A DNA stretch of 62,943 nucleotides, filler included, from Intoshia linei (Eukaryota > Animalia > Orthonectida): NCBI GenBank assembly GCA_001642005.1. It is 4 parts of 4 records of this genome, joined end to end, with 100 filler letters (N's around TTAATTAATTAA, not from the genome) between each part and the next. Parts side by side here need not be neighbours in the genome. Positions count along the whole stretch, not along the records: positions 1 to 9,119 come from LWCA01001391.1; 3 more parts are not named here. One strand, written 5' to 3'. Positions 1 through 62,943 of this stretch are shown piece after piece (positions within the stretch are counted from its first letter, which is position 1; every line of letters begins with the position of its first letter). Position numbers and translations under genes: made by a program. A model generated the notes under the pieces. The model was not told where the DNA came from, did no database searches, and saw nothing but the letters and a program-made list of their open reading frames with translations.

Positions 1-606
1 AATTCCCATAAACTTTATCAAGTAAGTCGCTGTTTCCATCTATGTGATTGCACCTACGAATTATCTGCTGGCGAAGATGGTCGACATCTGCAATTCTTGT
101 AAAGTAAACTATTTGTTTGAGGTGGCCCAAAAATAAAAATCCATTTGGGTCAAGTCAGGGGACCTTGGTGCCCATTCTACGGTACCTCTTCGGCCAATCC
201 AATTTTCAAAATTGCCATTCAGCCAATTTCGCAAAATCGTCGCGTAATGAGGCGGGGCGCCATCTTGCATAAACCAAAGGGGTTTACTGTCGTGTGAGAG
301 ATTGGCTTACGATCAGGATAAATTTTATTAAATTTCTTAGCAACAGATCGATTAGTGGCACCATCAGCACCAGATATGAGCATTAGTTCAACTCGTTCGT
401 CAATTGTTAAGGGTGTATCTGAAAAATAAAATAATTTTTTTAAAGGCAAATCATACCTAAAAAACTTTGATTGGAATTAAATTTGACAGTTATAGTAACA
501 GATACATAAACAATGTTTCATTAATCTATAAAAGAACATGTATTTTATACTTAAAGAGACGAAAACTTCACCTAATTCTTTGGTGCGCGACTTATGGCCC
601 ATCCTG
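1..606 (-). mobile_element. Internally deleted Tc1/mariner (maT/rosa-like, DUF4817-type) transposon relic, truncated by the window start
   Basis: Minus-strand translation of ~121-277 gives WFMQDGAPPHYATILRNWLNGNFENWIGRRGTVEWAPRSPDLTQMDFYFW (DDD catalytic core). It is joined directly to an HTH fragment (LTIDERVELMLISG...RSVAKKFNKIYPDR). The end reads TA|CAGGATGGGCCATAAGTCGC at 608-587 and interrupts a Helitron-family copy. Confidence 0.85.
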
Positions 607-608
607 TA

Positions 609-1517
609 TATTAAAAATTATTTTTCATCGGGAACGCGTAAATTTATCGGGTTGAAATTTTGTATTTATATCAAATGGAATAAGCTCTATCAGAATAATC
701 TCTTTTTTTTAATTTCGGACCGTTAATTATTTCACATTTTTTGTTTTAATAAAATATATCGGAAAAAAAATATATGAATACTAAAATGCTTTTTTGACTG
801 TGAAGTCATCACTTATTCGGATTGAAATGTTTAATGTGTGTTAACAGGATACAACTGTACCACCTGTAAATTTTTTGTAAATTCTAGGGCTGTTTTCATT
901 AAAAAAAGAAGGGTAATTTGGGGTTTTGCCCTGAAGATATAATTTTTTTAAATTTAAATTTATGATAATGTTTAAGATTTTAAAATCCGCATTAGCGTAT
1001 GTTTTTTTAAATTCTCCAACTCGTTTGATTTTCAAAAAAAGGGACAACAGGGGTTTTTAACCCTTAAGATGTGAAAACGGGAGGTTGAAATTTATCTTAT
1101 TATACGTCCCGGAAAAAACTGTAATTGAAATGTTATCTTTAAAAAATTTTAAAAATGGTAGTTATTTCAATAAAGTGGAACACACACACAGACACACAAA
1201 CAAAAATCGCGTAACCTTTTATATAAGTTAGAATTCTGTCTAATAAATTAATAAAATGGAATAACAATTATTTTTAAAATTCTTTACGCAAATGTTTACA
1301 AAAAAAATTAAGATGGAATAATTCACTTTAAATGGTAGTGTGATATGATGGTTCCACCTGAAACAAGTTGGGAAACACTTCATTAAAGGATTGATAATAG
1401 TGAATGGTAGCATTTTTAAGTTAGATTTTCAACGTGAATTTATTTTTTTGTAGAATAAAAATGTGCTCTCGTCAGAGCTAGGTGCTGTTTGTACGTAGTA
1501 CATACCAGTCAACCTAG
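609..1517. mobile_element. Two pieces of the non-autonomous Helitron family (5' part on minus at 609-1231; 3' end on plus at ~1233-1517)
   Basis: Near-identical to 45110-46409. Has the CA/CAGA microsatellite near the 5' end and the terminal GTACGTAGTAC hairpin followed by CTAG|T at 1514-1518. Confidence 0.75.
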
Positions 1518-1649
1518 TATATTTATTATAAATATGATTTATTAAAGAGGTACGTGAATTATCACAACATGTGACTACTAATTTAAATTTAACCACAAAA
1601 ACTGATAATCAGTATATTTAAATGTATAAGATTTTAATTTAAAAACTAG

Positions 1650-1872
1650 ACGACCTCAAGGAATCGCAATAACTCCGGACCGTAAAATTATTGTAGTAGA
1701 ATCACGCAATAGCCGAGTTCAAATATTCGACAAATGCGGAAATCCTATAACGTGCATTTACACAAATAGATTAAACAGTGTCGAATTTTGTGAACCTCAA
1801 GGTGTCTGCATTGACATTGATGGCAACATTGCAGTCGTAGACCAACAAACGGGATTTATTCAAGTGTTTTAG
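1650..1872 (+). CDS. TRIM71: Terminal exon of a TRIM71/LIN-41-like TRIM-NHL protein (last two NHL repeats); upstream exons lie outside the window
   Basis: AG acceptor at 1648-1649. Translation RPQGIAITPDRKIIVVESRNSRVQIFDKCG...FCEPQGVCIDIDGNIAVVDQQTGFIQVF* matches the TRIM71 C-terminus pattern RPQGVAV...IIVADSRNHRVQMF...RPSGIAI...VVD...RILVF*. It has no ATG, so the ORF track misses it. Confidence 0.8.
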
Positions 1873-2189
1873 TTAAGGAATGAAAAAATTATTGTTATTT
1901 TTCAAATAAATTTTTTAATTTGTGTCATATTTTATGAAAGTTATAACATGGAAATAAGTTAACTAGTACAATGTAATTACAATATGGAAATAATTTACCA
2001 TAAAATCCAAGTCAAGATGAACAAAATTTATCAAAGTAAATAAGGTTAGACAAGTAATCGATAATCTTAAACCAAGTATAGCAATAGATGTCAAAATATT
2101 GTAGAAACTTAAACGAACAATCGATACTGAACTCATCAAATAGTAACGTGCTAATTATTTGTACGCATTGACTGAACTTGAAAAACTTG

Positions 2190-2282
2190 ACTATACCTGC
2201 TACCTACTACCTTGTAGTACTATACTAGGTACCTGCTAGTTTCGAAATATGTATCGGTATCACTACTTGGTGTACTACTTTG
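2190..2282 (+). promoter_or_regulatory. Cluster of putative let-7 complementary sites in the inferred lin-41 3'UTR
   Basis: 2190-2214 ACTATAC-CTGCT-ACCTACTACCT-TG versus the let-7 reverse complement AACTATACAACCTACTACCTCA. Weaker sites: ACTATACTAGGTACCTG (2219-2235), CACTACTTGG (2261-2270), GTACTACTTTG (2272-2282). Confidence 0.65.
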
Positions 2283-2874
2283 AAATTATCAAATCATTAA
2301 ATACACAAGAATCATTCATTATCATTCCAACTGACACCACTTGCTTTCATTGTATTGTTACTATGCATCAACAAATTTTGTCTTTAATATAGTTAAATTG
2401 ATACTTTAGTTGAAAATAAAGTTGACATTAAATGACAATCTCGTAGTTGGATTGATTATGAGATTTATGTAAAAGCATTTTATTATTTTTAAATCAAATA
2501 AGAATACAAAAAATCTAAATATTATTCATAGTCAATAAAATTTATCTGGATCAACTTTTGAGGTATTTGATTATATAAGTTAAATTATACATTATTGTAT
2601 AAAATTAAGGAATAATTTTTACGGTAGATTTAAGATGCTTCAAAAATGACGAGCTAATTCTATATATTTTTGAAATAATTGATTTATTCAAAAATTATAC
2701 ATTGCTTTAAATTTTAAAAATATTGAAAAAATGTAAAATTTTTAAGTTATATTTAAGTTTTCAAATATATATTTATTATTTTTATATATTTGTTATTCAT
2801 TAAATTTGTGTACATTTTTTTTCTGCTATTTTGTTTAAATTTTAATTGTCAATTTTATAGATTGTGGTATCAAT

Positions 2875-5800
2875 ATGCTTTTTAAATATTTTTCATTATC
2901 TGGAATATTTGGGAAAAAATTTAATGTTTTCGAAAAAACTCATGGAAAAATAACATCTTTTCCAGATAGCATTTTTAGAAATTACAGAAATATTGAAGAA
3001 ATTTATCTAAATTGTAATTGTATCAAAACTATTCCAAAGGTATTTTTTATTCTTTGTATTGTAAACTTGATTCGTTGTAACCTTTAGTTATATTTATAAT
3101 TTTACAATAATATACATTTCTTAACCTTTTAAACAAATTAATCAAGTATCAAACGAGTCTACTAATGTAAACATGTTAATATTCTGAATTCACCTGTAAT
3201 CTATTTTGTGCAAGTTTTTCGATAATTATTGGGAAAAATTGTTGCCAGAATGTAATTCTCCAATAAATTAATAAGTAAATATATTTTTATGCTTTTTTTA
3301 TTGTTAAAATGTACTTGGTTAGTCATTAATTAAGTGGAATTGTCAAATTTTTGGTTCTTTGAACATTTTTAATGGAATTTTTACATCGTAGATAGAAAAT
3401 TTACCGACCTGTAAGAAACTAATTAATTATATCTAATATACACTACAAACTTGAATCAGCGCCAAAGTTAAAGTTAAAATATCTTTAAACAACTATATTT
3501 CAATTTCATATTAGTTTAAATGGAATATTTTTAATTACCGTTAAATTAAAATTTAACCGATAACTACTTACTATAAATTTAAAAACTAGGAGATTAATAT
3601 GGTTTTAAGAAAAAATCACATTTTTTATGTGTTTTGCTTTAATATTGTTACTATTATTGCTTGTAGTACACTACAGTGTGTGTTTATCTATCCTTTTTAC
3701 TATTTGGATCAGATTTTTTCTAAAAATGTCTGGGTTAATATGCATTTCTTTTTAAATTCTTAACTAAGATTTAAAAAGATTAATATTTTACTGAAGCATC
3801 ATCAAAAATTTGATATCATCGTTTAATAATGGATCATATACTCCTAGGGCTTATTTGGCTTTTCAAACTTTTTTTAAATTGAACCAAATTTTATACTAAG
3901 AATCGAATTTCAAAATATTGAATGAAATTCAGTATTTCCCAATTTTTTTTATGATAGGCCTCATTTTCACTATGAAAAAAATCTCAGGCCCCACTTAAAT
4001 AAACAAAATTTTTTGTAAAATTTGTAAATTTACATAATAGACAAAAAAATTTGAACTAACGGCCAGTTTTTTGGGTACAACAATTCAGTCACAAAAAATT
4101 ATTATTAATTCAATTATTACTTTTTATGAAAAACTAATTTTTTAATATATTATAAATGGAAAGCTATTATTGCCGAAATTCGAGCGAATTATAATAAAAT
4201 AATGATAAAAAAATAATAATTTAATTATTTTTTAAAATTAATGAGATGATTGACCTGTAAATTCTTACAGAATTTCTCAACATTAGTCCCTAATGTTGAA
4301 AGATTTGAACGTAGATCTCCTTGTTTTGAAATTCGGAGTCTATTTATCTTTTTTGTTAGTACAAACAGTTTTGTAAGTCCAAAATAGCACTAAACCAGCA
4401 TTCTCTTAAATAAGAGAATGGAAATGGCAACAAAGCCATCATATTAAAATTAGTTAAAATTTGATAGTTTTTTGAAACTTCTTCGGTAAGGCATATCATA
4501 ATTCCTTTGCTGCCAAATACGTCAAAACGTATATTAAAATCATTTTTTATTGTTTTTAAATTAATATTACATATCTATAAATCACACCTCCTTACTTCAA
4601 TGTATGATTAAAGGGTTAATTTCTCATTTTGCATAAATAGATGCAGTTTTTTGAGGTTGAAAAATTTTTTAAATCATTGAAAAAAGCTGTCAAAAATAAA
4701 TGATGAATGAATCAAAATGATATGAAAATATGAGTATCAATTGACATAGCTTCACAGCCAAATTTAATCAAAAAAATTAATATTATACTTATTATACTAT
4801 TAAACATATTAATTAATATTAATATATTATACACGTAATTTTACTTAAAAAAATATTAACGAGCATTAAATGTGTACACAATAGAAGAATAAATTTAAAA
4901 TATAGCTCGGTTTTAAATAAATTTTTAACAAAATACTTTGAACAATTACATAATTATTATCGATTATATAATTATAATCAGGGATTGGAAATTGATTGCA
5001 ATCAATTATTTTGTATAAACCAATTAATTGAAAAATGAAAAGATAATTTTCAATTAATTGGTTTTTTCATATAACTGAAAAAATATAAATTGAATCCTTA
5101 TATTGACGAATGGTTGGATGAAAAAATTAATTAAATTTTTTTTATGTAATTCAAAAATGACAATATTAAGGTGTCAAGTTGACACTGTCAACACTCGTTG
5201 TAGCGTATCACACTCCCACCATGCTTTATTTATTTCCAGAAACAATTTTTTATTTCCAAATTCGAAGAAAGAAATAAAATAAATAGTATGAAAATATTTT
5301 CTAAATACTATTTTGCAAATAAAATATAATGCAACTAAAATAGTTTGACACTGTATAATAAAATATTAACAACTTTTTATTATTATATGCAATTTTAAAA
5401 AAATAAAAACGAGTTTGTCACCAGAAAAATGATGTATTTAACCTACTAGCTTGACTTTTATGTACTTCGAACAAAGAGCATCCTAGTATTCATCATAACC
5501 GCATGACAGTTTTTTAAAAATGATTATGATATTGTTATCAATCTTCAATTAATTGAAAAATAATTTTTAAACAAACAATTAATTGATTATTTTTCAATAA
5601 TTTTTACCTATTAATTGCAATTAAATTAGTTGCAATCAATTAATTCTAATCCCTGATTATAATCGTTCAGAATAATATATTTTAAGTTAAAATTTATAAA
5701 ATATCTTATTTTATTGGAATATAGAAGATAAATAAAATTTTGGTTGCATTGTGACTATCTTAAGGTCTCTTCTATAATTAGATTAATATTTTCAAAAAGT

Positions 5801-8800
5801 TTGACAAAGTGTTTACATTTATTTATCCCACAAACATTGTTTAAACACCAAAACAAAATAATCATATTAATTATAATTATAAAAAAAAATTTCGTTATTA
5901 TAGAATAACGTCAATTGTAAATGATGCAGCTGAACGCGTTTTATTAAAATATACAAACATTTTTGATTTTTCTTCACAAACAAAGCAGGAATTTAAGTCT
6001 GTAAAAAAAATTAAGAAAACCTTTGCCATCAGATTGTTATTTTTTTTGAAATTACACCTAATCTACTGGGTAGATTTTTGAATTTCTTATTAAAATATTT
6101 GATGTGATTTTTGTCTATTTTTCTATAATTTTGTCCTTTTTAATACGAAAATCACTTCTATGCAGAGCCGCACCTATCTTTGCGATAGCCCTCTTTGGGT
6201 GAACGGAATATTTATAAAATGTCAAGTTAAGAGCCTTGTAGAGGTGACTAGGGCTATATGACACATACTTTGAAAAAAATTTTTATCAGTGTCTATTTTT
6301 CAGTTTTTGAGTGGCTCTAGCTTGGTAGGTTCGGCTCTGTATTTGTCAATATAATATATTATGTGTTATTTTAGGACATTAGTTATTTAACTAAACTACG
6401 AATATTAAATCTGGCTGAAAACGACATTATGTATATTCCTGCAGAAATTGCAAAACTCCAACATTTATCAGAATTAGATATAAAAAAGAATGACATTCTA
6501 TCATTACCATTAGAATTTGAAAATTTATGTAATTTGACATATTTGGATTTAAGTTCAAACAAATTCAACAATTTTCCTCTAGGATTAATGAAACTGACTC
6601 GGTTGATTTATTTAAACCTTAACGACACCGGAATAAATATTATACCATCCACAATAAAAAATTTGATTTATTTAAAATCTCTAGAAATGCGAGACAATTG
6701 TATTGAAATTATACCATCCGAATTGTCGACCCTTGCAAAACTGGAAATTTTCGATGTCAGTGCTAACCTTATATCTGTTTTACCTATGAATATTGGAAAA
6801 TTAAAACAATTGGATGAATTTTGGGTCGATTGTTGCGAATTGACATCTTTACCGGAATCTATTGGTGAAATGATTAAAATTACCCATTTTAGTTGTTGTG
6901 AAAATTTGCTTATTTCCTTGTCTCAATCCTTTACCGATCTATACAATATAGTAGATTTAAATCTGTCTCAAAATTCTCTATGTAGTCTCCCGATAGATAT
7001 AGGAAATTTGATCAATTTGGTTATTTTTAAAGTCGATGATAATCAAATATCAGTATTGCCGGATTCTATATGCAAATGTAATCAATTGACAGAATTGATT
7101 TTAACCCATAACACATTTAAACAACTCCCTCAACAGTTTGGTAAATTAAAAAAATTGTACAATTTAAATGTCGATATGAACGAGTTAACGTCATTACCAG
7201 ACTCGGTATTTTTCTATTGATTTAAATTTTAAATGTATTTTGAATTTGGTTATTTTTTTTACCTAAAATTTAGATGTGCGACTGTGAAAACCTTTCAATT
7301 TTGTCTGTCAGGCGAAATCTAATTAAATGTTTACCCGAAAAAATTGGCCAACTTCAAAATCTTATAGTTTTGGACGTGTCATCTAATTGGTAAAATTATA
7401 CGATTTCAAAACTAATTCATTTTCTAGTTTGAATCATTTACCCATCTCTTTAACCAACTGTCACCCTAAAGCTATATGGCTCAATGAAAACCAATCGAAA
7501 TCTCTTATAAAGTTGGAAACTGAGTTTAACGAGACTGAAAATGCTGTGGTGGTCACTTGTTGTTTGTTACCACAAGTCCGAAACGAATTTGGTATATATT
7601 TTTGTTTAATGTTTTAAAAATGTTATATTTACAGATACAACAAATGCATTAAGCAGATCTAGTGCTTCTGATGATTCGGCTTCATCTTTATCTGTAATTT
7701 CTGAAACAGAACAAAATGTAAATATCGAACAAAAAGTTAACCATTCTGTTGTCAATTTTAATGAATTACCTAAAAAAACTAAACAAGTTCGTTTTTTAGT
7801 TTAAAATGTTTATTCTGTTTAGAATTCTCTTTCGAGACAAAATACTCCCCACCCTAAAGAATTGAGAGAAGCTCAAACTCGACTTATACGCGAAAGCAAA
7901 ATGGTAATTAAACTTGAAATTATTTTGATTATTTTTAGTCAGAAGTCAAAAATAAATCAACGTCTACAAATGTTAGAGAAAAATACGAAATTGAATTAAT
8001 CCACAGTCCTATTGTTCAAAGTATTGATTTGTAGATTTTAGTATAATTTTAGCTATTAATGCAGAAAACCCTATTGATTCGGGTATATCTTCTAATCAAC
8101 TCAAAAATTCGTTCGATAGTACAAGTTCACTGGTAAATTTTGTTTTTATTTTTTAATTAGTGGTTTATATGGTCCATTTTTCTAACTTTTACAAATTAAA
8201 AGGAAATTTTTTTGGAGAAAAAATAAATTGACAAAAAGAAACTTTTGTTTTTTGACGACAAAACTACCATATATCAATAATGTATTTTTACGCAATCATT
8301 CTAAAATTATGTTTAAAATCCCTTAAATCTTCTAATACTTTTAATTATTGATGAAAATTACGCTAAATATGGATAGATACAATTAAAACTATGTATAAAT
8401 TTATTTAGAATACCAATAATGCTTCGGTTGAAATTGTTAGCGTTTATACCAAAAAAGCAGATTTATCTTTTATTATGCCTGAAAATGCAGGATTAGGGAT
8501 TAGTATATCTGGAGGAGTAGGTTCCATGCCATATTTTGATAATGATCATGTATCTCTTCTGTTATCTTTACATTTTGTTGTTTAGTCTATTTTTATAAGT
8601 GATGTTGAACAAAATGGTTATGCTGAATATTTTGGTTTACAAAAGAATGATAAGATTTTGTATGTAAATAATAACAGTTTCAACAATATAAGCCACAATG
8701 ATGCCGTTGATATTTTAAGCAATTTGCGTAGTGTAGTCTCCATGTGCGTTGAACGCAAAGTTGTAAACAATAAACCCACCAAAATCAATAATCACACCTT

Positions 8801-8954
8801 TAAGGTTATTTTTTATAATTGATAAAATAATTACATTTAGACTGCAACTATAAAATGCAATGAATACCAACAATTTGGATTTAAAGCAATTTCTTCGGCA
8901 GATTGCCATGTATATCCATTTGGACCTAAAAATTCGGGAATTTACATTTCAAAG
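2875..8954 (+). CDS. scrib: Scribble / LAP-family LRR+LAPSD+PDZ polarity protein; multi-exon, 3'-truncated at the contig linker
   Basis: Exons include 2875-3039, 6375-7205, 7274-7389, 7428-7591, 7635-~7787, ~7823-7903, 8409-~8549, ~8585-8803 and 8841-8954, all with GT-AG ends. LRR array; LAPSDa KAIWLNENQSKSLIKLETE...VVTCCLLPQ; LAPSDb LSRQNTPHPKELR; PDZ GLGISISGGVGSMPYFDNDHSIFISDV; a second PDZ starts ...YPFGPKNSGIYISK. Confidence 0.92.
3930..4560 (-). mobile_element. Degraded hAT (Buster/Charlie-type) element in Scribble intron 1
   Basis: Begins CAGTATTTCCCAATTTTTTTT...AGGCC, the reverse complement of the right end of element 21979-22627. Carries a frameshifted hAT dimerisation remnant (ALLPFPFSYLRECWFSA). 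The far boundary is approximate. Confidence 0.65.
4979..5655. mobile_element. hAT-type MITE with 8-bp TSD ATTATAAT
   Basis: TIRs CAGGGATTGGAAATTGATTGCAA / TTGCAATCAATTAATTCTAATCCCTG. Identical ATTATAAT at 4971-4978 and 5656-5663. Confidence 0.85.
6163..6339. mobile_element. Short MITE-like element
   Basis: Imperfect TIRs CAGAGCCGCACCTATC / GGTAGGTTCGGCTCTG. No matching TSD seen. Confidence 0.45.
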
Positions 8955-9119
8955 GTTAGATGTATATAATACAGGCTGATTTCTATTTAACTGAAAAAAA
9001 GTCTTGATTAACGGACTGAATTTTTCTGAAGTACAAAAATTCTGTTAAATTTTAACTTAAAATGACTACTGTCTTTTCTCGATTATAAGCAGACCCCTGA
9101 AATACAAATTTTCAGTGAA

Positions 9120-9219
9120 NNNNNNNNNNNNNNNNNNNNNNNNNNNNNNNNNNNNNNNNNNNNTTAATTAATTAANNNNNNNNNNNNNNNNNNNNNNNNN
9201 NNNNNNNNNNNNNNNNNNN
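9120..9219. other. Artificial contig linker (44 N + TTAATTAATTAA + 44 N)
   Basis: Exactly 100 nt with a six-frame stop cassette; identical structure at 34300 and 57902. Confidence 0.97.
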
Positions 9220-9399
9220 GGTTTGTTGTAGTGCTCCATAAAATAATATTATAATTCCCATAATTTTTGGAAAATTCTGCATTCAGAGTCGACTTTTCTC
9301 ATTTTTATAATAAGAATTATTTCGGGCCGGATCTAAACACCTCGTGGGCCGTATGTTGCCCATCCCTGCTATATAATATCAATGTGTATCAAAATTTAG

Positions 9400-9890
9400 T
9401 AACAACGATAAAAGAGCTTTGATAGACAACGTTAGTGAAACATTAAATTACATAAAAACATTTACAATGACTGCCACCGAACGAGCTTCAAAAATTACAA
9501 ATAAACAACTTAAAAACGTAATTTATATTTAAAATTTTTTTTATATTATCGAAAATACTTGTGTCCATTGATTTATTTTTATATTCAGAAAATTAATTAT
9601 CATATATGAATCATTGTTACAAGTTATATTTAGAGTATTTTAATGAGTGTTGAACGACTTTCTATGTTGGCTACTCAACTTCGGGTAGTGAGTACTGTGA
9701 AAGCTACTTTACTTGGAGGTATATTTTTTTATTTATAAAAATGTTTATGTTTATTTTAAATGTTTTTTTAGTTTCCGAAGAACAAAACAACGAATCCCTT
9801 TCAATAATATACACCGTGGTCAACAATATATCGAAAGGAATAACTAGTACAATGCGCGATGTCAGTGTTGCTGATAAAGTTAAAGCATAA
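9400..9890 (+). CDS. vinc: Vinculin tail domain (last three exons; 5' part absent beyond the linker)
   Basis: Exons 9400-9517, 9634-9718 and 9772-9890 give NNDKRALIDNVSETLNYIKTFTMTATERASKITNKQLKNSILMSVERLSMLATQLRVVSTVKATLLG.VSEEQNNESLSIIYTVVNNISKGITSTMRDVSVADKVKA*. This aligns to vinculin KRALIQCAKDIAK...[22 protein letters not shown]. Confidence 0.82.
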
Positions 9891-9919
9891 ATTTAATTTC
9901 ATTAAAATTAATTAATAAT

Positions 9920-12900
9920 TTAATCACTATATTTTTTATACTCGCATCCTTCTGGTGGTTTCACGGGCGTTTCTTCTTTTTTTATATCTTCCCAGTTTGT
10001 GCTCAGTACAGTTCCACCAGATTCTTGCTATATAGACATTAAACATAAATTAAAATCAACTTTGAAATCATTAAATCGTGTATGCTATCAAATTCTTTTA
10101 CTTTACATTTTCAGTTCAAAAAATAATTAAAAATTGATTATAATAACTAACAATAAACTTTAAAATTAAAAATAAACTAATTAATATTTAAATTGTAAAC
10201 TTTTCCGTTATATGAAAAAAACTTGTATGAAATTTTCGCAAAAAAATATATGCCATCAAAAGTTAAAATTAAAAAAATACAAATGATTTGTTCATGGCTT
10301 TTCTGGTTTCATCCGAACCGTCTTTATAAATTTTTTTAAACAAGTCGTTTAGCGCTTCTTCGCCTTTAGGGTTTTCATCCTCACATTTAAAACTGTCCCA
10401 ATCTTTATACGTTTTATTCTTTTTAATGGATGTGGACTAGAAACGTTTTATTATTTATTCTATTTTTATTATTATTAATTATAAATTAAATAACCAATTC
10501 AAGATTATTCCAATAAATCGAAACTAATTTGAGTATATTAATTTTGATAAAGTCGTCTAAAATTTCAAATTTCATAGTTATTTCCTTTACTATGTTTGAT
10601 AAATTAATAGTTTCAGAGATATCTGCAGCAGGATTATCGATTTTAATCTATGCAATGAATGAATTGAAATATAGAATACATGAGATATTTATACACAGTA
10701 AAATTCAGTGGAATTTTAGACCGTTAAAATTAGCGATTATTAGATAAAATAATTTTTAAGATAACATAAAAAGGTGGTATTTTGTTAATCAATGACTTAA
10801 TGATCAATAGAATTAATTAACCTATTAATTTTTGGATACGAGAATAAAAATACAGACGGTACAAAGCTTAAAAAATTTAAAATAGGCATATTTTAATAAT
10901 TGCATGCCCATAAATATTGAATTATCAGAAAATTTAGAAATTTACTCTATTTTTTGATTTACAATGAAAAGTAAAAGAAACCAATTAGAAATATAACCCT
11001 TTAAAGTTAAACACAACTATATGTAGTACATTATTAGTAAAATTACACATCTATTTGATATCATTTCTACTGTAAACGAGTCCTTCACATTTAAATATTT
11101 TTTAATGTTGTAATTAATGGTTATCGATGCATTGTCTTGTGACCACTTGTAATTTCTAAATAACATTTAAAATTATATAGCAGCAGAAATTAAGTTAGGG
11201 GCAGGGAAGAATATGACGATCTCTCATTTGATAAAACTGGATATTTACCTAAAAAATTAATAAAAATAAATTTTTCATTCCAATTTAAATTAATGTAATT
11301 TTTTTTCCACAATAGTCGTACACATTAGTGTGTATAATTACAATACTATTAATGCATTTAAATTCTGATAAATTACTTTGCCTTGATAATTACTGGTGGT
11401 ATTTCATTTTTTTGAGGTGCATGTTGTTTTTGATCATTTTTTGGAACCAACTGATTAACTCTTCCGAGTTTCTTTGTTATATATTTATGTTTCTTATCGT
11501 ATTTTTCTATACAAAAATAAATTAAATATTAATGCAACGCTTCAATAGTTAGAAAAAATTTCAATATAATAATTTCAATGATTACTTGAGGTAACCTAGT
11601 TTGAAATTTTTTAATTTTATAAATTTGCATCTAATTAAAAATTAGCCATTCCCAAAAAAAAATCCTAACCTACCTACTCGCCCATCCGAAAATCAAAAAT
11701 AGGCTCTCAAAAATTTCTCGAACACCTAAAAAGTAATGTCATATCACCCTAGCTATATCTTCATGGACTGGACTTTAGATTTTAAATTTGACATTCATGA
11801 AAAATTCGGTTTCCTATCCTAAAATAACAAATTTAATTTTATCAACCGCACAAGGAATAATCTAGTTTTACCAACCCTACAAGGAAAAATCCAGTTTTAC
11901 CAATCTTATAATGAAAAATTCAATTTTGCCAACCCCAAAAGTAAAAATCCAGTTTTACTAATCCTAAAAGGAAAAATCCAATTTTATCAACCCCAAAAGT
12001 AAAAATCTAGTTTTACCTATCCTAATCTAAATAATCCAATTTTACAAACCGCAAAAGTAAAAATCCAGTTTTACCTATCCTAAAATAAAAAATCCAATTT
12101 TATCAATCATTTATTGAAAATTCTAGAAATTTAAAACAAATTAATTCCGTTAATAAGGACTTAGACTGTATATAATTAAGCAAGATTTATAAAATTGCAT
12201 AAACTATTTCATAAAAGATCACAAATATTCCACTTTAAAAAATAGTAATTTGTCAAGTTTGTAACGAAAATCCAAAGAACAATTTAATTATTACTTTTCT
12301 ATAAATTTTCTATAATATAAATTATAGATTTTTCCCTTTAGGATTAGTAAAATGGGATTTTTCTTTTTGGGTTTGTTAAAATTTAATTTTTCATTTTAGA
12401 ATTGGTAAAACTAGGACTTTTCCCTTAAGGATTGGTAAATTTTGATTTTTAATAAAAATGGTTAGACGTTACAAATAAAAATATATTAATATATTAAAAT
12501 TTCCGAATTCTTTAGGGTTATGACTACATCTTATTGGATTCTGCCTGAATGGTACCACCGAAGAGTGGTCTCGACAAAAATTTCTGAAATCTTAAATCTT
12601 AAAGGATCGTAAAAGTGGATTTTTAGTAAAAATGGTTGGATTTAAGAATATTCTCTTAAAGTCTTAGTTATGAACTCGTTAATTGATTATACACTTTGGA
12701 CCGGTAACGTTTCAATTTAATAATTTAAAAAATTAAAATATTACCATCATCGTAAAAAGTATCCAATACCTCTCTAGATTCTTTCATTCGATTTAATTTG
12801 AAAAAACATTTACTAGGTATAAATAATCAAAAATTAAATTGAAAAAAAATACTTGAAATAATAAAAATGTAAATAAAAAAAATAGCGTCATTTATAAAAT

Positions 12901-13299
12901 TAAAAGTAACGGTTTTCAACCACTACCAAAAGTGATCGGAAAACTTGTACCCAATAAAATATTACGCCAAATAATATATGATGCATTCATCCTTATCCAT
13001 ACATTCCAATAAAGATAATGCTTCTACATAAAAAGGTAACTAAAAAACGAAAATTAAACGTACCCTTATAATTTCCAATTTTAAACAGTGAAATACCCAA
13101 ATATCTATCTGCCAAAAGTTTATATTCATTTTCATCATGGATAGTTCTATAAACCTAGCATATACAATGATTTATAATCCAGTTAAATTAAACCTCGATC
13201 GCCTGTTCATATTCATTGGACATGAAGAGTTTATTTGCTTGTCTAAACTAAGGTAAAATATGATTAATTTAAAAATTACAAAAATTTTGGATTAGTCAT
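9920..13299 (-). CDS. SUGT1: SGT1 co-chaperone (TPR-CS-SGS), multi-exon
   Basis: Start [23 protein letters not shown] (TPR); CS domain [14 protein letters not shown]; SGS domain KDWDSF...[32 protein letters not shown]|[35 protein letters not shown]. Confidence 0.93.
11820..12450. repeat. ~21/42-bp minisatellite (AAAAATCCAGTTTTACCAACCC-like), direct array plus inverted partial array; related arrays at ~16500-16840, ~30630-30920 and ~48060-48250
   Basis: Repeated AAAAATCCA(G/A)TTTTA(C/T)CAA units at 11845-12105; reverse-complement units at 12330-12450. Confidence 0.75.
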
Positions 13300-13535
13300 T
13301 AAAATTATTAAAATAAAATTAAAAGACGATCAAATTATAGAAAATATTAAACTAAATCTTTTAAATATAAATTTTGATAAATTTTGATGAATTTTGATAA
13401 CAATACAATAACAAATTATAATCTGTAAAGATTTATTTTGCATTTTTTATACAATGTCATATCAACCATTTTAATTTAATTTGAAACATTTTTATTGTGA
13501 AATGAGTTGATCTTACATTTCAAAAAATTAAAATA

Positions 13536-15351
13536 ATGTTTAAAAAGTAAATTTACTGTTAAATTGTAATATTTCAATTAAAATTATTAGATTCGATTGC
13601 AAAGAATCAGTTAGTGGGGTATCTCAAATTAAATCTTCTGTACAGCGAGAAATTCGAAATAAAATTTTAATTGATTATTCTAATGCTGATGAGCATTTTG
13701 ATGATATTATTCCGAAAAAGAATTTAAAATTAATTAAATGGTTTTATAGTTTAAATTTTTTTTTATTTATTTTATTTTTAGTCACCACCACATTGAACTT
13801 ATTGCTTTTTCTGGTGAAGTTATATTTTTCAGAGATAGCCAGCAGCATTTTATTCCTTCTTTGAAAACCATTCACAAATGTAGGTATTATATATAAATTT
13901 TTCATTTTTATCGAGAAATTTTCTAGTTTTTAAAAATAATTCATTTGTTTTTATTTATTTATTCTTGATGGAAACAAAATTTGTGAAATAAACATATTCA
14001 ATTACATAATTTTTATGTATTATATCTAATCTAGATCCTTACATTTTACCCAAAATGCAGGCTGATGACGGAGCTATTGATTTTATTCTTAGAGGAGCAA
14101 ATATTATGTGTCCTGGTTTAACTTCGAAGGGTGGTAAAATGTCAAAAGTTGAAACTAACGAAATTGTGGTTTATATTTTAATTGTTAAAAAAAATATATT
14201 TACATATCCTTATTTATATAATATGCTATGAAATATTTGTTTGTGTGTGTGTTACCGTTTATTTCAATAACGACCAGTTTTAGAATTTTATAAAGTTCTA
14301 ATTTCAATTATAGATTTTTCCGGGTGTTAGCAAAATAAATTTCAACCTCCAAAACTCACATCTTACGGGTCAAAAACCCAATTGTTTTTTTTTTAAAAAT
14401 CAAACGAGTTGGAGAATTTAAAAAATATATACTCTGATACGAATTTTAAAATCATAAATATTATCATAAATTTAAATCTAAAAAAATTATATCTTCAGGG
14501 GAAAAACCACAAATTACCCTTCTTTTTTTAATGAAAACAGCCCTATAATTTCAAAAAATTTACAGATTGTACAGTTGTATCCTGTTAACACAAAAAATTT
14601 CAATCTGAATAAGTCACGACTTCACAATCAAAAAAGCAGATTAGTATTCATATTTTTTTTTTGAAATATTTTATTAAAACAAAAAATTGTAAAATAATTA
14701 ACGGTCCTAAAATTAAAAAAAAGATTGTTCTGATAGAACTTATTCCAGTTGATATAAATACAAAATTTCAACCCCAGAAATCTACTAATTCTCGGTGAAA
14801 AATAATTTTTAATATATTATCAATTAATATTTTTCAAATATTTCGAGTGAAATTGAAAATGTAATCATTGATTATACAATTTCAAAAAAAATGTGGATTG
14901 TACGTCTATACATTTCCAGTCAAGACATATGGGTGAAAATCTATATAATTAATTTCTGTGGAATTTTTAAAATATAATATTAGTTGTTGTAATATTTATG
15001 TAGGGTATTTATGTTGAATCCAAGAAGCATGCTTTAGCGATAGGTTTGATGAAAATGAGCACTGATGATATGTAATTTTTTAATTTAATTTAACGAAATC
15101 ATAAAAGAACATTAACGATTTCTTTATAATTTATGCAATAGTATATATAAATTAATAGAATTACATATAAATAGCGACATTTTTCATCAGTCACCAAAAA
15201 ATGCGTGAATATCTTTTTAGTCATGATTCACTATTGCGTAAAATATTTTAAATTATTAATTTGATTTAGTGAAAAAAAGAATAAAGGAATAGCTATTGAA
15301 GTTTTGAACTATATTGGAGATGGATTATGGAACATGAAAAATATAAATTAA
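13536..15351 (+). CDS. MCTS1: Malignant T-cell-amplified sequence 1 (MCT-1/Tma20, PUA domain), 6 exons
   Basis: Spliced translation MFKK|FDCKESVSGVSQIKSSVQREIRNKI...|YPYILPKMQADDGAIDFILRGANIMCPGLTSKGGKM...|GIYVESKKHALAIGLMKMSTDDI|EKKNKGIAIEVLNYIGDGLWNMKNIN*. Confidence 0.95.
14207..14930 (+). mobile_element. 5' half of a Helitron-family copy in an MCTS1 intron
   Basis: Starts A|TCCTTATTTATATAATATGC...GTTTGTGTGTGTGT, the reverse complement of ~45800-46409. Confidence 0.75.
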
Positions 15352-15361
15352 TGTAAAGTTT

Positions 15362-18300
15362 TTATTGTCTAAATAAATTTTTACATTTTTTCCAATTTCT
15401 CTTGTAATATTCATAATCAATTATCCATTTAGGTTCATTCAATTCATCAGAGTTGCTTTTATGGTTGTGAATGAACCAGCTATACGTAGTTTTATATTAT
15501 AATTTTTTTTGATTTTTTGAAAATACATGTATTAATTTAGTTTTACGCTAATTTGTGTTCATGTTTTTTATTTTCATTTCTTTCGTATATACTTTTCATA
15601 TTTTCAGATTTATCTAAAATCTGAATTAATTTTAATTGGTAATAAATTGTAAAATTCTTTCAAATTTTTAAACTTTGACTTAACCGACATCTTCATAGAA
15701 TGGACAGAAATTACTTGCAATTAATTATTTCACATTTATAAAAATTTCATAACTTACAATGTAAATCTTTGAGTAAAGATTTGATACCTTTCATTTAAAA
15801 ATTACCATTCGAAAAATTTAACAAGGCTGAATTATAATTATATCTGAAACTTACATTAAACATACAATTTTCTTGACTGTTCACCGGAAAGGTTTTTATA
15901 AATGATACGATTTATTTTTAGTTTTTTTCATTTTTCAAAACAAAGGGTAATTTGGGTTTTGCTCATAAAGATGCAAGTTTTTGAGGTTAAAATTTGTGAT
16001 AATGGTAGTGACTTTAAAATCTGAATCGGAATCGACATTTTTAAAATTTCTGCGATTCATTAAAAAAGAGTCATTTGGGTTTTGACCACGAAGATGCAAA
16101 TTTCTGAGGTTACCATTTGTGATAATGGTAATGATTTTAAAATCTGCATCAGAATCCATGTTTTTTAAAGTTTCTGTAATTTATTAAAAAAGGTCATTTG
16201 GGTTTTTACCACGAAGATGCAAATTTCTGAGGTTAACATTTGCGATAAGTGTTATGATTTTAAAATTTAAATCAGAATTTATTTATTTTAAAATTTCTGC
16301 GATTCATTTGATTTAAAAAAAAAGGAGTCATTTGGGGTTTGACAACAAAGATGCAAGTTTCTGATGTTAAAATTTACGATAATATTTTAAAAATTGTCTC
16401 AGAATTCGTGTTTTTTAAATTATACACCTGTCATGACAAATAATGGGTTAAAGATAAACTGACATGCAATTTTAGGATCCAACGGAAACATGAAATATAA
16501 AACATTTATTAAAAAATTAACGGTTTTTTCTCATAAGATTTAGTCAAATCGTGTTTTCAAAAAAATATTGGAAAAAGTGGATATTTCCCTTAAGCGTTGG
16601 TAAAATCGTGTTTCTCAAAATAATAATGGAAAAAGGGGATTTTTCCCTTAAGCGTTGGTCATGAAATAAGATGAGATTTTCATTTTGAGGTTAAAATACG
16701 AGTTTGTTCTCATAAGATTTGGTAAATCGTGTTATTCAAATTAATATTATAAAAAGGAAACTTTCCTTTAAGGGTTAGTAAAATTGGATTTTTTATTTTT
16801 GGAGTTTGATTAAGTGGATTTTTGTCTGAGAGTTTGGAAATGGTATTTTACATTAAATTTTATTAATGGTGGGATAAAAGTGGGATTTTTGAAATAATAA
16901 TGTAGTGGTCGTCTAGGCTTTGGTATAAATTCCCAACATCAGGCAACTCTGTAATAAATATCAAAAATTCTCGTATAAAAAAAACAAAAGTGTATAAAAA
17001 TTTTTTATTTGAATGTCACATCCCAGGCATATAGTTTTGAACCTCAATCGGAAACCACTGCTCGAGATTCTAGAATCTAGAGAATGGACGCCATTTTTAG
17101 CTACATTGCATTTTGCTTTATATAATGAGAATTCACTCAGGGTTTAGTTCACTGTATAGTTAATTATTCAAGTGTTTAATAAACAGATATGTCTTTTGAT
17201 TTTTAAAATTTTATTCCTGTTTTATTTCTTAAAGACTCGGAATCGTTTTTTTAACGATTTCGTTTCCAAAAATAGAGCTATTCCAGATTATAAGATTTTT
17301 TGCAATCATATCATCACTAATTATAATGTTTAAACTTTAAATGAACGTTATGAACTTGATACATTATATTTCATACCCATTTGTCCTAATTCAAAATAAC
17401 GTACATCCTTTCGTAATCTACTATCGGTTGGTGGTAAAATTTTCAGTAATTCGTTCCAGTTTCTATTCAATTGAAGAGTAAAATTCGAAAATGAACAATA
17501 CTAAAATATATAATAAACACATTTGAACCACTGAATTAAATAATAATTAATTGATTGTTAATTCATAAAAAGGTGCAAAATTAAAAATCCACCGTTAGGT
17601 ATACAGCTAAAAAAATTCAAGAAACACCAGCCTAGAGTCACTGAAATTGAATTCCACAATTTAATTATAATGTCAGTTAAAAAAATAATACATATAATAA
17701 CGTAAATGGCCTGAAGTATATTGCACGTGAAACAATTTTTATATTTTGCCATAAAATGACATTTAAAATACGTATTGTTTATTTTTACTATCATTGTAAT
17801 TATAAAAAATAAATAAATTCTTTAAATAAATAAAAAACCTTTTCAACACTATCGATTGTCCTGTTAGAAATTATTTTAAACCAAATTTGAAACGGAATTT
17901 TTAGGAAATTTATTTTGAACAGAATTTTAAGGGGCGTTTCTTAGATTTTTTTTTGAATCAAACTTAAAGACAACCATAAAGTTTGCTGTAAAAAAATTGC
18001 TAAACACCTCTGTTGAAGTTTGGTTCAAAAAAAATTCTAAGAAAACCATTTTTAAATTTCTATTAAAAAAAATTTTTTAAAACACCCCCTCAAAGTTTGG
18101 TTTAAAAAAAATTTCTAAAACCCAAAATCAAAATTTTACACATTCTACAACTTGCCCATAGAATGTTTACAGTTCACAGTTTTACACATTCTATACGACA
18201 TATATAAAGCGAAATAAAAAATTACTATGTCTATCCATTTTTTTCCATATAATAAATTTCTGACATTTAATGTAATTCCACTAATTTTATATTTTTCATT

Positions 18301-21300
18301 GAACCTGAATTAAAATTGTTGTATGATTGAATTAATTAAAAATCTTGTTTAACTTTCACTGATAAATTATGAAATGTTAAATTATTTACTTTTTCAAGTA
18401 GATAATTTGACGAGTATTTGGTTTAATATTCATATGAGTTCCTTTGAACGAAAAATAAGTATGATTAGATCCATAGATTTTGTAGGTCTCAGATTCCATA
18501 TGGTATACCGACTTGGAAGGATTATGGGAAATTTGTTCAGCTAATCCAATCCATCCATCTTTACTATAAAAACATACTACACGTATTAGAAACAGATAAT
18601 AGCCAACGAAATTTATTACATGTTGACAGTGGATTAGGGTTCGCTAAAGTAACTTAGAAATTAAAAATGATATTTTTATTCTTGGGAATACAATAAATAT
18701 AATTTAATGGATTCACAAATTTTTATTTTATTAAGAGTCAATACAAAATAAGTCTATCGCCCCATGCTGCAACGTGGCCATTCAAACTATTTTTCAGCGT
18801 ATGACCCTTTTAGTCATTTTATTAGCTTATAAAGCCATTATGATATTATTATTAATAGAAAATTATTATTAAAAAATAGATACAGTAATATAATGTAATA
18901 TAAATAATATACATTTTTTGATTTTTATAAGTCATCAGAAAATCTTTCTGTGACCCTATACTTGGAAATTTTGTGAAAATAGTGACGCACGATAGTTCTG
19001 GAATTCAAAATTTTCATCTGGCATTGGGGCATCACGTGGCCCATTTTGAAAATCACCTTAAAATGTATACATTTCATTATAACATTGTAAATGCATGTAA
19101 GCAAATTTAAAATTAATTTGGCAAGCGTTTAATTTATAATTCAATTTAATGTTTAATTTAATTTAATGTAGGTGATAAAATTAAGGTGTTTAAGAACTCT
19201 ACAAAGTGCCGTCTAATGAGCCTCATACCAATCGAGGTATCAATGCAATTAATGTAGAGAATATGAACTAATTTAAGTAATTCCAAATTTTGGTGGCCCT
19301 TTGAATAAATACTTTTATGTAAATTATTTATTTTTAATTTTTTCAACTTTAAAACACCGTTTTAAACATTTTCAACTATAATTGGTTCATTAAAATCATT
19401 GTAATTCTGAATTTTCAGATCGCCCTAAATATTATTTTGCTAAATATACTAGAACTGTTTATCTTCAGTTAAAATTGAAATGTATCATTTTTAAATTTAC
19501 AAAAACGGACCCGTAGAATTTTTTTATATAAAAAAGTGGCCCATGGACGCAAAAGGTTGCCGACCCCTGCTTTATAGTAATGTTACAATTTTATAAAACT
19601 GTAAGGGTTCTCGAACCAAAATTTCAATTAATCTAAATTAAAAACATTTAAGACATTTTTCAAAAAAATTTCTGGGGTTCTCTTTCGACCTGGATACCCT
19701 ACTGTCTAACCATAATCAATAATACTGTATAATAACTTATTATTAATAGGTAATGTATGTAATGTAATGTAATCAAAAATGTTTTTACAAAACCAAAAAT
19801 TTTTCATACTTAAAATTAAGAGTGAATACGATTAAAACTAACTGATAATTTTCAAACATTATTAATAAAATTATAAAAATTTCTCATTGAAAATTATTTT
19901 AAAATTACAAATAATAAAAAATGAAAAATTTAATTTAATTTAAAATTAATATGAAGAGTCCACAGTGGAGTTCTGCAACATGGTGGCACCCACTATTCGT
20001 TACAACCCAAATAAAAATATGTTTTAAAATTAAAAAGTCGCCTTCACAGAGCTAGCTGCTTTTTGTATGAAATACATAACAGTCAAGGTAGTATTGTACA
20101 AAATTAACATTAAATTAATATAAAGTTTTCATAATTTCAATGCGATTTCAAAATTTCTGAAATTTACAGGTCCCACCATTGGCTTCACTTATATAATATA
20201 AAATAACAACAAAATTTTAATATCTAATTTAAAACAAGGTTAATCAAAAACCTTTGATACTCAAATGTCTCTCCAGAAACAGAGCTGAAACATTTTCTAA
20301 GTCTCTTATCATTATAAGAGTGTTGGGAAACAACAAAGGACGTAATAAATTTCATTCTTTCGTGAGCATCTTGACAAATTGATGCTTTGTAGAGCATATT
20401 TTCATATTCCATTATTTCAAAATTTCTTTGAAGAAATGTCAAAGGTTCATTAAATATTATAGGTGTAGTAAATTTTGTAATTTCCTATTAAATATAATTA
20501 TTTTTATTTAGAATTGCATTGTTCATGTTTAGTAAGAGTAGTCAAATTTTCCTCTACAAATCGTCAAATCTAATTCGTTTTAAAGCTAATGAACAAACCA
20601 ATTTATATTTTGTCAGTCTTTAAAAAGAACTAAATGATTCAAATACTGCCAATATCTTGAACCGAATCCACAACTCGAGGCCACCGAAATTGAAAAATAC
20701 GCCAAAAGTTTTTTTGTAGTGTCATATTACCTTAGTCACCTATCAAAGGCTTTTGACTTAATGACTTATACTTAATGACCAAAAAAATAAATGACATTAA
20801 AAATCTAACTTAAAAATCCTACTATTCACTATTATTATTTTTTTAAACGAGTGGTTCCCAAATTGGTTTCAAGTGGAACCGTCATATCACATTACATCAC
20901 AGTACTTTTTACTTTAAATTCAATTATTCCATCTTAATTTATTAGACAGAATGTGTGAATAATATTAAATATAAAGTAAAAACATTCCAATATTAAAAAT
21001 TGTCATAAATAACATAAATTCCAGAAAAAATAAAATTGTAAAAACCTATTTTGGTAGTTTCAATTATTTTCAATGTGATAATATACATTCAGTACCAATT
21101 TAATAAAATAATTTTAAGGACACTTATCACCTCAAAAAAATTTGGCAAGCATTAATTCAATATACATTTAATCTTACTTAATTAATGTATATTTAATCCA
21201 GCAATAACATTAAAAATTTTCTAAAATTATTCAATTTAGTTTTCAATTTGTTGACATTGGAAGCAGAATTTTGGATTTGGCAATAATCATCATAATATAT

Positions 21301-23456
21301 GTAACTTATTATTATTAAAAAGCGAATTTTTTTTTTTATTTTTTATTTATTATTATTAGTAAACGGTTTATTATTAATTTTTTGGCTTAATTTTATGTTT
21401 ATCATCTATTCATTTATGTACATGGGGGTCGGAAACCTGTACCCATTGACTATACTTGACATTTTAATAATTTTCGTGATTCGTTAGCAAAATTTGCAAT
21501 TATTAGTATTAACATTTGCCACATTTACCGGTTATAAATTTATACTGCTCTGTATATTGTTTTGATATCTTCTATCTTATTCTAATAGAAGAATTCTATT
21601 TCAAATTAGATTTTATCCTTAAGAGTTGGTAAAATAGGAATTTTTTAGGGGTTGGTAATAAATTATTAAATATATATATTAAATAAATATTGGTTGTAAA
21701 TGTACTTAAACATACCAATTATGTATCAATAATTAACGGAATCAGCATTTTATAAACATATTTCAGGTGAATTTTATTAATATTTTTTAAGGATTGTAAT
21801 AAATATAAAAATGATAATAACAAAGTTTTATTACTTTTACTAATTCGTTGTTGTAGTTTTAATTTAAATTTTAAACAAAATGTTTTAAAACTGAGAATCT
21901 GAATTTGAGATTGAAAAATTGCGAAGGAATGAACTATATTGATTTTCACCCATATTTCTTTATTGGAAATGTGTAGACCAGTGTTTCCCACCAATGGGGT
22001 CTGACGAAATTTTTGATGGGTTCAACGACTTTTTGGTTAGTCCTGGGAAATATTACGAATGTGTAGGATTATGAAACTTAAATTAATTTATTGTTAATTT
22101 TATACAATATTCTCCGGTTTATAAGTAGTTATGTGATATTTGAACCAATTAATTGTATTATTAAATTATTAGAATGACAAAAAACAAATATATCTTTAAT
22201 GATCGTGGGCTATTGAATTCAAATTTAACTAAATTGATGAGTATATGAAAATGCCAAATTTGCAAATTTCCAAAATTATCCGACGTTAACTACTTTTGCT
22301 AGGATTGCTTTGTTGCCATTTCCATTCTCTTATTTAGCAGAATGCGGGTTTAGTGCAGTTTTAGACTTACTAACAAAAAAATAAATAGACTACAAATTTT
22401 AAAAGGGGGAGATCTACGATTAAAGCTTACAACATTAGTACCTAATATTAATAAACTCTGTCAGAATCGTCAGGCTCAATCGTCTCATTAATTCTAAAAA
22501 ATAAATACATTAGTATTGTTTTTATCATTATTTTATTATAATTCGCTCGAATTTTTTTTTCAGTGAGGCCTGGGATTTTTTTAAGAGTAAAAGTGGGGCC
22601 TAGCATAAAAAAAGTTGGGAAACACTGGTGTAGACGTTCAATGCACATTTTTTTTGAAATTGTAGTATCAATATTTACATTTTCAATTTTTATTTTAATC
22701 CAAATATTTTAAAAATAATGGTTCATAATATATTAAAAATTATTTTTCACCGGGAATGCGTAGATTTCTGGAGTTGAACTTTTGCATTTATATCAACTGG
22801 AATAAGCTCTCTCAGAATAATATTTTTTTTAATTTTCAGGCCTTTAATTATTTTTGATTTTTGGTTTTAATAAAATATTTCGGAAAAAAAAATATATGAA
22901 TACTAAAATGCTTTTTTGGTCGTGAAAGCGTCACTTCTCAGATTGAAATTTTTTGTGTGTGTTAACAGGATACAACTGTAAATTTTTTTATATTATAGGG
23001 CTGTTTTTATAAAAAAAGGTTAATTTGGGGTTTTGTCCCTGAAGATATATTTTTTTAAATTTATGATAATATTTATGATTTAATTAGTTTTTTATATTTT
23101 TTCGTTTATTTTTATATTTTATTGTGGTGCATGATTAGTATGCTTGTTAAATGTTTCAAAATAATGTGAAAATAAGTATTTTTACGATCCGAGGGTCCGT
23201 AGATTTTAGAGTCAAGGATACGCCAGTGTGTTGGTTAATAATAATTTATTATATGATGAAGCAACTTTGAAATCAAAAATTACACTATTTTGAAACAGGC
23301 TTTTTATGAATTTCCATATGCTCATTTCGTAATATGGAGGCATTTCAGTGTCTAATTTATTTCTAAATATTGAAAATTTTAAAATTTTAAATTATTTCTA
23401 TAATAATGTCACCTATCCGTAGGACGAGAATTGTAAGCTTCATGTAAATTTTCCAT
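15362..23456 (-). CDS. Oxysterol-binding protein-related protein (ORP1/ORP2-like ORD), divergent; start uncertain (possible extra exons up to ~23920)
   Basis: Exons translate to EMSIWKFIKSLFQNS|EITKFTTPIIFNEPLTFLQRNFEIMEY...GETFEY|...LAEQISHNPS...|...VRNLLYGKKWID|...FSNFTLQLN...LPPTDSRLRKDVRYFELG|...|WFIH...KWIIDYEYYKRNWKKCKNLFRQ*. These are collinear with OSBPL1A/OSBPL2. Confidence 0.85.
15940..16420. repeat. ~120-bp tandem repeat, ~4 diverged copies
   Basis: Unit (CATTTGGGTTTT...AAGATGCAA.TTTCTGAGGTTA...GATAAT...TTTTAAAATCTG) recurs near 15950, 16072, 16195 and 16330. It resembles the Helitron internal module; a related inverted array lies at ~56570-57020. Confidence 0.8.
21730..23070 (-). 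mobile_element. Helitron-family copy interrupted by a hAT element
   Basis: 21800-21978 and 22628-23070 match 45630-46200 collinearly. Confidence 0.75.
21979..22627 (+). mobile_element. Non-autonomous hAT (Buster/Charlie-like) element, TSD GTGTAGAC
   Basis: CAGTGTTTCCCA...TGGGAAACACTG. GTGTAGAC at 21971-21978 and 22628-22635. The empty site AAATGTGTAGACGATCAATGCAC is seen near 59226. Carries a C-terminal transposase remnant (ARIALLPFPFSYLAECGFSAVLDLLTKK). Confidence 0.9.
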
Positions 23457-24075
23457 TTTAAATTGAAAAATGTTACTACTAAAATAAACACATTTATTAA
23501 AGTGCTAAAAATGTATATTAATTTTAACTTGTATTAAACAACTCGTATCCATACATACAAATAAATGTGTAATCTTGTTTAGAGGTATCATTATGATACC
23601 ACTCTAGTCTTTCGCATTTGATGATTCTTCCACCAATTTTGATGAAAACGTTTACATCCTTTATATTTTATTTACAAATAAATGTTACATAAATACTTTT
23701 ATTAAAATTTATATTTATATTTCCTTTTAAATTTTTTCTTTTAAATTCATTACGAATTAGTTCAGATATTAGAGAAGGAAAGACTTATATTTTACATTAA
23801 ATTTTGCATATGCAAACAAGATTAATATATTGTAAAAGTTATATTTGGAATTTTTTGGAAACTTTTGGATTTCATAGGGGTCCAGTGTAGGTTTATTGTA
23901 TTTAGGAAATATGAATATAATCATTGTATTTATTTTAAAAACAAATGCCTATTCAAGTTGCGCACCCTATTTTTATATTCTCATTCAAAAATGTTGTAAC
24001 AATAATTATACATAATAGTAATTTATTACATAATATATGCAATGTATTTACATATAGTATGCATTGTATATAATT

Positions 24076-25137
24076 CAGTGATTCTTCAACTGGGCAATAG
24101 CGCCCCCCTTGGGGCGTTTTTATAATCGAATCGGGCAAAAATATTTTTATCGCATCAGTTGGGATTACAATATAACATCAAATTATAACCGTTCAATGAG
24201 CCTAGCTAGCACAGTGGTTATAGTCAATTGATTATTTTGTAGAAAGAGTTTGTATTCATCTTTGGAATCTTTTTATTTAGGCGAACTCGTTAGAATTAAA
24301 CATTACATGCAATTTTAATTAACAAGCTAATTAGTATTTATAATACACAAAACACAGAAATACCAGAGTATGCAATAAATCCATTCAATGTTGATGTTAA
24401 TTCAATTCCATCAAATTTAGTAGAAGAATTGATTGACTTACAAAATGACATTGAGGCACAATTCATTTTTAAACAAAAGGGTTACTCTACCTTATTTTTT
24501 TAAAAAAAGAATGCATATCCAAATCTCTGGAATAAAGTAAAATTGTTACTATTGACCTTTCTATCTACTTACCTTGTTGAGAAAGGTTTTAGCGTAGTAA
24601 CTGATCTTCAATCAAAAAAGAGAAACAAACTAAATTTATCAAAACGGGGTGACTTAAAATTATGCTTAACAAATATCGCTCCTGATATTGAAAAATTATC
24701 AAATAGTCATCAATATCAGAGTAGCCATTAATAATACATTTTATTTTTTCTTTGTAATGCTTAAACATTTATAATGTCATGATTCCATTTAATATTTTTA
24801 AATTTGTTACATTTATTCATTATAATATATATTTTTTTTTTTTACGTACTCAGTTTTTATCGTATTTTTTGTATATATTATTTTCATGATCCATCAAATT
24901 AAAAAAATAATCTCAAATTTTATTTGCATATTTCTTAAAATATCAAAAAGACAATTATTAATTTCTTTTTTTTATTGTATTCCGTTTCAATTCTACTGTC
25001 AAAAAAAATTGCTGCATAACATGAACTGCACATTTATAAACTTTGTAAATTAAAAAAATATTGATTGTCTTTATGGGGCGATAATTTCATTTTTGTTGAA
25101 AAATGGGCGATTCTCCAAAAAAGGTTAAGAACCACTG
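24076..25137 (+). mobile_element. Non-autonomous hAT (Buster; ZBED5/SCAND3-like) element, TSD ATATAATT
   Basis: TIRs CAGTGATTCTTCAAC / GGTTAAGAACCACTG. ATATAATT at 24068-24075 and 25138-25145. Remnant EELIDLQND...YPNLWNKVKLLLLTFLSTYLVEKGFSVVTDLQSKKRNKL...RGDLKLCLTNIAPDIEKL with an in-frame stop. Confidence 0.92.
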
Positions 25138-25478
25138 ATATAATTCAAAGTAAATAAATTAATACAGAGCTCCGAAATGCAGATCCACGGACCCACTACC
25201 GACCCAAAACAAAAATTTAATATTGATTTAACATTAATGTAAAATAAAATTAACAATGTAAATAAATAAATATTGAATGACATAGAATTTAGAAACAGAA
25301 ATTAAATAAAATTTGATATATTCTTGCTTTAAAGGAGTGTTTCTTGAAAAAATTTAAAATGACTAAATGAAAATCAGTTAGAATATTATTATTATAATAA
25401 TAATTATTTAACCTATCATATATGGGGCGTAGTAATACTTAAAAATTAATATATAAATTTTATTATATATGAATTGAA

Positions 25479-28400
25479 TTATAATTTGCATTTATTATTT
25501 TTATTCATTTTTGAATTTTTTTCGCATCCAAAAGCTGTACTAAATTCATCAAGATTTGAAACAACTCCATTAACTCTAAATTCATTATGTATAAAATAAT
25601 AGTAATATTAAATTTGTTTCAATTTTTGGTTGGTAAAAATGGTATTTAATTACAAATAACCTGTAAAAACTTCCAAAAATCTTAAAAATATTGTTAAAAA
25701 CTAAAATTTGTCAAAATTTGTAAAGGTATTAATAATGTAAATTTGATTACGTAAAGTGTCCATTAGGCAGTGGTTTCAACCTTTTTTAGAATTCCCCAAA
25801 CCCTTTTAAATTTATTTAAATCGCCCCTTTCTAATAATGAATTATAATTCAATATAAAAAAACATAATTTTAGATCTAATTATAAAAATTTCATGTTAAG
25901 TTTTTGTCACTTTTTTTTCAAAAATTTATCCTTAGAACCAACAATTCTCTTAAAAAATGAAATACAGGATAATTCATATTTAACGGAATTTTTCGTTAAT
26001 GGAAAGACATTCCTGATTAACGGACTGTGAATTCTTCTGAAATACAAACATTTGGTTAAATTTTAACATAAAATGACTAGAATCATAATTATACAGGGAA
26101 TTTTTGTTTGCAGCAAACTCCATTTTAACAGAATTTTGAATTATATATTTTTAAACGAATTTGTATGAATCAAAAATTCCGTTAATAAAATTTTTATCTC
26201 TAAAGCTCTAGAATCTATTTCTAATGACTTTCATAAATATAAACTATTTTTTTTACTAATTGCGGTCAATTTATTACGTTTTTTTTTTCAAATTTTTAAT
26301 AGATATTAAATTAGATGACGTAAATTAGAAATAATTATTATCATTGCGGAAATATCATTTTTAACTTTGTTTTATTTCTGTAAATAATAAATTCCGTTAA
26401 CAAAGGTGTTATTATGAAGGAAATTTCATATTAACTTTTATTTAATTTATTTAAATAATTTAAATAAATAAGGAATTAAAAATTTGGAAATTCCGTTAAA
26501 AAGGACTTATACTGTACTAAAGCTTTTTCGATTAAAAATAAAAACTTTAGATTTTATATTTTTTTTTGATTAATAATAATAATAATGGTTGATTATTAAT
26601 TATATCAAATGAAATAACCTGCAAATATATGTTAAGTGGAATGAAAATCAAAATATTTTTATATTTTAATTGTTTTAATTCAATGTTTTCCAGTTCAAAT
26701 AGTATACGGTCCCCCATTTCAAAATATTTATTTTTTTAACCCAAGGGAAACCTGAAATATAAAAAATTTAGAAAAAATGAAAAAAAAGGATTTAGAATTA
26801 GGATGAGCAATGATTGGATTCATAAAAATAATGAGATTATTAAGAGATCATGGAGACCAAGAAAAATTTTAGACACCCCTGATTTATGGGTTTTGTGCAT
26901 TTCCAGATTAGAGATGCTAAAATGACTGGCTAGCTCTCTTTTTGTATAATTAATAATTATAAAATGTTATACTGAATTTTAATTTTTATATTTTTGTTTA
27001 CATGTAAATAAAATTAATTTTGATATCAAAGTACCAAAATATTTCTATAAAACCACCAAAATCACGTACTTATATTGCGATATATTTGACGAGTATTTTT
27101 AAATTATAATTCATAGCATATACAAAAATTTCTTAGAGTTTGTATTTTAATTACCTAATAAAAGCCGGAGAATGAGGATCATATGAAAGAACTACTTTTT
27201 TAAATTCATCAGTATATTTGTTGCACCAATTCTAGTTTTGATTATTATTAAATTGATATAAAAATACACAAATTATATGTAAAAGTACTAGTTCATAAAT
27301 TTCTAAATTAGGAGTTTGAGCCAGATAAAAATTAAAATATGCATGAAACCTTAATATCTTTAATATTTACATTGTACAATGTACATAAAATAAATAAAAA
27401 CCTGTGCATATGCAATAAAAAATAATTGATCGTGTGTAAAATTTTCAAAATTGATAATCATTGGATAATTTTTATAAGATAATAATTTTTTCATCGCGTG
27501 GAAAGCATATAAAACACCCCTAATATCTGCAATATTTTCTGCAGCAGTTTTGCTTCCATTTATTTGTATTCCCAAGTAATTATATTTCCCAAAATCATTA
27601 ATTATACAATTATAGTCATGTTTGAATTTTGACGAAATACTATTTTCTTTATTCACTAATCTACCATTTTTGTCATATAATCCACCTATACGTATATTTT
27701 AATATGAATAATAGCTAAATGAATGTTTTATTTTTAGGGAATAATTTTTGTTTTAATTATTAATTTGCTGTAATTAACACTTAGTTCGATTAAATTTATT
27801 ATAATATTGATAAAAAAATAAAATTTCAAACAAAATCGAAAAAACTTTAAAACTTTAGAACCCATTTTTTACCGGCGTTATTACAAACCATTTACATGCA
27901 CCATGTTTTGCATATTCCTATTTCAGTGATTCGTGATTATAAAAATTAAAATAGTCAGAAAATATTTACCTATTGGTCCAATACTATGGGACAATTCATG
28001 TCCAACTATACTTCCGATTCCTGCATAGTTTATGCTAATTCTAAAAATAGATGATTCAAGGTTTTAAAACGTCAAAATGAAACAATACACTGGAAAGTTT
28101 TCAAAATAGATTGGTGGTTGTAATATTGAAGAGGTAATAAATATTTTATTCAACATTTGAGCATATAGTGCATTAGCAGTTAAACTATTCACAATCCATC
28201 TAAATTTAACATACACTAATACTAACGTACACTTCTACTAACTTCAACTAACATGTACTAATACTAAATTTAGTATCGATTGAAAGATAATAATCTAAAA
28301 TTTACAAATTATAATACACGTGGTGTATTTCAAAAACCTAATCGGTTAGTAAGATAAATGTGTATATAAATGGACAAACGCGTCCGTTTGGAGTTTCATG

Positions 28401-31400
28401 AATTTGTATTGATTGTAAATAAATTGTACCATCATCATTTCCACAATATTTTACAAAATTTGAAATTTCAAACGGACGGAAACATGTATAAAATTACGAA
28501 TTAGTATTGGCAACACTATTTAACTTTTTAGCGTTTTTCATTGAATTGAATTCTATTAATTTAATATACAAATTAATAAAAGTTTCATTTTTGACAAAAT
28601 CCAAATCTTTGTGGTATTCATCCAAATTATACGCATCGCTAATAATTTTAGATTTATACAATAATAATTTTATAGAGTTTATTTTTTCTATAATTATAAT
28701 TTTTTCATCTTTTTTTAAAAACGTTTTCGCTTGTATATTTTGCATCATTTGATTTTTTATATTTTCATAAATTAATTTTGTTTCATAGATAATTTTTTCA
28801 GCATTACTAAATTTATAAAAATGAAAATTTTTACAGATAAGTTTACTATTGCTAAAATAATGATTTAATTGATAAATAACGAATGTGGTTTCTGTGACCA
28901 GGAAAAACCCTGGGCCACGAAAAAATATAAAATAATAAATTATTGGTGATTTTATTGATTTGGTGTAAGAGGATTTTACGATACGTGTTCATAAAAAATA
29001 AAAAATTGAAATGGATGACAAATAGCATGAAATAGTCTGAGAATTCGTTAAAGAATTGAGTGAACTAAAATAATCACAATTTTTTCATTTTATGGGCTTG
29101 ATAAAGGTACAGATATTGCAAGTTAATGGAAGCATTATATCGTATGTTTTGTGGTAAACCAGGGCTGAAAAGTAGTAAAAACTCTTGAACATTTTAACTA
29201 GGTTGAAAACCACAGAATTAATTTACATTAATGTTAATAAAACTGTTAAGGGTTAATAATATTACGCGTCGTTTATAAATAATGCACCAACAGCAAATGG
29301 AATTAATTGAGTAGAAATTTCAATACAATCAAAATTATATTCGTAATATAGCATATTTTCTTTCAATAAATATTTTTGATAATTACTATAAAATATAGCA
29401 ATTTTATTGAATGATTTCCACAAAAAATAATCATTGAGATCTCTAATATAAAAAAAATTTTAGTCATATTTAAAATGTAAATAAAATAGTATTGTGATTA
29501 ATATTAATATTACACAATTGAAATATTATTGATCAATTTATTCATTTCTATGAGGTTTATTTTATTGTTGTATTCCAGAACCAAATCTTTTGGTTTATTT
29601 GGAAAAATGTAATTTAAATATTTATTAATCTTTATCTAATTTGTATGTAATTATATAATAATTATTAATAATTATAATTATTGTAATTTATCATATTAAT
29701 TTTATTATCTATATTTTATTATAATTATAATAAAACCATATTTATGATATCGAGAAAATTTCATTTAGCCAGAATTTTAATTTTGATGACGGCTATTTAA
29801 TTCTTAGAGCAGTGGTTCCCGGTTCAAATAGTGTACGCACCCCATTTCAAAATATTTATTTTTTGGACAAAAGGAAACATTAACCCGTTAGTGCTTGCGC
29901 TATTTTTAAAACGTAAAAACTCGCATCGACCATCTTATGAACGATTATTATCAATGAAAAATATCACACCAAGTCATAAAAATAAATGTAAAAAAAATAT
30001 AAAAAATATTGGAAAAATCTCATGATTCTCATGTATAGTAGGTTCGATTCTGCTTATATTAATGAAAAAATAGTTTAATACTAATGCCCTCAAATTTCCC
30101 TAGTATGTGCAATGTACATTGTACATTTTCGGTTCGATGGTAGTTAATCACTACTGATCATATTCCAAATCGATAGGATTTATATATTGCATATTCGATA
30201 AACCTTAACGTCACTATTTCAATTAAATATCTATACCAGGGGTGCACAACCTTTCTATCAATTCAGCCACAATGCTACTTTTCTTATTGATACTACGGCC
30301 ACACAAAATTTAATTCGACATTGAGAAAGTTTACTCTAGACCTAAATTTTAGGTCTAATAAAATAGTTTTCTTTAAATTTTAATATCAGCATGTTTTAAT
30401 TAATAATTTTCAATTAAAATTCATCCTTAATTTACTCATATAAATTAACACCACATTTATCATTTATCTGAATCGGAATAAATAGCAATAGTAGGATTAA
30501 TGCAGTGCTTCTCATTGGGGTGAGCAGTTACCCCAAGGGGTAAATACGAAAATTTAGATGATTGTAGGTTAATCTACAATTTTCAACATATTTCATTAAA
30601 TCATCCAATTTAATATAATCTTATGATAAAAAACCAAAATTTTACCAACCCTTAAGTAAGTAATCCCTTTTTACCAATATTTTTTTTAAAAATATATTTT
30701 TACCAAAGTTTTAGAATAAAAACTACCCTATGATTCCAAAAGAAAAAACCAAATTCTACCAATCCTTAAGGAAAAAAATCGCTTTTACCAATATTTTTAT
30801 GAAAAATCCCATTTTACCAAATTTTTAGATCAATAATTCTTCTGACTGATTCCATAAGAAAAAACCTGATTTTAAAAAAATTTGAAAAATCTTCTTTTAC
30901 TAATACATTTTTGAAAAAACATTAATCATTAATTTTTCGGTAAATACTTAATACTAATTGGACAATGAAGTAAAATGATATATTGCATTATGATCAGATA
31001 TATTGCCTACGGCCGCACATAAACGCTCTCACGGCCGCACGTTGTGCACCCCTGCTCTATACAATTTATAATTTAATGTAAATATTTTAACCTTGCTAAA
31101 ATAATTTGAAAATTGAGAAATATTGTTTCTAATATATTCTTTGCCGCTTTTAGTCAAATTATTAAATTTTTCAAATTTTAAATCAATTTTAATTATTTTA
31201 TCTGCAAAATTCAACAATTTGTCTTTGATTGAATTTTTATACCCAACATTCAACAATGATTCATATATGTAATTTTTTTTATCTTTGACGGATTTATATG
31301 TATCCACATTCAATTTGGAATTTGTCTAAATTTAATAGTGTATAAATATTTTTCGTACCGATTATCGCCGAGCTGATTTAAGTCTATTTAGATCTGCTTA

Positions 31401-32418
31401 ATATGGTTTATAGTAGGTATGGATAGGTGACTGGGGTTATATGACACTACGCATGTTTGCAAAAAAAAATTGGAACCTATTTTTCATTTTCGGTAGCCTT
31501 GGATTTGTTAGGTTATGCTGTTAAAAGTTTGGTAACTATCGATTTATTATTTGCCAAAAATTATGGCAAACTACAAAACTGGCAAATATTAGAGAGTATT
31601 GCATTTATTATAAAACAAAAGAAAATACCGTCAAAACATATTTTGTTTTGTTATAATCATCAATAGTAATGGTGAATTTAAAGATAGTGAATGTATTTGT
31701 TTTGTTGTATAAAATTGCCATATTTTTTTCAATATCCAATCCATCAGAGAATCGAGTATCAAAAGAATAATAAACATTAAATAGATCCAATAATTTTTGA
31801 TAATAATTTTTTTCAGGAGATTTTAATTCCTTACATTTAAAATGAAAATGTTTCAAAAACTTAAAAGTTTTAGAATCGATGCCATTATACTTGTTTTCTT
31901 TTTTTAAGAGATTCTATATAATTAAAGATTAACTTTTATTTGGTAATAAAATCATCAAGTTTAAATTGAATTGTAAAATAAATATGCCAGGTATAAAAAC
32001 AGCGCGTAATGCTCATGATTACATAAATAAATTTAAATATACCTTTTTTAAAATTAACTTGTTGAACTTTGCCATGATATTAAATGCGCTAGCCGAATAT
32101 CCCTGTAAAGTGATTTCAGTAGCTTTAGCGAAATTGCCACAAGCATATTGATAAAAATTATTACAAGGATTAACAGATTCATTAATATAATTAGATATTT
32201 TTAAACTCAATTCCAAACAAGCATTTGATTTACAAATCTGTAACAGTAAATTTACAACTTTATTTGAAAATTACCTCAACCGAATTCCAAGCCACATTGT
32301 AATAAAGCAGCAATACAATAAATGAAAATGATAGACACATAATGATTAGTACAAGCGTTTTGTATGATTTAAGATTTTTATTTTTGTAAATTTCACCAAT
32401 ACTATCTAATCGCCACAT
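25479..32418 (-). CDS. Neprilysin/ECE-like M13 zinc metallopeptidase (type II membrane), multi-exon
   Basis: Short N-terminus plus TM (LVLIIMCLSFSFIVLLLYY), ICKSNACLE...INESVNPCNNFYQYACG, ANALY, ILQPP, NYAGIGSIVGHELSH (HEXXH), ENIADIRG (EXXXD), DQLFFIAYAQ|NWC, DPHSP, RVNGVVSNLDEFSTAFGC...KCKL*. Confidence 0.92.
25965..26514. mobile_element. pogo/Tigger-like MITE (TA TSD); related ends at ~8971-9119 and ~12145-12170
   Basis: TA|CAGG...TTAACGGAA and TTCCGTTAA...CTG|TA, with repeated internal TTAACGGA/TTCCGTTAA motifs. Confidence 0.6.
30237..31054. mobile_element. hAT-type MITE in a neprilysin intron, with nested minisatellite element
   Basis: TIRs CAGGGGTGCACAAC / GTTGTGCACCCCTG. Flanks ATCTATAC / CTCTATAC (7/8 match). 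Confidence 0.85.
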
Positions 32419-32619
32419 AATTAATATCTTCCCGTAAAGTTGTAATATCAAAAAAATGAAATATATAAACAAGGTCAATTTTTTGATAAACAGAATTTAA
32501 CATCTGAAACCTTTAATTGACAGCATATGAAATATTGACCTAATAAGTGCAAGATAAAATTTTAAATTTAATATGTACATTAACATTAATATAACATTAC
32601 TATTGATATACATTTATAT

Positions 32620-33075
32620 TTATAAAAAGCAATTTTCATCATAAACTACAATTTTTCTATTTTGAATTGGTTCCGACAACTCTGAAATCTCAAAAATGTC
32701 GGTTAATTTTTCTTTTTCGGTTAAATTATCAACATCACTAATCTTACCATCCTCATATTGTTCAGATTGTTTTTTGCATTTTTTAGGTTTTACTAAAAGC
32801 AATTTCGGTTGATTTATATTTTTTTTATCTATACTTTTGTCTATGTCAACACTTTTGAGGTTTTCAAGCACATTTTCAAGTTCAGGTCTTTTGAGTTTCA
32901 ATTTAATATTTAGATTGGATTTTTTATTGCTTCTGATTGGTTTCAGGAATGTTTTAGTGTTTTTTGATTTCCATCGATTATTTGTGTTATTTTCTAGTTT
33001 TAGCTCTCCTTTTTTTAACAATTCAATAGCTCGTAATTTTGAATCCGACATTCCTGTGTATTTTTCATTTTTCAT
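32620..33075 (-). CDS. Single-exon lysine-rich hypothetical protein (~151 aa from the first ATG)
   Basis: A 158-codon open frame in very AT-rich DNA, with ATG at 33075 (MKNEKYTGMSDSKLRAIELLKKGELKLE...) and a hydrophilic composition. No family recognised. Confidence 0.6.
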   Translation of the reverse strand: MKNEKYTGMSDSKLRAIELLKKGELKLENNTNNRWKSKNTKTFLKPIRSNKKSNLNIKLKLKRPELENVLENLKSVDIDKSIDKKNINQPKLLLVKPKKCKKQSEQYEDGKISDVDNLTEKEKLTDIFEISELSEPIQNRKIVVYDENCFL

Positions 33076-34299
33076 GTTCAATTTCAATTTTAGCAATTTT
33101 ACAAAGAATTATTTTGATTAACTTTATTTTTAAGAAAATATTTTTTTTATTGTTTTCATAAATATAGTTATTAAATACATATAATTTTGAAACTTTAATA
33201 TTTAAAAAAAGCAATCAAATTTACAAGCCAAAATAGAATTTTATTAATTTTAATTATTTTATGTGTATTCACGATATTTGTGCGTCCCGCGACATAATAA
33301 TACGTGGTCAATGCGGCCCGCATATCAATAAGTTTGCTCACCACTGTACTAGTGTATGTCATTGCTGTAATTTAAAATTATGAAATTGATCATTAGTGAA
33401 CCTTAAAATTAAGACAATTTATCCCAAATGTGTTTTGATAATGCTACAATAAATGACAACTCTTACAAATTATAAATTTTTTATTTATACCAAAAACTAT
33501 TTATTTTATATAAATAGTAATCCAGATTTTTACACAGTAATCTATTTCTGAGAGCTAAAGGTATCTAACTAATTTATATAATATACATAGGGATCAAAAT
33601 AAAAAAAAGTTCTAATAACACATTCTGTCTAATATATTAAAAAAATGGTATCACAATTGTTTATAAAATTCTATACACAAATGTTAACAAAATTAAGATG
33701 AAATAATTCACTTTAAAGTAAAAAGTAATGTGATATGATGGTTCCACCTGAAACAAAATTTGGGACCACTCTTTTAAAAGATTGATAATAGTGAATACTA
33801 GAATTTTTAAGTTAGATTTTCTTATTGAATTTATTTTTTTGTAGAATAATAATGTACCATCTGAAGAGCTAGATGCTGTACGTAGTACATAACATGTTAA
33901 CTGTTTACAGTCAACTACAGTAGTATTATATAAATATAAAATTTTCAAATTCTCGCGACCCTGGTTGAAAAACACTGTAGTAGATAACACTCATAGTATA
34001 AAGTAATTTTTAATCAGGAATATGTAGATTTATGGTGTTTAAAATTATTTATCTAGAACAACTTAAATTCTAGGTACCGTTACTTACTATATATTTTTGA
34101 TTCTATTGAAATAATTTCTAACATAATAACACTGTCAAACAAATTGACATTTTTTTTTGCCTTCTTGAAAATTTTTATTAATAATGTTAGAATATCTAAC
34201 GATGAACACATCATCATAAAAATTGTTTTGATTTTAAGTCAAATAAACCCATTATGACAATTTAAAAAACCCTTATTTTTGTAAATTTAACTTTATTTT

Positions 34300-34399
34300 N
34301 NNNNNNNNNNNNNNNNNNNNNNNNNNNNNNNNNNNNNNNNNNNTTAATTAATTAANNNNNNNNNNNNNNNNNNNNNNNNNNNNNNNNNNNNNNNNNNNN
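34300..34399. other. Artificial contig linker
   Basis: N44-TTAATTAATTAA-N44. Confidence 0.97.
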
Positions 34400-34954
34400 A
34401 AAAAATTCTAAGAGTGCTAGTTATTTCAAAAAAGTAACACACACAGACACACAGACAGACACACAAACAAAAATCGCATCGCATTTTATATAAGTTAAAA
34501 TAATGAACTCTAAATTTACATAAATATTTATTAACAATTAATGTAAATAATTAATTCGCATCTCAATAACCTAAAGCCATTTTTAAGAACAGATTTGACG
34601 ATATTTATAAGTTTTATAAATGTATGTATGCAATTAAAATTTCCTAAAACGTGCAAAATAAAATAATCGAGATAAAATATATACTCCATGGTATAAAATA
34701 TAGATACGCAATATTATACATCATATTTGAATATTAATTAATTCTGAGTAACCTTAACATAGTTTTGACGATAATTTTAATTTAAATACGAAAATCTAAA
34801 TATAAATTCATTTATACCAGTATTTAATTAATTAATTAAAATATAATAAGGCTTTAAAATTATTGTAAAATATTGATTAATTTATAAGTTTATATTAGAA
34901 TGTGTATTTTTTATAATTCTAGGCTAATTCTAATTTCTGAAAATTAAATTGTAG

Positions 34955-37900
34955 ATATTACAACAGTCTGGAGAAACTGTAATAGAAACATGTAATTTTT
35001 AAAATTAGAATTTTTTTAGTTTCTTAAATAAACGGGATCAGACAAACAGACCATCATATATTTTTTATTATTACAATACATCAATTTTTAACTAACATAA
35101 ATAATTTTATTTAAGTAGAATTTATTTTTTTGGTAGAATTAAAAAAATTCGCCCTCGGAAGAACTAGTATGTTTTTTGTACGCAGTACATAACAGTCAAG
35201 CTAGTATCGTACACAAATAAATGACGTATATAACATTACATTATTCTAAAGTTTTCATGATTCCAATAATACGTCAAATTCCAAGGCCTCATCAGAGAGG
35301 CCTAACCCCACGTTAGTTTTATGCAATAATATTATTATTCAAAAATTAATTAGTTCTCAAGGTTAAAAAATACATTAGAAATTTATATTATATTTAGTTA
35401 CTCAACGAAAACACATATCAATATATATTAGTGGACAGTTTAGTTCCAGTCAAAATAATATTTTCATTATCAGCTGTATGTTATTGGTACGATCAGTTCA
35501 AAGATGAAAAAGAGAAAGGTTTGCAAAGAGACTCAAAATATGACATAAATGATACTGTAATTATTGAAACTGGTAACTCTTAATAATTATTATATTTTAA
35601 GTATTATTTATATCACATCCAAGTTGGACGATCCAACTAGGGCTACAATTTACTATATTTTTTTAATTTCAACATGAGAATAATAAGGTTCCAAATGAGA
35701 ATAGTAAACTTCAAAACGAGAATATTAAATTTCAAAATTATAAATAAAAAAAAAATTAAACATTTAAATGTTATATCTTCCAATTATAATACAGGTGCAA
35801 TGTATCTGCTTATATCAGTAATACAATTAGCACAAGTAGATATACTAATTTAATTCATAGATTCTCTCATTAACTATTCTAGGGCACGTTCTCTTGATTC
35901 AGTCATATATACATTTTATTGTCGCTGTGCACTGAAGCATTATCAATAACGACGACAAAAAGGCTATTGTATTTTTGCTTTGCTTTTCTTAAACAATTTT
36001 TCATTTATTCTTGTGCACTTTCCTCTCTGAAACTTTTTCCTTTATTTTTGTTGTGGATAAGTCCTACATTTCCAATAGAACCAATACAATGTATATTGGC
36101 ACTCCTTGATCCAGCCCAATTGAGGTATAACTCTCACCGCGCTGTGATCTTATTTATTATTTATTATTCTTATTTTGAAGTTTATTATTATCATTTTGAA
36201 ATTAAAAAAGTATAGTAAATTGAAAAAGAATAATTGGTAATCACTAGTAAAACAGTAAAAAAGTGACATATTGCTTTTAAATGAAATTATATATACATAT
36301 ATATGTATATATTATATTAATGTTAATAGTTAGAATGATCATCATGACTTATACAAAACACTTTTTTTCTAAATGTCTGTGTGTCTATGTATGATGTCGA
36401 CTATAATTTATCATTTATTTTAATAATTAAGAGTTCTAGAATTTTAACAAACACAAATTCCAAGTCAGTTTTTTCCGAAGTAGAAGGTAAGATAAATTTT
36501 AATCGCAGAAACTTACACCTTACCCATAAAAATCCTTAATTATTCTATTTTTTAAATATGAAATAACAACATTATCAAAACGGTGAATTAATTTATAAAA
36601 AAATCATACGTCATTTATTGATTCATTCCTAATCGATTTCTACTAAATATAAACATATTCTTGATATTAATGATACCTCAAGCTTTCGAATTATTCCGTT
36701 TAAAATAGAGAATCGCCTTCTAACTTGTTATTTTTTTAATATACATACATTATACACAATTTTTATTATCATACAACAATACATTGTGATTTACATTGTG
36801 TTAATAATATAAATAATACTTAGCACATGTCAAAATGCAACCATTAAAGTACGGAGATGTTAGATACTATGGACATTTATCGGTCAACCGGTGCGATTGG
36901 ACAGCAGTATCTCAAGAAAAAAATATATTCACCATAGATACTACTGGTGTTTCCAGTTACATTCTGGACTTAAAGCCAGGGTACATTAATACCATTAAAC
37001 GAATTTTATATAAAATATATAACATGTTATTTATATGAAATATAGACTTCATGTTTTGAAAATCTTCATGTCATCACCAATTAGTTATAATTTAATTATT
37101 GCTTCATCTCACAATTTTGCTTTCTGCGATGAAGATAAAGTATTTAATGAATGTTCAAAGGCAATCAAATAATTTTTAACCATATTGATAATTACTAAAA
37201 TGATAATTTTAGGAATCTGCAATTTACAAATCAGTAGCAGAAGATTTAGTACTCTCAATTCAAGCTTGGTTTATTTCGTTTAAAATTAAATTATATATAT
37301 TTTAGCATGCAAAATTATAACGATTTGTCAAATTATCAAAAAATATTTAATAAATTAGTTGATACTCACATGCCTTTTAAAAATATAGCAAATATGAGAT
37401 TTTCAAAATATTACTATGTAATTAATTAATAGTTAATCATAAGATTAGAAGGCGAAATTTAATATTAAAATTTTAATTGAAAAAATGTTTTTATTGGAAA
37501 TTTTAGCTATTTGTTCGAGAAATTTATAAAGGGGTACGCCAAGTATATCAAGATTCAAAATTATTTAATTCAAAAATGTCATTTGCTTGGAGGTGCTTAT
37601 TTGAAGATTTTTACAACTCTACAGTTTTTGAAGCGGAAACTGTGACTGGTAAGATTTATTAAAGTTTATCAAATTATAACCATGTTTACTTCATTAAATT
37701 TGTGTTAAATTACATTTTTTTGCAAATAGACAGTCCAGCTCAAAGTGGCCGAGAATCCTCGAAACTATCAAAAAAGTGTAAAATTTTAAACATTTTTTAT
37801 TTATTTTTAAAATATTATTACACTATAAAATGTGTTAATTGAAATTATTATTAATTAACTCAACTTAGTGTCATTAAACTCATCGAAAGCTCAAAATGCC

Positions 37901-40900
37901 AATATTTTCCAAAAACCAAAAACATCAATGTAATAAATAATCTTAATTAACGTTATTAATTTTAATTTTTTTAATTTTTAGAAACAGCGATGCAAACATT
38001 GAACATGAATCAGCTAGAGTTATTCAAAAAGTTTGGAAAGGATTCATGATTCGTAGAATGATTTCATCTAGAAAGATAGGTACATTTGTATTTCATTTTA
38101 CAAGTTTGAGTTATTTACTTTGATGTCCAGACATCGAAAATAAGATGTACCGTAATATACATTTATAGTCTAGTAATGAACCCTTAATTAAATAGGTACT
38201 AGAGCAAACAAATATGTTTCAATGGAATTGAAAAAATCCTGCAATTTATTGGACAGTAATAAGGAAAAAATTGGATTGACCATATACAAGTAATTTATAA
38301 CGTGATCTGTTCATGATACATCATTGATTATATTATTATAATTTTATCAATAAGAAAATGTTTAGTAACTTTATAAAAAGTAATCGAAACATAATAAAAT
38401 ATTATCCATTTGGACGAAATGTTTGGAACAAGATATCTTTTGTTGATTTTAATGGAATTAGTGTCGAGCAGTCTCCGAGTGCATGGTTTGTGGTGGCAAG
38501 GTATAAAATTGACGTAATTTATAGATGAATAATAAATAAATAGATAATTTACAATATTAACAATTTAAATTTAAAAAATTTATTGAAATTGTAGAGAAAT
38601 CATCTATATATCACAACCCATATTTTTGGCATTCAGATTTTACTATAATTCTCAAAGTATTGTAAATGTGAAAGTAATAAATAATGATACAAAGGAAAAT
38701 ATCAAAACAATTTTTAACAAAATTGTACCTTGTAACTTTCTCCCAAATGAAGTTTTTATTTATTTTATTTTATTATATAAATTATATTACTATCATGTGT
38801 CATGTATTAATTTAGTTTTTTTTTATTTCCTACATTAAGAAATGACCATTTCGTTATTCTGCTAAATTGTATTAAAATAGAATGGATACTCAATTTTGAT
38901 TGAAACTGTCAACAAAGAAATGGCATTTTCAGTCGGAAAATGGAAACTTCGAATAATTGGAAACCATTCCGATCTTCCTTTATCTAAGAAATCTAATGAA
39001 ATGAATTCATCTTTTCAAATTCGAGAATTTAGAGATTATTATGTTCCAAACGAATCTAATGTACTTATGAGGTTATTAAATGATTACATATATAATATGT
39101 ATATAATTGAATACATCGTGATAATAAATCACCCTACTGTATAAAATTGAATGATTGGAACTGGAATCTATGCGGGAAATGGAATCATATTATATTTTTT
39201 ACTAAAGTTTTTATAGATACATTATGAAAGTGAAGGAAGATTGTTTACTTTCAATTCGATTTAAATTATCCAATAAAAATGCAGTTGTTCGATTTCGTAT
39301 TTACCATAACGATAATGTAGTCGTTGAAAGGGATGGTAGAGGTAATTATATTTAAAAAATGGTTAATAATATTATAATAAATTTAAATGTTATTAACCCT
39401 TACGAGACAATAACACGTATATAAACAAAAAAGAATCATCAGTCATAAATTTGCAATTGTTTGTATACTATGCCATCGTATTTAAGGTGTCAACTATATT
39501 AAAGTATTATTTATAACCAAAATAAAATTAGTAATATTAAAGGATACCATTTTTTAATCGGTGTTATAATAATATAATAAACATATTCACTATTTTGTAC
39601 TAATTGAATTTCTCTAAAAATATTTGTATACTGTTAGGGGGGTCGACAATATATTTTTTTGGGATGATTTCGTAAAATGTGTAAAATTTTTATTTATATT
39701 TTAATTTTAGTTTAATTTTAGGTTTTAGAATTTCTTTTGAACCTAATTTCAAGGGGGGTTTTAAGATTTATTTTAAGGTTGTCTTTAAGTTTGGTTCAAA
39801 AAAAATTTCCTAAAAACTCCCCTTGAAAGTTTGGTTCAAAAAAAAATCTTAAAAACCCCTCTGGAAAGTTCTGTTTAAAAAAAATTTCTAAAACCTAAAA
39901 TTAAAATATAAATGAAAATTTTACACATTCTACGACTTGCCCATAGAATGTGTAGTACACATTGTGTACATTTTACAATTTTACACATTCTATACCAGTG
40001 GTTCCCAAAAACCCGCAGTTGTACAAATTCTATGCAACATTGCATAGAAAATATATATTATTTTTAGTATAAATTTATAAAAATCTAAAATCTCTAAATT
40101 TACAATTTAATTAGAAATTACAATTATTATTAGAACCTTCTGCGAAGGAAAATACCCACTTAAATGAATTGTAGTAATTACTTAAGTTAGTGAAAATGTT
40201 TAATAAATTTTTTTGATTACATTAGTGCAGTGTATCTCAAAATATTTATCTAACGGCACCCCAAATTTTATTGACAAATTAAAAATCAATTTTTAAATAT
40301 TACGTATACAAACATATCAATAATAAAAATTAATGAATTTATTTTAACTAATATTTAATTTAGGGTAGATACATGAGCTTCCTTTGATTTTGAGATATCT
40401 TTTATATTTAAATCAAAATTTGATAGACACACTTTGAGTTCTTCGTCAATTGACTGCAATCTTTCTCTTTTTTTAGTTTTAATATTGGTTAAAGCTGAAA
40501 ATCCCTGTTCGCATAAGTGCTATGTGCTGAATTGTAACAGTATCATTAATGTTTTTCTAGCTACATTAGGATATTCATGTAATAATTGAAACCAAAATTT
40601 GTAATAATAATAATTAATATTATTAACATTAATATTATTAATGTAAAAGAAATTTCTCTTCGGCACCCCTAGAAAATCTCGCGGCACACCGTTTGAGAAA
40701 CACTGCATTAGTGTGTCGAACATTCAATTGAACAATGTATTGCTTAAGCTATACATCTTGGAACAACATAATCATTGATTTTACTAATTAATCATATTAA
40801 TATTTAGGACAAATTTTTGTTGGTTTCTTTTTGATGGGAAAATTTTTTTGCATATTTTTTTATATATTTTGAAATAATTTTGGTGGGTTTTTAAGTGGAA

Positions 40901-43900
40901 TATATTTCAACTCTTTTTTAAATATTTTGAAGATAATTATGGTATCAAATTTTTGTAGTTTTTTAAAGTGGATTTCTTTTTTTTTTTTTTAAATATATTA
41001 AACCTAATTTGGAATTAAACTTTTGTAGGTTTTTTAAGGGAACTTCAAAATCTTTAAAAATGATATGAAAATATTTTCCACTAAAATTAAAACCCAGAAA
41101 ATGTTTGGTCCAAAAATCAATATAATTAATTGGTAAAATCGATGATTAAATCGCTCTACAATACATTGCTCAAATTAACATTGTTTTAGAATCTAGAGAA
41201 TGGACCATAAGTGTAGATTAATTTAAAATTTGAACGTTACATTTAGAGAAATTAAAATTAGATTATAAGTAAAAGAGCACTACCCCAAAATATACCGTTA
41301 TAAACTACAGTAATCCGCAAAAATTTGAATATATTACATTCGTTATAAAAACTATTCAAAAATTATTGTATCCGTTAGAAAATAATTTTTAATTTTATTT
41401 AATGATTATTTTGAAATCTCTGGGTTAATAAATATAAAATATATTTGTATATACCATAAATAAGTCTAATTTTAGGTTCTGTATTGGTAGATGCAGTTTT
41501 ACTCAAAAAACCTTTCGTAGAAGAATCAAATATTGAAAATGATCATAAAACAGCATCAAAGCCGAGTATAATTTATAATACATACAATTATTTGTATATT
41601 TCTTTGAGTGTCGCAATTTATCCATTTTCTTACTGTCTATTTTAAAATATACTGTTCTAATCGTCTTATACAATATTTGAATTAAATTTTAATGATCATT
41701 GACTCTAATTTGAAATTTGTTATAAATTTTCCAATTGCGTATTATTAATTTTATTTTAATTATAATCCATACTTTTAGTTTCGCGAGAAAAACTCAATTC
41801 TTCATCTAAACTACAAAAAAAAATTTCTTCTGTAATTTTTTACAATTATAATTAATTGATTGTACTAATAAATACATTGATAATATAAATAATTTGTTAT
41901 TTGTTTGAAAGGACGAAAATTTAACAACTATAATTATATTTTAATATTATAGAGGAGTAGCAGTATTCATTCTGGGAGTGTGATTCAAGATTCTAAGGTA
42001 TCTTTTAGCTATTTTCAAGTATATTGAATTCAATTAGTTGCATAAATATGTCATACAAGTTTATGTGGACCCAGATTCTTGGGAATTAAATGACGAAGAA
42101 ATGGAAAATGTAGAAAAAATCAATTTATTAAATAAACAGGAAACTATGGGTTTTTAATTCTTTTTCAGATACCATATTATTACCAATATACTTAATATTT
42201 ATGTATAATATATTAATACAATAATTAAATTAGTATTTCAAACTGAAAACGATAAAATGAAACCATCAGCAACCAAAAATTTGAAAGACCGTAAATCCGG
42301 AATCGACAGAAATATTAGTAGTAATGATATTAAAATTTTATTACTCTAAATTGAAAAGTATGTAAAAATGCTGAATGACTTTGAACATACAGAATATTTA
42401 TTAATGAAATATGTTAAATTCTTTACATTTAATTATAGAGATAAATTCCAAGGCAAATGAACACCCCACTTATATTCCAGCTGCCAATGCTATTGAATTG
42501 CAGTACTCTCACTGGAATATGTGCATTGTTTTGGATTTGAGTAGTGCGGTATATAAATTTATTTATTTAGATTTACAATATTAATATTTTATTTTCAAAA
42601 GTTTAAACAATTAAAATTTAAAATAATATAATGATAGGAAGACATAGAATTTATCAAGGACACGGAACGAATTGATTACATAAAAACCACAAAGCGCATG
42701 TGGGAAGAAGCTGAACCTGGTAGATCTCTTAGAGCTTCAAACATAAGATGCAAATGGTTGGAAGATAATAACTATCTAAAATCTCAAGTTGTGAATGCAG
42801 TAACTTTGGAACCGATACAAGTCGATTCTTCACCCGATTTTCCAATTAAAACAATTACTCAAGTTATGATACCGGAAACCGACATTAACAAATATGCAAT
42901 TCAATTGTAATTTATGACGTTGATTATCTAGAGCAGTGACTCTTAACCAGTGTACCGCAGCCCAAAGATATTTCAGTTTATTTTATAAAAAAGTTTTTTT
43001 TTTTTTATTTTAAAAATATTTTATAAATTAGTCTCAAACGTTTACATGGATAATTCTCTGATGAATATTTTTTATATATGAGATATATATGATAATAATT
43101 TATTTGTGTTCAATAATATGGTCAACACCAAAAATATCAATACATTTCATACATAAATAGTTCTTTACTAAATTTAAGTTAACCAAATACTGTAAAAGTA
43201 TTTTTTTATTATTACTACGATTTTATATTTTTATTTATCATTTTTAATCGCACATTTTCGAATATCTATGTGCTTTTTCTTTTCAAAATTTTTATGTATT
43301 CCACAAGTGCGCTCTAAAGTAAAAAAGGTTAAGAAGCACTGCTTTAGAGCGACCTTTATTTGAGCGATGTATTGTTAGAGCAACATAATCATCTATTTTG
43401 CTAATTTATCATATTATTGATTTTTTCATTAAATTTTTTTGGGTTTTTTTAGGGACAAATTTTATATTCAAATTTTAAAAATTATGAAGATATTTTTGGT
43501 TCAAAATTTGGTAGAGTTTTTAAGGGATATAATCTCTATTTTTTCACAATTTTTAGACATTTTTTAAGATAATTTTGGAAACTAAATTTGGTAGGGTTTT
43601 TCCTTAATTTTCAGAGATTCTGAAGATAATATTGGTTTAAAAATTAATAGGTTTTTCCCCCAATTTTTAAAGGTTTTGAAGATAATTCTGGAACCAAAAT
43701 TAAGTAGGGTTTTTCCTTAATTTTTTTATCCAATTTTAAAAAATTTTAAATACCCTTTAAAATCTAAAATATATTTGATCCAAAATATATCTTCAATATC
43801 TATAAACATTGGGTGAAAAAATTTTCCCTTAAAAAAACCTTCTAAAATTTAATCAAAACATCAATAATATGAATTAGCAAAATCGATGACTGTCACTCTA

Positions 43901-45055
43901 AGATGTATCGTTTAATTGACTGTTTGTCAATTCAATTTTTATGATGTGATCAATAATTTTTAGGACGGAGGAGGACCCTGAAAAAATTTACAAAATTGGT
44001 GATTTAATAGAAAATGAAAAAGTTGCTAGAAGAGAGAAACATGATATTTGGAAAAAAAAATCATTATCATGGAAAACGTGGCAAAATTACGAAAAAAAAA
44101 TTAGAAATCAATCAAACACACTTTTCATGCATCGATTTGAATCTATGCAGGTTAATTTATTATTGCATTACCTGTTTTGCCAAATAGTAGATGGTTGTAT
44201 CGAGGGAGGACGTTTCCAGACAACGTATTAAATCTATAATTCTCCAATGTTGGCAAATTTAATAAGTTTTTATAAACGAAAGAACAAATAATATTTTCTA
44301 AACAAATTTTTTTAATTTTACGTGCCCTTCATGTTACGTGTTCGTCCTTGATTCTTAAATACGTGTGAAAAACTATTGTTGATGTTCAGCATTTTATTTA
44401 ATGTTTGATTTAGTGTTCGATTTAGTATATAGGGGTCCACGCTATATAACAAATGATCCATCATAAAGTTTATTATTACAGTATAATCTCAATTTCGGGC
44501 GCCATGTTTTCCAAAGTTCCCCAAAATCAGAGGTTTTAGATATCTAATTTTTGATTTATAAATAAAAATAGTTTCAGAAAAAGAGGCATACATTAAATTT
44601 TTTATTCTCGTTAAAAATCTTTAATACCTGAATTCAATTAATCGTTAATAAATTAATACTTTAAATAAATTAAAATGTGAAAAATTAACATTTATAAATA
44701 AATTGTAACAAAATTAAAACATTTTGTTTGGTATAAGTTAATACTAATAATAAAGTATAGAACCAAACTGAATTTGTTTTATTTTGATCCATATTTCATA
44801 AATGCATGAAAAGTATCATGCTTTTATCCAGCCGTAAGTATACCTAAAATTTAGCTATAGATTAAATTATCTATTTAGAAAATATGGGATGATTGTCGAA
44901 AAATGTTGAATGAAAAAAGGGACAAATATTTCCAAAATCTTATTGAGCAACAGCTGCCAAATGAACCTATACCAGATGAAAAACAAGCTATCGTTCATTC
45001 ACCTAAGCATTCCGGTAAAAAAAAAAATAGTGCTAAGAAGGGAAAAAAAAAATAA
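34955..45055 (+). CDS. ADGB: Androglobin (permuted globin + IQ motif + C-terminal region); the N-terminal calpain-like part is not in this contig
   Basis: Exons give YILVDSLVPVKIIFSLSAV; LDLKPG|LHVL; ESAIY...LVDTHMP; IQ motif ARVIQKVWKGFMIRRM; KISFVDFNGISVEQSPSAWFVVAR|E; VINNDTKENIKTIFNKIVP; WKLRIIG...FQIREFRDYYVPNESNVLMR; KDTERIDYIK...MWEEAEPGRSLRA; end KKGKKK*. All are collinear with vertebrate ADGB. Confidence 0.9.
35646..36222 (-). mobile_element. Internally deleted IS630/Tc1 (TRT/DD37E-like) transposon in an ADGB intron
   Basis: ~60-bp imperfect TIRs (CAATTTTACTATA.TTTTTTAATTTCAA.ATGA.AATAATAA). Minus-strand remnant GSRSANIHCIGSIGNVGLIH...GKSFREE...VVVIDNASVHS contains stops. Confidence 0.75.
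39677..39995. repeat. Fold-back element of ~41-bp units; related copy at ~17860-18200
   Basis: Inverted ends AATGTGTAAAATTTT / AAAATTTTACACATT and repeated GTTTGGTTCAAAAAAA..TCT.AAAA units. Confidence 0.6.
40228..40705 (-). mobile_element. Non-autonomous hAT (Charlie-like) element, TSD CATTAGTG
   Basis: CAGTGTATCTCAAA / TTTGAGAAACACTG. CATTAGTG at 40220-40227 and 40706-40713. Remnant FWFQLLHEYPNVARKTLMILLQFST*HLCEQGFSALTNIKTKKRERL. Confidence 0.9.
40726..41178. mobile_element. Long-TIR fold-back element; second copy at ~43357-43917
   Basis: Ends AATTGAACAATGTATTG...ATCATTGATTTTACTAATT versus AATTGGTAAAATCGATGAT...CAATACATTGCTCAAATT, with internal degenerate repeats. Confidence 0.55.
42934..43341. 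mobile_element. hAT-type MITE
   Basis: CAGTGACTCTTAACC / GGTTAAGAAGCACTG. Flanks ATCTAGAG / CTTTAGAG (6/8 match). Confidence 0.75.
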
Positions 45056-45109
45056 ATTTTATTATTCATTTTTGGTTTAATTTTACATGGATTCATCATT
45101 ATAATGATA

Positions 45110-46409
45110 CTAGGTTACTGTAATGTAGTACGTATTAACATCACCTAGCTTTGCCCAGGGCACATTTTTATTCTACCAAAAAAATAAATTCATGTTGAAA
45201 ATCTAACTTAAAAATCCTACGATTCACTATTATCCACCTTTAAAGGAGTGGTTCACAAACTTGTTTGAGGTGGAACCGTCATATCATAAATTTACTTTAA
45301 ATTGAATTATTCCATCTTAATTTTTTGTTCGTTAACATTTGCGTAAAGAAATTTAAAAACAATTGTTGTCCTATTTTTTTAATTTATTAGACAGAATGTG
45401 TGTATAATATTAAAAATAAAGTAAAAACAGTCCAATCCTAAAAATTGTCATAAATAGCATAAATTCCAAAAAAATAAAATTAGTCCAATACTAAAAATTG
45501 TCATAAAGGTGTGAGTTTTGGAAATTGAAATTTATATTATTATATGTAAAGATTGTCATAAATAATATAAATTCCAAAAAAAATAAAATTATAAAAACTT
45601 ATTTTGTCATTTTCAATGTGACAATATATATCATAACAAAGTTGTATTACTTTTAGTAATTCGTTGTTGTAGTTTTAATTTAAATTTTAAAGAAAAAGTT
45701 TTAAAAATGAGAATGTGAGATAGCAATTGCGTAGCAATGAAAAAAAATCCGAAAGAATGAATTATATAGATTTTCACCCATATTTCTTTATTTGAAATGT
45801 GTACACATTCAATGCACATGTTTTTTGAAATTGTAGGATCAATATTGACATTTTCAATTTTTATTTTTATGCAAATATTTGAAAAATATTGGTCGATAAT
45901 ATGTTAAAAATTATTTTTCACCAGGAATGCGTAGATTTCTGGAGTTGAAATTTTGTATTTATATCAACTGGAATAAGGCTCTACAGAAAAATTTTTTCAA
46001 TTGTCGAACTGTTAATTATTTTACATTTTTTGTTTTAATAAAATATTTTTAAAAAAAATATATGAATACTAAAATGCTTTTTTGACATGAAGACATCACT
46101 TATTTAGATTGAAATTTTTTGAAATTATAGGGCTGTTTTTATTTAAAAAAAAAGGGTAATTTTGGGTTTTGGCCCTGAAGATATATTTTTTTTAAATTCT
46201 CTAACTCGTGTGATTTTCCAAAAAAAGGACAATTGGGTTTTTTGACCCTTAAAATATGAGTTTTGGAGGTTGAAATTTATTTTTCTGACACCCGGAAAAA
46301 ACTGTAATTAAAATGTGGACTTTATAAAATTCTAAGACTAGTAGTTATTGAAATAAACGGAACACACACAGACAAACAAATATTGCAAAGCATAGTATAT
46401 AAGTAAGGA
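45110..46409 (-). mobile_element. Full-length (~1.3 kb) non-autonomous Helitron
   Basis: On the minus strand it begins A|TCCTTACTTATATA...TTTGTTTGTCTGTGTGTG and ends ...CAGTAACCTAG|T, inserted between A and T with no TSD. Other copies show the terminal hairpin TTTGTAC-GTA-GTACAAA about 10 nt before CTAG (48736-48765). Confidence 0.85.
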
Positions 46410-47171
46410 TTGGTTGGACACTAAAAAAGTTTGTCCACCCTTGATCTAGTTTTAGTATAATCTTTTTTAATCTTTAAAAGAAAAGTTTATTTTCACTAGT
46501 CCTTGGGGAAAAATTTTACATATTAATGTAAATTTTGTCATATGTTGATATTGCATCATTTTAAATAACATACAAATTAAAATTTAATTGTCAACCGTGG
46601 TTAGAATCACAACACTTATTTCGACTGAGAAAGGGTTTAATAAATAATACTGTGCGTAAAATATTGCACTGTACCGTTGTATTTAATTTTGTACAATTTC
46701 TTAGATATTCTTTCAAACGTTTTAAGCAAAACGTGTCAATAAACAAGTTCACAAAAAACGAATCAAAAAGTTAATTTTAATGTATGACATTATATTTTAC
46801 CTGCCTAAAAGAGTGAAAAGCTTAGAGAACTCTGGTGTATATGGATTATTTAAAAAAACCAAGATATATACAGTGCATTCCAACAATATACAAATGTGAA
46901 AAACAAACAATGTAATTTATAATTACAAACTTGTATAAAAAATTGTTGGATGCAATGTAATTAATAATTATATTATGATTAAATTGTACTATTGGGTGGT
47001 ATCGGTTTTTTGAATAAATTTACCAGTTTATTAAGACTTTAGTAATCTTATCTTAATTTTTATTAAAGATCATCTAAAATTTAGATTTTATTAATTTTTC
47101 GAGGTCTTATTCTCATTTAAAAATATGTACAATGTACATGGAAATATGAAATATACACCCTCGTTAACCAT

Positions 47172-47776
47172 TTACTTTTTGTACTCAAAACCTATTAATA
47201 AAAAAAAATATAGATACTATTCACATAGGAATATTTCACATTATTTTTATCAATAGAATATTGATCTGTAACATGATGTATTTGTTCATTACTTGTTACT
47301 TCATCAATGTTTTTTCCTTGCTTAGATGTATCGGTATTGTAATCAGTTGTGTTACTCTCCAGGACGATAAAATGGTGAACATTTGTTTTTACAAATTCTT
47401 TTCGCAGATACTACACATACATTTTTTAATTTTTACATGGATCTTACCGATAACACTTTTTTACTAAAAAAACATAATTTATTAAATATCAATTATAAAT
47501 TACATTAATTTCATTGTTTTACTCCATTTTTTATTAGCATTATTTTTAGCTTTCTGTCTTCTACTACTATAATTAATAATCATGTATATTTTAAATTTTC
47601 TAAATAATAAAAATGTTGTACAAATCTATTTCGTTTGCATCTTGTAAGGAATTTATATTTGGCATGTCCTAAATAAGTTTATATAAATGTATCGCCAAAT
47701 TTACATCAATCGTATCCATGCATAATAAAGTAATATCACAAACGAAAAATAACATTAATCCAAGAAAAATATTCAT
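47172..47776 (-). CDS. Small secreted orphan protein / peptide precursor (6 short exons, predicted by hand)
   Basis: ATG at 47776. Phase-compatible short GT-AG introns give MNIFLGLMLFFVCDITLLC-MDTIDDMPNINSLQDANEIDFSRRQKAKNNANKKWSKTMKLIKKVLSYLRKEFVKTNVHHFIVLESNTTDYNTDTSKQG...; the last exon and stop are least certain. Confidence 0.55.
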
Positions 47777-48444
47777 TTTATAAATATATGGAAAATCACA
47801 TACAATGATACAATTATACATGTAAATATTTAATTATGTAAAAATGCATTTATTGCAAAAAATGTATTGCACTATTTATTGAAATAATGCATGTTTTATT
47901 TTTTAACGGACTAAAGAAATTAATAAAGCCACATCTTTCTAAATAAAATGTAATCAAATATAGCAGTGCTTCTCATGGGGTGACTGATCACACCCAAGGT
48001 GTGAATAATTTAAGATGATTGGGGGTCAATGATAAATTGTTAGCATATCTTATTGAATTTAGTAAAATCTTATGAGAAAAAACCAAAATTTTACCAACCC
48101 CTAAGGAAAAATCCCATTTTACCAAACTGTTACATCAAAAATCCCTATATACGATAAAAAAATACCCAAAAAAACCTACTTTTATGAACCTTAATAAAAA
48201 AAACCGCTTTTACTAATATTTTTGAGAAAAATCCCATTCTACTAATAATTAATATTTTAAAAATAATATAATAAATAAAATAATTTTAAATGAAAAATAA
48301 ATCAAATTATTCAGAAGCCCGCACCAAATCGTTAATAAGGTCGCATTTTCATATCTCTGGTTTATAGCATAAGGTGATTCATATACATAATTGGTATTTT
48401 TAAGTATTTATTAAATTAGTACTAAATATATATCATCAGTGATG

Positions 48445-48765
48445 ATTCATCACATTGAAAATGACAAAATAGGTGTTTATAATTTTATTTTGCTGGAATT
48501 TATGCCATTTATGATAATTTTTAGGATTGGACTGTTTTAACATATTTTTAATATTATACACACATTCTGTCTAATAAATTAAAAAAATGAGATAACAATT
48601 TTTTTTAAATTCTTTACGCAAATGTTAACAAAACAAATGATTGATAACAGTTAATAGTAGAATTTTTAAGTTAGATTTTCAACGTGAATTTATTTTTTTG
48701 GTATAAAAGAGTGCCCTCGGCAGAGCTAGGTGCTGTTTGTACGTAGTACAAAACTGCCAAGCTAG
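48445..48765 (+). mobile_element. 3' part of a Helitron-family copy (other 3' ends at ~5445, ~20090, ~33920, ~35205, ~50510, ~51967)
   Basis: CCCTCGGCAGAGCTAGGTGCTG-TTTGTACGTAGTACAAA-ACTGCCAAG-CTAG|T. Confidence 0.8.
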
Positions 48766-49329
48766 TATAATTATAAATGTAGTTAAAAATAAAAATCTCT
48801 TGATGTACTTAATCTTGTTTTGCGACGCATGGTTTGGGAATAACTGAACTAGCAAAGCCTTAATTAAAACTTAAATTTAATATCGATGTATATAATTAAA
48901 ACAATAATTATTTATTAGGGTATCTAAATTTTTTTTAAATGAACGGTTATCTTAATTGAGATTGTTTTTTGAATTCTATCAAACATCTCAAATATCAAAA
49001 CCTAGTAATTTATATTACCAGCATAGTAAAATCTAATGAAGTTAATAGTGCAGTTAGAATTAATTATTAGACGATAAATTGTAACTAAAGTTGTTTCTAA
49101 TCAAATTAAAAACATGAATTGAATTGAGTTTTTTAGTATAAATTCTTTACGTTTCCAATCGATTTATTCATATTTTGTTCATCAGAAAATTTTTTTTCAT
49201 TTCTTTACATATATTTACTCAAAGGGCAACCAAAATTAATGTATGGACCATTGGTTGCCATGCCATGGTACAAACGTTTTCTCTTGTTATTAGTATGATA
49301 TACTCTATGTAATAAAAAAAAACTTTCTA

Positions 49330-49682
49330 GAATATCACGCCAATGTGGTGGAAAGGCATTATGATGTGGTCAGCTTTTGGCAAAAATTGTAAAAGTTAAA
49401 CATTTCTTTGTTAATCAAAATATCAACTCCTTGACTTACACAGATATTTTTAAAAAATTCTTATTACCTCACAGAACAAAATTTTGGATTTTTGTCAAGA
49501 AGGTTAGCATTTTAAAGTGGCCAGCGTGCTCACCTGATCTAAACATCATTAAAAACAGGGATATAATTTCAAGAGCTATATATTGTGAAAAAAAACAATA
49601 TACTGATCTTAAAGAGGCCATGCTGAAGCATGGAATTCCATTGACCAAAAATGGTCCGTGTTTAGTGTGCGACATTTATTGA
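49330..49682 (+). mobile_element. Tc1/Tc3-like transposase pseudogene fragment
   Basis: SRQCGGK/IMMWSAF...INSLTYTDIFKKFLLP...SILKWPACSPDLNIIKN with frameshifts and loss of the QDNA segment. Confidence 0.8.
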
Positions 49683-51428
49683 AAATTTAAAAAAATTATA
49701 AATCAATTAAAATCATTACACTATACATTTTACATTTTATCGAAATATAGAAATCGGATAGAATTTGGATGATATTTAAAAGCTCATTGATTGGATTTTA
49801 CTTTTGACATAACCGACCAAAAAAATTAATTTCTACATCATTATCTTCAGTTTAATATGTAATAATAAATTATATGCATAATATACAATATATATATATA
49901 TTTTATACATTGTATAACATTTATTATATTTTCATATACAAACACCATTTGGCCACCACTGAGATAATATATGATGCCATAATCAAAACATGTTAACAAT
50001 TATACAAATAAGACCAAATAAAAATGTATAAATAAATACAAATTAAATATACATTTATACACATAAATGATATCATGTACATCAATGTATGTGAAGGTGA
50101 ATCATTTAAAAAAATTTTTAGAATTATCAAAAATGATTGCTCTGAAAAATTAATCACAATTTTAAAATTACGTTTGACTCTACATCAAGGGTTCCCAAAC
50201 TCATTTTGCTTACCGCCCCCTTTTTAGCAATATATTTTCTCAACGCCCCCATAAAAAATTTTTCCACTACGTCGTATATATATTTATTACTGTCACTTTT
50301 TATATCCGTGGATCCAAACTTTCTATAAAAATATCCCCTTACATACAAAAAATTCATCAACGCTCCACTCTATCCATCTAAAATTGTTTTTTGGGTATAC
50401 AATGTTTTTATATTTGTTTTTGTACTTTAAAAATTGTTTGAACAAAACTGTATTGTCTATAAATAAATAAAGTACAGAAAAAATATAAAATCACTTATAC
50501 ATAGAATTAGCTTGGCTGGTTTGTACTTTGTACAAACAGCACCTAGCTCTGCCGAGGGGGATATATCTAATTTTAACATTAAAAATTAAATCTATTATGG
50601 TTCAAATCACTTTTACGAACCCATTAAAGTAAGGCTACAAAAATGTATTACCGTAGATCATCACTTCATATAATTCTACTGAAAATTTTCCTAAATGTAT
50701 CTCAGAATGAATACATTATGAAGATTAATCAGGGTTGCCAACTGTGTTATTTTCCCCCTGAGAATTCTAGTTTTCAAATTCAACTTAGGGCTCAGGGTTA
50801 AGTGATATTTCACAGAATAATTTAATTATTTCCATAAAAATCATCAGATCATATTTTATTTATATTCTATAATTTTTTTCTCTATGGTGCAAAACTCTTA
50901 GTGTTAGCAGTTATTTTTATTCCATTACTTAGAGACACCCATATTTTATTTTTTTTCTCTAAAGTATTCATCATGAAGTCATTTTGAAATGTGCTATTTG
51001 CTATTTGTTATGAAAAATTTAAAGTATTCATTTTGAAATTTGCAATAAAAATTGTGTGTAAACTGTTATTATTTTTTGAAAAAGAGAGCCTCCAAAAAAA
51101 ATTTTCGCATAAGACGAAATTGCATAACACACTGCGCTTCACTATATGGCGGTCCGCTCAAAACAAAATTTTAAAATCTTTATCAGATTGTGTATTTTTT
51201 ATAATTTCAAAACAGGCTTAAATTTTAAAAAAAGGAATAATTATAGTTTTTAACCGTAAAGAAATTAATTTTTGGATATAAAATTTATGATAAAACATCA
51301 CCCTCGAAAAACTGACATAGTAATATGTTATTTTAACATCTCGATTCCTTTTACTTAAATAAATAAACTGGAACAGATAAATAGACATAAAGATGCGAAA
51401 AATAAGTGTAAGGTTTAATGAGTTTAAT

Positions 51429-53273
51429 CTACAAATCACAAACATCAGACCAAATACACTTACCATATTTCGTTGTGAAGTGTTTTTTTATAGTCGAAAA
51501 TAGATCATCATGCAAATTAGGCCATTTCACGTAATTTTGATTGACTATTAATTTTAAACGATATTGACCATCATAAAATAGTACAATCATTACATTTGCT
51601 GAAAAAGGGAATAACTGACTTGTATTAAATTTTCTATAATCTTTAAGATTATCCCAATTTTCAGCAATGATTTTTTTAGCTTTATCAAAGTATCCAATAA
51701 GAGTCAGAAAAGGTACCAATGTAGTGTCGTGAGCAGTTCGCACAGTTAGTAGAGTATGTCTAATTTTAATAATAATGATTAATAAAGATAATGTAATATA
51801 TCTTATAAAAAATATAACAGGGTTGGCCAACATGAATTACGATTCGCAATAAACCGGTAGAATTTGAAAACAAAAATTGGAATCAACAGTGCCTTAAATC
51901 TTAAATCGTTTTATATAATTGTCAAATTACCATGAGTCGATAAAATGGTGGCAATTGTATTTTATACTAGCAGACTGTTATGTACTTCGTACAAACAGCA
52001 TCCTAGCTCTGCCGAGGGCGGACATTTTTATTGTACCAGAAAAATAAATTCAGTAAAATTTAAAAAAAGATGCTACTATTCACTAATACGTAGTACATTA
52101 CAGTCAACCTAGTGAATATATAATTACGGTTCCCCTTGTTTATGAAGCATAATGATTCTTTCAATTCGTTCAAAAAAATCGTATAAAAGTATACAAGCTT
52201 GTAAGTAGTTGACCTGAAATGCTTTACTCAACATCCAATAGGTCTAAATTTTAAATTAATTTAATTATACTCAAATACGATATGCATTTTAACTTTCTTT
52301 AATTCTTAAAAATGTTGTATACTATCTACATTTTATTCTAATATTTATTCACATATCAATATTAAATAAGAAAAAAAATGATGAAATGGTACACTAATTT
52401 CATCATAGTAAGAAAGTTTGTTCAAATAGCTATTGGGTATATGATCTGACCATATTGAAGATCCAAACTCGGCAATTTCTATTCCTGAAATACCATATAT
52501 AGTGTCAATATCAACTATTAAAATACATTAACATGGTTAGATAATAATAATATAAAAACAAAATTACCATCTGAAAATTGAAAATCACTGGGCAAGTCTA
52601 AAGTTTCGATGATATTTTGTTTGATATCAGTGACATGGTTTCTAGCAAATTTGGATTGTTCAATTTCAACGCGTTTCTTGTTGTTTTCAAAATCAATATA
52701 TTTTTGACAATGTTTGGTGAATCGTAGTAAATCATCCCGAATGCTATACGTGTGCTCATCTTGGCCCATGAAAACATTGTAAAACTCTCTGCTCGTATCA
52801 ATGCATCTTTGAATAGATGTAGAAATATAAACTATATCTTTTAACTCTATTTGTCTTTTTTTGAATTTACCTGTAAATATGTGATATTTTGGGCATTGTT
52901 TCAAATTGTCAATTTTAGAAAATATGGTTGGAAACATTTTTTTAATAGATTCTGCAATTTTCCTAATTCTTTTTCTGCCGCTTTTTGTCAAATTTCCAGG
53001 TTCAGGGAAAATTTCCTTTGGTTTGTAATGCATCATTCTATTGTAATAATTTAATTTTTTTACAAGAGTGATTAAATGCAACAGTCTATTTTTATTGGGT
53101 TGACGAATTCCGTGCCGGGAAAGGATGTCAATATAGAGTGAAAATTTTTCATCTAAATCTGGTGTAATATCCTCCCTAATGTGGTATAAACTTTTCGTGG
53201 AATACTGATCCGATGAATTTATAAAATTGACGAAATTTATGCATAAAATGATAAATATCAACAAATTTTTCAT
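51429..53273 (-). CDS. MINPP1: Multiple inositol polyphosphate phosphatase 1-like histidine phosphatase, multi-exon
   Basis: Signal peptide MKNLLIFIILCINFVNFINS; RHGIRQP; GNLTKSGRKR; QRCIDTSREF; DDLLRFTKHC; last exon AHDTTLVPFLTLIGYF...RKFNTSQLFPFSANVMIVLF, collinear with MINPP1 GHAETLLPLLSLMGYF...[20 protein letters not shown]. Confidence 0.9.
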
Positions 53274-54646
53274 AGATCTAAAATACAATTGATAATAAAT
53301 ATAAACTTATTTTTTCATTACATTAATTTGACATTTAAGTAGAACAAATAGTTAAAATAAACTTTTATTTTAATTTCAATTTTATTTAAATTTTAAAATT
53401 TAAATTGAATTTTACAAACAATAGGAGTATTTTTAATTGGAATTTATTTTATAATACATTAATAATAGTGTATTAATTGTAAATCTTTTTTCACTTTATT
53501 TGTACACGTTAGTCTTTTGTTAAATTGACACTATTCATCTAAGAACTGAATTATTTCAAAGTCATATTTATAGTGACTGTTATAATTTATTATTATACAG
53601 TATATACATATGTGTATATTTAATAGAGCTTCCAATATGGACTTTTTGTTGAAATTTAAAAGACATAAATAATAATCTCCATGTAATTTTCTGCTGAATT
53701 ATATATAATGTTTTTATTTTTGTCGCAAAAAACCCCCGCGTCTTTACCTTTTTGTTTTCCTAACATTTTTCATATTAAAAAAATATGGCAACATAATTTC
53801 CCCAGTAGTTGCAGTATTAATTAAAAAAAATCAATAAAAAATCGTTTCATTTAGACACAGTTCACGGATCAACTTTTTGTTATTTTTAAAAAAATAGTTT
53901 TGTTAAGTTGATAATATTAAGAGTAAAACGAGTTTAAAAATGATAAAATGTAATCCATTACTATTGTCAACATTTTATTACCGTAGATACTATTTATATT
54001 TCTTAACTATTTTTTAATCAAGTACATTTTTACATAGAAAATTGGTACGAATTTAAATTAAATTGAATTAACTCATTTAAATGAATTATATTTGTTTATA
54101 GTTTTTGATCATATATTTTCAACTTTAATAGTTAATTTATTAACATTAATTAATGTCGAAAATGATCTTTACCAGGTTCAATGGGCATTATTATACCGTT
54201 TGATTCAACAAAATATGAAAATATTTCGACATGTCTTGTAAATTTTTAAATGATGAAATATTTTTAATATTCGACATTTTTAAAACTGTTATATAAATTC
54301 AGATAAATTAAAAAATATACTTGTTAGATTCATCTGTTGATTTCACTATTTTCTGGTTGTATTGATAGTAATCAATTTGTATCGATACAAACAATTTAGA
54401 TTTTTTTCCAATTTATAATGTATAATTTTCTGATTTCATACTTTAATAAAATAAGAATAGTCTGTCAAAAATTTAAAAATAGTATTGAAATGTTATTTAC
54501 TTTTTTCCAGTTAAAATCTAAAGTTAAAAAGCTTTTTCTGACTTAATTATGCAAAAATTATATATCTATTAAAACTTTACTTTTATAATACTACTGATAA
54601 AATTTATCAGTAAAAATTTACCACAAAAAAAAAATATTAAAAATAT

Positions 54647-54719
54647 CGCCCCCTATCGGTGTCGAACCGACGACCTTTCGGTTAACAGCCGAACGCTCTA
54701 ACCACTGAGCTAAGGAGGC
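54647..54719 (-). tRNA. tRNA-Asn (GTT)
   Basis: GCCTCCT TA GCTC AGTGGTTA GAGC G TTCGG CTGTTAA CCGAA AGGTC GTCGG TTCGACA CCGAT AGGGGGC G forms a full cloverleaf, followed by T-runs (Pol III terminator). Confidence 0.97.
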
Positions 54720-55747
54720 TACATAGTTAGTCTTTTTGTTATATACTTATTGCATATAATTGAAGATAAACTCTTCTGAAACGTTTGCAAGTTGCAACGC
54801 TTGTTTAGTAAATTCATATCGATACATTTAAAGTTTAAATTAAAGTTTAATTATTTATAATTTTGATAATATTTATATTAGTTATCCCTGTTTTATCATT
54901 TATTTATATTTGTCTTGGATTTAACTGAAATTATATTCTAGTAAGATGTTAAAGTTGATCTAGAAAAGTAATTAAAATCCCAGACCCACTACAGTGCAAT
55001 GTCGATCTATTACCCAATATGTAGTTGAATATTTAAATAGATATATTGTGTAGTTAGTTATTCCATTAGTACGTTATGTACTAAAAAAATTTCGATGATA
55101 AACATGACAAAATATGTAATATAAAGTAATGTAATTATCCGAAATTTTACGATTGATTAATTTTTAAATAATTTGAATTAACTGTAATGAAACTAAATTT
55201 AGCCATTTACAAAGAGTGATGGTTGATTAAAACTTTTAAAATATTATTAGTTATTGAGAATATTATCATATTATCATTGAAAAATTAAATGTAATATTTT
55301 TTGTACTGGATTTACGAGTATTTTTGTACAAAGAGTTTGATAAATTCAATATAATAAATGAACAATGTTCATTGAAACATGTCAACACTTCAATGTTATG
55401 GCGACATTCAAATAAAAATTAATAATATAAAATTTATATGATAAATTTTGGATAAACCAAATGTGTACCTTGAACATTGTCAATGAACTATAAGATTCAA
55501 ACTGGATCTCTTACACATTGAAATGTGAACAAGAATTAAACTTTATTTACAATTAACGCTTTAAATTTAATTAAAAATTTAAATATGCAAGTAAAATTTA
55601 TATAAATGTTTAACATTTTTATGTCATGATAATGAATGAAAAATGAAATATTTAAATAATGAACGGTATTTTTATTTCTTTTATGTGTTGATTGTATTGT
55701 GTACGTTATTGTATAATTCTATAAAAAGAATTTTATAATTTTGATTT

Positions 55748-56490
55748 TTACGACATTTTACAAAATGATATTGGAGATTTAAATGTTTCAATGTTTGAAA
55801 AATTTAGAAAAATGAACAAAAGCAAATGTCCTTATATTTTACCTCTCAACAAAATTAGTCAAGAATTAAAAATACAACAGTCTAAATTGGCATATCAAGA
55901 TGTAATTTTTTAGTGTATTATATTGATTATGATTTTTTTCATATCGAGTAGTATAATGTTAAGTTTGAACTTTTTATCTGGTATACATAATATTGTATAT
56001 ATTATATATGTATTACGTATTATTATGTAATGTAAAGTTTGATGGTATATTATATTTGTTCTACCTAGACTATCTCAGTAATCATTAGGGTTGTTCATTT
56101 TCTATTTTTTAAAGACACATCATACAATATGGGGTGATGATTAAGAATAATGTCAAAAAGATGTGAAAAATAGGAAAAATAATAATGTAGTACTGAACTC
56201 CTGCCCCAGTTATACATCATTTTACTAATGCAGTTATGGCGAATTATTTAATTAATTTTGGAAAATTAATTTCTATATGAAGTTATCTATTTATTTTACC
56301 GGTTTATTCATTCATTTTCTTCTACTATTCAATCTAGGGTTTGTGTCAGCGTCATGTAAAATTTAATTCAAATATTGATATACATTTATCTGTTTTATGC
56401 GTCAAAATTATATATTTCTTTGATTGTTCTTTTAGAATTATATTAAACAATCCGATTTTGATGAAACACCCATTAAAGCTCTCAATCAAG
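55748..56490 (+). CDS. Exon-like segments of an unidentified multi-exon gene (may extend upstream to ~54950)
   Basis: Open segments DILQNDIGDLNVSMFEKFRKMNKSKCPYILPLNKISQELKIQQSKLAYQD|GT, AG|GLCQRHVKFNSNIDIHLSVLC|GT and AG|NYIKQSDFDETPIKALNQ|GT. No family recognised. Confidence 0.3.
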
Positions 56491-57048
56491 GTATTTTATT
56501 TTGATTGCACTTTTTTAAATGCATAGTCATTTTTCCAAACAAATTAAAAGAAATAATATACGAGTAATTAATCCTTTACTTTAATAAAAATGAATGCCTG
56601 TTACCGTTTAATTAAAAAATAAGATTCTTAGAATTTAAAAAAGATCTAATAATACAGTTGTTCGAGAGTGATTTTTTATCACCAATTTTATTTTCATAAA
56701 TTGAGCCTTTCAGGTCAAAAACCCAAATTTTCCTTTTTTAATGTAATTTAATAAATAAAACTATTCTGAGACAGTTTTTAAAATCATTAACGTTGTCTCA
56801 AATATTAATCTCAGAAAATTGCATCTTCATGGTCGTAACCCTAAATGACCTTTTTTTCAAATGAAAAGTCATATAATTTTATAAAACATAATTTCTAAGT
56901 ACGTTTTGAAAATAATGAGCATTATCATAAATCGTAACCTCAAAAACATGTATTTTCTCGATCAAAACCATACATTACCTTTTTTTAAATTATAAATAAA
57001 GTCCTAGAATTTTAAAAAAGTCACAGCTAATACATTTATTTCTAGTTA

Positions 57049-57574
57049 CCCGAATACTCCCAGTGTGACCATATAGTCACACAACATTACAATTATAAAA
57101 ACACGTATCAAATTGAAACAAAGTTAATTAAATATGAAAAATTAAATTAATTAGTATATTATATAACATTCGAGTATATTAGTTATGAGTTTTCACCGAT
57201 TAGCCTCCTGTGTCACTGACAGTGGGCCAAAATCAATTTTTCAAAGCAAAAAAAAATTCACTGAAAAAATTTTTTATATTATTTAATTTTTGATAACTGA
57301 ATTTAATGAATACCATATGATGAATTCATGTATTGGCTATAATTTGATAAAATAATTAGGTATATTGACGATGCGGTTGTATATATACACGCTTTTATTT
57401 GACTTATTTTCCCAATGTGACCATATGGTCACATGAAATAACTCCATAACTACAATTGGTAATTACCTAAAATTTTATATGGTGAAAAATAGGCAATTAT
57501 GAATTATTAACTTCCCGAATTTTTGTAAAAATCGTAGCCAAAAAATTGGAAAAATTTGACTGGAAGTATTCGGG
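57049..57574. mobile_element. piggyBac-like MITE
   Basis: TIRs CCCGAATACTCCCAG / CTGGAAGTATTCGGG, with right flank TTAA and left flank (G)TTA. Internal palindrome GTGACCATAT(A/G)GTCAC occurs twice (57065, 57417). Confidence 0.75.
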
Positions 57575-57901
57575 TTAACATACTGAAATAAATTCAATTT
57601 CATAAATTGATGCCTTCATTGTCAAAAAATTCAATAACTTAGTCCAAGAATTTAAAAAAAATAATATTCTTATACAGTTTATTCCAGTTGATCTAGAGAA
57701 AAAATTTGAACCACAGAAGTATCGGATTCCCTGCCAAAAATAACTTAATATATTATCAACCATTATTTTACAAAATTTTTGAATTAAAATTTAAATATTT
57801 ATTCTACAATTTCAAAAAAAGTGGAAATTGACCATATACATTAGGGGTGTGAACGAATTTTTATATCAAAAGTGCACCCTTCCACCATATGAACATTTTG
57901 A

Positions 57902-58001
57902 NNNNNNNNNNNNNNNNNNNNNNNNNNNNNNNNNNNNNNNNNNNNTTAATTAATTAANNNNNNNNNNNNNNNNNNNNNNNNNNNNNNNNNNNNNNNNNNN
58001 N
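57902..58001. other. Artificial contig linker
   Basis: N44-TTAATTAATTAA-N44. Confidence 0.97.
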
Positions 58002-58329
58002 CAGCCCGTTTCAAATTTCTGTGCCACCCGCCCCGCCTTCATATAAGTATATACAACAACATTCAAAACTATGTCAAAACTAAAAATATTTTTAAATGTT
58101 TAGCATGTTTTTCAATTTATTAGTGAATGTAATAATAATTTTTCATTTTAATTTTGTGGTCATTATAGTTATAGATATAATTGAGATAATAAAAAAATAA
58201 ATTCAGTTTTTGCTTTATTTTTAAATTAATGGCAATAAAAACAAAATACAATTATGTTTAATTTTGACACATGAACGATTCAAAAGTATGTCAACACCAT
58301 CATAAATTTGAAATAATTCATAATTAAAT

Positions 58330-58922
58330 TTATAGATTTCATCTGATTTTTTTCAAAACAGAGAATTAAATCATCAAGAACAAATTTTAATATTAAAATT
58401 ATACGAAGAAAGAAAATCATAGCGTTAAATTGGCAAACAAGTGGGTCGGCCCTAAATAACCATTTCTAAACTCCTGAAATGGCTCCGGGAAAATAACAGT
58501 AATAAATAAGTGGGAGAACTGGTCGAAGAAGGTTATCTGATATCCGCTTCGACAGAAATCTTATTAGATTACACCAAATTCAACCTCAAATGAGTTTATC
58601 CAATGAAAAACTCAATGGACCTTAGATTTAAGCAACAGCACAGTTTGTAGGAGGCTGATAAAAAACGGAATAAAATTTTATGCAGTTAGCCAAAGACCCA
58701 GGCTTTCTGTGAAAAAAATTTCTAACTGTTTAAGCTTCGGCTCTGATTACTGTAGTTGGTCAATCGATGCATGGCAAAGAGTCATATTAGATATGATAGC
58801 ATATACATAGAAAGAGAATATGACTTTTTTTAATGCATCTATTTACCATCTACAGTAATCGGAGCAGAAGCTTAAACAGTTAGAAATTTTTTTCACAGAA
58901 AGCCTGGGTCTTCGGCTAACTG
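58330..58922 (+). mobile_element. Tc1 transposase N-terminal relic ending in an inverted duplication; second direct copy at 59364-59855
   Basis: Remnant TGRRRLSDIRFDRNLIRL...TVCRRLIKNGIKFYAVSQRPRLSVKKISNCLSFGSDYCSWSIDAWQRVI (Tc1 HTH/linker up to the first catalytic D). Confidence 0.75.
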
Positions 58923-60429
58923 TATTCATTTAATAACAACAATTTATATAACATCAATTTAATAAATACTTAAAAATACCAATTATGTATCAATAATTAA
59001 CTGAATCTTCACTTTATAAATACATTTCAGATGAATTTTACCAATATTGCAATAAATTGTCATAAATATAAAAATGATCATAACAAATTTTATTACTTTT
59101 AGCCAATCGTTGTTATAAATCTAATTTAAATTTTAAACAAAATGTTTCGAAAATGAGTATTTGAGAATGAAAAAAAATATTTCAAATATTAAAAAAAAAA
59201 TTTTCACCAATATTTCTTTATTGGAAATGTGTAGACGATCAATGCACTTTTTTTAATTATAAAGCAATTTTATATGCAAATGGTATAAGCAATTTTAATT
59301 AATAAAGTAAATAGCTGTTCTAAAATTAAATGATTTTTAATATAATATTTGCATAATTTTATNAGAACAAATTTTAATATTAAAATTATACGAAGAAGGA
59401 AAATCATAGCGTGAAATTGGCAAACAAGTGGGTCGGCCCTAAATAACCATTTCTAAACCCCTGAAACAGCTCCGGGAAAATAGAAGTAATAAATAAATAG
59501 GAGAATTGGTCGAAGAAGGTTATCTGATATCCGCTTCGACAGAAATCTTATTAGATTACACCAAATTCAACCTCAAATGAGTTTATCCCAATGAAAAACG
59601 CAATGGACCGTAGATGTAAGCAACAGCACAGTTCGTAGGAGGCTGATAAAAAACGGAATAAAATTTTATGTAGTTTACCAAAGACTCAGGCTTTCTGTGA
59701 AAAAAATTTCTAACTGTTTAAGCTTCTGCTCCGATTACTGTAGTTGGTCAATCGATGCATGGCAAAGAGTCATATTAGATATGATAGCATATACATAGAA
59801 AGAGAATATGACTTTTTTTAATGCATCCATTTATTATCTACAGTAATCGGAGCAGTTTCAAAGATTTTCACCAATATTTCTTTATTGGAAATGTGTAGAC
59901 GATCAATGCACTTTTTTTAATTATAAAGCAATTTTATATGCAAATGGTATAAGCAATTTTAATTAATAAAGTAAATAGCTGTTCTAAAATTAAATGATTT
60001 TTAATATAATATTTGCATAATTTGATAACATATTTAGATCCTTAACGGCTGGAAATACGATTCTGAATTTAATGAAAATAAGAAAAAAACCTTCATTTTA
60101 AAACCATATATTCTTATAAAAGAGGTTTAGTTTAATTATATCGTTTAAGACATTCTATCTAACTCACCAATTACTTATTATTTATTAATATAAATTATGT
60201 TACATATTAAAATAGAAAAATGTGAAACTAATTCAAGTACTGGAATCGTCAATTAAATACATTTATCACATTGGATGGAAAATTAAGGGAGAAGAAAAAT
60301 ATGCAAATATTATTAACAATATAATTCATCAAAACAAATCCAAAGAACATTTTAGTGTACTGCCAATTCTTACAATAATTAATAATTAAAATAATCATTA
60401 CAATAATAATGTTAATAATAATGTAGGTT

Positions 60430-62943
60430 AAGGTGTTTCAAAATTTGGAAAAGTTTGTTATTGGTTACAACTTTAGGTCACAAGTTGTGAAGTTTTGATC
60501 ATGAACACATAATCAAAAATTTTTTTTTTCACTACGAATGAAATGTCGCACGCAATTTTAATATCCTATATAAAACACACTTGATTTTCTTTGATTTTTT
60601 TATTTTCTTATATAAAATGAAATCAAACATTATATCGCAGTGTTAGAGTTATAAATTTATATTTGCATAAAGATAGTTTTGTATAAATCAAATGTAAAGT
60701 TTAAAACTACTATATTGCCTAAAATATAATTTTTATATTGAAATTTAATTATAAAATTTAGTTTGTCAATATTTGTTAAAGTATATTGACAGGTTTCGTA
60801 CGATAAAAATAAAAACATATGTGTTTTTCAGAACTTAAATTTCACTAATGAAACATTAATTAATAAAATTAGTCTCACTATTTGATTTGAAAATATTGCA
60901 AATAGAACATTAATCCATACAAACTGTTAAAATTTAACATTGATATCATCAAAATTAATTTTTATCAATTTATATGTATAAATTATACAATTCTTTACTC
61001 ATTGTCCATTTTGATTAACATACTTTTAATATCTTTCTTTTTAGAATCTGTGAGGTTATTTTTAATAGTAATTTGATAATTTTGTAAGGAATTATAAAGT
61101 TGAGATTTAGTAATTGAACCAGTAAATGTTCGTTATATCATAAAAATAATATGTTTTCAAGCTTAATTTTTTTGGTAAAATGTAAAAGATATGATTTACA
61201 ACATTTTTCATCAAAAAGTCAAATAAAACATTATAACTAACACTGCGATANTTGTATAAATCAAATGTAAAGTTTAAAACTACTATATTGCCTAAAATAT
61301 AATTTTTATATTGAAATTTAATTATAAAATTTAGTTTGTCAATATTTGTTAAAGTATATTGACAGGTTTCGTACGATAAAAATAAAAACATATGTGTTTT
61401 TCAGAACTTAAATTTCACTAATGAAACATTAATTAATGAAATTAGTCTCGCTATTTGATTTGAAAATATTGCAAATAGAACATTAGTCCATAGAAACTGT
61501 TAACATTTAACATTTTGATTAACATACTTTCAATATCTTTCTTTTTAGAATCCGTGAGGTTTTTTTTAATAGGAATTTGATAATTTTGTAAAGAATTATC
61601 AAGTTGAGATTTAGTAATTGAACCAGTAAATGTTCTTTATATCATAAAAATAATGTTTTCAAGCTTAATTTTTGTGGTATAATGTAAAAGATATGATTTA
61701 CAACATTTTTCATCAAAAAGTCAAATAAAACATTATAACTAACACTGCGATATATTAAATACACAAAATATGGTATTAAGTATAACTACTATTACCTGGA
61801 TCCATGGTATTTTAATAAAAAGTCATATTGATAATGTATATTAAAGTGGTATATATATTAAAGTATTTCATATTTTTACAAATTTTGTCATTGGCAACAA
61901 CTTTGGGTAACAAGTTATAAAGTTTATCATAGTAATACTTAAAAGTAGAAACAAAATTATTTTTAACCACTAATCAAGTTGCGCAGGGTCTTTTTAATTT
62001 ATTTATATACATTATATTATATATATATATTGTATAACACCCCNATAAAAAATTATATCGCAGTGTTAGAGTTATAATGTTATATTTGCATAAACATAGT
62101 TTTGTATAAATCAAATGTAAAGTTTAAAACTACTATATTGCCTAAAATATAATTTTTATATTGAAATTTAATTATAAAATTTAGTTTGTCAATATTTGTT
62201 AAAGTATATTGACCGGTTTCGTACGATAAAAATAAAAACATATGTGTTTTTCAGAACTTAAATTTCACTAATGAAACATTAATTAATAAAATTAGTCTCA
62301 CTATTTGATTTGAAAATATTGCAAATAGAACATTAATCCATACAAACTGTTAAAATTTAACATTGATATCATCAAAATTAATTTTTATCAATTTATATGT
62401 ATAAATTATACAATTCTTTACTCATTGTCCATTTTGATTAACATACTTTTAATATCTTTCTTTTTAGAATCTGTGAGGTTATTTTTAATAGTAATTTGAT
62501 AATTTTGTAAGGAATTATAAAGTTGAGATTTAGTAATTGAACCAGTAAATGTTCGTTATATCATAAAAATAATATGTTTTCAAGCTTAATTTTTTTGGTA
62601 AAATGTAAAAGATATGATTTACAACATTTTTCATCAAAAAGTCAAATAAAACATTATAACTAACACTGCGATATATTAAATACACAAAATATGGTACTAA
62701 GTATAACTGCTACTACCTGGATCCATAGTATTTTAATAAAATGTCATATTGATAATGTATATTAAAGTGGTATATATATTAAGGTATTTCATATTTTTAC
62801 AAATTTTGTCATTGGCAACAACTTTGGGTAACAAGTTGTAAAGTTTGTCACAGTAATACTCAAAACTAGAAACAAAATTATTTTTAATTACTAATCAAGT
62901 TGCGCAGGGTCTTTTTAATTTATTTATATACATTATATTATAT
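60430..62943. repeat. Tandem ~0.8-0.9 kb units, each containing a ~620-bp element with terminal inverted repeats
   Basis: 60633-61250 is near-identical to 62056-62673, and 61252-62035 is a diverged third copy. Ends are ATATCGCAGTGTTAG..TTATAA / TTATAACTAACACTGCGATAT. Single n joins at 61251 and 62044. Confidence 0.8.

Follow-up and report, generated by a model that had tools for sequence, protein, structure and literature searches.

The locus and its lin-41/TRIM71 gene

The window analysed here is a stretch of 62,943 nucleotides from Intoshia linei, of which positions 1-9119 are one entire contig (C640) of the 41.6-Mb, 3,520-contig assembly. This contig carries the end of a gene for an NHL-repeat protein, its 3' flank, and the next gene on the same strand. 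The features referred to throughout are as follows.

1-1649, plus strand: 3' portion of the final TRIM71 intron, holding a mariner remnant and a dispersed repeat
about 1-450, minus strand: decayed mariner remnant; the translation of 1-300 corresponds to a transposase C terminus with a frameshift
about 841-1047: dispersed repeat, with further copies of its peptide in contig C1717 and the C430 tail
1650-1872, plus strand: last coding exon of lin-41/TRIM71 with NHL repeats 5 and 6, splice acceptor AG at 1648-1649, stop codon TAG at 1870-1872
1873-2440, plus strand: putative 3' untranslated region (UTR) of TRIM71, of predicted extent
1905-1910, plus strand: proximal AATAAA, 33 nt past the stop codon and followed by a T/GT-rich stretch; its sole use would exclude the let-7 sites
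2189-2213, plus strand: let-7 complementary site A, with G:U at g2, Watson-Crick pairs at g3-g13 and g15-g21, G:U at g22, and a 5-nt target loop opposite g14
2219-2244, plus strand: let-7 complementary site B, a 29-nt tandem copy of site A
2250-2282, plus strand: two wobble-seed motifs at background energies (-8.6 and -10.1 kcal/mol)
2415-2432, plus strand: distal AATAAA (2415) and ATTAAA (2427), followed by a GT-rich stretch; GC content drops past about 2440
2875-7617, plus strand: next gene, encoding a leucine-rich repeat (LRR) protein, with an ATG at 2875, open reading frames at 2875-3087, 6429-7220, and 7387-7617, and matches to Pfam LRR families

Reading and translating the sequence confirmed the starting observation of the original prediction, namely an NHL exon at 1650-1872 that ends in a stop codon, with a let-7 motif 318 nt beyond it. 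The exon codes for 73 residues, with one further codon split at the junction, scores 50.8 bits against the Pfam NHL model, and holds two NHL repeats. Taken alone, it favours TRIM71 over other NHL proteins only narrowly: its best matches in the PDB are TRIM71 chains at 87-88 bits, compared to 83 bits for Thin and 75 bits for TRIM2.

A genome-wide scan for NHL repeats located the upstream exons at the end of another contig (C430; 20,504 bases), where the annotation has them as OAF67356.1 (TRIM71, partial, Intoshia linei), a protein of 692 amino acids that stands alone in its cluster. The last 6.5 kb of this contig contain three exons, the first for a coiled-coil region, the second for the end of a filamin domain together with the linker and NHL1, and the third for NHL2-4. 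The second of these is collinear with the filamin-NHL chain of zebrafish Lin41 (6FPT; 131 bits), and the Pfam Filamin model scores 19.6 bits, below its cut-off of 26.9. With the exons compared singly rather than as a joined spliced protein, the NHL2-4 exon reaches 204 bits against TRIM71, 157 against Thin, 118 against TRIM3, and 65 against Brat. Named animal relatives of the NHL region are nearly all TRIM71/wech/LIN41 proteins at ~50% identity.

The final exon on contig C430 ends in ...GQI plus AG and is followed by a GT donor; base 1650 supplies the third letter of an AGA codon, from which the frame stays open as far as the stop codon. NHL1-4 on contig C430 and NHL5-6 on exon 1650-1872 reproduce the repeat order of TRIM71. 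Given the matching splice phase and the collinearity of the exons with TRIM71, we assign 1650-1872 as the missing last exon, and thus the C terminus, of the partial gene. The last intron is more than 2.4 kb long and rich in repeats, and copies of the element at 841-1047 also lie in the tail of contig C430; this repeat-filled intron broke the assembly and split TRIM71 over two contigs.

The lin-41/TRIM71 identity put forward in the original prediction was borne out by the NHL bit scores, the filamin-NHL collinearity, the names of the relatives, and the splice phase. On this evidence we regard the gene as the single lin-41/TRIM71 orthologue of Intoshia linei. Other NHL genes in the assembly are distinct from it, among them a Brat-like gene of 837 amino acids on contig C2720 and others on contigs C955 and C1717. 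No close relatives of Intoshia TRIM71 were found in the protein collections, where its nearest matches are the TRIM71 proteins of other phyla at ~50% identity.

The N-terminal part of the protein is different. The first 369 of the 692 annotated amino acids gave no Pfam hit, neither a RING nor a B-box could be detected in the annotated protein or elsewhere on contig C430, where the genome-wide scan gave no B-box hit, and an adrenodoxin-like gene lies directly upstream of the annotated TRIM71 start. The E3-ligase module (RING and B-boxes) therefore seems to have been lost from Intoshia TRIM71, and the orthology holds through the filamin-NHL part despite the undetected RING and B-boxes.

Complementarity to let-7 in the 3' flank

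Site A pairs with canonical let-7 exactly as first described, through 18 Watson-Crick and 2 G:U pairs at -25.7 kcal/mol, and no other place on the two strands of the window gives a better let-7 duplex. The shuffled controls that had been proposed for this site were run, and its energy was reached in none of 200 dinucleotide-shuffled flanks, by none of 200 shuffled miRNAs on the real flank, and in none of 30,000 random 32-nt windows (mean -6.3, sd 2.5 kcal/mol). The best site per shuffle averaged -14.3 kcal/mol (sd 2.1), with extremes of -21.8 and -22.5 kcal/mol in the two controls. The core pattern of the site (a 10-mer, a gap of 0-8 nt, and a 6-mer) occurs once in the 41.6-Mb assembly, counting both strands, at site A itself; ~0.1 occurrences are expected from base composition, and a reversed-pattern control gave none. 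The motif does not belong to a dispersed repeat, which had been raised as a possible objection, as the 801-bp region around the sites is single-copy in the assembly. Site A is far beyond chance.

Site B follows as a direct repeat of site A at a spacing of 29 nt. In its best register, it pairs with let-7 at g15-g21 by Watson-Crick pairs and, after a 5-nt loop, at g6-g13 with a U9:G wobble; beyond a bulged G at 2239, the seed end continues with G5:U, G4:U, A3-U, G2-C (C2243), and U1:G. The duplex comprises 16 Watson-Crick and 4 G:U pairs at -18.3 kcal/mol, with a per-window p of 2.7e-4 against random 32-nt windows. Both sites thus pair g9-g13 and g15-g21 and leave g14 alone unpaired between these blocks, and both have an imperfect seed, with one G:U at g2 in site A and a bulged target G with G:U pairs at g4 and g5 in site B.

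When the two sites are aligned in the let-7 register, 16 of the 20 paired columns are identical, and the other four differ by transitions that preserve pairing: going from site A to site B, the base opposite U9 changes from A to G, those facing G4 and G5 change from C to T, and the one facing G2 changes from T to C. Three of the five loop columns differ, two of them by transversion. Small as these numbers are (Fisher p 0.11), such a substitution pattern is what selection for pairing with one RNA would be predicted to leave.

Several details of the original prediction need revision in light of these registers. A second site had been proposed and is indeed present, although the register described for it is not the best one, which is 2219-2244. 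The statement that all sites lack a C opposite g2 is wrong for site B, where G2 pairs with C2243. A changed 5' end of the local let-7, which had been suggested on that basis, is disfavoured because sites A and B jointly call for the canonical nucleotides at g2, g4, g5, and g9 (G2, G4, G5, and U9). The two wobble-seed motifs that had completed a proposed cluster of four sites fall within background (random-window mean -6.3 kcal/mol; best of a flank typically -14.3 kcal/mol), and of the four only A and B stand out, both far beyond chance. For these two, the proposed architecture of tandem imperfect-seed sites with extensive 3' pairing, as in Caenorhabditis elegans lin-41, is supported, and we consider A and B to be real let-7 complementary sites of this 3'-compensatory type, judging by their predicted pairing.

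The surrounding flank is fast-evolving and has a GC content of 22%. No open reading frame of at least 60 amino acids was found on either strand of 1873-2874, and GC content is 26.8% up to about 2440 versus 16.8% in 2441-2874. AATAAA occurs at 1905, 2415, and 2534 and ATTAAA at 2296, 2427, and 2799, that is, three times each against 3.3 expected. With these hexamers at chance frequency, the idea that proximal and distal signals form an alternative-polyadenylation toggle is not upheld. The hexamers at 2415 and 2427 are the likeliest candidate poly(A) signals for a UTR that contains the sites. The downstream LRR gene is a candidate Scribble/Erbin (LAP) type gene, which we presume from its N-terminal and post-LRR motifs. 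Because the sites share the strand of the gene and follow its stop codon at a distance of 318 nt, in a stretch without open reading frames, and because of the GC profile, the hexamers at 2415 and 2427, and the position of the next gene at 2875, sites A and B most likely fall within the TRIM71 3' UTR.

The microRNA side

The machinery for making and using microRNAs is present in Intoshia linei, with Drosha (152 bits to human Drosha), Dicer (191 bits), and at least three Argonaute/Piwi loci. Two conserved microRNAs have convincing predicted hairpins: mir-1 on contig C2413 (2 mismatches, -33.6 kcal/mol, full-length Rfam match with E 3.8e-6) and mir-9 on contig C732 (2 mismatches, -27.6 kcal/mol, full-length Rfam match with E 2.8e-5).

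Searches of the 41.6-Mb, 3,520-contig assembly recovered no let-7 gene. A search with Rfam models, which has low sensitivity, gave no match; the mature let-7 20-mer is absent from the assembly at up to 3 mismatches; split and IUPAC-degenerate let-7 patterns recovered no gene; and none of the matches in the assembly to 10-, 11-, and 13-mers of the let-7 core, all of which were folded, formed a let-7 hairpin. The usual cluster partners of let-7, mir-100 and mir-125, were not found in the assembly, and the same is true of mir-124 and mir-7. No cold-shock domain, and hence no Lin28, was detectable there.

A number of candidates were considered and rejected. The minus strand of the site itself forms only a short imperfect palindrome (z -1.1) with no Rfam match. 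An exact let-7 13-mer on contig C2463 lies in a Kae1/OSGEP coding exon and its splice donor and has no hairpin, and six copies of a 13-mer with one mismatch belong to a dispersed repeat. Weak hairpins on contigs C3039 and C21 with the let-7 seed on their 3' arm either are no more stable than shuffled sequences or show poor pairing with sites A and B, and have no Rfam let-7 match. Masking can be discarded as a cause of the negative searches, as the 304 kb of fetched loci contain only 2 N.

The assembly is fragmented, and failure to find let-7 there does not show that it is absent from the animal. A strongly diverged let-7 would not fit, because both sites match canonical let-7 at g6-g13 and g15-g21. 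A real loss of let-7 in this reduced lineage is possible, since let-7, mir-100, mir-125, mir-124, and mir-7 were all not found in the assembly. The likeliest explanation is that the let-7 locus, perhaps with its whole cluster, lies in unassembled DNA; alternatively, let-7 may have been lost recently, or the RNA may come from elsewhere.

Interpretation and comparison with known systems

We propose that the two tandem sites behind the single TRIM71 orthologue reflect a let-7/lin-41 timing switch that has been kept in Intoshia, a reading to which we give a probability of roughly two-thirds (about 0.68). It starts from what is observed here, that is, the gene identity, the sites and their statistics, Drosha, Dicer, and Argonautes, and two conserved miRNA hairpins. 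Counted in its favour are the sense orientation of the sites and the position of the single genome-wide core behind the classic let-7 target gene; counted against it are the failure to find let-7, mir-100, mir-125, mir-124, mir-7, or a Lin28 in the assembly, the merely ordinary let-7 sites behind TRIM71 of the annelid Ridgeia, and the proximal AATAAA at 1905, which could end transcripts before 2189-2244. Under this reading, canonical let-7 held in Argonaute would bind sites A and B cooperatively and repress the lin-41 mRNA late in development, which would release the mRNAs held down by the NHL domain of LIN-41. We infer three elements of this scheme: the inclusion of the sites in the mRNA, the existence of let-7 in the animal, and the repression itself.

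Among the rival explanations, the two sites could be inactive leftovers from a time before let-7, mir-100, and mir-125 were lost. Such a relic would agree with the finding of neither these three microRNAs nor mir-124, mir-7, or a Lin28-type cold-shock domain in the 41.6-Mb assembly, and with the heavy gene loss for which the orthonectid lineage is known (about 64% of metazoan BUSCO; PMC11521371). Unless the loss was very recent, however, unconstrained sequence should have decayed, whereas 18 of the 20 pairs in site A are still Watson-Crick and, within a fast-evolving flank of 22% GC, sites A and B differ at paired positions by pairing-preserving transitions alone. The negative searches also come from an assembly in 3,520 contigs that has split TRIM71 itself over two, and we consider a relic unlikely. 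A variant in which Intoshia really no longer has a let-7 of its own (nor mir-100 and mir-125) while two near-perfect sites for canonical let-7 are kept under selection seems highly improbable to us; the sites would then be read by an outside RNA, such as let-7 of the nemertean host entering the plasmodium as a developmental cue, or by let-7 from a locus of unusual form that is invisible to a pattern search. It is distinctly unlikely, in turn, that the sites are real but lie outside the TRIM71 mRNA, with transcripts ending at 1905 and the stretch being intergenic or a long 5' UTR of the LRR gene. The AATAAA only 33 nt past the stop codon, with the T/GT-rich stretch after it, would allow this, as would the same-strand orientation of the LRR gene, but it would then have to be fortuitous that the sites are unique and sense-oriented behind lin-41, at odds of roughly 1e-5 for position alone. 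In addition, poly(A) signal hexamers at chance density lend the one at 1905 no special weight, the GC content stays UTR-like at 27% to about 2440 before falling to 17%, and a 5' UTR as long as about 690 nt would be unusual for such a compact genome.

The sites could also affect the miRNA instead of the mRNA, through target-directed decay of let-7, as a sponge, or through Argonaute slicing of site A. The contiguous pairing of site A over g2-g13 and again over g15-g22, far beyond ordinary animal sites and also beyond the best TRIM71 sites of the annelid Ridgeia, is what would make this attractive. Known triggers of miRNA decay, however, are mismatched in their centre, at g9-g12, and these positions are paired in the Intoshia sites. 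As the build also matches that of the repressive lin-41 sites of C. elegans (PMC5909448), we hold an action on the miRNA to be very unlikely. Chance resemblance without meaning is almost negligible. Sites for let-7 were sought after the NHL exon had been seen, and AT-rich DNA yields many partial matches, the exact let-7 13-mer in the Kae1/OSGEP exon being one example; yet none of 200 sequences in either shuffle control and none of 30,000 random windows equalled site A, the sole occurrence of a core expected ~0.1 times genome-wide lies behind lin-41, and a second site of the same build follows 29 nt away.

With fewer than 10,000 genes and adult bodies of a few hundred cells, orthonectids rank as some of the most reduced bilaterians (PMC11521371), and we found no paper on orthonectid microRNAs in the literature searched. 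If the let-7/lin-41 switch has indeed been kept, the RNA-level core of the heterochronic pathway, let-7 pairing and RNA binding by the NHL domain of LIN-41, would survive extreme simplification, in a TRIM71 that carries tandem lin-41-type sites and appears to have shed its RING and B-boxes. The architecture of imperfect seeds with 3' pairing, so far studied mainly in C. elegans, would recur in a distantly related spiralian. The missing let-7 gene is the one real loose end of the let-7/lin-41 reading.

lin-41/Trim71 has been described as a direct let-7 target in diverse phyla, and pairing at let-7 g11-g16 is critical (PMC9161110). In C. elegans, lin-41 carries LCS1, with a bulged A between g4 and g5, and LCS2, with a G:U at g6, 27 nt apart, and extensive seed-distal pairing makes lin-41 respond to let-7 alone (PMC5909448). 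Intoshia likewise has two neighbouring imperfect-seed sites, one with a wobble and one with a bulge (plus wobbles). The two systems differ in that the C. elegans sites are separated by a 27-nt spacer, whereas those of Intoshia are 29 nt apart from start to start with 5 nt between their paired stretches; in that site A has its wobble at the periphery (g2) rather than in the centre; in that the g9-g13 pairing runs without a central gap; in that the Intoshia sites are a recognisable tandem duplication; and in that a let-7 gene was not found in the Intoshia assembly. The let-7 sites in the 3' UTRs of vertebrate TRIM71/LIN41 and Drosophila wech/dappled share both gene family and miRNA with those of Intoshia. 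In the 6-kb 3' flank of TRIM71 from Ridgeia piscesae, we found one 7-mer seed match and a best site of -20.8 kcal/mol, that is, ordinary let-7 sites alone, without the Intoshia architecture. The Intoshia sites are therefore no obvious inherited copy in their present form.

At the protein level, TRIM71/LIN-41 proteins consist of a RING, B-boxes, a coiled coil, a filamin domain, and six NHL repeats, and the filamin end, linker, and NHL1-6 of the Intoshia protein are collinear with them at ~50% identity. Unlike them, it has no detectable RING or B-box. Fly Wech lacks the RING only, and Intoshia TRIM71 is the more reduced of the two. Triggers of target-directed miRNA degradation, such as CYRANO for miR-7, resemble the Intoshia sites in their very extensive 3' pairing and internal loop, but in Intoshia it is the target strand that loops out, opposite g14, and the central positions are paired. 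That the sites sit behind a gene known as a classic repressed target speaks in favour of repression.

MicroRNA hairpins in the assembly

Two hairpins in the Intoshia linei assembly (G000) were assigned to microRNA families by mature-arm match, fold, and Rfam comparison, and another two, both weak, have the let-7 seed GAGGUAG in the 3' arm (L, excised locus; C, contig):

L053 1118-1188 (G000:C2413:1126-1146), minus strand: mir-1 hairpin
L077 1492-1559 (G000:C732:6517-6538), plus strand: mir-9 hairpin
L072 about 1470-1560 (G000:C3039:39385), minus strand: weak let-7-seed hairpin
L076 about 1455-1532 (G000:C21:16145): weak let-7-seed hairpin

The mature arm of the mir-1 hairpin is the 3' arm, which differs from canonical miR-1 at two positions. 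This hairpin folds at -33.6 kcal/mol and matches the Rfam mir-1 model over its full length, with a score of 41.7 bits (E = 3.8e-6) that lies under the gathering score. For mir-9, the mature arm is the 5' arm, and both of its two mismatches are at the mature 3' end; the fold energy is -27.6 kcal/mol, and the Rfam mir-9 match reaches 41.3 bits (E = 2.8e-5). A mature-sequence search of the whole assembly allowing up to three mismatches detected no mir-124, mir-7, mir-100, or mir-125, and no cold-shock domain (Lin28/YBX) was found there at an E value of 0.001. The miRNA set of I. linei, on which we found no paper in the library searched, may be strongly reduced.

The let-7-seed hairpins fold at -15 (C3039) and -17 (C21) kcal/mol. 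As a let-7 candidate, the C3039 hairpin was rejected because shuffled sequences fold equally well (z = -1.1) and an Rfam let-7 match is absent, and the C21 hairpin because it pairs poorly with the two lin-41 sites behind TRIM71 (-16.1 and -10.7). The seed in both is probably there by chance. A let-7-like 13-mer that carries one mismatch (TGAGGTAGTAGAT) has six matches in the assembly (C94, C1605, C1898, C2383, C2410, and C3468), all of which except C2410 share flanking sequence and belong to a single dispersed repeat family, a trap when let-7 is searched for by seed.

TRIM71 and its last intron

L015 2741-5710 (G000:C430) and window 1650-1872: TRIM71 gene
Window 1-450, minus strand: decayed mariner remnant, last TRIM71 intron
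Window 841-1047: dispersed short element, last TRIM71 intron

The I. linei TRIM71 protein comprises a coiled coil, a filamin domain, and six NHL repeats. Since neither RING nor B-box is detectable in it and an adrenodoxin-like gene lies directly upstream on C430, the E3-ligase module seems to have been lost.

The mariner remnant carries an internal deletion and a frameshift, and further copies of the dispersed element lie at the end of C430 (L015 tail) and on C1717 (L012 4900-5064). Together, these two elements are the probable reason why C430 and C640, the contig of the last exon, were assembled apart. Window 416-451 is an AT-rich stretch of 36 bases.

Sequence downstream of TRIM71

Window 1941-1961 and 1977-1997: direct repeat, second in the putative TRIM71 3' UTR
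Window 2875-7617, plus strand: multi-exon LRR gene, by Pfam LRR matches

The 21-nt repeat units are 86% identical, spaced by 36 nt, and share the core ATGGAAATAA; they may be a further paired regulatory site. In the LRR gene, the Pfam matches are to LRR families, and the N-terminal and post-LRR motifs presumably resemble those of the LAP family (Scribble/Erbin/Lano).
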